Assembly: GCA_963662285.2 (NCBI GenBank)
Contig: CAXXMV010000008.1
Span: forward strand, 1,408,001-1,472,000
Source of the DNA: a bacterium
GTDB taxonomy: Bacteria; Hinthialibacterota; Hinthialibacteria; Hinthialibacterales; Hinthialibacteraceae
Direction: 5' to 3'
Length of the DNA: 64,000 nt
Positions 1 through 64,000 of this stretch are shown here, piece by piece. The first letter of the stretch is position 1; each line of letters opens with the position of its first letter. The notes beneath the pieces were generated by a model. It did no database searches and was not told the DNA's origin. It worked only from the letters and a program-made list of their open reading frames with translations. The position numbers and the translations under genes were made by a program.

Positions 1-1292
1 GGGATCAAATTAACCAAAGTGCTCTTCCCCGCCCCGCTGGGACCAACCAAAGCAATCTGCTGGCCCTTTTTGGCGGTGAAGGAAATATTCTTTAATACAT
101 CCTCTTCACCATCATAAGAGAAACTTACATTATCAAAACGGATTTCATTATCAAATGAATTCAATGTCTTGGCGTCTTCTATTTGCGGAAGAGATGCATC
201 GGTATTAAGCGCATCAAAGATGCGCTCCGCCGCCGCGATGCCGTGTTGGATCTGTTGGATAGCACGCTCAATGCGTTTGATGGGTTGATACAAAAGAACC
301 AGTGCGGCGACGTAAGTCACAAAATCGCCGCCGTTGATGGCGATGTCGCCTTCCCCGGATTTAAACATAATCAGCGCCGCCAGAATCACTACGCTGCATA
401 CCGCGAATATACCCAGGAACTCATTGATGGGAGACGAGGCGCCCATGGCCCGCGCCATCGACATGCTGGCGTCGAATACGCCCCGCGTCTCGTGCTCGAT
501 GATTTTGCGCTGCCGGGGGTACATGCTATAACCCTGGATCAGACGGATGGCGCTGAAATGCTCTTGCAGAAAGGCCCCCAGACGCGCCGTAATATCCTGC
601 GCCTTGCGCCCGGCCTTGCGGTTCTTACGCGCAAAAAAGCGTATAGTTATAAAGATAAACGGGAATATCAAAGCATATAATAAGGTGAGTTGCCACTGCA
701 TCCACACCAGAAAAACCAGCGTGCCCAGCAGCATAACCGGATCAAGCATTAACCTTCCGAAAACATAAAAAACCGTCATCCCGACAACGCGCGTATCAGC
801 GGTGAAATAGGATATCAGATAACCCACTTTTTGTTTGGTATAGTAGGCCGCATTGAAGTTCAGCATGTGATCGAATAATTCACGCTGAATATCGAGTATG
901 ACGCGGTTGCCGATCCACTGCACCATATAGGTATTGATATATTGAAAGATGCCTTTAATAAAAACCGTGAAAAGAATTAACACGCAGATAAAGCAGAGCG
1001 TCAATAATATATTACTCTCCGCCGACTCCGCAATCAGACTGAATAACCAATTTTTTACTGCATAAATATAACCAACCATACCACCCAAACGACCATCGGG
1101 CGGTGGAATCTTACCTTCTTTATCAAAAATAATTTCAAACACCGGCTTAAGGAAGATGGCCAGCATCAGGGTAGATAATGAAATGGCGATGCTACACCCG
1201 ATAACATAAAACAGACGGGTCTTGTACCGCAATCCATAAGCGGCGAATTGGATGAAAATATCATTCTTACTACGTTTGTTTGCTGTGTTCAT
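1..1292 (-). CDS. ABC exporter, fused permease/ATPase (MsbA-like), truncated at the window edge
   Basis: Manual translation from ATG at 1292 (MNTANKRSKNDIF...). Several TM helices, then LYQPIKRI...AAAERIF and Walker A GPSGAGKST at the edge. Absent from the ORF track because it runs off the window. Confidence 0.9.
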   Translation of the reverse strand, partial: MNTANKRSKNDIFIQFAAYGLRYKTRLFYVIGCSIAISLSTLMLAIFLKPVFEIIFDKEGKIPPPDGRLGGMVGYIYAVKNWLFSLIAESAESNILLTLCFICVLILFTVFIKGIFQYINTYMVQWIGNRVILDIQRELFDHMLNFNAAYYTKQKVGYLISYFTADTRVVGMTVFYVFGRLMLDPVMLLGTLVFLVWMQWQLTLLYALIFPFIFITIRFFARKNRKAGRKAQDITARLGAFLQEHFSAIRLIQGYSMYPRQRKIIEHETRGVFDASMSMARAMGASSPINEFLGIFAVCSVVILAALIMFKSGEGDIAINGGDFVTYVAALVLLYQPIKRIERAIQQIQHGIAAAERIFDALNTDASLPQIEDAKTLNSFDNEIRFDNVSFSYDGEEDVLKNISFTAKKGQQIALVGPSGAGKSTLVNLI

Positions 1293-1395
1293 GGTTATTA
1301 TTTAGCTGGCAAATTGAAATTAAGACTAGTACTCTAGTACTCTTACCACTAACAAATATTAGTTATATTTACGGATTGAGGATAAGACCAATAAC

Positions 1396-1594
1396 GGGTG
1401 CCAAGGGCAGTGTATTTTCTGCCCTTGATTGAGTTAACCTCATTTATTCCCATAGTTCTTATCAACAATTCACGTTGAATACAGAATCAAATACAATTTA
1501 TTGTACGTGTGGTTGGATTATAAAGAATTTAAGGATTATTTCGTTTTTATAAAGTTTTCAGTCAAGAGCAGAAAGGACGCTGCCCTTGGCACCC
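1396..1594. repeat. ~200-bp dispersed REPIN/MITE-like element, copy 1
   Basis: 37-bp terminal inverted repeats (GGGTGCCAAGGGCAGTGTATTTTCTGCCCTTGATTGA ... TCAGTCAAGAGCAGAAAGGACGCTGCCCTTGGCACCC). Homologous copy at 43702-43899. Confidence 0.9.
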
Positions 1595-1624
1595 TTATAT
1601 CTTTATTCACCACAATGAATTCTC

Positions 1625-1657
1625 GTAGGATGGGATAAAGCGAAAGCGCGTCCCATC
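1625..1657 (+). repeat. GTAG-type REP palindrome
   Basis: GTAG followed by the hairpin GATGGGA...TCCCATC. Confidence 0.6.
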
Positions 1658-1800
1658 TTTTCTTCCTGATAGATTCAATATTGGTAATCAAAACCACAAA
1701 TTATCTTACCTGAAATATAGCGCAATGGAAATAGCGCAATGCCGTATAAACGACATTGCGCTTGAGGAATCAAATGGTTAACCAATCATATATTCAGAAA

Positions 1801-3264
1801 TTAGAATGCGGACTTATGAAGGGTTTCGAGGAAATCTTTATTGCTCTTGGTTTTGCGCATACGCTCAATCAAGAGTTCGACCGCCTCACTGACGTTCATC
1901 TCGTTGAGCACTTTACGCAGCAACCAGACGCGTTCCAGATCAGCCGGTTCCAGCAATAGTTCTTCTTTACGGGTCTTGGAACGGTTGATATCAATGGCTG
2001 GATAGATGCGCCGTTCGGCCAATTTACGGTCAAGATGCAGTTCCAGGTTACCGGTACCCTTAAATTCTTCGTAAATAACGTCATCCATCCGGCTGCCGGT
2101 GTCGATCAACGCAGTAGCCACGATAGAGAGGCTGCCGCCTTCTTCGATGTTACGGGCCGCGCCGTAAAAGCGCTTAGGTGGAATAAGGGCGCTGGAATCG
2201 ATACCGCCGGAAAGTATCTTGCCGCTGTGCGGCGCCGTCTGGTTATAAGCCCGCGCCAGACGCGTAATACTATCGAGCAGGATAACTACGTCATGACGGT
2301 ATTCGACCAGACGCTTGGCCTTTTCGATAACCATCTCCGCAACCTGGATATGCCGCTCCGGCGGTTCATCAAAAGTCGAAGATATAACTTCGCCCTTAAC
2401 CGTGCGCTTCATCTCGGTAACTTCTTCAGGCCGCTCGTCAATCAGCATAACGATCAGGGCTACGTCCGGATGATTGGTGGCGATGCTATTGGCGATTTCC
2501 TGCAGCAGCATAGTCTTACCGGAGTTAGGCGGCGCCACGATCAAGGCGCGCTGTCCCAGACCCATGGGCGTGATAAAATCTATAATTCGCGCCGAAAGAT
2601 GCTCCGGAGTAGTTTCTAGTTTGATGCGTTGATTAGGAAAGAGCGGAGTCAGATTGTCATAAAAGATTTTGTCTTTGGCCGCTTCAGGCTCTTCGCCATT
2701 AATTGAAGTAACTTTCAACAAAGCGAAATAGCGCTCGCCCTCTTTAGGAGGACGGATAACGCCAGTCACGGTATCGCCCTTACGTAAACCAAAGCGCCTG
2801 ATTTGAGATGGCGATACATAAATATCGTCCGGTCCGGGAAGGTAGCAATAATCTGCGCTGCGCAAGAATCCAAAGCCTTCAGGCAAGGCTTCCAGTACGC
2901 CGGAGCCTTCCATCTCGCTATTGTCTTCCGGTTCCTCTTTAGCTGAATGTTCGAGGATCTTATAAATCAGTTCCTGCTTACGCAGACCGCTGATTCCTTC
3001 CAAGTTAATCTCATGAGCTAATTTAATCAGTTCAGCGATGGTGTTTTTCTTAAGAACTTCCATCTCTAACTTTGGTTTACGGGTATGCGTAGTACTTCTA
3101 CTCGATGCTGCTCCGTTGGAGTTAGCCGGATTGCCATACATTTTGTTACTGCTTCTGTTGTTGTTGCTGTTTCTATCGCTGCTTCGTCCGTCGGGAGTTC
3201 CGCTTCGCCGGGTATTGGTACTACGCGGCGATCGTGGCCTTTTAAACTGTGTCTTGGTTTCCAT
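1801..3264 (-). CDS. rho: Transcription termination factor Rho
   Basis: [18 protein letters not shown], Walker [40 protein letters not shown]. Confidence 0.98.
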
Positions 3265-3280
3265 GATCCTCTTTAATCCT

Positions 3281-3928
3281 TTAACTTTTCATAAACTCTT
3301 CGATTTTGCATCGAAGGTCATTCAAATCTGTTTGGTTATTTATAACGGCGTCCGCCAGCCGTTTCTTTTCTGCTTCAGTCATCTGCGCCGCCTGACGGCG
3401 GTCAAAATCACCAGAGGCCGCATTTCGCGCCTCCTCAAATCTTTTACGGCGTACATCTTCTGGAGCGGCAATCACCAGCACGGCGTCAAACCGGTTGGAA
3501 ACATTCCATTCAAAAATCAGCGCCGCATCCACTACCAGCGGCCCCGGTTCATCCGAAGCGCGGAACTGCTGGATTTCATGCTCAATCTGCTGCAACAAAG
3601 CGGGATGAACAATATCATTAAGACGTTGTAGACATTCAGGCGCTTGAAAGACTATGGCGCCCAATTTTTTCCGCTCTATTTCCCCTTCAGCATTCAAAAT
3701 CGATGAGCCAAACTCGCTGATTAAATTATCAAATACAGGGGAATTACGCTTTAACAATCCATGTCCAATGCAATCGGCATCCACGATGCGGGCGCCGCAA
3801 TCTTGCATAATCCGGGCGACCGCCGATTTCCCGGCGCCGGGATTGCCGGTTAATCCGATAACTTTACGCTGCGGCGCAATATCCCGCGAACCGATGGCGC
3901 TTAATGTAATAATATCATCTTGGCTCAT
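3281..3928 (-). CDS. coaE: Dephospho-CoA kinase
   Basis: [31 protein letters not shown]; directly downstream of polA. Confidence 0.93.
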
Positions 3929-3931
3929 TTA

Positions 3932-6604
3932 TTATTTCAAATCCGCCCAGTTAGTTCCAATAATGGTTTCCACCGGCGTCGGGACGGAAAATTCCAAAGC
4001 TGTTTCCATTCTTTTACGGCATCGTTGGCAAATCTCTTCGGCGCGGTCTTCCCGTACTTCCAGAACAAGTTCGTCATGCACAGTTAAAAGTATCGATGCG
4101 ATATCAGATTCTTGTTTTAATTCATGGTGCACGTCAATAATCGCCTTCTTCATCAAATCGGCGGCGGAACCTTGGATGGGAGCATTGATAGCGGCGCGGC
4201 GCGCATTGTCTTGAATCATGCGGTTGCTATCCCGTATGCCTGGAGTTGGAATTCGCCGACCATGAACCGTCTTAACATATAGATGCTCCTGAGCGAAGAC
4301 AGTAGTATTATCCATATAGGTCTGAACCAGCGGGTAACGTAAAAAATATGTTTCAATATATGAAGTTGCTTCTTTATTATCTATATCCAACCGCTTGGCC
4401 AAACCATAGGGAGACATCCCATAGTTCAAACCGAAATTAATCTCCTTGGCTTTTCTCCGCATATCGGCAGTTACCTGATCTATCGGCACGCCGAATATTT
4501 CCGCCCCGGTACGGGAATGAATATCTTCACCTTGGGTAAAGGCGCTTAATAATCCCGGATCTTTTGTAATATGAGCCAGGATGCGTAATTCAACCTGTGA
4601 ATAATCCAGCGATATCAAAACGCAGCCTTCTGCGGCAACAAACGCACGACGAACCCGCCTTCCGAGTTCGGAGCGAATAGGAATATTTTGCAGATTGGGA
4701 TCGCTGCTAGAAATTCTCCCTGTATTAACAACCGCTTGATTGTATGTCGTGTGTACGCGTCCCGTATCCTTACGGATCAGTTTTTGCAGCGCATCAAGGT
4801 ATGTAGATTTGATTTTTTGCCGATGCCGGTAATCCAGTATCTGGCGGGCAACCTCAACTCCATCCGCCGCCAGCTTTTCCAGGATATCAGCGCGAGTGGA
4901 TCTCTTGCGCCCACTCAAAAGCTTAAGATCATCATACAGGATTTGCGCCAATTGCGAAGGGGAGTTGATATTAAATTCACGTCCGGTTGACTTGAAGATA
5001 TCACCGACCAAAACAGCCATTTCAGATTCCATCTGATCCGATTGCTCTTTCAATACGGACGGATCAACCAGGATGCCCTTCCTTTCAATAGCGGCTAATA
5101 TGGAAATCAATGGAATTTCAATCTCGTTATATAGAAAATCCATCTGGTATTCTTTTATCGCCAAACTTAGAATATTCTTAAGTTGCAACGCTGCGTCGCT
5201 ATCTTCACATGCATAGGGAGAAACAATGTCAATATCGATATCAGCCATGCATTTTTGATCGCGCCCGGTTCCGATCAATTCAGTTATGGGGGTCATCGCC
5301 ATACCCAATTCATCTCTCGCCAGATCGTCAAGTTTTCTGCCGCCTCTATATGGTTGTGCAATATAAGACGCAATCAAAGAATCGTCTCGTATACCGCGAA
5401 GATCGAAACCTTCGTTAATCAGAATATGCAGATCGTATTTCAGGTTATGCCCCGTCTTGCCGATCTCATCGGATTCAATAATTTTCCGCAGCAGCGCATA
5501 GGCCTCTTCGCGGGGCAGGTTGCCTGTTTGATTATGGCCAACCGGTATATACCAGGCCTGATGATCTTCAACGCTGATCGACATCCCCACCATCCGGGCG
5601 TCTAATATATTAAGGGACGTTGTTTCAGTATCTATAGCGCAACTGCCTTTTTGCATTACGCAATCAACTACTTGTTCTAATTGTTTTAGCGTAGAGACCG
5701 TCACATAATTGGCCTCTACTTTTTTCACCTCTTTTATTACGCCATCGTCCAGCTTTAATTCATTGGCGAATCCCTTAAAATCCAACTCTTCATAAATCGC
5801 CAGTAAATCATTTTTATCGACTGGCTTCATACGGGTGAAACCTACGGAAATATCAATCGGCGCATCGGTCGCCAAAAGGACCAGGTCGCGTGATTGAAAA
5901 GCGGCTTCTTTATTATTACTAATATTTTCCTGCCGCTTCTTGCCTTTGATTTCATCTACATGTTCATAAATAGCTTCCAATGTTCCGTATTGCTGAATCA
6001 AGGCAATAGCGGTTTTTTCTCCCACGCCGGGAACTCCGGGGATATTGTCGCTGGCGTCTCCCATCAGAGCGAACACATCAGCAATCTGCTCTGGCGCTAC
6101 GCCGTATCGTTCTTTTACTTCTTCGACGCCATAAACTTTAGTTTTTCCCATAGGCGCCAGGCGGAGGATGCGAACTGATGAACTCACCAGTTGGAACAGG
6201 TCTTTGTCGCTGGAAACGATCATTACATCATTTCCCTGCTCCGCTAGATGCATCGCCATAGTTCCGATAAGGTCGTCGGCTTCATACCCAGGCAGTTCAA
6301 CCTGTGAGATGCCCAGTTTTTCTGTAACTTTTTTTATATAAGGTATTTGCGCAATTAACTCATCCGGTGGTTTTAATCGGTTGGCTTTATAATCCTTAAA
6401 GACCTTATGCCTGAACGTCGGTTGAGGAAGATCAAAAGCCACTATCATATCGGTGGGCTTATAATCCTTCATAACAGTCCGTAAAGTATTGATATAACCG
6501 AACACAGCATTAGTAGCCATGCCATCCGAACGACGCATATCCCGTATCGCATGAAAGGCGCGAAAAAAAATTGAACTTCCGTCGATTAGTAGAATTTCAC
6601 TCAT
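3932..6604 (-). CDS. polA: DNA polymerase I
   Basis: 5'-3' exonuclease (LIDGSS, YEADD, GDASDNIPGVPGVGEKTA), 3'-5' exonuclease DTET, polymerase motifs DYSQVELR, AKEINFGLNYG, VHDEL. Confidence 0.99.
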   Translation of the reverse strand: MSEILLIDGSSIFFRAFHAIRDMRRSDGMATNAVFGYINTLRTVMKDYKPTDMIVAFDLPQPTFRHKVFKDYKANRLKPPDELIAQIPYIKKVTEKLGISQVELPGYEADDLIGTMAMHLAEQGNDVMIVSSDKDLFQLVSSSVRILRLAPMGKTKVYGVEEVKERYGVAPEQIADVFALMGDASDNIPGVPGVGEKTAIALIQQYGTLEAIYEHVDEIKGKKRQENISNNKEAAFQSRDLVLLATDAPIDISVGFTRMKPVDKNDLLAIYEELDFKGFANELKLDDGVIKEVKKVEANYVTVSTLKQLEQVVDCVMQKGSCAIDTETTSLNILDARMVGMSISVEDHQAWYIPVGHNQTGNLPREEAYALLRKIIESDEIGKTGHNLKYDLHILINEGFDLRGIRDDSLIASYIAQPYRGGRKLDDLARDELGMAMTPITELIGTGRDQKCMADIDIDIVSPYACEDSDAALQLKNILSLAIKEYQMDFLYNEIEIPLISILAAIERKGILVDPSVLKEQSDQMESEMAVLVGDIFKSTGREFNINSPSQLAQILYDDLKLLSGRKRSTRADILEKLAADGVEVARQILDYRHRQKIKSTYLDALQKLIRKDTGRVHTTYNQAVVNTGRISSSDPNLQNIPIRSELGRRVRRAFVAAEGCVLISLDYSQVELRILAHITKDPGLLSAFTQGEDIHSRTGAEIFGVPIDQVTADMRRKAKEINFGLNYGMSPYGLAKRLDIDNKEATSYIETYFLRYPLVQTYMDNTTVFAQEHLYVKTVHGRRIPTPGIRDSNRMIQDNARRAAINAPIQGSAADLMKKAIIDVHHELKQESDIASILLTVHDELVLEVREDRAEEICQRCRKRMETALEFSVPTPVETIIGTNWADLK

Positions 6605-6946
6605 GCTTTGTATTTCTAGGTGGAAAATGATTCAAGTTAGTTAATGTTAGAGTGATTTGCAATATTTGAATTTGGATTAAAGTAATCCATAAAAAAGTTG
6701 TTCAGAATCGATTACATCAGAATCGTATCAAAACAAATTAATTTCATCAAATTAATCAACTACCCATTCACAGCAAAGTCCATTCTTCAGTTTTGACTTA
6801 TGAAACCGGGAAATGGAACAAAAAATAATAATTACATGAAACAATACTCAAAAATATGTTCGTTTATTTGAACGCCTGTTTTTGTAAAATCCAATCATTC
6901 AATCTTGGCGTGAGATTGAATAATATAGATATTATGAAAACCAGCC

Positions 6947-7054
6947 TAGAGATATTTTAGAACTAAAGTGCATCAAAGCAGTCGTTCAAAGCCCACAACA
7001 GACGAGACGCGAAGCAAGCCTACGGATAGGCATATACGTTTGATTATCGCTATA
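6947..7054. repeat. Degenerate TAGAG...CGCTATA MITE-like element
   Basis: Termini resemble the ~114-bp family. Abuts a second TATAGCG-starting element at 7053 with a GCACGCC...GGCGTGC inverted repeat. Confidence 0.4.
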
Positions 7055-7603
7055 TAGCGCACGCCAAGTAAATCTTTTGATGAAAAAGTACAACCCTAAC
7101 AGTAGAAAAACATCAAATGATTGTCATGAAATAACTTGGGGATTATCCTCAATTAGGCGTGCCGGAAGCAAATCGTTAAGATCAACTGATATTAATTATA
7201 TTCATTTCTTATTAAGAAACAAGGATTTTCTTGTAATTAATCATTTTTTTTTGAATATATTTTAAACTCATTTTACCGATTTATTAAACAAGGCGCAATC
7301 AACCCAATAATCCGAACCTAAAGACGCCTCTCCATTCAGCTGAACTGTAAAACATAGCAGTAGTTATTGTATACTGTTTAAAAAGAGTTGCGATATTTGA
7401 GATTAAGGTTATCAGAAAGATAAAATTTTGTCATAATTAGAGAGATTATCAAAAAAGTATATTCGATGCCAAATAAAATATTTTTTCCCGAAGCGACCAT
7501 TCGTGTTTCAGGAGCGCTATTCAAGAAAGTGATAATGCATATTGCGGTTAAATACTGAAACTCATAAAATCTCTTTATAATTGGAGAGAATGGTGCCACA
7601 TAA

Positions 7604-8587
7604 ATGAATGAATCATTATTTAGTTCTCTATCTAAAGAAGCAGTAAGCATCAAGAAAAGCACGGTGGTGATGCGCGAAGGAGAAGTCGGTCAATGCGCAT
7701 ATTTCGTAGTGCAGGGGCGTTTATTGGTCGAAAAGGAAATTGATGGAGAAAGCGTCCCCATAGCGGAAATCGGCCCACGGGATATGGTGGGTGAAATGGC
7801 GATTCTTGATGACGCTCCCCGTTCCGCATCGGTTATCGCAATGGAAGACAGCATCTTAATCGTACTCAACAAACATCGCATCCGTTCATTGATTCGACGT
7901 TCACCGGCTGTGGCCGAGGTCATCATGAAACTGCTGTGTCATAAACTGCGCAGTAGACATTTCTCTCTAAGTCAATCCCACCAACTCAATGATCCCGACA
8001 TTTGGCGTAAAACAACCACCATTCTCCTGCTGTGCGCCAAGGGAGACGACAATCCCGCGTCATTATATTTACAGTTCATTCAGAACCTGGAATACCTATT
8101 GGAATTACCTCCGGTTGTAATAAAAGATATCCTGACGCGACTTGAAGAGGCGGGCATAATTGAGACGCAAAAACAGAAAACTCTATGCATCAATGAAGAG
8201 AAATTAAAGATTTTTCAGGTTTTAAGCACTGAAGAGTACGCCAATATCCCTTTAAGGTCATTTACTTCAGCTAAGGAATATCATACGGCTCAGATACTAC
8301 TGCAAGTCTTTCCCAATGACTCAGGAGGAGAAGAATTAATCGAAATAGATAAAAAAGACCTAGTACAGGCGCTGGCTGGTTCCCCTTTATGGAAAGAATT
8401 GAGACCGCACTATCAGGAGCAACGTTCCCGCGCCATTTTAGACCATCTTGTTGCGCGGAAAATTATCTCTCAAAGCCCCGCATCCAAGGAAGTACTGCAA
8501 ATCACGCCGAGCATCCTTCAACAAGTGGAAGTCCCTCAGGAAATTATCATAACTTACGAGTCGCTTAAGAGATTATTGATTAAATAA
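7604..8587 (+). CDS. Cyclic-nucleotide-binding (Crp/Fnr-like) protein with long C-terminal region
   Basis: cNMP domain motifs REGEVG..AYFVVQG, GEMAIL, RSASV. Confidence 0.85.
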   Translation: MNESLFSSLSKEAVSIKKSTVVMREGEVGQCAYFVVQGRLLVEKEIDGESVPIAEIGPRDMVGEMAILDDAPRSASVIAMEDSILIVLNKHRIRSLIRRSPAVAEVIMKLLCHKLRSRHFSLSQSHQLNDPDIWRKTTTILLLCAKGDDNPASLYLQFIQNLEYLLELPPVVIKDILTRLEEAGIIETQKQKTLCINEEKLKIFQVLSTEEYANIPLRSFTSAKEYHTAQILLQVFPNDSGGEELIEIDKKDLVQALAGSPLWKELRPHYQEQRSRAILDHLVARKIISQSPASKEVLQITPSILQQVEVPQEIIITYESLKRLLIK

Positions 8588-8609
8588 GCCCTATCGACTG
8601 CTATTCCGC

Positions 8610-9206
8610 TTATTTATTCAGAAAACTCTGTTGAGAATAAGTGATATCACCTGGAGACATAAGCCCATTGGAAGCATCCCACGGCGGCGCTAACCACTGT
8701 CTATCCAACACATTAATTAATGCCTGATCAGGACCGGCGCTGCACAATCTCCACAACGAACCGCCAAAAAGACGCTTCCAGACCGGAGAAGGATTGCTCA
8801 CTCCTCCATTGAAATATATCGTCGTATAATCATAGGCTAATTTCCCCCCGGTTTTGCCTCCCACAAAGTGCGATCCAGAGAGCATCTCAATCACATCTTT
8901 GGCTTGAAATACATCCGGCAACACCACGCTCATATAAGAAATTGGAGTGGTAAGCCGCGAGAGACAGGAAGACCATCCGTGGTCGCCTGATGGACATGGT
9001 TTATCCCAGGGAGCGGAATTATTGTCAAGAATATATATTTCGATAGCGGTTCCATTAGAACGGAAATCTCCCATCACTCTTGCGACCTTGGCGCGCAACT
9101 GCGCATTGAGGAAATTCGGCACGGCTATAGCCGCCAGGATGCCGATAATCGCCACCACGATCAGCAATTCTATGAGCGTAAAAGAATAGCGCCATTTATT
9201 CTGCAT
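8610..9206 (-). CDS. Prepilin-type N-terminal cleavage/methylation domain protein (pseudopilin-like)
   Basis: SFTLIELLIVVAIIGILAAIAVPNF class III signal; C-terminal SAGPD...WDASNGLMSPGDI motif. Confidence 0.92.
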   Translation of the reverse strand: MQNKWRYSFTLIELLIVVAIIGILAAIAVPNFLNAQLRAKVARVMGDFRSNGTAIEIYILDNNSAPWDKPCPSGDHGWSSCLSRLTTPISYMSVVLPDVFQAKDVIEMLSGSHFVGGKTGGKLAYDYTTIYFNGGVSNPSPVWKRLFGGSLWRLCSAGPDQALINVLDRQWLAPPWDASNGLMSPGDITYSQQSFLNK

Positions 9207-9344
9207 TATGAATCAACCTTCCCAAAAACATCTTTAATAAGAAAAAGTCTACCAGTTTTTCAGCAATAATAAACGCCTTTAAAAACGCTCTACCAGCGGC
9301 CAAGGATGAGAGGGAATTATCACATCCTCTACTCCAACTAATAA

Positions 9345-10955
9345 CTACAAAATCGAGGCGCCGGAAACAGGACGGCAACGCTCAATCCACGGTACTTCAG
9401 CGCGCCATTTTGACATTTCCTGCTTCAACTTATCCACCACCTGTGATGTCGCATCACATCGAGTTAAGACCAAAATCGCCCCTCCCAATCCGGCGCCGGT
9501 TAATCCAGCGCCAAAGACGCCATCTAATTTTTTGCAGAAATCCACCATACGGTCAATTTCCGGGACGCTGCAACGATACCCGCCCGGTTGATAGGCCAGT
9601 TGCAGATTATCATCATCAGGAGATTGCAGCGCTTTTTGAGCCAATTCATCTAAATAAGCATTATCATAAGGATTGCGAAAAGGACTGGATACACCGTCAT
9701 TCCAAAGAGACACTCTATCTCCGTCATGAGAGATATACATGAAACGTCCAGCGGCGCCAATATCGCCTTTTTGTAGAAGTTGAGGAAAACGCCGCGCCCG
9801 TTCGCATTCAGCAACGCCGAAAAGAAGCGCTTCACGAACCGGAAGAGATTGCCCGCTATCTCCATAAGTATTTTGTATTCGACGCCATACTGCGGACAAA
9901 TGAGGATATTGCTGATTCAATTGAACATAACTGACCGAAACGGGAGTAGTTTTTAATGCCGTATAAAAATCACCCAGCGGCATCGCCAGATTATCGGGAG
10001 AGATATCTCTTAGATATTGCAAACGATCTACTAGATCAGGATGATTATCTTTGAATAATTCAAAGGCAACCTCATAAGCAGCGATACGCGAATTAAATTG
10101 TTCACGGGCCTGAGATGATTTTTCAGCCTGGACTCCGCTTTGAGCTATAATGATTTCGCATTCTTCAGGAAATGGAGAATATGCAGCCGTTAATGGCTTA
10201 AAACCTGTATGAGTTATATGGTTAAGGCGACCCAGAAGAATCGCCGCATGATCTCCACACCCGCCGCGCGTTCCAACATACCACTCCGCCTCACCGCAAA
10301 TCTCCGCCAATTTGAATCTATCTATATCGATATCGTCCAGTTTATTACTATGAAATAATGCCAGCATCATACCAACCACCAGAGTTGATGATGATGATAA
10401 TCCCGACTGGGGAGGAATATCCCCATAAACCATAAGATTCACGCCCCTGATTGAGGCATCTTTTAAATAATCCTGAAGTTTCAAAGCCCCTGCTTTTAAA
10501 TAATTGCCCCAGAATCCCCGTTTTAAGGTTACCGATTCGATATAATCCATCCATTGCCCTCTATGGGAAACAGGCAATTCATCACCAATGCTGAAATCAC
10601 AATCAGGATATAATGACGAAACATTCTTGGCGACTATACGATCATCATCTCTAAGAGAAAAACAGAAAAGCATCTCACGGGAAATCGATTTGTAATTACA
10701 CCAACCACCCCGGTGATCAATATGCACTCCCATCAGATTAATCCGCCCCGGAATGCGAAGAACCGCAACTTTTCTTTCATTGGGATAAACTTGCTTAAAA
10801 GCAAGCAATAATTTGATTAATCTTTGTTTGGCGGCGGAAATAATTTCCGGTCTATTTCCATAATGAATTGGCATGATATTATCGGCATTTACGCCAGACA
10901 TATCTTCGATAAAATGATCAATATCCTTGACAAATTCTGTATCCAATTTAAACAT
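9345..10955 (-). CDS. Galactokinase-like GHMP sugar kinase (divergent, long form)
   Basis: PGRINLMGVHIDH, PPQSGLSSSS, GAGLTGAGLGG. Confidence 0.85.
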   Translation of the reverse strand: MFKLDTEFVKDIDHFIEDMSGVNADNIMPIHYGNRPEIISAAKQRLIKLLLAFKQVYPNERKVAVLRIPGRINLMGVHIDHRGGWCNYKSISREMLFCFSLRDDDRIVAKNVSSLYPDCDFSIGDELPVSHRGQWMDYIESVTLKRGFWGNYLKAGALKLQDYLKDASIRGVNLMVYGDIPPQSGLSSSSTLVVGMMLALFHSNKLDDIDIDRFKLAEICGEAEWYVGTRGGCGDHAAILLGRLNHITHTGFKPLTAAYSPFPEECEIIIAQSGVQAEKSSQAREQFNSRIAAYEVAFELFKDNHPDLVDRLQYLRDISPDNLAMPLGDFYTALKTTPVSVSYVQLNQQYPHLSAVWRRIQNTYGDSGQSLPVREALLFGVAECERARRFPQLLQKGDIGAAGRFMYISHDGDRVSLWNDGVSSPFRNPYDNAYLDELAQKALQSPDDDNLQLAYQPGGYRCSVPEIDRMVDFCKKLDGVFGAGLTGAGLGGAILVLTRCDATSQVVDKLKQEMSKWRAEVPWIERCRPVSGASIL

Positions 10956-11104
10956 TAAGACCTCTCCCGCTCAATAAAATACCAATATTAAAACATTTTT
11001 AAATCAACACGGATAAAATAATATACTATTGATTATATTATTCTTAAAATATATGAAAGTTTCAATAATAGTAATATAGTCTCCAAGGGTTTTCAAGCAA
11101 TTAC

Positions 11105-11134
11105 TTGACGCTAGAATACTGTAATTGCTATAAT
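11105..11134 (+). promoter_or_regulatory. Sigma70 promoter with extended -10
   Basis: TTGACG-N18-TATAAT with TG at the extended position (TGcTATAAT), 73 nt before the ATG at 11208. Confidence 0.8.
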
Positions 11135-11207
11135 AATTATGTATAGATTCAACTTTGTATACCTTAGGGTTTAATAAAAAATCAAAAAAGAATGTCGGAG
11201 GCGAAGA

Positions 11208-12056
11208 ATGATGCTTTCTCGGTCAATAATAATTGGATGTGCCTTTCTACTAATATTTGCAGGATTATCTTACTCACAGGATCCTGCCAATGACCAGTTG
11301 TCGCCGCCTGAAATGCAAACTGCTGATGAAAATAACACCAACACCAACGCCGATGTCGGTGTTACCACAGGAATGGATTCAGCCTTGGCGCAAGCTAATC
11401 AGGCCTTTCTCGCTTTGTATAACCGGCAGTTTTTATTAGCTAAACAGCAATACGAAGCAGCAGCATCATCAAACGCCGAATATGATAAGATGGCTCAATT
11501 CTGCCAGAATATCCTTGATCGGCTTCGCGAAGTATATGACGAATATATGGAAATTTACGGAAAAACAATGTCCCAGACCTTCCGCATCGAACAATTAACC
11601 AAAGCAGAAGTCGATCGGATGTTGGATTTTCAAATGCGCCAAAACATAGCGGGACAAACGTTAGGTGAAATCGGGCTAATCGCCGATATCCCCGTTTCAG
11701 ACCTGGGTCTGGATTTTGAAGGTTCTGATCAACTCTCACTGGCCGAATACGTCATGTGGGTTAAACCTCGCAGCACTAACGAACGAATTTGGCAACGCGC
11801 CCGCAAACGATCCCTGAAACGCTCTATGACTATGGCGCGGCAAGAAATCAAACAACAACAACGCCAGGAACATTTCTCACGTCTGGAAGAAGCCCGGCGG
11901 CGTAGACTTGATCGCCAAGGCCAAGGCAATATGGGAGTTGGGGGCGGTATGGCTGGCGGCGGCGACTTTGGCGGCGGCGGTGGTATGGGCGGCGGCATGG
12001 GCGGCGGTATGATGGGTGGTATGGGCGGCGGCATGGGCGGCGGCATGGGCTTTTAA
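11208..12056 (+). CDS. Secreted hypothetical protein with Gly/Met-rich C-terminal tail
   Basis: Signal peptide, GGAGG SD, helical body, about 40-aa GGM repeat tail. Confidence 0.8.
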   Translation: MMLSRSIIIGCAFLLIFAGLSYSQDPANDQLSPPEMQTADENNTNTNADVGVTTGMDSALAQANQAFLALYNRQFLLAKQQYEAAASSNAEYDKMAQFCQNILDRLREVYDEYMEIYGKTMSQTFRIEQLTKAEVDRMLDFQMRQNIAGQTLGEIGLIADIPVSDLGLDFEGSDQLSLAEYVMWVKPRSTNERIWQRARKRSLKRSMTMARQEIKQQQRQEHFSRLEEARRRRLDRQGQGNMGVGGGMAGGGDFGGGGGMGGGMGGGMMGGMGGGMGGGMGF

Positions 12057-12106
12057 GTTATGCTCAGCCAACCCATGTTTTGTTTATAAATTCAGAAAAT
12101 TAATGC

Positions 12107-12134
12107 AGAGCGGCGATTTCGCCGCTCTCTTTGT
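12107..12134 (+). terminator. Intrinsic terminator
   Basis: AGAGCGGCG-ATTT-CGCCGCTCT followed by CTTTGT. Confidence 0.7.
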
Positions 12135-12200
12135 ATAAAGTCCTAATATAAAAAGATTCATAAATCACTCTGTCGATTAAACAACCGGGATATCATTAAC

Positions 12201-12902
12201 ATGACCAATCCAACTAAAGGAGAAAATGTTTTCTTCGCCGATCTTCATCACCCTGGAGGAGAAACAGAAGAAATCACCCGTTTATTGAACGAAATCCCAA
12301 CCAACGCACAACGCATTTTCTTCCTGGGCGATCTATTTCATTTCTGGATCAATGAACAAAGTTTTATTCAATCAAAATATGAACCATTCCTCAATCATCT
12401 AGAACAATGGGCTAAACAAGGCCTTCAGTTATTTTTTCTGGAAGGCAACCGCGATTTCTTGGCCTCGCATTTTTTCGAAAACCAACCCTGGATTGACGTC
12501 CTGCCGAATCCGACTGTAATCGACATTGGCGGGCGAGCAGTATATATCGGCCATGGTGATGAACTATGCTGGAATGACTGGGCTTATCAATTATATAAAA
12601 GTATCATACGATCTGCTCCCATGCGATATCTTGCCGACCGATTACCAGCCCAAATCAGACTTCGCACTGCACTACGACTTTCACAGGCAAGCAACAAAAT
12701 CGTATCTAACAAAACAAAATCAACCTTAGCCGTACCTCAACGCGCTTACGAATCTATCATCAATTCCGGAATTGACGTTATCGTTCATGGACACTTACAT
12801 CAAACTTATCAACGTATAATCTCAGTAAACGGAAGACAAGGACAAGTTCTTGCCTTCGGTTGGAAAGATGGTCAACGCAACATTATCCACTTTAGCGACT
12901 AG
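12201..12902 (+). CDS. lpxH: UDP-2,3-diacylglucosamine hydrolase (LpxH-like metallophosphoesterase)
   Basis: DLH, GDLF, GNRD (LpxH signature), HGD, HGHLH. Confidence 0.8.
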   Translation: MTNPTKGENVFFADLHHPGGETEEITRLLNEIPTNAQRIFFLGDLFHFWINEQSFIQSKYEPFLNHLEQWAKQGLQLFFLEGNRDFLASHFFENQPWIDVLPNPTVIDIGGRAVYIGHGDELCWNDWAYQLYKSIIRSAPMRYLADRLPAQIRLRTALRLSQASNKIVSNKTKSTLAVPQRAYESIINSGIDVIVHGHLHQTYQRIISVNGRQGQVLAFGWKDGQRNIIHFSD

Positions 12903-13012
12903 AGCGGTTAACAAAAATTTTTGGGGTTATTATCACGATTGATCTAAAAAAAACCAATCTTTTCTTGCTTGTTAAAATTGCTATCCAGAACGTTATTATT
13001 AAAATCGCTCAA
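12900..13012 (+). repeat. ~114-bp MITE-like element, copy A
   Basis: TAGAGCGGTTAACAAAA ... ATCCAGAACGTTATTATTAAAATCGCTCAA. Its first TAG is the lpxH stop codon. Confidence 0.75.
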
Positions 13013-13103
13013 AATCTTCGATTGAGATATTGTACTATTTCAATAAACTACCTAATATAATACTTTCCGAAAGGGAATAATGCGATAATCCGCCACTGGC
13101 GAT

Positions 13104-13218
13104 TAGAGCGATTAACAAAATTGTGCTGTTGTATAATCACGCGTGGTCTTCGAAAAAGCTTATCTTTTTCTGGATTTTTCGAATCGCCATCCAGAACGTT
13201 GTTATGCAAAACACTCTA
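13104..13218 (+). repeat. ~114-bp MITE-like element, copy B
   Basis: TAGAGCGATTAACAAAA ... ATCCAGAACGTTGTTATGCAAAACACTCTA; colinear with copy A. Confidence 0.75.
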
Positions 13219-13231
13219 ACGGATAAAACCC

Positions 13232-13723
13232 ATGACAACTCTTCGCAATAAAATATTAGAAATCCTTGACGCCGATGCACGCAATACTCCTGCTGAAGTA
13301 GCAGTGATGATTGGAGAAGAGGAACAAACCGTAGCCAATGAAATTGATAATATGGAAAAAGAAGGCTTGATCCTCGGCTACAGAGCAGTCGTCAATTCCG
13401 ATAAAATTCTGGAAGACAAAGTCTCATGCGTTATCGAAGTATCAGTACAACCCGAACGAGGTCACGGATTCGATAAGATTGCCGAACGGATATATCGCTT
13501 TCCTGAAGTTAGATCTGTATTTTTAGTTTCAGGCGGGTATGACCTGTTAGTTATTCTTGAAGGAAGAACCATGCGGGAGATTGCGGACTTTGTCATCGAA
13601 AAACTATCGGTTCTTCCTAACGTACATGCAACTTCGTCTCATTTCCTTTTGAAAAAATACAAAGAATTGGGTACTATTCTGGTCCAATCCGGTCAAAGAG
13701 AAAGAATGCCTGTTAGCCCATAA
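13232..13723 (+). CDS. Lrp/AsnC family transcriptional regulator (YugG/AlaR-like)
   Basis: N-terminal HTH (ILEILDADARNTPAEVA...MEKEGLILGY) and RAM domain (FPEVRSVFLVSGGYDL); paired with an aminotransferase. Confidence 0.93.
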   Translation: MTTLRNKILEILDADARNTPAEVAVMIGEEEQTVANEIDNMEKEGLILGYRAVVNSDKILEDKVSCVIEVSVQPERGHGFDKIAERIYRFPEVRSVFLVSGGYDLLVILEGRTMREIADFVIEKLSVLPNVHATSSHFLLKKYKELGTILVQSGQRERMPVSP

Positions 13724-13790
13724 ATAAGTTGCAGAATAAATGCCTGTTAGTCATTAAAAGGTATAGAAAGAATGCCTGCTAGTCATTAGA
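13699..13790 (+). repeat. Three tandem ~25-bp direct repeats (period 34 and 32 bp)
   Basis: AGAAAGAATGCCTGTTAGCCCATAA (13699), AGAATAAATGCCTGTTAGTCATTAA (13733), AGAAAGAATGCCTGCTAGTCATTAG (13765). Confidence 0.85.
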
Positions 13791-13806
13791 AAAAGGCGAA
13801 AAAGAA

Positions 13807-15006
13807 ATGAATGTAACTACATTACCCCAAACTGTTTATTCTAAATCACGCATCAATACAAGGGTGGAACAAACAGTTCCATCAGGCATACGTGCATTTT
13901 TTGATCTAGTCATAGGAAAAGACGATGTAATATCTCTGGGCGTTGGCGAACCGGATTTCGCTACTCCCTGGCATATTTGCGAAGCGGGAATCCACTCTCT
14001 TGAAACCGGGCGAACCAGTTATTCATCAAACAATGGTCTGCTGGAACTGCGCGAGGAGATATCTTTATTTTTACATAAAGCAACAGGCGCATCTTACGAC
14101 CCGGTTGATAATATTATTGTAACCGTCGGCGGCAGCGAAGGTATTGACCTGGCCTTCCGCACATTACTTAATCCCAATGAAGAAGCCATCATAGTCGAGC
14201 CATCCTTCGTGTCATACGCTCCACTCACATTCCTGGCGGGCGGCATCCCCATCCATCTACCCACTTATGCGGAAAACGGATTTGCGCCTACTATAGAAGA
14301 CTTAGAGAAAGCCGTCACTCCATCGACTCGCGCCATGATTGTTAATTATCCCAACAATCCAACTGGAGCAACTATTTCAGATAAACAGATCGATGAGATC
14401 ATAGAATTCGTAATACGTCACGATCTTGTCCTTATCAGCGATGAAATCTATGTTCCATTAACTTATGAAAAGGAATGTAAATCATTTGCATCCCGTGAGA
14501 AAATACGGGATCGGTTGGTTCTGCTTCACGGTTTTTCCAAAGCCTGGGCCATGACTGGATGGCGCTTGGGAATTGCGGCGGGTCCATCCGATATTATTAA
14601 AGGCATGGGGAAAATTCATCAATATAATGTCATGTGCCCACCCACTGTAGCGCAATACGCCGCCATCGAAGCGCTGAGGCATGGTGATGAAGAGGTGGAA
14701 AATATGCGCAGGGAATATGACCGGAGACGGCGATTCATCACTCATCACTTTAACCGGATTGGTTTGGATTGCTTTGAACCTTTCGGAGCTTTTTACGCTT
14801 TCCCGTCAATAAAAATTACCGGAATGACATCACAGGAATTTGCGGAAAAACTACTGGAAGAAGAGAATGTAGCTGTAGTCCCGGGTAATGTGTTCGGAGA
14901 ATGCGGCGAAGGTTTCGTGCGATGCTCTTACGCCACATCGTTGGATGAAATCAGAGAAGCGGTTAAACGTATAGAGAATTTCGTTAAACGTCACCAACAG
15001 GCATAA
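13807..15006 (+). CDS. PLP-dependent aminotransferase class I/II (YugH/AlaT-like)
   Basis: SLGVGEPDF, NYPNNPTG, SDEIY, GFSKAWAMTGWRLG. Confidence 0.95.
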   Translation: MNVTTLPQTVYSKSRINTRVEQTVPSGIRAFFDLVIGKDDVISLGVGEPDFATPWHICEAGIHSLETGRTSYSSNNGLLELREEISLFLHKATGASYDPVDNIIVTVGGSEGIDLAFRTLLNPNEEAIIVEPSFVSYAPLTFLAGGIPIHLPTYAENGFAPTIEDLEKAVTPSTRAMIVNYPNNPTGATISDKQIDEIIEFVIRHDLVLISDEIYVPLTYEKECKSFASREKIRDRLVLLHGFSKAWAMTGWRLGIAAGPSDIIKGMGKIHQYNVMCPPTVAQYAAIEALRHGDEEVENMRREYDRRRRFITHHFNRIGLDCFEPFGAFYAFPSIKITGMTSQEFAEKLLEEENVAVVPGNVFGECGEGFVRCSYATSLDEIREAVKRIENFVKRHQQA

Positions 15007-15127
15007 AACCAACAAGCCTAAATTAAATAAACCACTGTAGTCGAAGAGTTTATAGGAATTATTCTAAGGTCAGGTCGCCAAGTCTCCTCTCCCTTCCGGG
15101 AGTGGGTGAAACTGTAATACGTCTGCC

Positions 15128-16234
15128 TTAATCGTCTTTCAAGTCATAGAGTTTATCGAATGTTCCCTGATTCACAAGATGAACCAGGGCGCCGACTACC
15201 TTGGGATCAAAAGCTGTGCCGCTGTTTTCCTGATAGAATTTTATGATCTTGCTTTTGGTCCAGGCTTTTTTATAGACTCGTTCTGTTGCCAAAGCATCGA
15301 AAACCTCCGCTACCATCAAGAAGCGGCTATTGAAGTGTATTTCATCGCCTTTCAAACCTCGCGGGTAACCCTTGCCATCCATTCTTTCATGGTGTTCGTG
15401 TACATACATACTAACTTCCCGCAGGGATGGAATCGGCGCAAGAATTTTATAACCGATATAGGGGTGAGTTTTCATGATATTATATTCTTCATCCGTCAAT
15501 TTATCCGGTTTGAGAAGAATTGAATCAGGCACTCCAATTTTACCGACATCATGCAATAAAGCGGCAAGACGAAGTGAAATATCATACGATTCATCAATAC
15601 CCAATTCGCGGGCGAAGGTTATCACCATATCCGAAACCCGCTTGGCATGACCCTGAGTATACGGGTCTCTGGCTTCAAGGGCATTTGACAAAGATTTAAC
15701 TGAATTAATCAAAAAATCCTGTAATTCCCTGGTACGTTCATTGACCTCCATCTCAAGATTTTCCTGATAAGATCGGTTCTGCATAGCCAAACGCCGATAA
15801 TGCAAAGCCCGAGTTAAGGTAACTTGTACATAATCAAGATTAAAAGGTTTGGTTAAATAATCATAAGCTCCAAGGCGGATGGCATCGATGGCGTTATCCA
15901 AAGTAGGACGACCGGTCATTAAAACAAAAGGGGTCAGAGGAGATGTATCCAAAGCGATTGCTAAAAGATCGTGCCCGGTAACTCCGTAAGGCATATATAT
16001 ATCAGACAGAATCGCATCATAAACGTTTTCTCTATTCTGAATCCAACTGGCAGCTTCCTTCGGATCAGAGGTGGCATCGCAATGTACGCCTTTTTGACTT
16101 AAAAATTGAGTTAAAATATCACAAATAATTTCATCATCATCAATAACCAGAATACGAGCGCCAATGAAAAAACCGGCATCTTCTTCAGGAGTTATAAACT
16201 GAGATGTAGAAGTTAAAAAGTCCTTCTCTTTCAT
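15128..16234 (-). CDS. Response regulator with HD-GYP c-di-GMP phosphodiesterase domain (RpfG family)
   Basis: REC domain (ILVIDDD, SDIYMP, YLTKPF) plus LHDVGK and HHERMDGKGYP. Confidence 0.95.
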   Translation of the reverse strand: MKEKDFLTSTSQFITPEEDAGFFIGARILVIDDDEIICDILTQFLSQKGVHCDATSDPKEAASWIQNRENVYDAILSDIYMPYGVTGHDLLAIALDTSPLTPFVLMTGRPTLDNAIDAIRLGAYDYLTKPFNLDYVQVTLTRALHYRRLAMQNRSYQENLEMEVNERTRELQDFLINSVKSLSNALEARDPYTQGHAKRVSDMVITFARELGIDESYDISLRLAALLHDVGKIGVPDSILLKPDKLTDEEYNIMKTHPYIGYKILAPIPSLREVSMYVHEHHERMDGKGYPRGLKGDEIHFNSRFLMVAEVFDALATERVYKKAWTKSKIIKFYQENSGTAFDPKVVGALVHLVNQGTFDKLYDLKDD

Positions 16235-16428
16235 AAGTTTAACTAATTCCTATTTCAGTTTAATTAAAAAAAATCAACCTTCCATTTGCATGGAGTCAAG
16301 AAAGAACCTATTATAATTTCTTCTCTTATAAATGAAGTGTAACTTCTGCAAGCGTTAGTTTACAGAGGTAAAATGGTTTTAATCTTTTATCATGTTAAAA
16401 TCACATAGAGATGGAAAGGAACGTTACA

Positions 16429-17346
16429 ATGTTCGAAGGATCTGCAGTTGCGCTTATTACCCCATTTACCGAAAATGGCATTAATTTCGGCGCATTAGAG
16501 AAATTAATTGATTTCCATGTTCTAGCCGAGACCGAGTGTATACTAGTCTGCGGAACAACTGGAGAATCATCAACCCTGACGCACAGCGAACACAAAGAGT
16601 TAATCAAACATTCAGCAGCTTATTTAAAATCAGTCAGAGGTGACAAGCAATTCCCTTTACTAATGGCTGGTTCGGGCAGCAACAACACACGTGAAGCTTT
16701 AGATTTAACCAAAGCAGCCCAGGAAGACGGCGCTGATATATCACTACAAATCACTCCTTATTATAATAAGCCAACTCAACCTGGTTTATTATATCATTTT
16801 CAAACATTGGCGAGAGAAATTGACATTCCCCAGGTGGTCTATAACATTCAAAGCCGTACAGGCATCAATGTCAGCCTGGAAACAATGGTGGAACTGGCCC
16901 ATGAAAAGAATATTATCGGAGTAAAAGAAGCCAGCGGCGACATCAATCAGATATCAGAGGTCTGCCGTTTGACGCCGGACGATTTTTACGTCTGGTCGGG
17001 AGATGACGGCCTGACTCTTCCTCTCTTGGCGGTAGGCGGCAAAGGAGTGATTTCAGTATCGGCCAATATCATTCCCAAAGACGTCCGCGCTATGGTTCAC
17101 GCCTACTTAAAAGGCGATCATGCAGAAGCATTGCGATTACACAGAAAAATGACTCCGCTAAACAAAGCGATGTTTATTGAGACTAATCCCATTCCAGTAA
17201 AAACAGCTGTCTCAATACTCAGCGAATCACCAGAAACCGGATTGCCTCATTGCGGACTGTTTCGACCTCCGATAGTACCCTTAACCGCTCCAAGCGAAGT
17301 TATACTTAGATCGGCTATGAGAGATTACGGATTGCCCGTTGCTTAA
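16429..17346 (+). CDS. dapA: 4-hydroxy-tetrahydrodipicolinate synthase
   Basis: ALITPF, GTTGES, TPYYNKP, YNIQSRTG, GVKEASG, NPIPVK. Start at 16429 chosen from the AAGGA SD. Confidence 0.96.
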   Translation: MFEGSAVALITPFTENGINFGALEKLIDFHVLAETECILVCGTTGESSTLTHSEHKELIKHSAAYLKSVRGDKQFPLLMAGSGSNNTREALDLTKAAQEDGADISLQITPYYNKPTQPGLLYHFQTLAREIDIPQVVYNIQSRTGINVSLETMVELAHEKNIIGVKEASGDINQISEVCRLTPDDFYVWSGDDGLTLPLLAVGGKGVISVSANIIPKDVRAMVHAYLKGDHAEALRLHRKMTPLNKAMFIETNPIPVKTAVSILSESPETGLPHCGLFRPPIVPLTAPSEVILRSAMRDYGLPVA

Positions 17347-17392
17347 TCTGTTTTTTTTGTCAAACGCACCGATTGCGCAAGGTCCAGCCGCG

Positions 17393-19942
17393 ATGATGAA
17401 GATGACCAATCGTTTCTTGATCTACATAATGGTATTTTTGATTACCGGCGGGTGTTTTTTGTCTATATTACCATCCGCCGGTCTTACCCAGGAAGAAATG
17501 CCTCCTCAAACATTGAGCGCAGAGGATATCAATTCGCTTCGAACCAAGATTTTCTCCAATGCTACGGATTTCAAACAAAGAACAAAAATCGCTTCCACAT
17601 TGACCCGATTGCTGCAGATCAAAAACCGCAGCCGTCATGCACGACGATTATGCCTTGATTTTTATTCTTCTGCTGCAATTCAAATAAAAGACTCATCACC
17701 TTCATCATCAATCACCCTGGCGCAGCCCTATGAAGAATGGGCGCAGGCAATCGATAAAGGCATACGTCAAGAAACAATCTCAAAGATAGATGCCTATCTC
17801 AAAACAAATCCCGATGCAGCGCCGCATCCATATCTGGCGCTTTTAGCGCTTAAAGCCAATAGTATGAATCTGGCCTACTATGCGCTATTTGAGGATATAT
17901 CCGATAAACTAGTCGAGACCAGTTCACTCTACGTTCTCGGCATCCTCGCCGCCCGTGAAAGCCGGTTTATCGAAGCCGAACGCTTTATGATCCGGGCGCA
18001 GAACGGATTAGGTTCACCACTCCTGGAACGATGGCTTCTGCTCGATTTAGCCAAAATATCCATCGTTAATAAAAAAATCGACGAAGCCCATAGATTTATT
18101 CAACAATTGCTCAATCAGAATCCAAAAGACGCTCAAGCCTTATGTATTATGATCATGAGCAACATGGATAATAAAAAAGATCTGGCCCGGCAGCAGTTAT
18201 CCCAGTTAATCGATATCCTTTACCCGGATCCTTACCTCATCGCAGAGACGGCGAAACTGGCCATCAAACTGATGGAAATGGATACAGCGTCAAACATTCT
18301 TGAAAAATTTGCGCCTCAAGTCGAACCGAACCGTGACTTTTATGAGATATTCGCATTCGTCAGAAAGAATCAAGGCAAAGAAGACCAGGCTGAAGAATGG
18401 GCCGCCAAAGCTCGCCAAATTCAAGAATTTAGAGTTGCCGTATCTATGGAGACTCCTCTCGACAAAGAGTTGAAAGAGGCTGTCGATCTCCGGAATCAAC
18501 GAAAAGCCGATATCGATAAATTAGAAGGCATGGATAGGATATCAAAGGCCTATTATTGCCTGTTAGATGCAGATCATGAAAATGCTATTGCTATTCTGCA
18601 ACATCCCCAAGCAACCACATACGAGTCCTTCATCCTGGCCGATATCCAACGGAGGGCCGGTTTGATTAGAGATGCCGCAGGCGTCCTTCGCTCGCTGAAA
18701 ACTAATCACCCGGATTTCAGGCCATACCAGGTACTTACGCTTCTGGCCGATTTCAATGTACGTCTGGGAGATACAACACAAGCAATCGCCTTATATACAG
18801 AATTAAAAAATCGCTTCCCTCTATCATATCAAGCCGAAGTCTCTAAGAGAGTTTTAAGCAATCCCAAAATACTTGAAGCCCCCCAATGGAATCAACCAAT
18901 CCCCATATCTAACAGAGCATCTCGTTTCGCTCAGTATGCGGCGCCTTTCGCGTTGACGGAAATCAGGAAATATTGGGGCGACCCCATCTCGTTCGCTTCT
19001 TTAGCCAATCTACTTGGCGTATCACCTCACCGGGGAGTTTCGTTTGCTGAATTAGTTACTGTCATCAATTCATTAACTCGTTACCAGGTCACGCCTTTCA
19101 CCGGCGTGAAAGAAGCCATTTTCGATTGCCTACAGCAAAAAATTCCCATTTTATACTGCCAGGGAGAAATGTTCAGCAATCAGTTGATCACTCGTTTAAC
19201 CTTACTGACCGGAGCGGATGAATCCAGAGAGATATTCTATGCCGAAGGCATCACTCCCTATGAAACGCACATATTAACCGAAACAGAAACCATGGGAGGG
19301 ATATGTTGCGCTCTATACCCATCAACCATGGAACCACAATGGAGCAATGAGACGCTATCAGCCATCGAAAAGGGTAAAGAATTTATAAAGCTGCACATGG
19401 AAGCATCCCGCATCCGCACCGATCCCAATTATGATGCTCTGAGTTTTATGGAACGACGTAATACAATCTTAAAAGAAACGACCCCACAATCAGTGGCTCT
19501 TCAACTTGCCTTCTGCCATTGGATAACCAAAAACCAGCCCGCCTCAATCGCCCTTCAGTATTTGAAAAAGGCTGAAGAATCATGCGGAGAAAATGCTATT
19601 TTCCAGTTCTTACTGGCTGAATTGAATTCCCGACTTAAAAAGCCTGAACAAACCAATACCGCTCTGGATAAAGCTATTAATCGTAATCCGGAGACGCCCC
19701 GTTTCGAACTGGCGAGAGTACGTATTTTAAGCCAGTCTGATAAAACAGAGATTGCGATAACAGAAGCGGAAAAACTCCGCGATCAGTTTACTGATGATCC
19801 TACTATTTCTTTTCAGCTCCTTTTGTTATATAAAGAATCCGGCAATACTGAAAAAATGATTGCAGAAGAAGCGCGACTCGAAAAACTTATTCACCGGAAT
19901 ATCAATATTGATCCTGAAACAGATGTTGAACCAATGCAATAA
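17393..19942 (+). CDS. Exported TPR-repeat protein with a central C39-peptidase-like domain
   Basis: Signal peptide, multiple TPR-like helices, segment QYAAPFAL..IRKYWG..LANLLG..GVSFAEL..KIPIL. Start uncertain. Confidence 0.75.
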   Translation: MMKMTNRFLIYIMVFLITGGCFLSILPSAGLTQEEMPPQTLSAEDINSLRTKIFSNATDFKQRTKIASTLTRLLQIKNRSRHARRLCLDFYSSAAIQIKDSSPSSSITLAQPYEEWAQAIDKGIRQETISKIDAYLKTNPDAAPHPYLALLALKANSMNLAYYALFEDISDKLVETSSLYVLGILAARESRFIEAERFMIRAQNGLGSPLLERWLLLDLAKISIVNKKIDEAHRFIQQLLNQNPKDAQALCIMIMSNMDNKKDLARQQLSQLIDILYPDPYLIAETAKLAIKLMEMDTASNILEKFAPQVEPNRDFYEIFAFVRKNQGKEDQAEEWAAKARQIQEFRVAVSMETPLDKELKEAVDLRNQRKADIDKLEGMDRISKAYYCLLDADHENAIAILQHPQATTYESFILADIQRRAGLIRDAAGVLRSLKTNHPDFRPYQVLTLLADFNVRLGDTTQAIALYTELKNRFPLSYQAEVSKRVLSNPKILEAPQWNQPIPISNRASRFAQYAAPFALTEIRKYWGDPISFASLANLLGVSPHRGVSFAELVTVINSLTRYQVTPFTGVKEAIFDCLQQKIPILYCQGEMFSNQLITRLTLLTGADESREIFYAEGITPYETHILTETETMGGICCALYPSTMEPQWSNETLSAIEKGKEFIKLHMEASRIRTDPNYDALSFMERRNTILKETTPQSVALQLAFCHWITKNQPASIALQYLKKAEESCGENAIFQFLLAELNSRLKKPEQTNTALDKAINRNPETPRFELARVRILSQSDKTEIAITEAEKLRDQFTDDPTISFQLLLLYKESGNTEKMIAEEARLEKLIHRNINIDPETDVEPMQ

Positions 19943-19962
19943 CTTATTACAAGTAAAAAATT

Positions 19963-21588
19963 ATGCATACAAAATCCTTCAGTAAATCAAATATCACCCT
20001 CAGATTTTTCTTCAGTTTACTGTTACTTATTTTTTGTTTGTCATCTTATGGTCAAACGACATTCACTAAATCACTTCAGATTGAACCTGGAGAGAGATGG
20101 TGGGGAGGCGCCATAGTTGATGGCCATATCATGCCCTTTGGAGATGATTTTTACTCATACGACATGCTGGGCGACACCAAAGGCAACCAGAGCCAGCCAT
20201 TACTGATATCCAATCATGGCCGCTATGTATGGTGCGATGATCCATTTGAATTTGAATTTAATGAAGGAGTCTTAAAACTATCATCCTCATTCAGCGATTT
20301 CCAATCAGGAAAAGCTGGCCAAACCTTAAAAGACGCATATTTACATGCCAGTCAAGCATTTTTCCCCCCAGCCGGAAAGATTCCAGCGGAGATTCTATTC
20401 ACTCAACCTCAATACAACACTTGGATAGAATTAATGTATGACCAGAACCAGGATGATATCCTGCAATATGCTGAAGATATTATCAAACATGGATTCCCCC
20501 CCGGCGTTTTAATGATTGATGATAATTGGCAGGAAGATTATGGAACATGGGAATTCAAAGCAGAACGTTTCTCTAATCCCAAAGGAATGATCGATAAACT
20601 TCACGCAATGGGCTTCAAGGTTATGTTATGGGTATGCCCCTTCATCAGCGCCGACTCTCCCGTCTACCGAGAACTTAAACGCAAAAGAGTACTGATGTCC
20701 GAAGACGACAATCAAGCCGTTCCGGCCATAGTACGCTGGTGGAATGGCGCCAGCGCATTGATTGACTTGAGCAATCCTGAAGGAGAGCAATGGTTTCACC
20801 AGCAACTGCAAAATCTGGTTGATAAATACCAGGTGGATGGCTTCAAATTGGATGCCGGAGACGCTCTATACTATACTGGAGATATTTGCGCATCACAGGA
20901 ATTGCATGCCAATCAACATACCGAACTTTTCGCCAAAATCGGATTGGATTTCCCCATGAACGAATACCGGGCCTGCTGGAAAATGGCCGGACAGCCCCTG
21001 GTTCAACGCCTGCGCGACAAGAGCCACAGCTGGGATGACCTGCGCAAACTAATTCCGGGCATCCTAACCCAGGGCTTAGTAGGCTATGCCTATACATGCC
21101 CCGATCTGATCGGTGGAGGCGAATTCACTTCTTTCTTGAATCTGGATAAAATTGATCAGGAATTGATAGTACGTTCGGCGCAATGCCATGCCTTGATGCC
21201 CATGATGCAGTTTTCCGTTGCGCCTTGGAGAGTTCTGGATCAAGAAAAACTGGATATTTGCAGGAATATGGCAGTATTGCATACCCGAATGGCCGATGAG
21301 ATAATCAATCTGGCCAGGCAATCTTCCAAAACTGGCGAACCAATTGTAAGGCACATGGAATACGCCTATCCAAACCAGGGATTCACCAACATTCAAGACC
21401 AGTTCATGCTGGGTGATGATATCCTTGTAGCGCCGGTGCTACAACAAAACACGGATGAAAGAATAGTACTTTTCCCCAAAGGAAAATGGCAAGGCGACGA
21501 TGGCGCAATCATCAACGGCCCCTGCCGCATAACCATAAAAGCGCCCTTGCATCGTTTACCATGGTTCAAACGCCAACCAAGCCAATAA
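19963..21588 (+). CDS. Glycoside hydrolase family 31
   Basis: PQYNTW, MIDDNWQ, DGFKLDAGD, CPDLIGGG, DQFMLGDDILVAPV; signal peptide. Confidence 0.92.
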   Translation: MHTKSFSKSNITLRFFFSLLLLIFCLSSYGQTTFTKSLQIEPGERWWGGAIVDGHIMPFGDDFYSYDMLGDTKGNQSQPLLISNHGRYVWCDDPFEFEFNEGVLKLSSSFSDFQSGKAGQTLKDAYLHASQAFFPPAGKIPAEILFTQPQYNTWIELMYDQNQDDILQYAEDIIKHGFPPGVLMIDDNWQEDYGTWEFKAERFSNPKGMIDKLHAMGFKVMLWVCPFISADSPVYRELKRKRVLMSEDDNQAVPAIVRWWNGASALIDLSNPEGEQWFHQQLQNLVDKYQVDGFKLDAGDALYYTGDICASQELHANQHTELFAKIGLDFPMNEYRACWKMAGQPLVQRLRDKSHSWDDLRKLIPGILTQGLVGYAYTCPDLIGGGEFTSFLNLDKIDQELIVRSAQCHALMPMMQFSVAPWRVLDQEKLDICRNMAVLHTRMADEIINLARQSSKTGEPIVRHMEYAYPNQGFTNIQDQFMLGDDILVAPVLQQNTDERIVLFPKGKWQGDDGAIINGPCRITIKAPLHRLPWFKRQPSQ

Positions 21589-21608
21589 ATATCACATATC
21601 ACTAACCG

Positions 21609-22193
21609 CTAATTACTATTGGTTTTAGTATAGTTACCATCTTCCGGCGTCAGGGGGAACAATCTATTTACAGTTGTTAAGAGGTCCTGCACAACCAAAT
21701 CTGGAAACTGATCGGAGTTTCTCAGAATTTGCATTGTTTTATATGGTTTGCCAGTTTTGACAAAACCCGTTTTACACCCGGCAGCCCATCCTGCCCGTAA
21801 ACTTAATATATCGCTGGTAATAAAATAGGTCTCAGATAATACAAATCCAAACTTTTGCTCCGCCATTTGGATTATTGCTGGATCAGGAAATCCATTCGAT
21901 TCTCCACCGGGACCATTTCCGGAACAAGTTAATATCTCTTCAACCCGCCCTCCTTCCTCATCAATAATACTCATCATTTTTTCATGTATTGCATCAACGG
22001 TAGTTCGATCAATCTTGCCAGGGAAAAACTTGCTTTGATCGCTTATAATTATAGGTTTAACGCCTTGTTGCTCCAGATGAAGCAATGATTCAGAAACAAA
22101 CGGCAGAACAAGGCAGTCCTCTGGTTTTGCTATACCCTCATCAGTACGCACAGTAATAATTCCATCACGTTCAATCAGCAGATATCGATCCAT
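21609..22193 (-). CDS. HAD-IIIA GmhB/HisB-like protein with degenerate active site
   Basis: Overall GmhB-like pattern, but motif I is ERDG instead of DRDG; overlaps the recF 3' end by 23 nt. Confidence 0.75.
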   Translation of the reverse strand: MDRYLLIERDGIITVRTDEGIAKPEDCLVLPFVSESLLHLEQQGVKPIIISDQSKFFPGKIDRTTVDAIHEKMMSIIDEEGGRVEEILTCSGNGPGGESNGFPDPAIIQMAEQKFGFVLSETYFITSDILSLRAGWAAGCKTGFVKTGKPYKTMQILRNSDQFPDLVVQDLLTTVNRLFPLTPEDGNYTKTNSN

Positions 22194-23277
22194 TTTTCAC
22201 CTTGAAAATTCTGGCTGGCTCTACGCCAGCTCCGAGATATTCACGATCCGTAGCAGTGACGATTATTTGCCCTGCAGGATCAATGTGACGCCAAAAACGC
22301 TCACGCCTATTATTATCCATTTCATGGATTACGTCGTCAATCAATAAAAGCGGCCAACTACCAACGCATTCACGGCAAAGACGCGCCTGAGCAAGACGCA
22401 AAGCCAATACCGCCGCCCGGCGCTGTCCTTGAGAACCGAATTGCCCCAGGTTTTTACCAGCCAGTATTAAAAGCAAATCGTCTCGATGAGGCCCGAACTG
22501 ACTGCTGCCGCGTTCAATTTCCGACTGTTGAATACGGTTGAGTTTATCACGCAAATGTTTTTCAATAATGGCAATATCATCTTCAATATGCAGCGAATAC
22601 CCCACTTGAAACGGACCATCATCCGCTAAAACCGCGTAATATTCCTCAACGTATGGCGCCAGTTGGCTTATGGTTCTGGTGCGTTGAGCAATCACTTGCG
22701 CTGCGTAGGAAACAAACGAAAGATTCCACACTTCCAGTTCCTTATCTCCAGCAGCGCTCCTTTGCTTTTGAAGACGTTTCAAAATCCAATTCCGTTGGCG
22801 TAATGCATGACGGAATTGCTGTAATAAATGTATATATGACGGATCGATCTGGGCAATAGCAATATCCAAAAAACGCCGCCGGTCCTGCGGACTGCCGCCG
22901 ACGATGGAGAGGTCTTCAGGAGCAAAGAGAACCGTACGCAACTGGCCATATAAATCGCCAACCCGTGGAAGCGTAACTCCATTGATTTTTATAACTTTAC
23001 GCTGTTTTTCCAAACCGCATTCGATAGTGCGTTGTTCGCCTCCGTCATCTACTACTCCCCGAAGAAAAGCAACTTGTTCATCCCAACGGATCAACTCTTC
23101 CTCACGCCGGGTTCTATGGGAAGTGGAAGTAGATAGAAATAAGACCGCCTCAACCAGGCTGGTCTTTCCCTGGGCATTCAGCCCCAGAAACAGTTGCATA
23201 CCTGAATCGAGAGCAAGCGAAGTTTCCTGAATCATACGGAAATTGCGAACGAGCAGTGAAGTTAAAAGCATGGACAT
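22171..23277 (-). CDS. recF: DNA replication and repair protein RecF
   Basis: NFR, GLNAQGKT, VLFAPEDL..GSP..RRRFLD, GPHRDD, GSQGQ, LLIDD. Confidence 0.97.
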   Translation of the reverse strand: MSMLLTSLLVRNFRMIQETSLALDSGMQLFLGLNAQGKTSLVEAVLFLSTSTSHRTRREEELIRWDEQVAFLRGVVDDGGEQRTIECGLEKQRKVIKINGVTLPRVGDLYGQLRTVLFAPEDLSIVGGSPQDRRRFLDIAIAQIDPSYIHLLQQFRHALRQRNWILKRLQKQRSAAGDKELEVWNLSFVSYAAQVIAQRTRTISQLAPYVEEYYAVLADDGPFQVGYSLHIEDDIAIIEKHLRDKLNRIQQSEIERGSSQFGPHRDDLLLILAGKNLGQFGSQGQRRAAVLALRLAQARLCRECVGSWPLLLIDDVIHEMDNNRRERFWRHIDPAGQIIVTATDREYLGAGVEPARIFKVKNGSISAD

Positions 23278-23312
23278 ATTTTATAAATAAATTTTGCAAT
23301 CATAACAATCAA

Positions 23313-23813
23313 TCAACACATTTTACGAAGCGCTTTAGGAGGTAATAACCAAACCAATACTCCCGAACCGCGCACTGGATTCCCGAAGACATCCACCCTA
23401 CAAACTGCGCCTTTTTTCATCTCAATATCCGATACTCCCGCCCCGGTGACCAGTGTTGATATAATCTGGCTGAAATCAGGTTCATGTCCGGTAAATCCAA
23501 CTCTGGCATATTGAGGATTCTGTTGAATAATTTCTAGAATAACTTCATAATCCGCCCCCGGCGCCAAAAAATCAACTTCTTCAATCAGCGGTTGCTCTTC
23601 ATAAACGCCAGCGACGATATCCGCCGTCTGACAGGCGCGAACATATGGACTGGTAAAGATAATATCTAAATCCGGTACAATTCTTTTCAAGCCTTGAGCG
23701 GCCTTTTCCATCTTTTGAATGCCTTCGTCAGTCAACCAGCGTTCCGCATCAGATTTTAACGAAGGGTCCATGCGATCAACAGCAATAGCATGACGAATAA
23801 AATAGAGTTCCAT
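23313..23813 (-). CDS. sixA: Phosphohistidine phosphatase SixA
   Basis: MELYFIRHAIA, R.LT.EG, SPYVRA.QTA, GHEP, MKKG. Start at the ATG at 23813. Confidence 0.9.
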   Translation of the reverse strand: MELYFIRHAIAVDRMDPSLKSDAERWLTDEGIQKMEKAAQGLKRIVPDLDIIFTSPYVRACQTADIVAGVYEEQPLIEEVDFLAPGADYEVILEIIQQNPQYARVGFTGHEPDFSQIISTLVTGAGVSDIEMKKGAVCRVDVFGNPVRGSGVLVWLLPPKALRKMC

Positions 23814-23923
23814 GGCATCACTCTTCCGGTATTTATTTATTCTAATACTCACTCCATACAACTCATTTAGGTCGCGCCTCTCGTGGGCGCCCGAATTACC
23901 CAACTCCCAAGATTTTCTAAATA

Positions 23924-25540
23924 TTATCCCTGCTGAGATTGCCTTTTGGCTTTACGCGCTTCGCGCTCCGCTTTAATGCGTTCGAGTTCAATGCGTTCTT
24001 CTTCATCGCGTTTTTTCTTGGCTTCTTCCAGTTCGATCAATCGTCCAAACATGCCGCCGCCCCGCAGTTTATCCTTAACCTCATCAGCGAAGGGAAGGTT
24101 ATGCCAGAAAAATTCACGGAATCTCTTTTCCAACTTAGGAATTCGTCTGGATTCACTCATAACCCAAAGGGTAAACGAATCCTGGAACCATTCTTTGAGG
24201 TCTTTGCGCTGCTCTTTTTTATTGAAGAGAGCGATCCATTTCCCAGTCATTCCTTCGGTCAACCAATAATGCATGGCATCCGCTTTGGCGTATTCCCAGC
24301 GATAATCAGATAAACCCAGGATCAGAGCTTTTATACTTGAACGGGGAGGAAAAGCGCTAATGCAAATCCGGGGGCCTGTGTCGCCTTTTTTACCGGGCGT
24401 GTAAGGCTCCCAACAACCAGCCCGCTGACCATAACCCGGATTAATGATAAAAAGCGGTTTAACCACAGATTCCTTACCCTTATATTTTCTATGAAACATT
24501 AAATGATCGCAGGGCAGAACCTCTTTCATGGCTGTTTGAAGCCATTTACGGTTCACTATGGGAGTATCCCGGCTGGGATTACAATAATCCTGCGCCAGAA
24601 TGGTAATCATGTTAGCGCGCGGACCAACGCACATGCGCTGCATTTGAGGCACAGTCATAACCTCATAAGACAAGGCCACTGCGCCGGTTGCATGGGGATC
24701 AGGCTTTGCGCCGCCCAAAGACATTTCATCAATAGTGCTGTATTTCAACTCGCCGCGGGATATGGCTTCATACCATTCATCAACGAAATAGATGCCGGTA
24801 TCCTCAGGCTTACTTTTATCCATATAGAGTTGTTGCCAGACATCCATCTTATCGGCCATAAGTTTTTCGTCCAACATGCCATAGCGCATACACAGCCGTT
24901 TTTCCCAGCACAAATTCTCTCTCGCCATTCTTTTAGCCATGTTGACGGTCATACGCCAATACACGCTGGTGAGAGACAACATGATATTACGCCGTTTATC
25001 AGGTTCGCATTTATCCAGGCTATCCAAAAGCGCTTTAACTTCATCGATTTCTTCTTCTCCATCCAGCACAGCGCTTAAGAACTCTCCCGCTTCAAAATTG
25101 ATCAATGGTATAGGAGGAGCGGCTTCCTCTTCCTGCGCTTCAGCTGTGATCGCTTCTTCAGTCTGATCAGGTATAGGGATATCAGGTGAAGGAGGAGGTG
25201 GAGTTTCTTCTGTTGGGGGAAATAATTCCATCGATGTAGTTTTAGCCTGGACTGCTTGTTTGGCCCTTTCATCAGCGCCCAGGTTTGCTTTTTTAATGAA
25301 TGTTTTGGTACGCTCTTCGAGAGGTTTGGTTTTCAATTTGGGTTGGGCAATAGCAGATTCAATAGCGCTATTATCAGGTTTGACAGATGGATCGCCATTC
25401 CCGTTAGTAATAAGATCAAGGTCATTTTTCAATTTGTCTATTTCAGCATCACGTCTTTTCAAAACAACCTGATATTTCTTAATCTTGACCTCAAGACTTT
25501 TTATATATTGCACCAACTGCTCACGCGTCAAAGGCGGCAT
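23924..25540 (-). CDS. Hypothetical protein (coiled coil, Pro/Glu linker, globular C-terminal domain)
   Basis: 538-aa ORF with AAGGA SD; heads the sixA-recF run. Confidence 0.8.
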   Translation of the reverse strand: MPPLTREQLVQYIKSLEVKIKKYQVVLKRRDAEIDKLKNDLDLITNGNGDPSVKPDNSAIESAIAQPKLKTKPLEERTKTFIKKANLGADERAKQAVQAKTTSMELFPPTEETPPPPSPDIPIPDQTEEAITAEAQEEEAAPPIPLINFEAGEFLSAVLDGEEEIDEVKALLDSLDKCEPDKRRNIMLSLTSVYWRMTVNMAKRMARENLCWEKRLCMRYGMLDEKLMADKMDVWQQLYMDKSKPEDTGIYFVDEWYEAISRGELKYSTIDEMSLGGAKPDPHATGAVALSYEVMTVPQMQRMCVGPRANMITILAQDYCNPSRDTPIVNRKWLQTAMKEVLPCDHLMFHRKYKGKESVVKPLFIINPGYGQRAGCWEPYTPGKKGDTGPRICISAFPPRSSIKALILGLSDYRWEYAKADAMHYWLTEGMTGKWIALFNKKEQRKDLKEWFQDSFTLWVMSESRRIPKLEKRFREFFWHNLPFADEVKDKLRGGGMFGRLIELEEAKKKRDEEERIELERIKAEREARKAKRQSQQG

Positions 25541-25823
25541 CTCATTATCCTTCCCTTACTTCCAACCATATAAACTGAACACAAACATCGAAGCATGGAA
25601 AATAGTATACCATTAAGAAAGGATTTATTGAACGCAAAAAGCAAAATGAAATATGAACAATTTACCCTCTCCCAATCCAAATATACTATTGACGACCTCC
25701 AAAAGGAAGCAATGAATCACTTCTTAGTTATTAAAGACTCATTACAATACATAAGGACGCAATTTCAAGAACTACTCTAATTACCAATTATAATTTAATT
25801 CTACCGGAGAGATAAAACCTTTC

Positions 25824-28271
25824 ATGAATAAAACTATTACTTTGCTTGCCGCAGGATTATTTTTGATCAGCATAATTCTACTGATATCAATACTACTTTT
25901 GTTATCATCCGATGAATCCGCCATAGAATCTGTTTCTCGGTCTTCACAGTCAGCCTCAGGCGCCATAACCGCTTCGCAGCCGGACAGCGCGCCAGAAGAA
26001 CTCTCTTCACTCAAAACCAGCGCTGAAGTTTCAACCTTTACCATCGTTTGTCACATCAAAAACAGCTCAGACCAATCAATGGAGAATGCCTCAGTAACGC
26101 TAGAATCCATACCGGGATCAACTTATCAACATTCCGCATCCACCGACGTCATGGGAGTATGCCGCTTGATCGCGCTTCATCCCGGCCAATATAAGTTGAG
26201 CGCCAAAGCCGAAGGATATACAGCCGCCGAAGAAACTTTAACTATATCGCGGCATACTAATCGTAAACAACTGCGCGTTTTGGTTTTACAGCCGCCCGCA
26301 TATACCCTATATGGCAGGATATTATCCCATGACAATACGCCAGTATCAGGCGCCAGGATATACTGCGCTTCCACCGCTTCAACTCAAACATCTTTCATTC
26401 CAGAAACAGAACAATTCAGTCAAGCCTCTCCCCATGCTGTTTCTCAACCAGATGGTTCATTCATTATCAAAAACCTCGCCTCCAGTAGTTATCTGTTATA
26501 CGCCACAGCCGATGGTTGTCTGCCCAACTATAAGAAAATCCAGATCAAACATGATCACACGGAAATTACCCGCCTGGATGCCAAAGCCCGTTTAGATGGC
26601 ATTATTAGAGATCAATGGAATAGAGCCGTCGCTAACGCTACTGTTACTATTTCCAGCCAGGGCGATGACGGAGTATTCAACAAAACCGTTATATCACAGG
26701 CGAATGGATGCTTCAAAATACTCGGATTACCTCCTCATAATTCTACACTTACCGCCTCAGCGGATGGATACCAGACCAGCCGGAAAGAAATCGATATTTC
26801 TCTCTCCGGCCATAACACAAATTTAACGCTGGATGCAGCATCCATAAGCATTACCGGAAAATTGATTCATGCAGATACAAAACAACCCTTGGAGAACATT
26901 TCTCTTGAACTATACGATTATCGAGTCGGCGCCGCTCATCCCACTCTGGTTCAAAAGATCATCAGCAGCGCCAATGGTTCTTTTCAATTCAAAGATGTGA
27001 TTCCGGCAATATATACCATCCGGTTTGACCAAACGGATCACCGGCAATTCGTTCCACATGCTATCTCTTTACCACTCTCACTGCGTAACATTTCCAATGT
27101 TGTCTTTGAGATCGAGCAATATGGAACAGCAACAGGTAAGGTGACGGATCAGCACGGACAACCAATCGCCAATGCTGAAGTTGAGTTATTGACCAACAAT
27201 TCAGACCTGACTCGAGTTATGACCGACCAGCAGGGACGATATATATTTCCCCGGCTATCGACCGCAAGACAAATCAAGCAATCAGAAGAAGAGTCAGGAC
27301 GATTGATGGCCAGCCATCCCGATTACGCGGCAGGATGCAGCGACGCCTTCAAATTCAAAACCGGACAAAATCTGGAAAATATCGACATAACACTGAACCA
27401 AGGCATATCCATCAACGGCAAGGTCTTCAGCCAGCAAGCCAGGCCGATTCCAAACGCTTTGGTATTTTGCCAATCATTCCCAAAACGCGGCGACCGGCGT
27501 GAAACATATACCGATAATAAGGGGAATTACCTACTTACCCATATCCCCCTGAAATCGTTAGACCAAAGTAGTTTTACATCCATTGGCGCCAGCGCTGATG
27601 AATACGAATTGCTAATTCACACAGTGGAACTCTCCGGTCAGGATATTAATGGGAGGAATTTTGTCCTGCGCAACGCAAAGGAACTGGCAGGTCAGGTTCT
27701 TTTACCCGATGGCTCTCCCGCAGCAGGCGCCAAACTGATGCTAATGGTTAAGGACGCTTATCCGAAGATTACCTCATCGGATGATAATGGTTGCTTTCAA
27801 TTCAAGAATATCCCCGAAACAAGCGAAGCGCATATTGCAGCGCTATATGGAGAGTCCCGTTATCAATATCCCGCAAAACTGCGCGAACAAAGAGATATGT
27901 TCGGCTACGGAGCTTATTTCGCTTATAAAGCATCGTTACAAGCGGGCGATAAAAATATCAGCATCCGGCTCCAACCGGAAAACGGCGTCATAGGGCAGGT
28001 AAGTGATAATGATAGCAGCGCACCAATTACTGATTTCAGGGCGGTATTATCATACCAAGCGCCCGGCTCTTCAAATCCTCTCACATGGTCAATAAGAAGC
28101 GGCCAATGGATCAGCCCAAGTCCAGGTGAATTCGGTTTTTCAGCGCCGTTAATAGGAGAATTTACTTTAACCATTACCAGTGAAGGATATCGCCGATATC
28201 GGAGTAAAATTAATTTTGAAGAAAATGCAATAGTAAAAACATTAGATATTAAATTAAGCAAAATAAACTAG
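25824..28271 (+). CDS. Membrane-anchored protein with carboxypeptidase regulatory-like (beta-sandwich) repeats
   Basis: N-terminal TM; repeated G.V.D..G.P..NA.V ... TD..G.F/Y units. Confidence 0.85.
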   Translation: MNKTITLLAAGLFLISIILLISILLLLSSDESAIESVSRSSQSASGAITASQPDSAPEELSSLKTSAEVSTFTIVCHIKNSSDQSMENASVTLESIPGSTYQHSASTDVMGVCRLIALHPGQYKLSAKAEGYTAAEETLTISRHTNRKQLRVLVLQPPAYTLYGRILSHDNTPVSGARIYCASTASTQTSFIPETEQFSQASPHAVSQPDGSFIIKNLASSSYLLYATADGCLPNYKKIQIKHDHTEITRLDAKARLDGIIRDQWNRAVANATVTISSQGDDGVFNKTVISQANGCFKILGLPPHNSTLTASADGYQTSRKEIDISLSGHNTNLTLDAASISITGKLIHADTKQPLENISLELYDYRVGAAHPTLVQKIISSANGSFQFKDVIPAIYTIRFDQTDHRQFVPHAISLPLSLRNISNVVFEIEQYGTATGKVTDQHGQPIANAEVELLTNNSDLTRVMTDQQGRYIFPRLSTARQIKQSEEESGRLMASHPDYAAGCSDAFKFKTGQNLENIDITLNQGISINGKVFSQQARPIPNALVFCQSFPKRGDRRETYTDNKGNYLLTHIPLKSLDQSSFTSIGASADEYELLIHTVELSGQDINGRNFVLRNAKELAGQVLLPDGSPAAGAKLMLMVKDAYPKITSSDDNGCFQFKNIPETSEAHIAALYGESRYQYPAKLREQRDMFGYGAYFAYKASLQAGDKNISIRLQPENGVIGQVSDNDSSAPITDFRAVLSYQAPGSSNPLTWSIRSGQWISPSPGEFGFSAPLIGEFTLTITSEGYRRYRSKINFEENAIVKTLDIKLSKIN

Positions 28272-29354
28272 TTATTTCTTGCCACCAATGCCTTGCTTTA
28301 CCCATTCCCAAGCCAGCCGGGGATAATTTGATTTACCGAAAAGGATGCTGGCGGTCAGAAAACATTCATGGGTGCATGAGCAATTAGTCTCAATGATCCA
28401 CTCACGGCAACGCTTCGCGTTTTCAGAATGCCATAATTTATAGAAGTCGGAATGCGCTTTTATGACATTTCCCAGATAGGGATGGGGATTGATTACTCCA
28501 CTGGCGGAAGATAACTCCTTGTCGAGCATTTCGCAGAGATAGACGTCTCCATCAGAATACATTACCCCGATAGCAGAACCGGCCAGACAGGGTATATCAG
28601 ATTTCCCCCGTTTGTCGATTTGTTCTATAGCCTTGCGGGTTAAACGGTTTTTGGCCCTCTGAACTCCCGCTTTCCACGAACGGTCCCGATCCAGATGATA
28701 TCGCTCGCATTTCAAAGCGAATTCCCGGTATTTATCTTCTGCGACATTCAACAGAGATTGATCGCAAGTCTCGCCCCGCACATGGTTTACCGAAAGACGA
28801 TCTACTCCCCACGAGGCAGTCTCATCATACAATGCATCCAATTCATCCTGATTGGCGGCAGTGACTGTCATTACGATGGAAGTTAACAAATTCGGGTGAC
28901 GTTTTTTACATTCCAATAAGGTTTCCACAGTTCGATAAGCATTATCGAAGGCGCCATCCAAGCAGCGGATTGCGTCATGCGCCTCTTTCAATCCATCAAT
29001 TGAAACGCCGATATCCACCACCAGACCGGGGCATAGCGTGAAGAGTTGATCAATGGCTTTCTCTACCCATTCAGGACGGGAACCATTAGTTATTATTCCC
29101 ATCCGCCTGGTATTGGATAACTTATAAAACGCATGCAGCGCTTCGGGCAGGTCTTTACGCAGAAAAGGCTCGCCGCCAGTGACGCGCAGAAAGGGTAAAG
29201 ATTTTATGCTAGCCGCAACTCGTTCTATTTCCTCAAGTTGCATATCCTTATGCTGGTTTATATCATTGATATAGAAGCAGTGACTGCACCTCATATTGCA
29301 GCGGGAAGTTATATAGAATATGAGATATTTAAGATATGGATTATTTATATTCAT
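28272..29354 (-). CDS. Radical SAM protein with SPASM/twitch-like C-terminus
   Basis: CNMRCSHC, TGGEPFLR, SIDG, C-terminal CLAG...GDVYLC...CSCTHEC. Confidence 0.92.
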   Translation of the reverse strand: MNINNPYLKYLIFYITSRCNMRCSHCFYINDINQHKDMQLEEIERVAASIKSLPFLRVTGGEPFLRKDLPEALHAFYKLSNTRRMGIITNGSRPEWVEKAIDQLFTLCPGLVVDIGVSIDGLKEAHDAIRCLDGAFDNAYRTVETLLECKKRHPNLLTSIVMTVTAANQDELDALYDETASWGVDRLSVNHVRGETCDQSLLNVAEDKYREFALKCERYHLDRDRSWKAGVQRAKNRLTRKAIEQIDKRGKSDIPCLAGSAIGVMYSDGDVYLCEMLDKELSSASGVINPHPYLGNVIKAHSDFYKLWHSENAKRCREWIIETNCSCTHECFLTASILFGKSNYPRLAWEWVKQGIGGKK

Positions 29355-29376
29355 TTTAATTAATCAATAATTCTTC

Positions 29377-29490
29377 TATAGCGGCTAACAAAAATATATG
29401 CGCATTGAAAACTTTGGATTTGTTAAAAGTCCCATCTTTTGGGGACTTTTAACAACCGCATAGATGTACGTAGTTTTGAGAATCGCTCTA
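29377..29490. repeat. ~114-bp MITE-like element, copy D (different interior)
   Basis: TATAGCGGCTAACAAAA ... TTTTGAGAATCGCTCTA; internal hairpin TGTTAAAAGTCCC...GGGACTTTTAACA. Confidence 0.65.
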
Positions 29491-29516
29491 AAGAAGAAGG
29501 CGGCATAAGCCGCCTT
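29491..29516 (-). terminator. Intrinsic terminator after the amidase
   Basis: AAGGCGGC-TTAT-GCCGCCTT followed by CTTCTT on the minus strand. Confidence 0.65.
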
Positions 29517-29557
29517 TCCTCGAATAAATCTATTGTATGCTATAAACATTAAGCCGA

Positions 29558-31213
29558 CTATTGAACACGAATTTTGTCGCCGGGGAAAATTTTTGGATTC
29601 TTGGCTGTAAAACCATTTAATCGCTTAATTTTCAAAACCGAGGTACTGTATCTTTTAGCAATCTTATCCAGGGAATCCCCCGATCTTACGGTATAATTAA
29701 GTTGTTTTGCCGAAGCAACGCGAACATTTCCAGAAACAGGAACTTTAATTCTGTTGCCAGGATAAATTTTGGGATTTTTGGCGCTGAAGCCATTCAAGAC
29801 TTTCAAATTTTGCACAGTGGTATGAAAGTCACGTGCGATTTTATCCAACGAGTCTCCCGATCTTACTTTATAAGTAGAATAACTTGAGGTTGAGTTGTTG
29901 GGAGTTGTTTTTTCCGGAGTAGGCATCGCCTTTGGATAAGGTTTCTGCAAAGCGGAGGGATCAGCGGCGATGAAGACTGGTTTTGAAGGTTCAAAGAGAT
30001 GCTGGCAAACGCCTTTATAAACCGCTGCGGCCATTTGGGTTCGATAACTATCGCTACGAATCAACTCGTGATCATCTTTATGGGAAATATAAGCAAACTC
30101 AATCAGAACTGATGGCATTTGCAGATGCTTAATAACGACGAAACCCTTATGCGACAACATGGGATAATCCAAAATCGGCATCCAGGGCAGTTTCTTAATT
30201 TCCTGTGTTATAGCGCCAGCCAGCAATACATTCTTTTCAGGAATGCTCTCCTTGGTCAATTTAGTCATTAACTCCGAAAGGCCGTCAGCCTGTTTCACAT
30301 TAATAACCTTGCTCTCCCAATCTTCGATATCCGGGTTGTATGGAATATTATCGGCCTGATCATTGCCCATGTAATAGATCGAAAAGCCCCGCGTATTTCT
30401 TTGTTTACTGCGCACAATGGAATTCAAATGCAGCGAAAGGTATACATCGCCTTGATACTCTTTAGCCATTTGAACGCGATAGGAAAGAGATTCTCTGCGG
30501 TAATCATTTCTGGAATAACCCTTTAATCCAAATGGAACAGGTAAATAATCGCCATAGCGAGTCAAAAAAACCTTTGTCTTGGGATTAGTCATGAACTGCT
30601 TTTCCAATTGCCGGGCGATATCCAAAGCCATGTCTTTTTCTTTTAGACGGGGATATTTAGTATATCGTCCACCTGTGGCGCCAGAATCCCATGCACCATG
30701 CCCGGCGTCAATAACGACTACCTTGCCGCCATTATTCCTGAATTCCTGAATATCATCTTTTGTTGGGACTTTAGCATGATTAGGGATTTTGAGAGGCAAA
30801 TCGATGGTAACAAGATCAGACCATTTATGCCAAACCATTTTAGACAGGTCTACAGACTCACGGCATGGAATGGTTAAGGTTAGAACACGTGAAGAAGAAC
30901 TGTAATTAAGATCAATGTTGTTTAACAGGACTTCGCTATCAACGGGAAGTTGGTTTGGCTGAGAACCCTGATTAACACCACTAAGTTTAACGGTTAAAAC
31001 CGGGTAATTACCGTTGGATTGACGCTGAATATCGACTTTACTGGCGCCACCGGATAATTCGAGACAGATGTGCGTATAATAGACGTAATCGGCGACAATA
31101 ATTTCATTTAACGCCGAAGTCCTTACACGACCTTCCACATCTCCCGCAAAAAATGGGAGCAATAAAGTCAGCATCAGAAGACGTTTCCAAAGCTGAGTAT
31201 ATGACAAGTGCAT
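29558..31213 (-). CDS. N-acetylmuramoyl-L-alanine amidase (Amidase_3) with two LysM domains
   Basis: IDAGHG, KEK, SLHLNS, VLIEF; two Y.VRSGDSLDKIA LysM repeats; signal peptide; GGAGG SD before the ATG at 31213. Confidence 0.93.
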   Translation of the reverse strand: MHLSYTQLWKRLLMLTLLLPFFAGDVEGRVRTSALNEIIVADYVYYTHICLELSGGASKVDIQRQSNGNYPVLTVKLSGVNQGSQPNQLPVDSEVLLNNIDLNYSSSSRVLTLTIPCRESVDLSKMVWHKWSDLVTIDLPLKIPNHAKVPTKDDIQEFRNNGGKVVVIDAGHGAWDSGATGGRYTKYPRLKEKDMALDIARQLEKQFMTNPKTKVFLTRYGDYLPVPFGLKGYSRNDYRRESLSYRVQMAKEYQGDVYLSLHLNSIVRSKQRNTRGFSIYYMGNDQADNIPYNPDIEDWESKVINVKQADGLSELMTKLTKESIPEKNVLLAGAITQEIKKLPWMPILDYPMLSHKGFVVIKHLQMPSVLIEFAYISHKDDHELIRSDSYRTQMAAAVYKGVCQHLFEPSKPVFIAADPSALQKPYPKAMPTPEKTTPNNSTSSYSTYKVRSGDSLDKIARDFHTTVQNLKVLNGFSAKNPKIYPGNRIKVPVSGNVRVASAKQLNYTVRSGDSLDKIAKRYSTSVLKIKRLNGFTAKNPKIFPGDKIRVQ

Positions 31214-31509
31214 CCTAGGAGCCTCCAATCTTTACTTAACTCCTCCCAGGGAATCAGGAAATAACATAAGTTTCAATAGATATTATATATTTTCATCAAA
31301 TTACATAATTCAAACTAACATAGCACCTTTTCCAGATGATTACAATAGTAAAGTTATTATTTTTTTACGGTTACATCCTTCCGCTTGATGCTCTTTATAA
31401 GTCTTATACATATAACTACCCCCATTAGCGTATGATCGTCATATTATCAGTAAACTTAATTATTTACGGATAATAGCAGTATAGACATATTAAAAACGTT
31501 ATAATATTA

Positions 31510-32676
31510 TTACTTTTTAATAATTCGAGCGCCATCGCCAATACCGCAGATCATAGTTTTGCATGGTCGTCCGTAATGCTCTTCATACAGTGTAGTAATG
31601 GTTTCAATAAATTGATCAACTCGACCCCGTTGAATGAGATTCACCGTCCAGCCAGCGAATCCACCTCCGGTTAATCGGGAACCATAGCAACCATCAAAAT
31701 TAACCGCTTGTTCGACTAACCAATCCAATTCAGGACAGCTGTTTTCAAATAAATCGCGCGAACTCTGATGAGACTGATACATCAATTCGCCTAGTTTATT
31801 GAGATCATTAACCTTAACTGCCGCGATTCCTTGCTGGACCCGTTGATTCTCAAAGAAAACATGGCGCGCCCTCATGCGTTGCACTTCATCAAGTACATCT
31901 TCATTACTGGTGAATTCTTGCATAGAAATATCGCGCAATAATTTAACCGGACGCCCCAGACGTTCGCCCAGGACGCTTGCGGCGCCTTCGCATTGCGCCC
32001 GGCGGTCTCGATATTCAGTTTCAACTAGTTCGTGTATGACTCCAGAATCACACAACACCAATTGAGGCGCTTCGGTGGAAAGCGCAATACTCTGATGTTC
32101 CAACGATTGGCAATCCAGACAGAGGAAAGAATCCTTTTTACCGAAGAAAGAAGAGAATTGATCCAAAAGACCGCAAGGCATTCCAACAAATTCATTTTCA
32201 GCCGCACGACATAATTTGGCCATTTCCATGGTTTCCATCTGGTAGGGATAGAGCGCCTTAACTATTAACGCCGTAGCAGCTTCTAGAGCAGCGGAGCTGC
32301 TAATTCCACCGCCAATCGGTAAATCGCCTCCGATCACAACCCTAAAACCACCAAATTTAACGCCTTTATTTTTCAGCTGAACCAAGACGCCTTTAAGGTA
32401 ATTCGACCAGATATGAGCAGGGTCTTGTTGAATATCATTTAGCGAAAAAGTTGTTTCATCATCCATCGCTATTGAATAAAGCGTAACCATAGAATCATCA
32501 CGCGGTTCAGCCTGGATGATAACCGTTTTATCGATGGCGACAGAGAAAACGTATCCTCCATTATAATCAGTATGATTCCCCAGAACCTCAACACGCCCCG
32601 GCGCCTGGCTGACAGCTTTTGGTTCGCTTTTATATCGCTCTTTATAGACAGACTCGCAGATGGCTTGAGCGGTCAT
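31510..32676 (-). CDS. galK: Galactokinase
   Basis: APGRVEVLGNHTDYNGG, PIGGGISSSAA, CGLLDQ, GSRLTGGGFAG; follows a galE-like gene. Confidence 0.88.
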   Translation of the reverse strand: MTAQAICESVYKERYKSEPKAVSQAPGRVEVLGNHTDYNGGYVFSVAIDKTVIIQAEPRDDSMVTLYSIAMDDETTFSLNDIQQDPAHIWSNYLKGVLVQLKNKGVKFGGFRVVIGGDLPIGGGISSSAALEAATALIVKALYPYQMETMEMAKLCRAAENEFVGMPCGLLDQFSSFFGKKDSFLCLDCQSLEHQSIALSTEAPQLVLCDSGVIHELVETEYRDRRAQCEGAASVLGERLGRPVKLLRDISMQEFTSNEDVLDEVQRMRARHVFFENQRVQQGIAAVKVNDLNKLGELMYQSHQSSRDLFENSCPELDWLVEQAVNFDGCYGSRLTGGGFAGWTVNLIQRGRVDQFIETITTLYEEHYGRPCKTMICGIGDGARIIKK

Positions 32677-32707
32677 TTATATCTCTCCCTTATTATGAAA
32701 CTTAAAA

Positions 32708-33655
32708 TTATTCTTCTGAATTGATCTTGTCTTTAAAAAATTCTACCGTACGACGAAGCCCTTCATCAGCATTAAATTCCGGCGACCAATTTAGATGCTT
32801 TTTGATTTTCTGGTTGGACAAACAAGAGTGCAGAACATCTCCTGGCCGCGGATCTGCATATATTGGTTTTTGAGTCGAACCAGCATGTTTTGCGATTAAA
32901 TCGAAGATAGTATTTATATTGGTTTGAATCTGAGTGCTGACATTGAAGGCCGGGAAAATTGCAGCATCAATGTCCGCATCCATCGCAGCTATATTGGCGC
33001 TGGCCACATCTTCAACAAAAACGAAATCACGAGTTTGTTGGCCGTCTCCATAAATTAAGGCCTCTTTTCCTTTGAGCAGATGTTCGCAGAATATCGACGC
33101 AACACCCGCTTCTCCATGGGGGTCCTGGCGTGGACCATAAACATTGGCATATCGAAGCGCAACGAAATCAATGCCGAATTGATAGCGGTAATAGTACAAG
33201 TAACGCTCAACTACGTATTTACTTATTCCATAAGGCGAGACGCCATAAGTTGAACCTTCTTCGACCAGCGGCAGAGATTCCGGTTCGCCGTACGATGCCC
33301 CGGATGAAGCGTACACTACCCGTTCAACATTATATTTACGGCAATACTCCAACAGATTAATCGAACCTAAAATATTGAGTTGAGCATCCATCTCCGGTTC
33401 ACGAACCGAGACTGAAACGCTCACTTGAGCTGCATGATGAAATACAATCTGGGGATGTTCCTTTTCGAATATTGACTCCAGATCATAACAAATATCCGCT
33501 TCGTACAGAGTGACTTCGTCAGGTAGATACTCCCGTTTTCCCGAACTGAGATCATCGACCACGGCAACGCTATGCCCTTGCGCCACTAAAAGACCAACAA
33601 TATGAGAACCGATAAATCCCGCTCCTCCAGTAACCAAACAGCGCTTTTTACCCAT
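32708..33655 (-). CDS. NAD-dependent epimerase (UDP-glucose 4-epimerase-like)
   Basis: TGGAGFIG, YGISK, RYANVYGPRQDPHGEAGV; GGAG SD before the ATG at 33655. Confidence 0.92.
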   Translation of the reverse strand: MGKKRCLVTGGAGFIGSHIVGLLVAQGHSVAVVDDLSSGKREYLPDEVTLYEADICYDLESIFEKEHPQIVFHHAAQVSVSVSVREPEMDAQLNILGSINLLEYCRKYNVERVVYASSGASYGEPESLPLVEEGSTYGVSPYGISKYVVERYLYYYRYQFGIDFVALRYANVYGPRQDPHGEAGVASIFCEHLLKGKEALIYGDGQQTRDFVFVEDVASANIAAMDADIDAAIFPAFNVSTQIQTNINTIFDLIAKHAGSTQKPIYADPRPGDVLHSCLSNQKIKKHLNWSPEFNADEGLRRTVEFFKDKINSEE

Positions 33656-33693
33656 TATACGCTCCCCAAAAAAACTATATATAACCAAAAACG

Positions 33694-33876
33694 TAACAGG
33701 TCAGCCATATGAATTAGTAACATTATAACTATGCTTTATACAAGGCTTTTTATTAAAATTCTCCCCCCAAGTTTGGGGGGAGTTAGGAGGGGGGTTGCGT
33801 TTCAACGAATCAACCCCCACCTAACCTCCCCCAGGCTTGGGGGAGGGATAACGCACTTCAATTGGCTGACCTGTTA
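33694..33876. repeat. 183-bp MITE-like element with internal G/C-run palindromes
   Basis: 20-bp terminal inverted repeats, 18/20 match (TAACAGGTCAGCCATATGAA / TTCAATTGGCTGACCTGTTA). Interior CTCCCCCCAAG-TTTGGGGGGAG and CCTCCCCCAGG-CTTGGGGGAGG. Confidence 0.75.
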
Positions 33877-33918
33877 ACAAAAAACCTTATATGTTATCAC
33901 AATACTACCGAGTAAATA

Positions 33919-35967
33919 CTATTTTTCAGGAAAAATGCATGATAGCCGATAGAACATCGTCCCGTGAACCCCTGCGCGAAAGGAGAGTTTCCCGTCTTCG
34001 TATTGGTAAGGAATTGTTTTGATGATTTCTCCATTTCCATCTATGGCCTGGACTATCCAATTGGAGTATTGCGTCGTAATAAACAGGCGCACTGGAGTTT
34101 CACGGAGTAAGATAGGCGCCTTGCCGACATTGGTTACGCCCAGCATCCCTCCACCGGCAGGTTCACTTTGAAAATCTAGATTTTTAGCTTGCGAGACAAC
34201 CGTAATCCATATTTCCTTTGAATCAGGCAGCGCTTTATCATCCAGACTGCTGGCGCTGACTACAGCGAAATCTTCTTCGCTTAGCACATCTAAATGCGCT
34301 AATTCGCCAAAACCAAGTTTACTTAAACGACCAATAACCGCCTGGGTTTGAGAAGCATCAATCAACACCAGACCACGTTTCACATCACGCCGCAGCATTG
34401 ACTTGGGATTGGCTTCCAATAAATACGCGCCAATATCCTCCGGTTGAGTCGGGCTAAAAATTGAAGCCCTTGAGGAACGAATGCCTAACTTGACCGAAAC
34501 TCCAACCGTTTCCACTAACCGGGTAGTCATGCAAGATGAGGGAGTTACAGGTTTATCGGCAAATATTATCGATTCGGGTACAGCCATAAAAACCTGCTTC
34601 GTGGCTGGTTTCAATCCCCCGCGGTGAAACAACAAGGCGGCGGAGGGCATCAGACCAAAGACGCATGGATCATTAAACGATTCGAAAGGCGCCGTCATGA
34701 AATCCACGTCTGGATCATGAAAAGAACGATAGGTCGAGGAGATGCATCCCCGCCATCCCTGAAAACAAGCCATGGCCGCCATCCACAACGGCAATTCCGC
34801 CCGGTAATCACCAGGCCAAGGATTGCCCCATTTGGAGACTACGAAAGGTTTTTGCGATATGCGGGAAAAAGCCAATTCAGAGAACAGATTCCCTTCCCTG
34901 ACTGGATCAGTATCAGCCATCCGCCGGTTGCCATAAGCCTGAACCGGTATATATGGAGGATTCCAAATAGCTTCAGCATGAACGAAATCGAGCGATGCGG
35001 CTGGATTCAAATCGACGGTTGAGATGACGGAATTGGTGGATGTTATGGGCGCTTTAATGCTGAATTGCCGCAAAAAATTGAAGAAACCAGTGACGCTTTC
35101 CTCCATCACGATGGACAGAAAGCGCCGCATATTCGGGGTTGGCGATTTCCAGGTAAATTCCGGCGGTTCGTCTAGTTTTTCTTTTTGAAGCCATTTTCCC
35201 CAATGTTCATTAAACTGATCGCTATAAGGTTGAATCCGTGGTCGATCAAGGTTCAGATTATTATCATTAAACAACTCGGTTAACACAATGGAGGGATTGT
35301 CGCGGTATTGACTATCGATATAACGGCTGCGATGCGACCAAAATGCTTCAAGAAAATCCTGATGCAACAACTGCATTTCCGGAACAAAATAGATATAGCC
35401 TTTCAATCCGGGCGGCAGAAATTTCCAGGAGAGAATGTCATCTTCCTTTTTCAATTGCCGGGAAGTCAAACCGTCAAACCATGCATATATCCCACGGTTT
35501 TCCAATTGATACAAGAAAAAATCCAGACGATCCAGGGCTTCCTGATTTAATAATTGGTTTTTTGACGGATCAAGTTCAAACAGGTTCGGTTCAGCCCAAC
35601 CAGCGTCAATCTGATGGAAACGAACCAGGTTAATGCCAAAACGGGATAATCGGTCTGCAATCACAGGCGCCTGTTCTGGCGTTGGAAAACAACCTGAGCC
35701 TGAAACAGTTGTTCCCCATATCCTGAATTCCACGCCATCCTGGAAAACGAATTTGCCGTTTTTAATATCTAAAAAGCCATGCTTCCCTGCGGGAGGATCA
35801 AGAAGAAATGAGAGATTGACCGGAGCGGCGTCCCATTGCATGGAGAATGGCCGCCAAGAATCTGCATAAGAAGTGCTTTGACAGAGAAAAACCACAACAA
35901 TAAAACGCCATGCAATACTATTCATTAATAAATCCTGAAAAAATGAAATTACGATAATCTTATACAA
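33919..35967 (-). CDS. Secreted clan GH-A (GH5-like) glycoside hydrolase homologue, probably inactive
   Basis: PAGKHGF, GINLVRFH, LDRLDFF..RGIY, YRAE. Catalytic positions read ND and SK. Possible start at 35925. Confidence 0.75.
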   Translation of the reverse strand: MYKIIVISFFQDLLMNSIAWRFIVVVFLCQSTSYADSWRPFSMQWDAAPVNLSFLLDPPAGKHGFLDIKNGKFVFQDGVEFRIWGTTVSGSGCFPTPEQAPVIADRLSRFGINLVRFHQIDAGWAEPNLFELDPSKNQLLNQEALDRLDFFLYQLENRGIYAWFDGLTSRQLKKEDDILSWKFLPPGLKGYIYFVPEMQLLHQDFLEAFWSHRSRYIDSQYRDNPSIVLTELFNDNNLNLDRPRIQPYSDQFNEHWGKWLQKEKLDEPPEFTWKSPTPNMRRFLSIVMEESVTGFFNFLRQFSIKAPITSTNSVISTVDLNPAASLDFVHAEAIWNPPYIPVQAYGNRRMADTDPVREGNLFSELAFSRISQKPFVVSKWGNPWPGDYRAELPLWMAAMACFQGWRGCISSTYRSFHDPDVDFMTAPFESFNDPCVFGLMPSAALLFHRGGLKPATKQVFMAVPESIIFADKPVTPSSCMTTRLVETVGVSVKLGIRSSRASIFSPTQPEDIGAYLLEANPKSMLRRDVKRGLVLIDASQTQAVIGRLSKLGFGELAHLDVLSEEDFAVVSASSLDDKALPDSKEIWITVVSQAKNLDFQSEPAGGGMLGVTNVGKAPILLRETPVRLFITTQYSNWIVQAIDGNGEIIKTIPYQYEDGKLSFRAGVHGTMFYRLSCIFPEK

Positions 35968-36124
35968 TTATTTATTCATCGTAATCAGCAATGACCTTAC
36001 CAATATAACGAATTATCAACAGTTATTGAAAAGTTTTTTGAAGTCCTAATACCAGAGAAAGTTTTCTAGAACTGAATTATAAAGTTTATCCAGTTAGCCA
36101 TAATCATTGAATTCACATTACTGA

Positions 36125-36713
36125 TTATAAACAATAACTAGAATTAGAAGATTTAGTATCGAGATCAACACAGAAAACATAAGTCTCTCCGTTGTTTATA
36201 AAAGAAAAAGTGATGGTTATACATAAATTGCCAGACGCTAATGAGATATAGGGTTCACTGACATATTTTTTCATTCCGATCATAACAAAAAAGAAATACT
36301 GCTTTATAGAGTGATCAGTTCCTTTGGGCGCAGGTGAAAAGAGGGTTTGATTACGGGAGAAATAGGTCTCCTGTTTGTTCAATACAGTGTCAGTGATTTG
36401 CACTCCTTTATCGTTAAGAATATATATGCACTCAAATGATGGATGATTATTGATCCACTCAATCAACCTGGTTTCAAATTGATCGTAGTTGATCCTGGAG
36501 AATTCATAGATAAGGTGGGATATAACCGTATCGTAGTGTTGAAATTGAGCCATTCTATTTCCAAATTTATTCAGGGTGAATTTTTTAAAATTGATGGCTG
36601 TTTCGTCAATGACCGGTTGAATACTGGCGTTTTGTTCGGTTTCCGCCGGATTGGCGGGATATGCGAAAAAATACCCCTGAAGAATATCTGCTCCCAATTC
36701 CAAACAGTAAATA
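36125..36713 (-). pseudogene. 3' fragment of an IS-interrupted EAL plus YkuI_C-like gene
   Basis: LELGADILQGYFF is the end of an EAL domain, followed by a PYISLASGNLC sensor-like domain; joins in frame to 38474-39135. Confidence 0.9.
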
Positions 36714-36767
36714 GGGCTTGCTGAAAAACGTTTTCAACTACCGAAGATTATAATCTTCGGTAGTGAC

Positions 36768-38351
36768 TCAGGGCGATGTACGAACGGGATCACTGCCGAA
36801 TGAACTTTGATTGCTGAAAAAATTGATCCAGCGTCTCCATTTTGATTTGATAAGCGTTTGAAGCGCCTCTTGTATTACCTCAATCCACAAATCGATAAAC
36901 AAAAAGAACCGATTTAAATTACCCAGTCGTGAAATCTTATGCAGATTCATTACGAACAGGTTCAATCCGATAACCGTCAGTGAGGTTTCTGCCAGTTTAG
37001 CCATGATTCTCGCCAAGCCGAAGCGACGTTTTCCCTCTCCAAATTTTCCTTCAATGGCAACACGATCTATTTCATCTTGCCGGGCGAGTTGCTTTTGTTC
37101 CCGGCGAATGATTTTATCTTTGACGGGACGTCCCATCGCTGGGCCGGATATTCTAATACCATATTTTTTGCAATAATCCCTATTACTTTTGTTCCGGTAA
37201 ATTTGATCTACATGAACCGATTCAGGAAAGAAACCAAAATGGTGGCGAAAGTTTTTTATCGTTTGAATCAAATCTGTTGACTCGTTGAAATTGTTCCAAT
37301 CAATTCTTTCCATAAACGCGAATCCATTGACCAGACTGAGATTTAGTTTTGCGCCAAACTCCGTCTCGGCATTGGCTTTGCCGCGTTTAATGGGACGCAC
37401 ATACGGAAACCAAATACTGACAATCCTGTCAGCAATACGCTTTTGTTTCGAGTCATACATGATTTTTTGTTGTCGATATAATTCGCTGATCACCAACAGC
37501 GCCCGATAGAGGTTCCGTTTCAAAACACCTAGGGAAACAGTCTGCGAGAGAGTTTTTATATGCGCCAGATTTCTATTCACATAACCCAATTGTTTACGAA
37601 TGGCTCGACGAATTACTTTGTATGGATTTCTTTTTTTCTTGGAGATAGCAAGATATTCTTTACGTGCATTTTCACGATAGGTACGTGGTTTCTTGCTGCC
37701 GTCCGGGCGTTCCTGATGGAGCCGATCAATTATCGCTTCCGTTTTTTCACGCGCTTCGTTGAGTAAATTCAAATCGGTGGGGTAACGAATATCGGCTGGA
37801 GTGCAAGTCGCATCGATCAATAACTTGCCCCGGTTCTCAACCTCGAAAGTTTCATTGCCATCCTTATTGGACGTCGATTCATCTGATAACTTCATGGAAT
37901 CTTTTGGAACGTCATCATCTTCATCTGATGATTTATCATCTTTGGGTTTCGCCGCCGCCAAGGTCATCGCTTCGTTAATTTTATTCATCGATTCGACGGG
38001 AAAACGTTTGCGGAAATGAACCATCATGGAAGCATCAAAAGGTTCTCCGGTTTGAAAACCGTCCAATCCGATAAAAAACTGGAGATAAGGATTTTCACGG
38101 ATCTGTTCGACAGTTTCACGATCTGATGCTTTGAGTTCTTCTTTGATAACCAAAGAGCCAAATGCCATTCGGGCGGTCAGAGCCGGACAACCAGTCGTCG
38201 AGCCGCTTAACTTATTTTTGTATTCACGCTCAACCACCTCCCAGGGAATCATGGCCGCTTTTTTCACCCAGCGATTATCGGGATCAAGATAACCGCCAAA
38301 GGGCAAACCAAATTCGGGAAACATCGGAGTAAAAGAGTCGTTTTTATACAT
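36768..38351 (-). CDS. IS5 family transposase
   Basis: PFGGYLDPDNRWV, ENPYLQFF, DDE motifs IDATC, VDQIY, IEGKFG.GKR. Confidence 0.95.
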   Translation of the reverse strand: MYKNDSFTPMFPEFGLPFGGYLDPDNRWVKKAAMIPWEVVEREYKNKLSGSTTGCPALTARMAFGSLVIKEELKASDRETVEQIRENPYLQFFIGLDGFQTGEPFDASMMVHFRKRFPVESMNKINEAMTLAAAKPKDDKSSDEDDDVPKDSMKLSDESTSNKDGNETFEVENRGKLLIDATCTPADIRYPTDLNLLNEAREKTEAIIDRLHQERPDGSKKPRTYRENARKEYLAISKKKRNPYKVIRRAIRKQLGYVNRNLAHIKTLSQTVSLGVLKRNLYRALLVISELYRQQKIMYDSKQKRIADRIVSIWFPYVRPIKRGKANAETEFGAKLNLSLVNGFAFMERIDWNNFNESTDLIQTIKNFRHHFGFFPESVHVDQIYRNKSNRDYCKKYGIRISGPAMGRPVKDKIIRREQKQLARQDEIDRVAIEGKFGEGKRRFGLARIMAKLAETSLTVIGLNLFVMNLHKISRLGNLNRFFLFIDLWIEVIQEALQTLIKSKWRRWINFFSNQSSFGSDPVRTSP

Positions 38352-38420
38352 CTTTATCCACTCTCAAGTGCAAAGGTTTTAAGGGTTTTATGTAATTCCC
38401 CTTGCAGGATTCATAGAATG

Positions 38421-38448
38421 AGTGTAGCATAAACTATTCATTTGTCAA
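38421..38448 (-). promoter_or_regulatory. Transposase sigma70 promoter inside the IS end
   Basis: TTGACA-N16-TACACT with extended TG (TGcTACACT). Confidence 0.6.
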
Positions 38449-38473
38449 GACTTCCATCTAAAACAGCAAGCCC

Positions 38474-39135
38474 TAAATAGATTCTTCTATACATTCTATT
38501 CCTTCCGCTATAACCAACGCTCCGAACTTGTGAGATAAATTAATTAGTGATTTGACCATTTGCTGTTTATGGTAATGCTGGTGAATATCCTGAATGAGGG
38601 ATCGATCAAGTTTTAGAATATCAGGCTTGATAAGCGTAATCCGGTCAAGATTGGAATGACCTTTGCCAAAATCGTCCAGCGCTATGAGCACTCCATGTTT
38701 TCTGGCTTGGTTGATGAAATTGAGTACAGCATCAGTGTTGCTAATTTTGCTTTCCAGAATTTCAATAACTATGGAACAATGATCCAAATTAAATTTATCG
38801 ATGCAGTCCAAAATGTATTGCAGGTTATTGGATTCTTCGCTAATCAATGTTGTTTCGTAATTGATTGTTAGAAAAGTCTTGGATTTTTTATGATTTGAAA
38901 AAGTTTCCAACGCTTTTTCAATGCAAAGTTGATTAAATTCACCAAGAAGATTGTGCTTGTTTGCCTCAGAGAATAATTGATAAGGCTGAATAATTTGATC
39001 GTCAACAAATCCACGGACCAATGCTTCAAATCCTACGATTTTTTTCTTCTGGACCGAAACAAGCGGTTGAAAAAAGGGAATAATTCTCTTTTCATCTACA
39101 ATTTTACGAATATCGATGAGATTCTGAGGCGCCAT
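38474..39135 (-). pseudogene. 5' fragment of an IS-interrupted EAL c-di-GMP phosphodiesterase gene
   Basis: FQP, GFEALVR, IEILE, ALDDFGKGHS, LKLDRS, AEGIE. Confidence 0.92.
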
Positions 39136-39720
39136 AAACTTTATGATTCACTTATCGTTAGAATATATTATAAGTCGCATTCATATAAAATAATTATACA
39201 AATTGTATTTGTATATGATAAATAATGAAGACATAAAACATATTAATTGTTTATTTTTAATGAAACAAGATAGTAGCAACTGTATAAAGAAGAGATTAAC
39301 CTCAAAAAGTTCGATTTCATTGAAAATAACATACTCACACAACTCAATTCATGCGATATTTTGGGGGAGTTTTTTTGAATGAATTTGTGTAAAAAAACTA
39401 TAACCTTGGAATATTTAAGTAAAAAAAACTATGAAAATTATACAATATTTATAAAAAAGTATTTGATTTTCCAATTATATGGACTATAATTATTCAAGTT
39501 TGATCTATAGTCTTAAGAAGTATTTGGGTTTAAAAGTAATTTTGCTGGATTGTTTTGGTAATTTATGTTAAAATAGAACAGTTAAAAAAGTTCTATTGGT
39601 TATGTAATTTAAAGATAAGTTTATTTTTAAATCCGGATAGTGTTTTATCATATTTTTTATTGGGCAATATTTTTTTCTTTTCCTCCAGGGTTGATGCAGG
39701 ACTAGGTTGTGGTTTTTAGT

Positions 39721-39763
39721 AAACGCTTATGGATGAGCGTTTGTAAATAACCAGTCCAGGAGG
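39721..39763 (+). promoter_or_regulatory. Putative CsrA-type binding sites in the leader of the PilZ-like gene
   Basis: Hairpin AAACGCTT-ATGGAT-GAGCGTTT and a CAGGA overlapping the AGGAGG SD. Confidence 0.55.
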
Positions 39764-39768
39764 AAAAA

Positions 39769-40206
39769 ATGGTTCAAAAGACTACTTTGAATCAAGGGGC
39801 TTTATGGCTCCCTCGATTTCAATCGGAGATCCCTGTCAGTTTGTATATAAACGGCAAACAGGTTCCTCCAATTGAAGCGCGGGGAGAGATAATCAGTTTC
39901 AGCAGCGCATGCCTACAGATACGATGTGATAGTGAGATTCCCATACCATCGCGTGGAATTGTACGTTTTTCGGTGGATGGATCGAACGAAGAATTATCAA
40001 TGAATGTTGATTTCGTTCAACGGGTCAAAGTATCACAGCGCATGTGGCCTTGGAGTTCAAAGACCAAATACGAGATGCAAGCCGCACTTCTGAATACTTC
40101 AGGAGAGGTATTAGAAAAGTTCAAATGTTTCATCAATACTCTCGTGTTTGGACGCCGCAACTCTAAAATGATAAGTGAAGAAGAAGCAACCAGCAAAGTT
40201 GCTTGA
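39769..40206 (+). CDS. Degenerate PilZ-like domain protein
   Basis: PRF...PV...GEIISFSSACLQI beta-barrel pattern; strong AGGAGG SD. Confidence 0.6.
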   Translation: MVQKTTLNQGALWLPRFQSEIPVSLYINGKQVPPIEARGEIISFSSACLQIRCDSEIPIPSRGIVRFSVDGSNEELSMNVDFVQRVKVSQRMWPWSSKTKYEMQAALLNTSGEVLEKFKCFINTLVFGRRNSKMISEEEATSKVA

Positions 40207-40280
40207 TAATTGCATAGCCGATATGCATGCTTGACGCTTGTTGTTAGCGCCGGATTTGTCATGCCTTGCGCTTAAATTCC

Positions 40281-41105
40281 CTAATCACTTTCCAATTGAC
40301 ATTGTGGACAGAAGTGAGAGCTGCGTCCATTAATAACCGTTCGTTGGATCTCTGCGTTACATGTTTTACATGGTTGACCGGTTAACCGGTATACGCGGTG
40401 TTTATGTTGAAACTGGCCAAAGGTTCCATCCAGTTTCTGATAGTCGCTGGTTGATGATCCGCCTGCCGCAATAGACTCTTTCAAAACTTGCTTAATATTA
40501 CGCAATAGTTGTTTAGCTTCATCATGACCAATATCTTCCGCCTTGCGCGCAGGATGAATGTTGGTTCGAAAAAGTGATTCATCCGCATAGATGTTTCCTA
40601 TTCCCGCGATTCTACGTTGATCAAGCAGGAAGGTTTTAATGGCCTGCTTGCGGTTTTGCAGCATTTCAATAAATTGAGCAGAACGCAAATCAAAGGGATC
40701 AATTCCCAGATTCTTCCATGAAGGGAAATCGGGTAAATCATCTTTGGCCAAAAGAGCGAAATACCCGAATCGCCGGGGATCCCACTGGCGCAATTCATAT
40801 TCTCCGTCATCAAAAAATATGCGTATATGAGTGTGCCTGGCCAATTCGCTTTTTGATGGCATCAACAATAACCGACCAGTCATTCCCAGGTGATGCAGCA
40901 TGACGATACCGCTTGAAAGATGAATCGCCATGATTTTGCCTTTGCGTTCTACAGATTGAATTGTCGAGCCGGATACTTTTGACCGCAGCGCATAACCGGT
41001 ATGCACATAACCTTTTCGTAGAACTTTGAGATTCTTTATCCGTCGTCCAAGAGTTAATTTTTCTAAAGATCGTTTAACTGTTTCAACTTCAGGCAGTTCA
41101 GGCAT
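40281..41105 (-). CDS. mutM: Formamidopyrimidine-DNA glycosylase
   Basis: MPELPEVET, HLGMTG, DPRRFG, GIGNIYADE, C-terminal Zn finger CKTC...CPQCQ. Confidence 0.97.
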   Translation of the reverse strand: MPELPEVETVKRSLEKLTLGRRIKNLKVLRKGYVHTGYALRSKVSGSTIQSVERKGKIMAIHLSSGIVMLHHLGMTGRLLLMPSKSELARHTHIRIFFDDGEYELRQWDPRRFGYFALLAKDDLPDFPSWKNLGIDPFDLRSAQFIEMLQNRKQAIKTFLLDQRRIAGIGNIYADESLFRTNIHPARKAEDIGHDEAKQLLRNIKQVLKESIAAGGSSTSDYQKLDGTFGQFQHKHRVYRLTGQPCKTCNAEIQRTVINGRSSHFCPQCQLESD

Positions 41106-41576
41106 TTGATTATCTTTCAATATCTATATATATTTTCGATAGAACCACAAAGACCGCAATTAGAGAGGATTTCATCATAAAGTTCTGATTCGCTCTATAT
41201 AAGATGAATTCAACATCATCATGGTTATTCATCTATAATACCCGCATGAAGAAAAATAACCACTATATCATGGATATTGTATATGGATGAATGCATGCCC
41301 GATCCTTGTTTTCAATAGGAGAATCCTGCCGTCTAACGTTTAACATAGGCGTTTTCATTGAATTTTCAATATTTATTCGGCTCGATTGGTATTAAATTGA
41401 TAGTGAAAAGTACATGAATAAATGAGCATGGATGCTCGACTCTGCTTGACTCTTGTAGGAAAGGGTGGAAAATATTGGTTCTTCTCAGTTCAAAGATTTA
41501 AAGTTACGATAGTATTATAAATAAGCCTCTCTGATCTTTCAGATAGGGTAATGTAATAAATTGATTCGAGTATTAA

Positions 41577-42668
41577 ATGAAACCTACGTCTTGCGCTCCG
41601 GTTGATGAATTTACCCCTACAGCCGAAATCCGGCTTGATGACCTGTATAAACCAATTGAGGAACAATTAAGCCTAACGCAATCTTTATATAACGATACAG
41701 TTCTTCAATCAGCTGAGCGTAATTATATCCATCAATTACTTAGTGAAGAAGAATCCATTGTTCAAAAAGAGTATCGTGTGGATATCGCCGATAAAATCGC
41801 CGAACACCTTCTTCAGAGTCGCGGCAAGTGGATTCGCGCTTCAATGGTATTGCTCTGCGCCAAAGCTTGCGGTGTGGAAAGCATTGATGTGCGGCAGTTA
41901 GCGGTTGCGGTCGAACTGGTTCATCTGGCCACTTTGATACATGACGATATTATAGATCAAGCGGACATTCGCAGAGGAATAGCATCCGTACAATGCGGAT
42001 GGGGCAATTCCATCGCGGTGCTAATGGGTGATTTCCTATACTCCAAAGCCTTTAAACTTCTGCTATCCAGTGATTCCATTAAAGCGCAGACATTGCTTGC
42101 CAAAGCCACCGGTCAAATGTGCCTGGGCGAAATCAAACAACTTCGTTTCAATGGCAATGGCGCGATGACCGAACCTGATTACCTGGAAATGATTGAAAAC
42201 AAGACCGCTTCGCTCATGTCAGCCGCCACTGCATCCGGAGGAGTTATTGGCGGCCTGTCTGATGAGATGGTTGAACGCTTACACGAATACGGTCATGCAG
42301 TGGGCATGGCCTTCCAGATTGCGGACGATATTCTTGATTATACCTCTTCAACCAGCGAATTAGGTAAAGAACAGGGTGGAGACCTCCGTAATGGGAAAAC
42401 AACCCTGCCATTAATTCATCTTTTCCAGAAAGATGGAGAAAACGCCCATTCTATCCTCAATAGCAACGGTTCCATCGAACATAAAACTGAACAAATCCTT
42501 TCTTTGATGGAAGAATTCGGTTCTATCAAATATGCTTATGAAGTCGGTCAAAAATATGGTTCTCTAGCCAAAAAGAATCTTCAGGCCATCAAATCCGTGG
42601 CTGGAGAATCGGAAGCGCTGACATCATTAACCAACCTGGTCGATTTCGTGCTGAACCGCAAACGATAG
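41577..42668 (+). CDS. Polyprenyl diphosphate synthase (IspB/HepT-like)
   Basis: GKWIR, LIHDDIID..RRG, KTA, FQIADDILD, GKTTLP. Confidence 0.93.
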   Translation: MKPTSCAPVDEFTPTAEIRLDDLYKPIEEQLSLTQSLYNDTVLQSAERNYIHQLLSEEESIVQKEYRVDIADKIAEHLLQSRGKWIRASMVLLCAKACGVESIDVRQLAVAVELVHLATLIHDDIIDQADIRRGIASVQCGWGNSIAVLMGDFLYSKAFKLLLSSDSIKAQTLLAKATGQMCLGEIKQLRFNGNGAMTEPDYLEMIENKTASLMSAATASGGVIGGLSDEMVERLHEYGHAVGMAFQIADDILDYTSSTSELGKEQGGDLRNGKTTLPLIHLFQKDGENAHSILNSNGSIEHKTEQILSLMEEFGSIKYAYEVGQKYGSLAKKNLQAIKSVAGESEALTSLTNLVDFVLNRKR

Positions 42669-42822
42669 ATCATTATTCTCTTTACCCTCCACCATTCAAG
42701 AAACCAGAACAGACATATTTACAATATACCCATTGATTTCTGATGCAGTAAAGCAAATGATATCCTATGAACGCCCTGCTTATATTGCAGGAAAATTAAT
42801 TTAAAAAATGGAGATATATTTC

Positions 42823-43659
42823 ATGACAAGAAAAGCCATTGCGTTTTTAGGTAATGTCCTGATTTTACTATTTGCTTGCGCCAACATTCATGCGGCGGAT
42901 AAGACCGTTTGCTCATTAGAAAAAGCCGGTAAGCATATCTATTCTCACGCCCATAATGACTACGAACACGAAAGACCTCTGCTGGATGCGCTGGAAAACA
43001 AGTTCTATAGCGTGGAAGCAGATTTTTGGTTGGTGGACGGAACCATCATGGTTGCACATGACAAACATGATAATAAGAACGAGTATACGGGAACGTTAAA
43101 GGAACTATATCTTGATCCACTGCAAAAACTGGTTGATCAAAAAGGCTCGGTGCATGGCGATGGAGTTCCATTTTATCTTTGGCTGGATATCAAGGATGGC
43201 GGCGACGAGGTGCGCCCTATTTTGCATAACTTATTAAAACAATACTCCATGCTCAGCGCCTTCGCCGATGATAAAGTTGAAGGCCGCCCGGTTACCGCCA
43301 TATTAACCGGCGACGCCAAATCAAAACGCGCCTATGTAAGCGAATACGAAAAACGTTGGGCCTGCCGTGACAGCAACTATTATGATGAGAAAGACCCAAA
43401 AGCAGACCGGAAATGGCGCTGGTATGCATTAAAATGGTCTAATTACATCAAATGGTATGGCAAAGAACCAATCCAACCGGAAGAGTATCAAAAATGGAAA
43501 ACCATTGTTGACGACATCCACGCCAAAGGACGCAAGGTTCGATTCTGGTCTGCTCCCGACAATGAAATGTATTGGCAAAAAGCGCTTGAGGTTGGCGTTG
43601 ATCAAATAAATACAGATAAACTGGATGAACTGAACGCCTATCTGGAAACGGTAAAATAA
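42823..43659 (+). CDS. Secreted PI-PLC/GDPD-superfamily phosphodiesterase (Aim6-like)
   Basis: HAHNDY, SVEAD, VAHD, LDIK, RFW, INTD; signal peptide. Confidence 0.82.
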   Translation: MTRKAIAFLGNVLILLFACANIHAADKTVCSLEKAGKHIYSHAHNDYEHERPLLDALENKFYSVEADFWLVDGTIMVAHDKHDNKNEYTGTLKELYLDPLQKLVDQKGSVHGDGVPFYLWLDIKDGGDEVRPILHNLLKQYSMLSAFADDKVEGRPVTAILTGDAKSKRAYVSEYEKRWACRDSNYYDEKDPKADRKWRWYALKWSNYIKWYGKEPIQPEEYQKWKTIVDDIHAKGRKVRFWSAPDNEMYWQKALEVGVDQINTDKLDELNAYLETVK

Positions 43660-43701
43660 TATCATTGGGATATTTTATAACGTCTTTGGGAAGACCAGGT
43701 C

Positions 43702-43899
43702 GGGTGGCAAGGGCAGTGTATTTTCTGCCCTTGATTCAGATCACCTTATTTGTTTCTATTGTTTTTATCAACAATCCACGTTGAAGGTAGAATTAAATTT
43801 AATTTTTAGTGCTTGTAATTGGATTATAGAGAATCAATGTTCTTTTTGTTTTTCAAAGGTTTTCAGTCAAGGGCAGAAAGGACACTGCCCTTGGCACCC
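43702..43899. repeat. ~200-bp dispersed REPIN/MITE-like element, copy 2
   Basis: Colinear with 1396-1594 and has the same 37-bp inverted arms; followed by the GTAG-REP fragment CGCCCCTAC. Confidence 0.9.
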
Positions 43900-43943
43900 A
43901 GCGCCCCTACAATTGCATATTATTTATTATGGAGAACAAAATC

Positions 43944-44867
43944 ATGAATTGGTTTTTAGTTCTATTCACTCTGTTGTCAGTGACTACTTACTCAGAGGAT
44001 ATTGCATTTCAACCTAAGGAAAACGGCGTCTATGCGTTTAACACGCCTTCGGTAAATGGTGTGTTAAATGCGGGCAAGATGCCGCAAGGCGTTGTTTCCC
44101 TGATTGATGCGAAGTCTGGAAAGCAGGTAGTGCTCCCTCCGGGCATCATGGGATACTACCGCTTGATGACCACCAACGACCGCTGGGGAACATCGTTCCG
44201 CCAATGGCCCAGCCAAGATATTTTGCTGCCGGACGGATCAGTGCAAATCACCTGGCCTCCGGCTGAGGATCACCCCATTGAACTGGTTGCGAACTATAAA
44301 TGGGTCGGGTCAAATACGTTAGAACTGAAAACGGCGGTCACCAGCAAACGTAATTTACGCCGGGCTGAAGTGTTTATTGGTTCATATTTCAGCAATGACA
44401 TGAATGCCTTGGTCTATGCAAAACCTACACAGCATTCACCCGAAAAACCGTCCTTCATTCCAGCACGGGTCAATGCTCTGCTGGATGGCTGCTATCTGGC
44501 GTTTCCGCGCGACTCCATGTCAGCCCAGTTATTCTTCGATGGCCGATGGGATAAAGGAGATAATCCCGCTCATTTCTCAGTGACCCGGTTTTATGCTTTA
44601 CCTATGGCCATGAGAGTTGATCCCGCAACAAAGTTGGGAGTCCTGCTCATGGGACGCCCCGACACCTGTTTTGGAGTTGCGATGTCTTATGATAAAGACC
44701 CGCCTGACGGAGTGGCCAACCATAGTTCGCTTTATTTCTCTGAATTTGGCGTTGATTTAGCGCCCGGACAGACAGTACATTCCGTACACCGTATGGTGAT
44801 TGATTACGACATAACCGAAGCGATGGCTTTGTCGTTTTATGATAAGTTTATTACGGAAACGGAGTGA
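43944..44867 (+). CDS. Secreted hypothetical protein (beta-rich)
   Basis: Long ORF, GGAG SD before 43944, signal peptide. Confidence 0.75.
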   Translation: MNWFLVLFTLLSVTTYSEDIAFQPKENGVYAFNTPSVNGVLNAGKMPQGVVSLIDAKSGKQVVLPPGIMGYYRLMTTNDRWGTSFRQWPSQDILLPDGSVQITWPPAEDHPIELVANYKWVGSNTLELKTAVTSKRNLRRAEVFIGSYFSNDMNALVYAKPTQHSPEKPSFIPARVNALLDGCYLAFPRDSMSAQLFFDGRWDKGDNPAHFSVTRFYALPMAMRVDPATKLGVLLMGRPDTCFGVAMSYDKDPPDGVANHSSLYFSEFGVDLAPGQTVHSVHRMVIDYDITEAMALSFYDKFITETE

Positions 44868-44915
44868 ATTGTATTTTAGGATTACGGTGATTCGGTAAAG
44901 CATGACCCACGCAAA

Positions 44916-45746
44916 TCACCAGCCGCCGCTGGCGCCTCCGCCGCCGGACATGCCGCCGCCGAAGCCTCCGAAACTGCCTCCACCGCCGCCCATGCCGCCG
45001 CCGAAATGAGAACCGCCGCCCCAGTGGCTGCGTCTACCTCCGCCGCCCATCAGCATGTAGAGCAGAAAGAGTTTGGGGTTGCGCACGAAAAAGATAAACA
45101 TGACTATGCCCATAATCATGGGCAGAAATCCACCAAGGGGCGAACCACGCTTGGAACCCTGTTGGCTCTTGCGGCTAGGGGCGGGACTAACCGCGCCGCT
45201 TATTTGAAACTCGCTCAACGGAATATTGCGGTCCTTGGCGATTTCAGCAATTAACGCGGCTGACAGGTTTAATAATCCTTCACCATATTTCCCCTGTCGA
45301 AAATAATCGGGCAGAAGAGTGCGACCCAGTTGTGATGCTTTTACATCCGGGATGACGCCTTCAAGGCCGTAGCCGACTTCGATGCGCCATTTCCGGTCTT
45401 TTACTGCTACCAAAATCAGCAGACCGTCATTCTCTCCCTTACGGCCTATGCCCCATTGTTCAAAAAGAGCCACAGCGGCTTCTTCAACCGTGCCATAACC
45501 GTGTTCTTTCAAATTATTTATGGTCACTACAGCAAGTTCAGCTTTGGTTTTCTGTTGCAGGGCTAAGGCGAGTTGATTTATTCCCTGCTCGGATCGCTCT
45601 GATATGACATTGCCAAAATCAGAGACGTAATTGCGCGGTTCAGGCCAAGGCTTCTGAGCGGCGACAGTATAACTTGCCGTAATAAAAACCAATAGCAAAA
45701 TCAGCCCGAGGCGGACTTGAAGATTTCTGTAATATTTACTTGTCAT
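44916..45746 (-). CDS. TPM-domain (YgcG-like) membrane protein with Gly-rich tail
   Basis: YVSDFGNVI, WGIG..NDGLLIL..RIEVGYGLEG, C-terminal GGGMSGGGGASGGW. Confidence 0.93.
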   Translation of the reverse strand: MTSKYYRNLQVRLGLILLLVFITASYTVAAQKPWPEPRNYVSDFGNVISERSEQGINQLALALQQKTKAELAVVTINNLKEHGYGTVEEAAVALFEQWGIGRKGENDGLLILVAVKDRKWRIEVGYGLEGVIPDVKASQLGRTLLPDYFRQGKYGEGLLNLSAALIAEIAKDRNIPLSEFQISGAVSPAPSRKSQQGSKRGSPLGGFLPMIMGIVMFIFFVRNPKLFLLYMLMGGGGRRSHWGGGSHFGGGMGGGGGSFGGFGGGMSGGGGASGGW

Positions 45747-45763
45747 GAAAGCATCCTCTCGCT

Positions 45764-46513
45764 TTATTTCGATTCCATACGGTCGATAACCTGGGCCAGT
45801 TTAAGCAGGACGTCAATATATTCGTTATAAACCGATAACGAGTTTCTTCCAATTGAAGACTTGCCGCTGATATGCTGCCAGACTTTTTGACAAGGCATTA
45901 CGGTAAAATTATTACGCTCTTCCAATTCATGAAGAATATCGTTCTTGGTCGCTGGAGGATTTTCCATTCCTAAAAAGCGTAGAAGATTACGGAACACGGG
46001 AAACAACTGACGCTGGACTTCAATCAGAATATCCACCAATATTTTATCGGCGCCCTGATGTTCCAAGAGGAGTTCCCGCATACGGATCAATTTGCCTTTG
46101 ATCTGTTCTTCTATCTTGATGCGCAAGTGTTCGCGGCGAATTTCTAAACACTCAACCTGATTCTTATCGCCATACAACATAAGATGCTTGTCTTGGATTT
46201 CTATGAATTCCAATGGGAAGACGTCACCGGAACGCTCGAATGTTTCTACGGCCAGACATAACGGCGCAGTTATCCTCTTTTTTAAGCTATCACGAATAAT
46301 GGGGCGTAGAATATTGATTTCAGCTGATCCAAACGAATCGAACAGTACTAATGAGTTAATGTCAGATTGTTCGGGGATAAAATCATCTGTCACCACGCTG
46401 CCATATAGATAGATCGAGTCAATTTTTCGGGGAAATGCGGTTAGCGCCCGGTCGAATAATGATTCGACCGTCTCCCTGACGCCGCTTGGAATTTTATCGA
46501 GGTTCTTCAACAT
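45764..46513 (-). CDS. Nucleotidyltransferase-domain protein
   Basis: YLYGS...SDIN, DVFPLEF; of the type usually found beside TPM/LemA genes. Confidence 0.75.
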   Translation of the reverse strand: MLKNLDKIPSGVRETVESLFDRALTAFPRKIDSIYLYGSVVTDDFIPEQSDINSLVLFDSFGSAEINILRPIIRDSLKKRITAPLCLAVETFERSGDVFPLEFIEIQDKHLMLYGDKNQVECLEIRREHLRIKIEEQIKGKLIRMRELLLEHQGADKILVDILIEVQRQLFPVFRNLLRFLGMENPPATKNDILHELEERNNFTVMPCQKVWQHISGKSSIGRNSLSVYNEYIDVLLKLAQVIDRMESK

Positions 46514-46624
46514 AATATTATAAATCTCCTTTTTTACTCTTGATCAAAAAGTTGTACAATTCATAAAATCTGACATTAAACAAATCCAGCGCTTTCAAAA
46601 CGCATAAATTACTAGTAACCGATC

Positions 46625-46738
46625 TGGAGTAATTTTCATAATAACGTTCTTATTCAAGATAAGAAAAAGCCAGAAAAGGTTGGCTTTTTCTAAGTCCAAA
46701 AGTGGTAATCAACCAACAAATTTTTGAGAATCGATCAA
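46625..46738 (-). repeat. ~114-bp MITE-like element, copy C (inverted)
   Basis: Aligns to the reverse complement of copy A (ATAATAACGTTCT...AGAAAAG.TTGG.TTTTT...AAATTTTTG). Confidence 0.7.
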
Positions 46739-47007
46739 AATGCAAGAAAATATCATTAATAATACGCGAAATGCTTCCATTTATCGCCTGGTGAAATAAA
46801 ATAATCTGTTGTTAGACGACGATATATCTCCCAAAATGCCTATCAAGAAGTTAAAATATTGCAACATTGAAATTTGATCAGCCTCAAATATTGCGTTGCT
46901 TCCTTGGATGTAAGAGATATTTAATCCAGTCCTTATAGATACCCTAACAAAACAAACTATGGCTTTATCGATAGATTTAGGCCTAATTTAATAAAAGGAT
47001 TTTGAAC

Positions 47008-48420
47008 ATGAAAAAAAATACTGTTGCATTACTCTTGATTGGAATACTGAGTTTTATCGCTATAAACAGTTCTCCAGCCTATTCTCAAGATGATCCCGCC
47101 GTCGAAAAGCGAATCAAAAAAATAGAAAAGGAAAATGAAACGCTTAAAGAATTAGTTAAACAATTACAAGACCGTCTGGATAAAATCGAAGGCCAAGAAC
47201 CTAAGAAAACCAAAAAGAAAGATAGCGATAAACCAGAAGACGAATCATCCAATAAGAAAGAAAAGAAGATTGATGATAAGGAAAAAGAGAGCGACAAGCA
47301 AGAACTGGCGCCTAAACATAAAACCAGCGTCGCCGATATCAATGGTTATGATGAAGGAAAAGATGACGAAAGTTGGCTGCCATCGCGACTGGGCGAAAAA
47401 TTCCGTTTTGGCGGACGGGTGCAGGTGGAATATTTCAATTCAGAAAATGAATCTCTGCTGCAATCGGCTATTCCCGACAGTCCGGGAGGCAGTTTCCACC
47501 TCGACGAACTGAGCCTTTATCTGGATGCGGACTTAAAAAACGACATTCGACTTTTCAGCAAGATAGATATTCATGGCGAAGATTATGGCTTGCTTGACGC
47601 ATACGCTGATTTCGAAGATCTGCCTCTATCATCCGCATTGCGCGTTGGTCTTCATAAACGTTTCTATCGTCCCAACCGCTATACCGAAACATATCCAATA
47701 ACAGGAATCGCATTCTGGCGCAGTAGAATCCTCGGCTTAACCTGGACCGGCAAATACGATCCAGTATACGCGCATCTCTCTATCGCCAATGGCCCGCAAC
47801 TCGACAAACGCCAACTGATGGAAGACGAATCCTCCGAAATGATCAGTGATGATAACATTGATTTCGACCTCAATGGCGACAAGGAATTAAGCGCAGGAAT
47901 TGGACTTAAACTTGATTTTGATAATTACGGTGAACTGGATATTATGGGTTTTGGCATGATCGGAGAACTTTCCGATGACGATATCGATTACCTTCAGGGT
48001 GACGTCCCCGGATACGGATTGTTTTTTGATGATAAAAAAGAACTGGTGGGCGCCAACTTGTCTTATGATATTAACAAATGGAATTTCTTTAGTCAGGCTA
48101 TAGCGGGAACCGATGGAGAGATGGATCGATTCTCGTGGTACTCAGAGTTATCCTATCTCTTTGAAATTGATGGGATGAGATACCTCAACTCAATCCGTCC
48201 ACTGGTGCGTTATGGAGAATTGGACAACAACCTGACTCCACAACCTTACGCCAAACGTGGATCTATGACATGGGATAGACAGCAATGGTTATTCGCCGTA
48301 ATCGCAGAACTGGTTCGGAATGTTAATTTCAGAGCGGAATATGCACTAAACGACGAAGAGACTGGCGCGCAGGATGCCAATAACAACGAATTTCTGTTTC
48401 AACTCGAAGTTCGTTTTTAA
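47008..48420 (+). CDS. Outer-membrane beta-barrel porin (OprO/P-like architecture)
   Basis: Signal peptide, coiled coil, charged linker, amphipathic strands, C-terminal QLEVRF. Confidence 0.78.
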   Translation: MKKNTVALLLIGILSFIAINSSPAYSQDDPAVEKRIKKIEKENETLKELVKQLQDRLDKIEGQEPKKTKKKDSDKPEDESSNKKEKKIDDKEKESDKQELAPKHKTSVADINGYDEGKDDESWLPSRLGEKFRFGGRVQVEYFNSENESLLQSAIPDSPGGSFHLDELSLYLDADLKNDIRLFSKIDIHGEDYGLLDAYADFEDLPLSSALRVGLHKRFYRPNRYTETYPITGIAFWRSRILGLTWTGKYDPVYAHLSIANGPQLDKRQLMEDESSEMISDDNIDFDLNGDKELSAGIGLKLDFDNYGELDIMGFGMIGELSDDDIDYLQGDVPGYGLFFDDKKELVGANLSYDINKWNFFSQAIAGTDGEMDRFSWYSELSYLFEIDGMRYLNSIRPLVRYGELDNNLTPQPYAKRGSMTWDRQQWLFAVIAELVRNVNFRAEYALNDEETGAQDANNNEFLFQLEVRF

Positions 48421-48639
48421 TGAAGTTCGTTTTGTCATCTGATCAAACGATGTAATTAAATATGCTTTTTTATCAAGTCATCTGAAACATTTTTTGATAT
48501 AGTACGTATATATAAAGAAGACTTTGATTATTAATGGCATCTCTACGTTTTTGCGCAAAAATTGCTCGTTCGTTAATCTGGATTTGAGAAATATATGCGC
48601 AAACAATAGCGAAATCCTTCAAAATAAAGGATTTCGGAT

Positions 48640-48655
48640 TGGCACGTTACCTGCT
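48640..48655 (+). promoter_or_regulatory. Sigma54 -24/-12 promoter
   Basis: TGGCACG-TTAC-CTGCT (GG-N10-GC); upstream palindrome TTTTTGCGCAAAAA at 48548-48561. Confidence 0.65.
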
Positions 48656-48895
48656 TTATACACTACCAGGTTTTACAGGTAGTAATTTAATTTCAGGCGT
48701 TCCCAATAAGGATGAATTTGAAGAAAAATTTAAGCAACATCAAAAAAAAAGTTGTTTTCATCCACCATTTATGATAATACGGCGTCATTAATGAACTAAA
48801 TCTTTCATAAAACAGACTAATTAAATATCGCAAAGGTTGCATGTAAATACTGGACAAATATCACATATTATATGTAGATATTAGATGGGAATGGA

Positions 48896-49663
48896 ATGAA
48901 CGGACAAACAGTAAAAGAAGCAACAAGTTCCATAATGAGTTCTATAGGTAACACTGTTACCGATGTTTTCACATCAGCGGCCAATGACGCAATGAACGGT
49001 GCTTTTCAGCATGAAATTTCGTACATTCAAATACTGATTTCACTGACAGCCGCAGCGATTCTGGGAACCCTGATCGCATATCACCCCCGACGTCATGTAG
49101 AAGGAACCGGACCGGTTACCGACCGTGAACTACGCAACTCGCAAATCCTGATCTGCGTAGCGGGGGCCATTATGGTGATCCTTATCCAGGATAGTTTGGC
49201 CCGCGCATTTGGTTTGGTTGGTTTAGGCAGTTTCGTGCGCTACCGCACAGCGCTGCGAAATCCATTCGACCTGGCCATCATATTCATCCTCATCGGATTG
49301 GGGATGTCGTGCGGATTAGGCATGAACGATATATCAATGTATGAATTGGCGATCACAGTCACCAGTTTCGTCTATATCCTGCTCTATATAATGTCGTTCA
49401 ATAAAAGCGCCTATCATCATACATGGCAATTGAGAATCGATAGCACCGATCCGCTCATAATCGAAAAAGCCTTTCGCAAAGTTGCAGAAAAACAAGGTTT
49501 TTTAGTTATGAAACTGCGGCGCAGCAGAGAAGCCGGTCATTTCCGCTGCCTCTTCATCGCCAAGCGTTCTTTCAACACTGATGAAGTGACGCAAGACATA
49601 AAGGATTTATGCGGGGAAAAAATAATCTTCAGCCGTTTCGACTGGCAACTGGAGAGAAAATAG
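48896..49663 (+). CDS. DUF4956 / MgtC-SapB-like membrane protein
   Basis: SLARAFGLVGLGSFVRYRT motif, 4-5 TM helices, ACT-like C-terminus. Confidence 0.8.
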   Translation: MNGQTVKEATSSIMSSIGNTVTDVFTSAANDAMNGAFQHEISYIQILISLTAAAILGTLIAYHPRRHVEGTGPVTDRELRNSQILICVAGAIMVILIQDSLARAFGLVGLGSFVRYRTALRNPFDLAIIFILIGLGMSCGLGMNDISMYELAITVTSFVYILLYIMSFNKSAYHHTWQLRIDSTDPLIIEKAFRKVAEKQGFLVMKLRRSREAGHFRCLFIAKRSFNTDEVTQDIKDLCGEKIIFSRFDWQLERK

Positions 49664-49675
49664 TATTAACCGCCA

Positions 49676-50632
49676 TTAACTATTCCGACAGATAATCAGC
49701 GAGTGATCGTGTGGAAGACTTCCGCTTTCGAGCAGGAGGTCTTCGCACGCCGCCGCCATCTGCACCATGATGGCATGATCGCGGGAACCTTCTTCATCGA
49801 AATTCCCCATAATGGCCTCAAATAACAGATGTAAAACAGTTCCGCCATAATCCCGTTGTTCGATAATTTCAAACCGCTCGCGTAAAGCAGGGATAATCCG
49901 TTCTGAACAAACCGCCTCAAACGCCATGTGTTGTTTCATAAATTCTAAAGAAGGACGTACAATTCGATCATTGGTTTGTTCTGGATTACGCAAATTAACA
50001 GTCAACTCAGAGGGGAAGCACTTAAGCAGCCGATTGGCGGCATTCAACTGCGCATCGCTCCATTGAAACCGGTCTGGTCCTATAAACTCGTTGGCGATGA
50101 ATAAGCCCCCTGGTTCAAGCCGTTTTTTTAATCCATCCAGACATCTCTCCAGATGAACGAAATGATGCAAGGCCATCGAAACGAATACCGCATTATATTG
50201 CTTATCCAAATCGGCTTGATCGAGAAAATTGGCGTCGGCCACGGTATATCGTACTTTGGGGCTAAAACCTTCCTCTTCAGCCAGTTTTCTGGCTATCTCA
50301 ACTGCTCCCGGACTGATATCAAAGCCATCCATCCGCCCGGTAATATCCCGATCAAGAATTAAACGTTCCAACTCGCCATGTCCACACCCGACATTCAAGG
50401 CGGATTTGACGGGTTTCTTAAAAAACTTATGTTTGATATAGTCCAACCAATCAAGGTCAGGAGAACCGGAGATTCGACGGTTAATGTAACGCGCCAGCAT
50501 AGGCGAATCAAACCAGGAGAGACGCGTTGCGCTCTTTGCCTGACCCCAGAGTTCTTCTTCTCTCAAAGCCATATTGTCATAGTCGGATTCATACGAGGGA
50601 ATGGAAGATTTCCGTTTAGGCATCAGTCTCAT
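49676..50632 (-). CDS. Class I SAM-dependent methyltransferase
   Basis: LNVGCGHG, GFDIS, ADAN, ALHHF, LEPGG..NEFIGP. Confidence 0.9.
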   Translation of the reverse strand: MRLMPKRKSSIPSYESDYDNMALREEELWGQAKSATRLSWFDSPMLARYINRRISGSPDLDWLDYIKHKFFKKPVKSALNVGCGHGELERLILDRDITGRMDGFDISPGAVEIARKLAEEEGFSPKVRYTVADANFLDQADLDKQYNAVFVSMALHHFVHLERCLDGLKKRLEPGGLFIANEFIGPDRFQWSDAQLNAANRLLKCFPSELTVNLRNPEQTNDRIVRPSLEFMKQHMAFEAVCSERIIPALRERFEIIEQRDYGGTVLHLLFEAIMGNFDEEGSRDHAIMVQMAAACEDLLLESGSLPHDHSLIICRNS

Positions 50633-50924
50633 CTTTATATTCTTTCAGCATCTGTTCATAGCGGTAACAGCGTGCTTCCAGTTCTTTTAACTTAGTTTTA
50701 TGCTGAGTTAAATCGCTGTCTTTCTGACTGAGTAGATTTTCCAGATTTCCAAGATGTTTAAGAAAATCAGCAATATTCTCTTCTTTGTCGGTCAGCATCT
50801 TTTCGAGATTATGGGCGTGTTCGAGCAAACCCTTGCGATGCTCTTCCGCATCGTACAAACGGGATTTCAGCTCTTCCAACTCCCGCTCTGATATATTGAT
50901 GTTATCTTCTATATTATTTGACAT
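50616..50924 (-). CDS. Small coiled-coil protein
   Basis: Heptad pattern with repeated H..NLE..L; overlaps the methyltransferase start. Confidence 0.7.
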   Translation of the reverse strand: MSNNIEDNINISERELEELKSRLYDAEEHRKGLLEHAHNLEKMLTDKEENIADFLKHLGNLENLLSQKDSDLTQHKTKLKELEARCYRYEQMLKEYKDETDA

Positions 50925-51120
50925 GATCTTTGGCTAATATCCATTATTTCCGGTCTAAGTTCAATAAGTTTGCATCATTAGAGCGATGGTTAAAATAACG
51001 AGCATCAATGCGTTTGTTAACCGGTCTAGTATTTCTGTATTTTATCATAGTTTTAAGACTAAGCCTCCATCTGAAAGAGAGGTTTGCATAAAAACGTTAA
51101 TATTTGTGTTTAAAAAAGGC

Positions 51121-51157
51121 AAAAAAGCAGGTGAGGTATTTCCAACCTCACCTGCTT
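51121..51157 (-). terminator. Strong intrinsic terminator
   Basis: 11-bp stem GCAGGTGAGGT/ACCTCACCTGC, 7-nt loop, followed by T6 on the minus strand. Confidence 0.88.
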
Positions 51158-51573
51158 ATTAGATATAAACCGTTGTTTCGCTTTGTTTTAACCTACTCAC
51201 AACGGATGTTTTTAGTGTGGCCGGTTAGGGTACACAGGGATCGGCCATAGATTTTGCTACTGCCGTCTACCCATAAGAACAGCAAAACTGCAATCCTTCA
51301 CAATAAACGGTTGATAAATGGCCGCAATAAATCCCGAATCTATATTTACCTGGGAACCATATAATGGTGTAATTCTTTCGCCAAAAGTCAATCAGACTAA
51401 AAAGAGAGTTTCTTGCACTCGCCCACTGAGAGACTGCGAATTGTTGCTCAAAAAAATAACAGTTGTTGAAACAAAAGCAATTCCGGGAAAAACTAAAAGA
51501 CAGACCCATTGCGATGAACCCCTAACCGGCGTGATCCATCCATGGATCTAACTTGCCTTCCCTGGCATGACAT
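51121..51573 (-). ncRNA. Candidate ~450-nt structured RNA transcribed from a sigma28 promoter
   Basis: Promoter and terminator bracket a gene-free region. Two ANGGAN hairpins, an 11-bp long-range stem (51220-51230 with 51520-51530) and nested stems. Confidence 0.6.
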
Positions 51574-51579
51574 AATTAA

Positions 51580-51606
51580 ATATCGGCTAAAAATGAAAAA
51601 TCTTGA
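51580..51606 (-). promoter_or_regulatory. Sigma28 (FliA) promoter
   Basis: TCAA-N15-GCCGATAT on the minus strand versus the consensus TAAA-N15-GCCGATAA. Confidence 0.8.
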
Positions 51607-51760
51607 TACATAAAAAGTCTAAATCATAAAGCAATTAGAACTTTCCGGTCTTTCGATTGTATTATTATGACTAAGTAGATTATGTATCAATCTGGATATC
51701 CAGTATTTAAAGGATGATCAGGATTTATCATTGGGCAACCTCGGTGGAAGGATCGTTATC

Positions 51761-51788
51761 GGGAAACCACAAGGGAATTGCACCCTAC
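51761..51788 (-). repeat. GTAG-type REP
   Basis: GTAGGGTGCAATTCCCTTGTGGTTTCCC on the minus strand. Confidence 0.5.
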
Positions 51789-51869
51789 TATTGGTTTGTA
51801 TATTTTTTTGCTAGTATTTATCAATGGATTTTATTTGAGAGTCGAAATAATTAAAAAGGTGAAATTAAA

Positions 51870-53153
51870 ATGAGAAAATGGATTGTTGCGATTGTTTATA
51901 TCTCGATTCTTCTTGGCTTCACGCCCGGCGTGTTCTGCGATGGCATCAAAGCCGGTTTTGCAAAGACAGAGATCACACCTCCTATAGGAGGCAATACGAC
52001 TGGATACTCCTCTGCAAAACCTACAGATGGGGTTCATGATCCTCTCTTCGCCAAAGTTTTGATTCTTCAATCAAGCGGAACAGTTATGGCGATTGTTTCT
52101 TGGGATTCATGCATCTTCAATTCGCCTTGGCTGCATGATCAAATGGCTGATTTGGGCATTGATCACTTGCTGCTTCTTAACACCCATACTCACGCAGGCG
52201 CCAACCTGAATCAAATGGATTTCCCATCAACCGAAAATCCCTGGCGCAAAACCGTGGAGCAACGCACTTTGGAAGCCATCAAAGAAGCCCAGTCTAATAT
52301 GTTTTCCGCTTTTTTCTCGGCTGAAAACGGTGCTATTCAACTGGGATATAACAGGCTGGTACGTCAACCGGAAGGACATTCTCTCACGCAGTTCGAGAAT
52401 CCAGACCGGATTCCTGTTGGTCCGGTTGATCCAACGGTTGGAGTGATCCGCATTACCGATGACGCAGGCAAGAATAAAGTTGTACTGGTTTGCTATGCAT
52501 GTCACCCGGTTGTTTTGGGTCCTAAAAACCGCAAAATCTCTGCTGATTATCCAGGCGTTATGTGCCGGGAAGTTGAAAAAGAATTGGGCGACGGCGTTCA
52601 ATGCATCTTCATCCAAGGCGGCGCGGGAGATATTAATCCGCTGATCTTAGCCCGAACCGGCGATGCTGAATTGGATTTTCCACTGGTGGAACGGATGGGA
52701 ACGCTACTCAGTGAAGAAGTTATAAAAACTTTCAAAAGAATGGAAGATGTTGAAGGAAAATCGGAATGTTTCTCTTATAAATCTAAAACACTTGAAACAA
52801 CCAATCGCTGGGAGCCTGAAAGCAAAATGCCTATCAGCGTAACCTCTGTGTTAATTAATCAGGAAATTGGAATAGTGACAATGCCCGGAGAACCGTTTCA
52901 TAAGTTCCAGGTTGATCTGCGCAATAAGTCAACCCTACCTCATACCTATTTCTTCGGGTATTGCTGCGACTCACCTCATGATTGGGCGCGTTACATTCCC
53001 GATCTTGAATCGGCGGCGCGCAGCGGGTATGGCGCAAGCGATACTACAATAGTTGAAGTTGGAACGGGAGAACGTCTGATAAATCAAGGTTTGGTCATGC
53101 TCTATGAAATGCGGGGTAAATTGATTGATAAACCGCAAAGGGTTGTTAAATAA
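51870..53153 (+). CDS. Neutral/alkaline ceramidase-like secreted hydrolase
   Basis: AGFAKTEITP, HDPL, THTHAG, YACHP, ISADYPG, QGGAGDINP, PGEPF. Confidence 0.85.
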   Translation: MRKWIVAIVYISILLGFTPGVFCDGIKAGFAKTEITPPIGGNTTGYSSAKPTDGVHDPLFAKVLILQSSGTVMAIVSWDSCIFNSPWLHDQMADLGIDHLLLLNTHTHAGANLNQMDFPSTENPWRKTVEQRTLEAIKEAQSNMFSAFFSAENGAIQLGYNRLVRQPEGHSLTQFENPDRIPVGPVDPTVGVIRITDDAGKNKVVLVCYACHPVVLGPKNRKISADYPGVMCREVEKELGDGVQCIFIQGGAGDINPLILARTGDAELDFPLVERMGTLLSEEVIKTFKRMEDVEGKSECFSYKSKTLETTNRWEPESKMPISVTSVLINQEIGIVTMPGEPFHKFQVDLRNKSTLPHTYFFGYCCDSPHDWARYIPDLESAARSGYGASDTTIVEVGTGERLINQGLVMLYEMRGKLIDKPQRVVK

Positions 53154-53202
53154 AAACAAAGCACCATCAGTGAAGTGATTGGTGTGTTTGGGGTGGATTT
53201 TT

Positions 53203-53231
53203 GGTGGGTCGATGAAGCTGACCCACCCTAC
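53203..53231 (-). repeat. GTAG-type REP
   Basis: GTAG-GGTGGGTC-AGCTTCATC-GACCCACC on the minus strand. Confidence 0.7.
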
Positions 53232-53281
53232 GCGAAAGTGGATTTTCATCGGCAAGCCGCAAAGGCTATTCAATAACATAC

Positions 53282-53319
53282 AAAATCCCCATTGTTTCAG
53301 GTGAAACAATGGGGGTTTT
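53282..53319. terminator. Bidirectional terminator between convergent genes
   Basis: CCCCATTGTTTC-AGGT-GAAACAATGGGG with A and T runs on the two sides. Confidence 0.8.
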
Positions 53320-53380
53320 AGCGTCATAATTTATTAATATGTAATACATATTTAATCTGTATTACATATATTAAACTGTA

Positions 53381-55234
53381 TTACTCCTGTGTTTTATCAA
53401 TCAGTAATATATTAATGGGCGCCATGGGATCCGATGGTGGATTGGTGTGGCAGGTTTTGCATTGATCCAGATCAGCATGATGGCCGTTGGTTTTATGTTC
53501 GGTGTGGCAAGGGATGCACAAAGCATGCATGGCTTCGAAATAACTACGGGCGGCATAGTTGTTCTCTTTGGAATTTTCAATATTTTTGAATAATTCTTGA
53601 TGGCATGTGGTGCATCTTTTTACCGTTACTTTTGATTTTGATTGATCAGCCGGATGACATTGAACGCAGGATTTATTGCCCTTCATCTTTTCTACATGAG
53701 ATTCATGATTAAAAATAGAAGTAGTATTATACATGTCGCTATGACATGACGAGCATGAACTGACGCCATCTTTAGGAAGGTTGGCGTGATGACACTTGAT
53801 GCAGCCTTCTTTGGCGCCAAGCATATCAGATAATCTTTTGGCATGATCCTTATGATCAAACCTGACGAATTCGTTGGAGCGGTTGCCATCAATGGTGAGG
53901 ATATCCAATCCGCGAGCTTCTTGTACGGGAGCATCCAAAGCGCGATAACCGGAGAACGCCGTTCCCGGTAATAGAGCAGCAGTTATGCCTACCACGAGTA
54001 TGCTGATGGTAGAAAATACCAGGACATTCTTTCTGAAACTATCTCCCAGATATACATTGGATACAGCATCAAAGACTGGCGCAGAGTATTTGATTTTATC
54101 CTGAGCCGCTTCTGCATGATCTTCATCAATAAACAGCTTGAAATTTTCTGCGCAGAAGATGTAAACCAAAGCGGCGCCGCTTACCAGTGAGGCGCTGATC
54201 ATGATCTCTATCCACGTCGGAAAATAAACTGATCCAGGTAATTTTTGTATAGCAATAAGACCTACGTCGAAGCGGTATAACACCATACCGAAAACAACCA
54301 TGATGGAACATGCCAGCAGAACATCCGACCTGGCCCGCAGTGAAGCGAATGAAAGCAGGATTGCGGGAATCAAGGCGCTGACCATGATTTCAAAGGTAAA
54401 GAGCATGCTTTGCCAGGAAGGATCGAAAAGCAATCCTATTTGACCGCGGACAGTGAGATCAATCAAACGCAAAGCAACGTAAAGGAATAAGACAATAGAC
54501 GCTGCTTTACCTAATCCAGCCAGTAGGTGTTGTTTGGGTTTATGATTAAAGAGCCATGTGGAGAAGAATGATTCCAAGGTCACCATCATCAAACCAAGGC
54601 CAATGGCGGTTACAAAGAACAATAACGGCAGCAAAGGCGAATACCAGAGCGCATGTAACCGATGAGGCATAATAAGGAATAATGAACCGAGAGAAGATTG
54701 ATGCAGAGTCGAGAGAACGATACCCGCGATAACCAGGGGTATGGTAGCCCATTTGAGCATACGGTGGATGGTTTGCAGCAAGGGATGTTGCAGCCATTTA
54801 TGCTCGAAAACCACTGGAGCGAACTCCAGCGCCAGTACGGTTAAGTAAAGCATCACGCACCAGGCCACTTCAAACAACACGGAATGGTGCTGCCAGTAAA
54901 TCATGGCATGCCAGATGCGCCAGGGGATGCCCAGATCGAACATCAGCCCGATGCCTACAGCGTTATAACCCAAAAACGCCGTTAATACCGCAGGTCGCAC
55001 AATGGGCTTGTATTTATCCAGGTGGAAGATATAAACCGTGGCGGCGATGACAAATCCACCGGCGGCCAGAGCAACGCCTCCCATTACATCGAAGACAATC
55101 CATAAGCCCCAGGGAACGTCATCGCTTAAATCGGTCACTACTCCCAATCCCGAAATAAAACGGGTGATAGCGAGGACGATGCCAACCGAAACCAATGCCC
55201 AAAGAATGGATTTAACTGTATTGAGTCTATTCAT
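53381..55234 (-). CDS. NrfD/HybB/HmcC-family membrane subunit fused to a hexahaem cytochrome c
   Basis: PWGLW..D...GVALAAGG, STLHQSSLG, about 11 TM helices; six CxxCH motifs (CIKCH, CSSCH, CVQCH, CTTCH, CIPCH, CKTCH). Confidence 0.92.
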   Translation of the reverse strand: MNRLNTVKSILWALVSVGIVLAITRFISGLGVVTDLSDDVPWGLWIVFDVMGGVALAAGGFVIAATVYIFHLDKYKPIVRPAVLTAFLGYNAVGIGLMFDLGIPWRIWHAMIYWQHHSVLFEVAWCVMLYLTVLALEFAPVVFEHKWLQHPLLQTIHRMLKWATIPLVIAGIVLSTLHQSSLGSLFLIMPHRLHALWYSPLLPLLFFVTAIGLGLMMVTLESFFSTWLFNHKPKQHLLAGLGKAASIVLFLYVALRLIDLTVRGQIGLLFDPSWQSMLFTFEIMVSALIPAILLSFASLRARSDVLLACSIMVVFGMVLYRFDVGLIAIQKLPGSVYFPTWIEIMISASLVSGAALVYIFCAENFKLFIDEDHAEAAQDKIKYSAPVFDAVSNVYLGDSFRKNVLVFSTISILVVGITAALLPGTAFSGYRALDAPVQEARGLDILTIDGNRSNEFVRFDHKDHAKRLSDMLGAKEGCIKCHHANLPKDGVSSCSSCHSDMYNTTSIFNHESHVEKMKGNKSCVQCHPADQSKSKVTVKRCTTCHQELFKNIENSKENNYAARSYFEAMHALCIPCHTEHKTNGHHADLDQCKTCHTNPPSDPMAPINILLIDKTQE

Positions 55235-56021
55235 TATCAGTCTCTTTTAACTCAGTCTCTTTCAACTCAGACTCTTCACCATTGGCGAGTTTCATCCGCC
55301 GTTCAATTATCCAATAAGTTCCGGCCATAACGCCAGCCATGCCAAGAGCGACGGGAGGAACTTTACTCAATGCCGCCCAGGTCAGATCAGGCAACGGTTT
55401 GTCGCCTATGTCCGGCTTCCAGGCCAGGAATTCCAAAGGAACATTGGAGATGTAGAGAACAGATGTTCCTCCAACCTCTTTTTCACCGAAAACTTTATTG
55501 ATATAGCCATCAGGATTATCAGCAATCCGTTGTTTGGCGATTTTAAGCAATTCATCGCGGTCGCCAAAGATAGTCGCCTGCTGTCTACATTCACTGGTAC
55601 AGGCAGGCGAGCCGTCATCTTTGATTTGTTCATAACATAAAGTGCATTTTTGGATATAGGGAACGGGAGATTTCCACTCATAGCGTGGGATGCCGAAGGG
55701 ACAGGCCATCATGCAATAGCGGCATCCGATGCATTTTTTCTTATCATAAATCACAGCGCCTTCGGGCGTTGTTTGCAGCGCTCCAACGATGCAGGCCGAA
55801 GCGCAGGCCGGTTTAAGGCAATGACGGCATTGCTTGCGGACAAAACTGGTCTGGTCATCTTTTTTAATATGCAAGACGCTGGTATATCGCTCGCCGGAAA
55901 GACCATCGCGGGAACGGTAATCTTTTTGGGGGATCGCCGGTAAGCCATTCCGTTTAGAGCATGCTTTAACGCAGTCGCCGCACCCGATACATTTTGTAAC
56001 GTCGGTCAGGATGCCTTTCAT
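55227..56021 (-). CDS. 4Fe-4S ferredoxin subunit (HybA/HmcB-like)
   Basis: CIGCGDCVKAC, CRHCLKPACASAC, CIGCRYCMMACP, CTLC..PAC..EC; C-terminal TM; ATGA overlap with the upstream stop. Confidence 0.92.
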   Translation of the reverse strand: MKGILTDVTKCIGCGDCVKACSKRNGLPAIPQKDYRSRDGLSGERYTSVLHIKKDDQTSFVRKQCRHCLKPACASACIVGALQTTPEGAVIYDKKKCIGCRYCMMACPFGIPRYEWKSPVPYIQKCTLCYEQIKDDGSPACTSECRQQATIFGDRDELLKIAKQRIADNPDGYINKVFGEKEVGGTSVLYISNVPLEFLAWKPDIGDKPLPDLTWAALSKVPPVALGMAGVMAGTYWIIERRMKLANGEESELKETELKETDNE

Positions 56022-56719
56022 ATCGGTTTCACCTCGCCGTGAACCTGGATTTCCACATCGCGTCCTGCTTCCGGCGGGAATTTCCATGCCAGTTCAGAGG
56101 TAACGCGAATAAAGGGATAGAGGATGCAATGAGTTATTTTGCTGAAGGGCGCCAGAATCATTAGAATATTACCCGCCATTGAATGAAAGAACATAGTGGT
56201 TGCATAAGGGACGGGATTATATGGCCTGGACGCGATATAGCCTGTTGTGAAAATCATTAATAAAAGAATTAACAAGAAGTAATCCATGAAACCGCTGATC
56301 TGGCGGGTAGTGCGGGTGAAGATGCGCAATACCAGCAGAATCGCTCCCGATGCTAAAGCGGCTAATGTTATAATATCAGCGATGGATTTCGGTAACGCGG
56401 GCCACCCGAATCCAATTCCCGACCTCCAGAGATTTATATGGTCCATAAGAAATAATGGAACAATAATCAATCCGACATGGAAGATAAATGACGAATAACT
56501 GGTTAATGGCAGGTTACGGTGCAGTCGATGTATGGGAAACATCCATGATATAACTCTTAAAATCATTTTTCCATAAGCATTATCACGATCCCGCGCACGG
56601 TAGATCATCTGGATAATGCCCCAGACGGCAAAGACGATATGCTGTAAAAATCCCAGAACCATAATTATGAAACAGAGCCTGAAGATCGGTCCTTGTGCGT
56701 ATGCCAATATTTCCTGCAT
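56018..56719 (-). CDS. NarI-like cytochrome b subunit (HmcE/TmcC/DsrM-like)
   Basis: Five TM helices; His residues in FIFH, MDH, FFH, PFSKITH. Confidence 0.88.
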   Translation of the reverse strand: MQEILAYAQGPIFRLCFIIMVLGFLQHIVFAVWGIIQMIYRARDRDNAYGKMILRVISWMFPIHRLHRNLPLTSYSSFIFHVGLIIVPLFLMDHINLWRSGIGFGWPALPKSIADIITLAALASGAILLVLRIFTRTTRQISGFMDYFLLILLLMIFTTGYIASRPYNPVPYATTMFFHSMAGNILMILAPFSKITHCILYPFIRVTSELAWKFPPEAGRDVEIQVHGEVKPI

Positions 56720-56788
56720 ATTGCATGCTCCTTTTTGTCAGAAAAAACGTACAGAATTGCGTTGCTTAGGGGTATAACGAATTATATA

Positions 56789-58201
56789 TTAATCAGTTTT
56801 TTCATTTTCAGGAAAACGTATAGCGCGAAGAATGAGGTCGTGCAATCCAACGACTTTTGCGGGGATTTTGTAGTATTCGATGATTTCCTTAAGTTGTTTT
56901 TTACAATTGGCGCAAGGGGCAATTACCAGTTCGGCGCCTGTAGCTATTATTTGATCCGCTTTAATTTTGCCGGTGACTTTCATACGGTAATCGTATACCT
57001 CATCAACCGAAACGGTCCCGCCGCCGCCGCCGCAGCAGTAATTTTCAGCGCCATGCGGAGTCATTTCGACGAAATTTTTAATAAATGAATTAATAATCTC
57101 TCTGGGTTGATCGACGATCCAGCCGGAACGGGCCATGTTGCATGGATCATGATATGTAACGGTCTCGGTAATAGCATCGGGATCAAGTTTAATCTTGCCA
57201 TCATGGATAGCGTTCATGGTGTATTCCATAATGCTGATAACCGGGATTTCTTCGCCTGTGTTAAAGGTGTTAACGAAGGCTTTGGAGGAGCGTGAAGCAT
57301 GGCCGCATTCACCCGTCAGAATCTTTTTACCTTTTAAGCGCCGCACTTCTGATATTTCTTTGTCGATGATGCGCCCCAGGATTGAATCGTTATAAAACAA
57401 ACCGTAATTGATGCCATCGAAATACTTGGTTCCGATGGTCCAGTTATCCTGGTCGCCGGCGGCGTAAAGCACCGCCGCATTTCCCATGAGCGTGTCCGGC
57501 TCAAGCAGGTAATCGCTGACTGCCGGGAAGAAGACATATTCGCGGTCTTCCTGATCAATGGGGAATTTGATTGTTTTGCCGGTTAATTCTTCCAATTCCT
57601 CTTCGAGGAATTCACAAGTATCAATCATGGCTGGAGCGGGTATAGCTGAGGTATTAGCTGATTTGCCCTCCAGTTGTTCACGGACGCTGACCAGAAGCGC
57701 TTTGGGAACGATGCCCATCTCGCTGAGAATATTACGCGCCAAGCGCATAATCAAAGCATGATCGACTCCCATGGGACATTCGAGGCTGCAACGACGACAG
57801 CCTGTGCAGTCATAAAAAGTGTCCAACATTTGATCAATAGTATCATCCTGCAAACCGGGGTCGCCCAGCATCCTACCGCGCAGCCAGCCACCGAGAGTGA
57901 AGTGTCTACGGTAAATATCGAGTAATATACGGGAACGTGCGCAGGGGACATCTTCGGGATCACCGGAAGCCTGATATATCTGACAGGTTCCAGCGCACCG
58001 GGCGCATTTGGTGGTAGCTTTGGAATAAATATCAATTAATGGCCCATAGTTGCTATGCCGTAAGATGGCTGCGAAAATTTCCAGGAATCGTTTTACCCGG
58101 CCATCCTCTAGAGGCGATTCAATATAATAGGGATATTTCTTGGGTTCTTTTTCAGGCGCCGCTTGCTTTTCTTGATCAAGTGATTCGACTTTAGAAGCCA
58201 T
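56789..58201 (-). CDS. HdrD-like Fe-S/CCG protein (HmcF/TmcB/DsrK-like)
   Basis: CARCAGTC, CTGCRRCSLECP, GECGH, YHDPCN, CCGGGGG, PCANC. Confidence 0.9.
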   Translation of the reverse strand: MASKVESLDQEKQAAPEKEPKKYPYYIESPLEDGRVKRFLEIFAAILRHSNYGPLIDIYSKATTKCARCAGTCQIYQASGDPEDVPCARSRILLDIYRRHFTLGGWLRGRMLGDPGLQDDTIDQMLDTFYDCTGCRRCSLECPMGVDHALIMRLARNILSEMGIVPKALLVSVREQLEGKSANTSAIPAPAMIDTCEFLEEELEELTGKTIKFPIDQEDREYVFFPAVSDYLLEPDTLMGNAAVLYAAGDQDNWTIGTKYFDGINYGLFYNDSILGRIIDKEISEVRRLKGKKILTGECGHASRSSKAFVNTFNTGEEIPVISIMEYTMNAIHDGKIKLDPDAITETVTYHDPCNMARSGWIVDQPREIINSFIKNFVEMTPHGAENYCCGGGGGTVSVDEVYDYRMKVTGKIKADQIIATGAELVIAPCANCKKQLKEIIEYYKIPAKVVGLHDLILRAIRFPENEKTD

Positions 58202-58783
58202 GGATCACTCCTTCATATTGACTAGGTTCACTGAAAACAGGACAATAGTCCTATTCGTTTAAGTGGGTTATTAGCGTACTGTAATTGGAGTTTAGCCCCC
58301 AACCTGGATTTATTAAGGTATTGCAGAATACAATACTACGAATATTGGAAGATAATACAAGTATAGGCTCAGCTTGTGTTGATCATCCATAAGACTCTGT
58401 TTATACCTCTGTGAGACGTTCTCCAGAGTTGCGCAATTCCACTTCACCAGATTGAATAATTTCCCATAGTTAATCGATTCTGTCAAGTATACGTGAAACT
58501 TTACAATGATTGCAGGCGTTTGATTACACGCTGATTATTACTTTCGGTTTAAAGAAGATTACTAGCGTATCACCTGAATTTAGAATGGTTTGCATAATGA
58601 AGTTCATATTGGCAATTTGAAAAACTTGCATTGATTTATGATAATACGAAAATAATTTTGACTACTACTTTAATTGTTGTCATGGAAGTAACTGGATAAA
58701 ATCGGTATTATTGATTTCTTGAATTGCGTAATGACGATATTCTGACGACAAAGAAGAAAACAAAATTAAAAGTGAGAGAAAAA

Positions 58784-61105
58784 ATGGGTAAACAAAATAA
58801 TAGGTTTTTAGTTCAATACTTGTTAAGCGCTTTATGCATCATTGCATTTTGCATGACTCCGACATTGGCTTTTTCGGATCAATCAGAAAATGGTAAGAAA
58901 CCGATTGATCTGGAATTCATTTATAAAAAGGACGATCTGGGATTAAAACAAGTTGATCCCAATTTTCCCCACTCGTTACAGTGGTCAAAACAGGGGCATT
59001 GGTTGGCTTATTTAGTCTCTTCTACTACGGAAGCGCCGCATCTGGTTGTCTATGATCCAGCCCAGGACGCAACCAAATACTGCGTGACTCCATATACTAT
59101 GAATGACGCTTTGATCAAGTTGGCGTCACAACCTGAAGGCATTGCTATTGATTCGGCTGAGCAAGTCGCCTATATACCTGAAGACGCGACTGAGGGCATC
59201 AAGAAGATAAATAGTTTTAGTTGGATGCAGGAAGAACCCACAATCCAGTTGGATGTTGAGGGCGATAAATATGAATGGAATATTGAAGAGAATTGCTTGA
59301 AGAAAGCTGACGAAAAGAAGGAACTGCCATCCGGAGTAAAGAATGATCTGGAATACTCACCCAATGAGCGATACGCGGCTTACACGCGGGACAATAATAT
59401 ATTTGTATACGATACCGAGCAGCGCAAAGAGTTTCAATTGACTGATGATGGAAGCGTATCGATTCTGAATGGGAAAATGACATGGGTGTATTGGGAAGAG
59501 TTGCATTACCGGCGTAGTTATAGGGCGTTTTATTGGGCGCCGGATAGCCAGTCAATCGCTTATCTTCAATTCAATGAAAAAGGGGTTTCGACCTATCCGG
59601 TTACTGATTTTTCTGATGCAGTTCCCAAAACCCGCAATATGTTTTACCCCAAAGTTGGAACCCAAAATCCTTTGATCCGTCTTGGCGTAGTCTCTCTCTC
59701 TACCCGTCAAACAAAGTGGATCGACTTGGGCGAGCCTTATGAATATATCGCCCGCGTTACCTGGCATCCCAACGGAGAGACATTAGCTGTTCAGACTTTG
59801 AACCGCGCCCAGACCAAATTGACGCTGTTATATTCCGATCCGGTCACCTGCACCAGTAAAATCATCCTGGAAGAAACCGACAAGGTCTGGGTTAATGCGC
59901 ATGGCGGACCTTATTTTCTTGAGAAGAAGGATGAATTCTTATGGTTATCTGAACGTAGCGGCTACCGCCACATATATAAATATTCCAACGATGGGAAAAA
60001 GTGCAAGCAGCTCACCAAAGGCGATTGGGAAGCCAATCCAACTTTATGGACTATTTCGATTCCCATTGATGAAGAAAAAGGCCTGCTTTATTTCACTGCG
60101 TCAATGTTAAATCCTATCGAGCGTCATCTATATTCCGTGCCATTACGTGGAGGCAAAATCAAACAGTTGACCAAAGAAGCAGGCGTACACCGGGTCACCT
60201 TTTCAGAAGATAAAAAATACGCCTTCAAATATTTCTCTGATGTGAATACGCCCAACCGGGTGCAGGTAATCAACAACAAAGGCAAAGTTATCCATACGCT
60301 GGGCGAAACATTGCGGTCGGATTACGACCCTTACATCACCCAGATTCCTGAGATAATCGAGATGGAAGGACCGGAAGGCCGGACATTTTATGGCTCAATT
60401 TTGAAACCATACAATTTCGATCATAGTAAAAAATACCCCGTGATTCTTCATATGTACGCCGGACCGGCGGCTCAGGTTGTGATGAATCAGTTTGTCAGCC
60501 AGACTGACCTGGCCATGTGCAACCGCGGCTTCATCGTTTTCAGATTTGACACCAGAGGCACAACCGGAAGAGGCCGTGAATGGATCAACGCTATTCATTT
60601 GAATGGCTGCGATCTACCTTTGGAGGATTTAAAATTCGCGGCTGAGTACATCAAAAAACTGCCATACGTCAATCCTGAAAAATTAGGCATCTGGGGTTGG
60701 AGCAATGGAGGTTACATGACCTGTTGCGCCATGTTGAAGATTCCCGGTACATTCCAGGCAGGCGCAGCAGTAGCGCCGCTTACCGATCATAAACTGTATG
60801 ACACGGTATATACTGAAAGGTTTATGGGTATGCCGGAAGATAATCCTGATGGTTACAAAGAGAGCGCTCCAACCAATTTCGCAGACGGGCTGGAAGGCAG
60901 TTTATTGCTGGCTCATGGCGTGAGCGATGATAATGTTCATATTCAGAACATCTATCATCTAGTCAATGCACTACTGGAAGCCGAGAAGGATTATGAGTTA
61001 TACCTCTATCCAGAGCGCGATCATGGCATCGGCGGCGACGACCGCCGCTATCATTTGTTCAGCAGGATATTGGATTTCTTTGAGAGAAAATTGATGGATG
61101 AATAA
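58784..61105 (+). CDS. Dipeptidyl peptidase IV (S9B)
   Basis: DPPIV beta-propeller, WVYWEE, GWSNGG, HGVSDDNVH, YPERDH; signal peptide. Confidence 0.95.
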   Translation: MGKQNNRFLVQYLLSALCIIAFCMTPTLAFSDQSENGKKPIDLEFIYKKDDLGLKQVDPNFPHSLQWSKQGHWLAYLVSSTTEAPHLVVYDPAQDATKYCVTPYTMNDALIKLASQPEGIAIDSAEQVAYIPEDATEGIKKINSFSWMQEEPTIQLDVEGDKYEWNIEENCLKKADEKKELPSGVKNDLEYSPNERYAAYTRDNNIFVYDTEQRKEFQLTDDGSVSILNGKMTWVYWEELHYRRSYRAFYWAPDSQSIAYLQFNEKGVSTYPVTDFSDAVPKTRNMFYPKVGTQNPLIRLGVVSLSTRQTKWIDLGEPYEYIARVTWHPNGETLAVQTLNRAQTKLTLLYSDPVTCTSKIILEETDKVWVNAHGGPYFLEKKDEFLWLSERSGYRHIYKYSNDGKKCKQLTKGDWEANPTLWTISIPIDEEKGLLYFTASMLNPIERHLYSVPLRGGKIKQLTKEAGVHRVTFSEDKKYAFKYFSDVNTPNRVQVINNKGKVIHTLGETLRSDYDPYITQIPEIIEMEGPEGRTFYGSILKPYNFDHSKKYPVILHMYAGPAAQVVMNQFVSQTDLAMCNRGFIVFRFDTRGTTGRGREWINAIHLNGCDLPLEDLKFAAEYIKKLPYVNPEKLGIWGWSNGGYMTCCAMLKIPGTFQAGAAVAPLTDHKLYDTVYTERFMGMPEDNPDGYKESAPTNFADGLEGSLLLAHGVSDDNVHIQNIYHLVNALLEAEKDYELYLYPERDHGIGGDDRRYHLFSRILDFFERKLMDE

Positions 61106-61132
61106 GTGATGCCATTAACTATTATTCTTCTT

Positions 61133-61163
61133 AAAAGGGCGCGCGATTGTGCGCCCTTTTTTT
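61133..61163 (+). terminator. Intrinsic terminator
   Basis: GGGCGCGC-GATT-GTGCGCCC followed by T7. Confidence 0.85.
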
Positions 61164-61290
61164 GGTTTAAAAAGATTATAACGATAGACTTTTTTCTGGC
61201 AAAGAGTGATTATAGACAGACGTAATTATTAAAATCGTTTTAATAATTGAAGCAAAGAGTTATTACTCGAATGTCAAAGGAAGAGTTCTC

Positions 61291-64000
61291 GTGCGTGTTT
61301 CGTCCATTAAAAAATATCAATATCTTCTCTCAATAATAATTCTATTAATAAGCGTCAGCCCGGTATGGTCAGATGCGAATCAAATACCTGAATTGGAAGA
61401 GGGTTTTGTCTCTCCTCCAGATGCTTGCCGTCCCTGGGTTTATTGGTTCATCATGGATGGCAACCTCAACCGCGAGGGTATCACCGCCGACTTTGAGGCG
61501 ATGAAGCAGGCAGGAATCGGCGGCATGGTGCTGATGGAAGTCAGCGTCGGCATCCCACGCGGCCCGGTGGAATTCATGAGCGATGCGTGGCGCGCTCTGT
61601 TCAAACATGCCGTAGAGGAAGCGGAACGTCTGGGCCTGGAGATTACGCTTAACGCCGGACCCGGCTGGACCGGCAGCGGTGGACCCTGGGTGAAACCGGA
61701 GCAGTCCATGCAGCACCTGGTTGCATGCGAAGTTAATGTTGCTGGACCATCAAGATTCCAATCTGTGCTGCCGCTGCCCAAACCACGCAAACCATATTTT
61801 GGAGAAGCAGGTTTACCGCCGGAAATGCTGCAAGCGCGGGATGCCTTTTACGCTGATGAAGTGGTGTTGGCGATTCCACAAACCAGTTCCGACTATCGTA
61901 TTGAGGAGATAGACGAAAAAGCGCTTTATGTACGTGAACCATTCACATCAAAGCCTAATGTTAAGCCCTATCTGCCCGCGCTGGCTTCCTACCAGACAAT
62001 TCCGCACAATGCGGTTATAGATCCAAAAGATATTATTGATCTTACTGATCGCTTGCAATCAGATGGCAGTCTGACCTGGGATGCGCCAGCGGGCAATTGG
62101 ACAATTCTACGCTTCGGACGCCGAAACACCGGCGCCAACACCCGCCCCGCTCCCCAACCGGGACTCGGATTAGAAAGCGATAAGTTTGATCCTATCGCGC
62201 TTGACGCTCATTTCAACGAATTCATTGGAGCGTTGCTGGATACGGTTGGTCCACGTCCAATCGATAGAACAAGCGGCTGGACTATGCTGCACATAGACAG
62301 TTGGGAGATGGGTTCTCAAAACTGGACTGCTGGCTTCCGACAGGAGTTTATTGATCGACGCGGCTACAATCCATTGCTTTATTTACCTGTCTTTACAGGA
62401 CGTGTTATTGAAAGCCTTGAGATTTCCGAGCGCTTTCTTTGGGACCTACGCCTGACTGCCCAAGAACTTGTTTTAGAAAACCATGCTCAGCATCTGAAGG
62501 AACTGGGACATGCCAACGGCTTCGGTTTATCCATTGAACCATACGACATGAATCCAACATCCGACATGGCTCTAGGTGGGATCGCAGATACGCCAATGTG
62601 TGAATTCTGGTCTCATGGTTATGATTTTGATTCAACTTTCAGCTGTTTTGAAGCCGTATCTGTTGCTCATACCATGAATCGCAAAATCGTTGCGGCAGAG
62701 TCTTTTACCGCTGGTTCAAAAGAGGCGTGGAAACTATTCCCGGCAGTGATGAAAAATCAGGGCGACTGGGCTTTGTGCACTGGAATCAACCGGATAGTAT
62801 TTCACCGCTTCGCTCATCAGCCCTGGCTCAACCGTCGACCGGGGATGACGATGGGTCCATATGGCGTTCATTGGGATCGGACGCAAACCTGGTGGCCAAT
62901 GGCTTCAGCCTATCATGGCTATCTGGCGAGATGTCAATTTGTTCTCAGGCAAGGCTCCCCCGTAGCGGATATCTGTTATTTGATACCAGAAGGCGCCCCC
63001 CATGTATTTAGTCCGCCTTCTTCTGCGGTAGAAGGTGAACTACAGGATCGGCGAGGTTACAATTTCGACGGCTGCGAGCCGATGGCTTTGATAAACAATG
63101 CAACGGTTAGAGATGGTAGAATCTTTTTCCCCGGCGGCGCTGCTTATCGCATGCTGGTTCTGCCTGCATTTGATACCATGACTCCGGCTTTATTGACGAA
63201 GATAAAATGCCTGGTTGAAGCAGGGGCAACGGTTGTCGGCTCTCCACCATGTAAATCACCAAGTCTATCGAATTATCCACAGTGCGATCAGGATATACAA
63301 CTTACAGCAAATGAGTTGTGGGGAGCGAATAAGCAAACTACTAAAATTACTAAACGCCAGGTCGGCGCCGGGGTCATCTATTGCGGCGGAAAATTGGATG
63401 ACAGTTCACCAGATAAACAGGATACATCCCAGATTAATCAAGCCCGCTGGATATGGAGCAATGAAGGAAACCCTGATATAAGCGTTCCCCCGTCTACTCG
63501 GTATTTCCGCCGTGTTTTTTCAATCGATGCAAATAAGCGAATTGAATCAGCCCGGATTGAGATCACAGCTGATAACGAATTTCAATTATGGATTAACGGC
63601 GCAACAGCCATCAGAGGTGATAATTTCAATCATGTTTACAGGTTAGATGTGGAAACTCTTTTACAACCGGGAAACAATATACTGGCAGTTGAAGCGGCCA
63701 ATGGCGGCGATAATTCAAATCCAGCCGGCTTGATCGCTGCTTTGCATATTCAGTGTCGCGAAGGTGATGAAACCACTCTGGTAACCAACAAACAATGGCA
63801 GACCTGTCTCAAAGCCCAAGACGACTGGCATACACTGCAATCAGATAATAATCAGTGGACTAACGCCAAGGAACTCGGTCCGGCGGATATGAATCCCTGG
63901 CGCTTAAATGCATCTCAGGATGAATTACCTGAACTTTATCCGGAATACGAAGTCACAGCGAGTTTATTAAGCAAGATGGAGCTGCCGCCTGATTTTGAAG
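61291..64000 (+). CDS. Glycoside hydrolase family 106 (alpha-L-rhamnosidase-like), truncated at the window edge
   Basis: Manual translation from GTG at 61291: signal peptide, RPWVYWF..DGN..EGITAD.EAM, GPGWTGSGGPW, HIDSWE, PMCEFW, AAESFT. Confidence 0.92.
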   Translation, partial: MRVSSIKKYQYLLSIIILLISVSPVWSDANQIPELEEGFVSPPDACRPWVYWFIMDGNLNREGITADFEAMKQAGIGGMVLMEVSVGIPRGPVEFMSDAWRALFKHAVEEAERLGLEITLNAGPGWTGSGGPWVKPEQSMQHLVACEVNVAGPSRFQSVLPLPKPRKPYFGEAGLPPEMLQARDAFYADEVVLAIPQTSSDYRIEEIDEKALYVREPFTSKPNVKPYLPALASYQTIPHNAVIDPKDIIDLTDRLQSDGSLTWDAPAGNWTILRFGRRNTGANTRPAPQPGLGLESDKFDPIALDAHFNEFIGALLDTVGPRPIDRTSGWTMLHIDSWEMGSQNWTAGFRQEFIDRRGYNPLLYLPVFTGRVIESLEISERFLWDLRLTAQELVLENHAQHLKELGHANGFGLSIEPYDMNPTSDMALGGIADTPMCEFWSHGYDFDSTFSCFEAVSVAHTMNRKIVAAESFTAGSKEAWKLFPAVMKNQGDWALCTGINRIVFHRFAHQPWLNRRPGMTMGPYGVHWDRTQTWWPMASAYHGYLARCQFVLRQGSPVADICYLIPEGAPHVFSPPSSAVEGELQDRRGYNFDGCEPMALINNATVRDGRIFFPGGAAYRMLVLPAFDTMTPALLTKIKCLVEAGATVVGSPPCKSPSLSNYPQCDQDIQLTANELWGANKQTTKITKRQVGAGVIYCGGKLDDSSPDKQDTSQINQARWIWSNEGNPDISVPPSTRYFRRVFSIDANKRIESARIEITADNEFQLWINGATAIRGDNFNHVYRLDVETLLQPGNNILAVEAANGGDNSNPAGLIAALHIQCREGDETTLVTNKQWQTCLKAQDDWHTLQSDNNQWTNAKELGPADMNPWRLNASQDELPELYPEYEVTASLLSKMELPPDFE

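What the first reader, a model, noticed from the sequence alone, without database searches (positions are those of the whole stretch)
51121..51606. Sigma28-driven, CsrA-decorated ~450-nt structured RNA with no recognisable gene
Seen: on the minus strand, TCAA-N15-GCCGATAT (51606-51580) is followed by two hairpins with ANGGAN hexaloops, UGCC-AGGGAA-GGCA (51567-51554) and GAUCC-AUGGAU-GGAUC (51548-51533). A perfect 11-bp long-range stem (GCCGGUUAGGG 51530-51520 / CCCUAACCGGC 51230-51220) then encloses 289 nt with nested stems (GGGAU/AUCCC, CGGCCAU/AUGGCCG, UUUUGCU/AGCAAAA, GAAUUG/CAAUUC). A CCGUUGU/ACAACGG hairpin and an 11-bp terminator with U6 follow. The neighbouring gene at 51870 points away, so the terminator needs a transcript that starts inside this gap. 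Established: a FliA promoter plus two GGA-loop sites is the architecture of flagellin leaders in the CsrA-FliW-flagellin circuit (e.g. B. subtilis hag). Inference: this is a stand-alone late-flagellar RNA that may titrate CsrA and carries an extra folded domain. I do not recognise it as 6S, SRP, tmRNA, RNase P or a riboswitch.
Basis: partly seen in the sequence, partly recalled or inferred. Interest (0 to 1): 0.85.

Follow-up and report, generated by a model that had tools for sequence, protein, structure and literature searches.

The report
Flagellar-regulon RNA born from an mRNA
A roughly 450-base RNA gene carrying a late-flagellar promoter is a stripped-down copy of the front end of a protein-coding message; it keeps two docking hairpins for the regulator CsrA and a long clamp-like helix, so it probably works as an RNA decoy rather than coding for a protein.

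Summary
On the minus strand there is a sigma-28-type promoter (51606-51580), two GGA hexaloop hairpins, an 11-bp long-range stem, a 3' hairpin and a terminator. The unit matches no Rfam family.

The unit is not an orphan. A covariance model links it to the leader of a protein gene family (about 370-500 aa, Pfam label PF26745 'SPM', calcium-binding-like). The same genome holds an intact copy of that gene on contig 2.

In 7 related genomes the gene itself carries the long-range helix, which buries its Shine-Dalgarno sequence and start codon. Those genomes have no separate element.

In 9 genomes (8 genera) a stand-alone element keeps the promoter, hairpins, helix and, in at least 7 of 10 sequences, its own terminator. 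It lacks the conserved coding body. Gene copies in those genomes lack the helix, and three of them have no gene at all.

A leftover frame of 63-89 codons survives in 5 of 10 elements, but dN/dS is 0.81.

RNA libraries of four studies hold contigs lying wholly inside the element.

Best reading: an RNA-level descendant of a dual-function mRNA, most likely a CsrA decoy in a FliW-CsrA circuit. CsrA binding is untested.

The parts
51580..51606 (-). Sigma-28 (FliA)-type promoter: TCAA, 15 bases, GCCGATAT.
   Evidence: Read. T[CTA]AA[G]-N15-GCCGATA is kept in all 10 element sequences (alignment A1). The same motif stands upstream of this genome's SPM-family gene and of flgM. fliA is present.
51554..51567 (-). 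Hairpin 1: GCC/GGC stem with AGGGAA hexaloop. Proposed CsrA site 1.
   Evidence: The GCC-A.GGA.-GGC core is invariant in A1. On the 29-row model alignment, helix 1 is 100% paired and 2 of its 3 pairs show changes on both sides.
51533..51548 (-). Hairpin 2: GAUCC/GGAUC stem with AUGGAU hexaloop. Proposed CsrA site 2; its GGA lies 20 nt from that of hairpin 1.
   Evidence: The loop reads A-N-GGA-N with only the N positions varying. The stem is 96% paired across the 29 leaders, with compensatory A-U to G-C or U-A changes.
51496..51530 (-). 5' strand of the long-range helix. It contains the Shine-Dalgarno-like UUAGGGG and the conserved AUG (51509-51507).
   Evidence: 23 predicted pairs with the 3' strand at -35.7 kcal/mol. 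It is the best of 210 alternative windows.
51267..51509 (-). Leftover reading frame of 80 codons, starting at the AUG homologous to the parent gene's start codon. Probably vestigial.
   Evidence: Shuffle test: 18 of 2000 shuffles stay open as far. dN/dS is 0.81 against L046, with differences by codon position 10/12/13. No Pfam or NCBIfam family. No homologue in the 5.8-billion protein set, not even itself.
51406..51420 (-). Interior hairpin: GAG-UGCAAGAAA-CUC. The loop is conserved and the stem varies.
   Evidence: Seen in L001, L046, L002 and L007 (GAG/CUC, AGAG/CUCU, GGAU/AUCC; sequences, read by eye). It was not counted formally, and the RNAalifold consensus does not draw it.
51220..51262 (-). 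3' strand of the long-range helix: ...GGCCGAUCCC...CCCUAACCGGC.
   Evidence: GAUCCC pairs with AUGGGUC; in L003 the pairing GAUUCC/GGAUC keeps it.
51170..51205 (-). 3' hairpin: CCGUUGU...ACAACGG.
   Evidence: It is kept in the 4 closest sequences; 8 pairs, one of them changed on both sides.
51121..51157 (-). Intrinsic terminator: 13-bp stem followed by a U run.
   Evidence: The stem changes by compensatory substitutions among L001, L046, L002 and L003 (5 of 9 pairs changed on both sides).

Best explanation
The element is an independent transcription unit of about 453 nt (predicted start near 51573, end near 51121). It carries a FliA (sigma-28) promoter motif.

Origin. It arose as a duplicate of the 5' part of a late-flagellar, CsrA-controlled mRNA, the SPM-domain (PF26745) gene. 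This genome still holds an intact copy of that gene on contig 2.

What it keeps from the parent:
- the promoter;
- a twin-hairpin module presenting two GGA hexaloops 20 nt apart, the geometry bound by one CsrA dimer;
- a 22-34-bp long-range helix in which the old Shine-Dalgarno sequence and start codon pair with a strand 200-480 nt downstream.

What it has lost: the conserved coding body. It ends in its own terminator.

Proposed action (inferred). It is made together with flagellin and the other late genes. The helix keeps it closed to ribosomes and ties its two ends together, while the two hairpins stay exposed. So it binds CsrA without being translated and draws CsrA away from flagellin and SPM-gene leaders, alongside FliW.

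In relatives that lack the element, the mRNA itself carries the helix and would do both jobs. After one duplication, each lineage kept the helix module in only one of the two copies.

Shown: the anatomy, the homology to the gene leader, conservation with compensatory changes, the reciprocal distribution, and presence in RNA libraries. Inferred: CsrA binding, titration and the direction of the effect.
For: 1. Homology to the gene leader. Model R1, built from the 5' block, hits exactly two places in G000 at E<=0.01: the element (110.7 bits) and the leader of the SPM gene at C2:1678500-1678618 (46.9 bits, E 1.3e-6). A regex for the twin hairpin finds the same 2 loci and no others in 7.29 Mb. The conserved AUGGAUC of the element aligns with the gene family's start codon, M-D-P/L.

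2. CsrA context. csrA was found in 20 of 20 and fliW in 19 of 20 family genomes. The flagellin leaders of G000 carry GCA(A/C)GGAUGC hairpins plus an AGGAGGA Shine-Dalgarno sequence. The GGA of both loops is invariant in 12 of 12 sequences, while the flanking loop bases vary. On 29 aligned leaders, 95% of cells pair, 3 of 8 pairs show double changes, and 0 of 500 shuffles reach the covariation score. That alignment is fitted to the model and includes one spurious and two partial rows.

3. Long-range helix. It has 22-34 pairs covering the Shine-Dalgarno sequence and AUG in 16 of 16 sequences. It is the best of about 200-210 windows in 13 of 16. Compensatory changes include U-A to C-G in G010, G006 and G013, and UUAGGG/CCCUAA to UGAGGG/CCCUCA in G004. 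Beyond the conserved core, cognate strand pairs average -22.6 kcal/mol against -18.5 for non-cognate pairs; 0 of 5000 permutations are as low.

4. Retention as RNA.
- The element is present in 9 of 20 family genomes (8 genera) plus metagenome contig L046.
- A terminator hairpin with a U run follows the 3' arm in 7 of 10 elements (read by eye).
- The protein gene was not found with two queries in G005, G006 and G019 (94-98% complete), which keep the element.
- An ABC ATPase gene lies upstream of the element in 5 genomes.

5. Reciprocal pattern.
- The 7 genomes whose gene carries the helix each gave one model hit, the gene leader, and no separate element.
- Six gene copies tested in the same way lack a partner strand. 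These are five from element genomes (G000, G017, G001, G009, G010) and the G011 copy, which has no element; z is -1.9 to -2.8.
- By the same test, z is <= -4.0 in 4 of 7 helix-bearing genes and <= -3.3 in 8 of 9 elements.
- On a quick RpoB tree, well-supported branches force at least 3 changes for the element state and at least 2 for the helix-gene state.

6. The frame is not under protein constraint. dN/dS is 0.81. Of 7 variant sites in the RNA contigs, 5 are nonsynonymous and 2 synonymous. The frame is closed early or has no AUG in 5 of 10 elements.

7. RNA libraries. In RNA libraries of 4 studies, whole contigs of 237-306 nt at 95-99% identity lie entirely within 51247-51558. Three of them end at 51557/51558, 15 nt inside the predicted start (a weak hint).

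8. Precedent. The C. jejuni flaA leader, with two GGA hexaloops 21 nt apart, titrates CsrA (PMC4894983, passages read).
Against: - No binding data of any kind exist.
- The RNA has only two exposed GGA loops. The enclosed domain is not enriched in GGA in 7 of 10 elements, so it is not a multi-site sponge of the CsrB/RsmZ kind.
- The leaders of the helix-less gene copies carry the same two hairpins. Titration alone therefore does not explain why a separate helix-bearing RNA is kept.
- The frame from the conserved AUG stays open nearly to the 3' arm in 5 of 10 elements, with shuffle fractions of 18, 52, 72, 66 and 57 per 2000. L001 and L046 differ by an in-frame 21-nt indel. This suggests that translation may matter in some lineages.
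- Four of 20 family genomes have no helix module although all have csrA: G011 has only a gene without the helix, and G003, G007 and G015 have neither gene nor element.
- The helix is weakly supported in the G012/G002/G018 genes (z -2.6 to -3.0; 17 of 200 and 6 of 209 windows as good).
- The species tree is a single-gene quick tree whose careful search did not finish. The gene tree is poorly resolved.
- The RNA evidence comes from contigs. These show neither strand, nor ends, nor abundance.
Confidence: 0.5

Rival explanations
1. It is still an mRNA. It encodes a small, fast-evolving protein (80 aa here), translated from the inherited start codon and controlled, like its parent, by CsrA and by the helix that sequesters the Shine-Dalgarno sequence and AUG.
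For: The frame from the conserved AUG runs 80, 73, 89, 63 and 76 codons in L001, L046, L002, L006 and L008 and stops 0-33 nt before the 3' arm. In dinucleotide shuffles, only 18-72 of 2000 stay open as far. The single indel between L001 and L046 inside the frame is 21 nt, so it is in frame. The helix does not prevent translation in relatives whose gene carries it.
Against: - dN/dS is 0.81 and differences by codon position are 10/12/13.
- Strain variants are 5 nonsynonymous to 2 synonymous.
- The frame closes after 9-32 codons in L003, L004, L005 and L007, and L033 has no AUG.
- The composition is rich in Phe, Cys, Trp and Tyr, as expected from reading U-rich RNA.
- No Pfam or NCBIfam match.
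- No homologue, not even its own entry, among 5.8 billion predicted proteins.
- Sequence conservation continues unchanged past the stop codon into the 3' arm.
Confidence: 0.2
2. It is a functional RNA, but CsrA titration is not its main job. The long imperfect duplex and the enclosed domain are the functional part. It could be, for example, a substrate or docking site for a double-strand-specific RNase or another protein, or a processed precursor that releases a short twin-hairpin RNA.
For: What is kept reciprocally between gene and element is the helix, not the hairpins; the helix-less gene copies keep the hairpins too. The interior shows a conserved loop, GUGCAAGAAA, on a varying stem. A duplex of 22-34 bp is long. 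That this length suits RNase III is recalled knowledge, not tested here.
Against: Outside a few motifs the enclosed domain cannot be aligned between genera, and its length ranges from about 120 to 400 nt. No partner is identified. RNA contigs span the junction from hairpin 1 into the interior (51247-51558), so uncut molecules exist.
Confidence: 0.15
3. It is an inert relic: a truncated duplicate of the SPM gene that is decaying and merely still carries its old promoter and leader.
For: It is homologous to the 5' part of an intact gene family. The frame is under no protein-level constraint. Four of 20 family genomes carry no helix module at all.
Against: - It is kept in 9 genomes of 8 genera, at a partly conserved locus.
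- The promoter, both loops and the helix core are almost invariant although the interior has diverged beyond alignment.
- Compensatory changes are seen in helix, hairpins and terminator.
- The element scores higher on the leader model (88-111 bits) than the leaders of the intact genes (16-82 bits). R1 was built from 10 elements and 2 gene leaders, so the elements score high partly by construction.
- It is kept where the gene was not found.
- It is present in RNA libraries of four studies.
Confidence: 0.1
4. It is a cis-acting leader or attenuator for the next gene on the minus strand, the 102-aa coiled-coil ORF at 50924-50616.
For: That ORF has the same orientation and lies about 200 nt downstream of the terminator.
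Against: A strong terminator lies in between. Among the loci compared, the 102-aa ORF matches only the close relative L046. In G017, G019 and G006 the next gene is convergent, a GFO/IDH/MocA oxidoreductase.
Confidence: 0.03

Closest known systems
Campylobacter jejuni flaA mRNA leader, a dual-function mRNA that is repressed by CsrA and also titrates it (Dugar et al. 2016, PMC4894983; passages read)
   Same: It belongs to the late flagellar regulon in a FliW-CsrA system. [quoted passage not shown] It is an RNA that can draw CsrA away from other flagellar targets.
   Different: flaA is a full flagellin mRNA. This element has no conserved coding body, has its own terminator, is a separate paralogous locus, and carries a 22-34-bp long-range helix that buries the Shine-Dalgarno sequence and AUG. 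Binding is not tested here.
CsrB/CsrC and RsmX/Y/Z sRNAs of Gammaproteobacteria (recalled; summarised in PMC4894983)
   Same: Stand-alone non-coding transcripts that present GGA in hairpin loops and antagonise CsrA.
   Different: Those carry many sites (about 5-22, recalled) and occur in lineages that mostly lack FliW. Here there are two exposed sites and no GGA enrichment in 7 of 10 interiors. No Rfam match. The promoter is of sigma-28 type and the RNA derives from an mRNA.
Bacillus subtilis hag leader in the Hag-FliW-CsrA partner switch (recalled; abstracts of PMC6529632 seen in a listing)
   Same: A SigD/sigma-28 promoter; one CsrA site in a hairpin plus a site at the Shine-Dalgarno sequence; fliW next to csrA.
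   Different: It is the leader of the flagellin gene itself. In G000 the flagellin leaders have that architecture, whereas the element has two hairpin sites and no flagellin.
Leader of the SPM-domain (PF26745) gene family of the same order
   Same: It is homologous by covariance model (46.9 bits for the G000 copy). It shares the promoter, both hairpins, the Shine-Dalgarno sequence and the start-codon motif. In 7 genomes the gene also has the long-range helix.
   Different: The element lacks the YLxLIRxLSKD helix and the C-terminal calcium-binding-like domain. It ends about 100 nt after the 3' arm.
Fold-back inhibition in hok-type mRNAs and other long-range pairings that close a ribosome-binding site
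   Same: A distant downstream strand pairs with the translation start region and locks the RNA in a closed form.
   Different: Those belong to toxin-antitoxin or phage systems and involve no CsrA module. The resemblance is in mechanism only.

Membership tests
CsrA-sequestering sRNAs (CsrB/RsmZ kind) | Stand-alone non-coding transcript with its own promoter and terminator. | tested here: met
   Promoter motif and terminator. Unrelated neighbours. RNA-library contigs confined to the unit. The strand and ends of the RNA are not shown.
CsrA-sequestering sRNAs (CsrB/RsmZ kind) | Many GGA motifs in loops. | tested here: not met
   There are two exposed GGA hexaloops. GGA is not enriched in the enclosed domain in 7 of 10 elements.
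CsrA-sequestering sRNAs (CsrB/RsmZ kind) | Match to a curated model (Rfam CsrB, CsrC, RsmX/Y/Z and the like). | tested here: not met
   0 matches at gathering score. None of these families appears among the 14 weak matches at E<=10.
CsrA-sequestering sRNAs (CsrB/RsmZ kind) | Binds CsrA and relieves repression of targets. | not testable with these tools
   This needs gel shifts and reporter assays.
CsrA-repressed late flagellar mRNA leaders (hag/flaA kind) | Sigma-28 promoter, with fliA, csrA and fliW present. | tested here: met
   The same motif stands upstream of flgM.
CsrA-repressed late flagellar mRNA leaders (hag/flaA kind) | GGA sites in a hairpin loop and at the ribosome-binding site. 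| tested here: met
   Two GGA hexaloops 20 nt apart, plus UUAGGGG and AUGGGU in the helix strand.
CsrA-repressed late flagellar mRNA leaders (hag/flaA kind) | Followed by a conserved protein-coding gene. | tested here: not met
   Only an unconstrained 80-codon frame follows, and then a terminator.
SPM-domain (PF26745) gene family | Homologous leader and start-codon motif. | tested here: met
   R1 hits both the element and the gene leader. Regex scan: 2 of 2 loci.
SPM-domain (PF26745) gene family | SPM / calcium-binding-like C-terminal domain. | tested here: not met
   No such sequence lies in or after the element. The only G000 match to the family protein is on contig 2.
Small protein gene | Frame kept open across relatives. 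| tested here: inconclusive
   Open in 5 of 10 and closed in 5 of 10.
Small protein gene | Purifying selection on the product, or homologues. | tested here: not met
   dN/dS 0.81. Variants 5 nonsynonymous to 2 synonymous. No homologue.

The most novel reading that the evidence does not exclude
The helix-plus-twin-hairpin module is an autonomous regulatory RNA that can live either inside an mRNA or as its own gene. After one duplication, lineages repeatedly kept exactly one helix-bearing copy, which means selection acts on the RNA and not on the protein. The stand-alone form would then be the first dedicated RNA antagonist of CsrA in a FliW-type (ancestral) Csr system, caught in the act of being born from a dual-function mRNA.
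Probability: 0.3. Interest if true: 0.85.

Novelty: new variant of a known kind. Interest (0 to 1): 0.7.

Why it matters
FliW-type CsrA systems are thought to lack antagonising small RNAs. The one RNA-level antagonist described in such a system is a full flagellin mRNA (PMC4894983, passages read). Two literature searches listed no sigma-28-driven stand-alone CsrA-binding RNA in a FliW system (listings and abstracts only).

If this element binds CsrA, it is the missing intermediate between a 'dual-function mRNA' and a 'dedicated sponge sRNA'. It would also be a clean natural example of a regulatory RNA gene arising by duplication and truncation of a protein gene.

The long-range helix that buries the Shine-Dalgarno sequence and start codon of the parent gene is itself a previously undescribed control feature of a widespread, unstudied gene family. 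The homology search returned 1401 relatives at E<=0.001, and no paper mentions the family accession.

The organisms are uncultured, so tests must be done in vitro or in surrogate hosts.

Tried and rejected
**Rfam.** Nothing at gathering score. Only sub-threshold noise at E<=10.

**Trans-pairing idea.** I tested whether the element's 3' strand supplies the missing arm to the helix-less gene mRNA. In six genome-matched pairs the cognate duplexes average -16.1 kcal/mol against -17.9 for non-cognate pairs, and the cognate ranks 1st in only 1 of 6. Rejected.

**Multi-site sponge.** GGA enrichment in the enclosed domain reaches P<0.05 in only 3 of 10 elements.

**Cis-regulator of the downstream ORF.** Rejected on the terminator and the lack of conserved neighbours.

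**Metagenome pattern scan.** Of 11 loci, 9 are unrelated sequence that happens to match the pattern. One (L037) duplicates L004. Only L046 is new.

**Genome-contig scan.** It returned the same 7 relatives already found by the genome search.

**RNA runs.** The flanks 50700-51246 and 51559-52000 had no cover in the four RNA runs. No DNA run was laid beside them.

**Trees.** The careful RpoB tree did not finish in two 300-s calls (69, 70), so the quick tree is used. Its G024 row is a wrong or over-long ORF on a very long branch, and G017 and G008 are partial. The SPM protein tree is too poorly resolved to decide orthology. In that tree A and B merely fail to form two clean clades.

**Duplex test.** It used a misplaced 3' window for L046, which was corrected.

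**Protein family.** PF26745 is not in the local Pfam copy. The local scan gives only sub-threshold EF-hand hits. The name 'SPM' comes from precomputed labels. No paper was found for 'SPM domain' with 'flagell', or for the accession. A search for FliA-dependent secreted calcium-binding proteins gave nothing relevant (listing only).

**The 80-aa frame.** No family and no homologue. The longer and shorter length classes were not searched.

Full report
**1. The observation**

- the TCAA-N15-GCCGATAT promoter motif (51606-51580);
- the hairpins UGCC-AGGGAA-GGCA (51567-51554) and GAUCC-AUGGAU-GGAUC (51548-51533);
- the 11-bp long-range stem (51530-51520 with 51230-51220);
- the CCGUUGU/ACAACGG hairpin (51205-51170);
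- a terminator (51157-51125, 13 pairs, then a U run).

An unconstrained fold reproduces all of them. The energy is -138.3 kcal/mol, z = -3.93, and 0 of 100 shuffles are as stable. Rfam gives no match at gathering score in the whole window and only noise at E<=10. The gene at 51870 (+) is ceramidase-like and divergent.

**2. The regulatory context exists**

- The genome (G000, 7.29 Mb, 8 contigs) encodes FliA (236.8 bits against a cut-off of 189.6).
- It encodes CsrA directly downstream of FliW.
- It encodes seven flagellin-like proteins. The leaders of three or four of them (L012, L013, L014, less clearly L011) carry a GCA(A/C)GGAUGC hairpin plus an AGGAGGA ribosome-binding site.
- The same promoter motif stands upstream of a FlgM homologue (PF04316, 26.1 bits).
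- csrA is present in 20 of 20 genomes of the family and fliW in 19 of 20. The one miss, G019, has csrA at a contig end.
- Record titles of relatives read 'Candidatus Omnitrophota bacterium'. Protein relatives are labelled Omnitrophota, Hydrogenedentota or Hinthialibacter. The lineage is uncultured.

**3. Conservation, and the turn in the story**

blastn of the element finds 10 of 19 same-family genomes and 0 of 21 outside the family. It matches only query positions 35-145, which are the promoter, the hairpins and the 5' arm.

In eight of those genomes the long-range stem is also present 200-480 nt downstream, and no conserved coding sequence follows. In two (G004, G012) the match is the leader of a real gene of 415 and 388 aa. 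Its start codon is the conserved AUGGAUC motif, and its coding region contains the 3' arm, read as S-L-T-G or S-F-T-G.

That protein family has:
- a non-conserved N-terminal region;
- a YLxLIRxLSKD helix;
- a C-terminal DPLVLDLDGDG...ELFGDQ domain.

Local Pfam and NCBIfam give only sub-threshold EF-hand hits. Precomputed labels call it PF26745 'SPM', with automatic names such as 'calcium-binding'.

G000 has its own intact copy on contig 2 (371 aa). A covariance model of the 5' block (R1) hits G000 twice at E<=0.01: the element at 110.7 bits and that gene's leader at 46.9 bits. A regex for the twin hairpin finds exactly these two loci in the genome.

The element is therefore a paralogue of the 5' part of this gene. 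The twin-hairpin leader is shared by the gene family across the order (rows L055, L057, L059 and L060).

**4. Three kinds of genome**

Among the 20 family genomes:

| Genome type | Genomes |
|---|---|
| Stand-alone element | 9 genomes in 8 genera: G000, G017, G001, G009, G010, G016, G005, G006, G019 |
| Gene carrying the long-range helix, no separate element | 7 genomes: G002, G018, G004, G012, G013, G014, G008 |
| Gene without the helix and no element | G011 |
| Neither gene nor element | G003, G007, G015 |

Within the element group:
- Where a gene copy exists and was tested (G000, G017, G001, G009, G010), it lacks a partner strand. G011's copy behaves the same way. The best downstream window has z -1.9 to -2.8.
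- G016's copy was only partly inspected.
- In G005, G006 and G019 (94-98% complete) the gene was not found with two protein queries.

By the same recipe, z is <= -4.0 in 4 of 7 helix-bearing genes and <= -3.3 in 8 of 9 elements. The G012/G002/G018 genes are weak, at -2.6 to -3.0.

**5. The helix**

With a 41-nt 5' strand and a 49-nt 3' strand, the predicted duplex has 22-34 pairs in 16 of 16 sequences. It always covers the Shine-Dalgarno-like GGG/GAGG and the start codon. It is the best of about 200-210 alternative windows in 13 of 16.

The core changes by compensation:
- U-A to C-G in G010, G006 and G013;
- U-A to U-G in G019 and G014;
- UUAGGG/CCCUAA to UGAGGG/CCCUCA in G004.

Beyond the core, cognate strands pair better than non-cognate ones: -22.6 against -18.5 kcal/mol, with 0 of 5000 permutations as low. 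That duplex test is not register-constrained and relatedness inflates it.

RNAalifold on the four closest sequences gives 74 pairs, 20 of them with a compensatory change. One is AUGGGUC/GAUCCC becoming GGAUC/GAUUCC in L003.

The two 5' hairpins lie outside the helix. Across 29 aligned leaders, 95% of cells pair and 3 of 8 pairs show double changes. That alignment is fitted to the model and includes one spurious and two partial rows.

**6. Coding or not**

For coding:
- From the conserved AUG the frame runs 80, 73, 89, 63 and 76 codons in L001, L046, L002, L006 and L008.
- Dinucleotide shuffles stay open as far in only 18, 52, 72, 66 and 57 of 2000.

Against coding:
- The frame closes after 32, 15, 18 and 9 codons in L003, L004, L005 and L007. 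L033 has no AUG.
- Between the window and its close relative L046 the frame differs by one in-frame 21-nt indel. Yet dN/dS is 0.81 and differences by codon position are 10/12/13.
- Seven variant sites in near-identical RNA contigs are 5 nonsynonymous and 2 synonymous.
- The product has no family.
- It has no homologue, and not even its own entry, among 5.8 billion predicted proteins.
- Nucleotide conservation runs on past the stop codon into the 3' arm.

I read the frame as a vestige of the parent's N-terminal coding region. Translation without sequence constraint in some lineages is not excluded.

**7. Independence and age**

- A terminator hairpin with a U run follows the 3' arm in 7 of 10 elements (read by eye).
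- An ABC ATPase gene lies upstream in G001, G006, G010, G016 and G019.
- A convergent GFO/IDH/MocA oxidoreductase lies downstream in G006, G019 and G017.
- No neighbour is shared with the gene loci.

On a quick RpoB tree the element genomes are not one clade. Well-supported branches force at least 3 changes for the element state and at least 2 for the helix-gene state. The careful search did not finish, and there is one bad outgroup row. The SPM protein tree does not split helix-bearing and helix-less genes into two clean clades (poorly resolved).

The simplest history has two steps. First came one duplication in the family ancestor. Then came lineage-specific loss of either the element or the arm in the gene. 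This predicts the observed reciprocal pattern only if the helix-bearing RNA is under selection in its own right.

**8. Expression**

Of the 21 runs listed, 20 hold words of the element, and 10 of those are on record as RNA. I laid four RNA runs from four studies. Each holds a whole contig of 237-306 nt at 95-99% identity lying entirely within 51247-51558. Three of them end at 51557/51558, about 15 nt inside the predicted start.

One run also holds a piece of a G017-like relative. Contigs show neither strand, nor ends, nor level, so this is presence in RNA libraries plus a weak hint about the 5' end.

**9. Mechanism**

Shown:
- a sigma-28-type promoter;
- two exposed A-N-GGA-N hexaloops 20 nt apart;
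- a helix that buries the old ribosome-binding site;
- a terminator;
- descent from a CsrA-type leader.

From established knowledge: CsrA dimers bind pairs of GGA loops at about this spacing. The C. jejuni flaA leader, with two GGA hexaloops 21 nt apart, both is repressed by CsrA and titrates it in a FliW system that lacks sponge sRNAs (PMC4894983, passages read).

Inference: the element is a ribosome-closed, end-clamped carrier of one high-affinity CsrA site. It is made with the late genes and draws CsrA from flagellin and SPM-gene leaders. In genomes without it, a fraction of the helix-bearing mRNA would play that part.

Weak points:
- There are only two sites, and no GGA enrichment inside in 7 of 10 elements.
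- The helix-less gene leaders keep the same hairpins, so the need for the helix is not explained by titration alone.
- A direct antisense role on the gene mRNA was tested and rejected.

**10. Verdict**

The unit is late-flagellar and probably CsrA-binding, but it is a truncated paralogue of an mRNA, not an orphan RNA.
- Novelty: a new variant of a known kind, namely an mRNA-derived CsrA-binding RNA, here as a separate gene in a FliW-type system.
- Confidence in the RNA-level decoy reading is 0.5.
- Interest is 0.7.

Noticed in passing
G000 contig 2, 1677403-1678618 (-) (L056/L077); relatives L047-L060, L070-L079: The SPM-domain (PF26745) gene family has a sigma-28 promoter and a twin GGA-hairpin leader across the whole order. 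In 7 genomes a 22-34-bp helix pairs its Shine-Dalgarno sequence and start codon with codons about 75-125. The family has 1401 relatives at E<=0.001 and no literature was found.
   Followed up: partly
G000 C6:1039671 (+) and C2:487234 (-): The same TTAAAG-N15-GCCGATA promoter motif stands upstream of a FlgM homologue (114 aa) and of a DUF5610 protein (228 aa, begins ..MIDPINS). These are likely further members of the sigma-28 regulon.
   Followed up: partly
G000 flagellin loci L011-L017: The seven flagellin-like genes are unusually long, with open frames of 796-930 aa. Three or four (L012, L013, L014, less clearly L011) have hag-like CsrA leaders: a GGA hairpin plus a GGA-containing ribosome-binding site.
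   Followed up: no
L007 (G010 element), enclosed domain: This element's enclosed domain is about twice as long as the others (483 nt between arms). By eye it contains repeated GGGTTGCGATCCG-like units and 14 GGA (shuffle P 0.011), suggesting an internal duplication.
   Followed up: no
window 53381-58201 (-): A run of redox genes lies here. It includes a 617-aa membrane protein with a C-terminal multi-CxxCH region, a 4Fe-4S protein (55227-56087), a 233-aa membrane protein and a 470-aa Cys-rich protein. It looks like a Dsr/Hmc-type membrane complex, judged by eye from the translations.
   Followed up: no
window 44916-45746 (-): A 276-aa protein with a long Gly-rich C-terminal tail (GGGGSFGGFGGGMSGGGGASGGW), seen.
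   Followed up: no
run X5, record 3: An RNA-library contig matches only 51513-51549. It continues on both sides with sequence like the G017 element, so a relative's element is present in the same RNA library.
   Followed up: no
L002 and L003 (G017, G005 elements), about 90 nt after the 5' arm: An internal CCCUAACG copy could pair with the GUUAGGG of the 5' arm as an alternative to the distal 3' arm. It is absent from the window's element.
   Followed up: no
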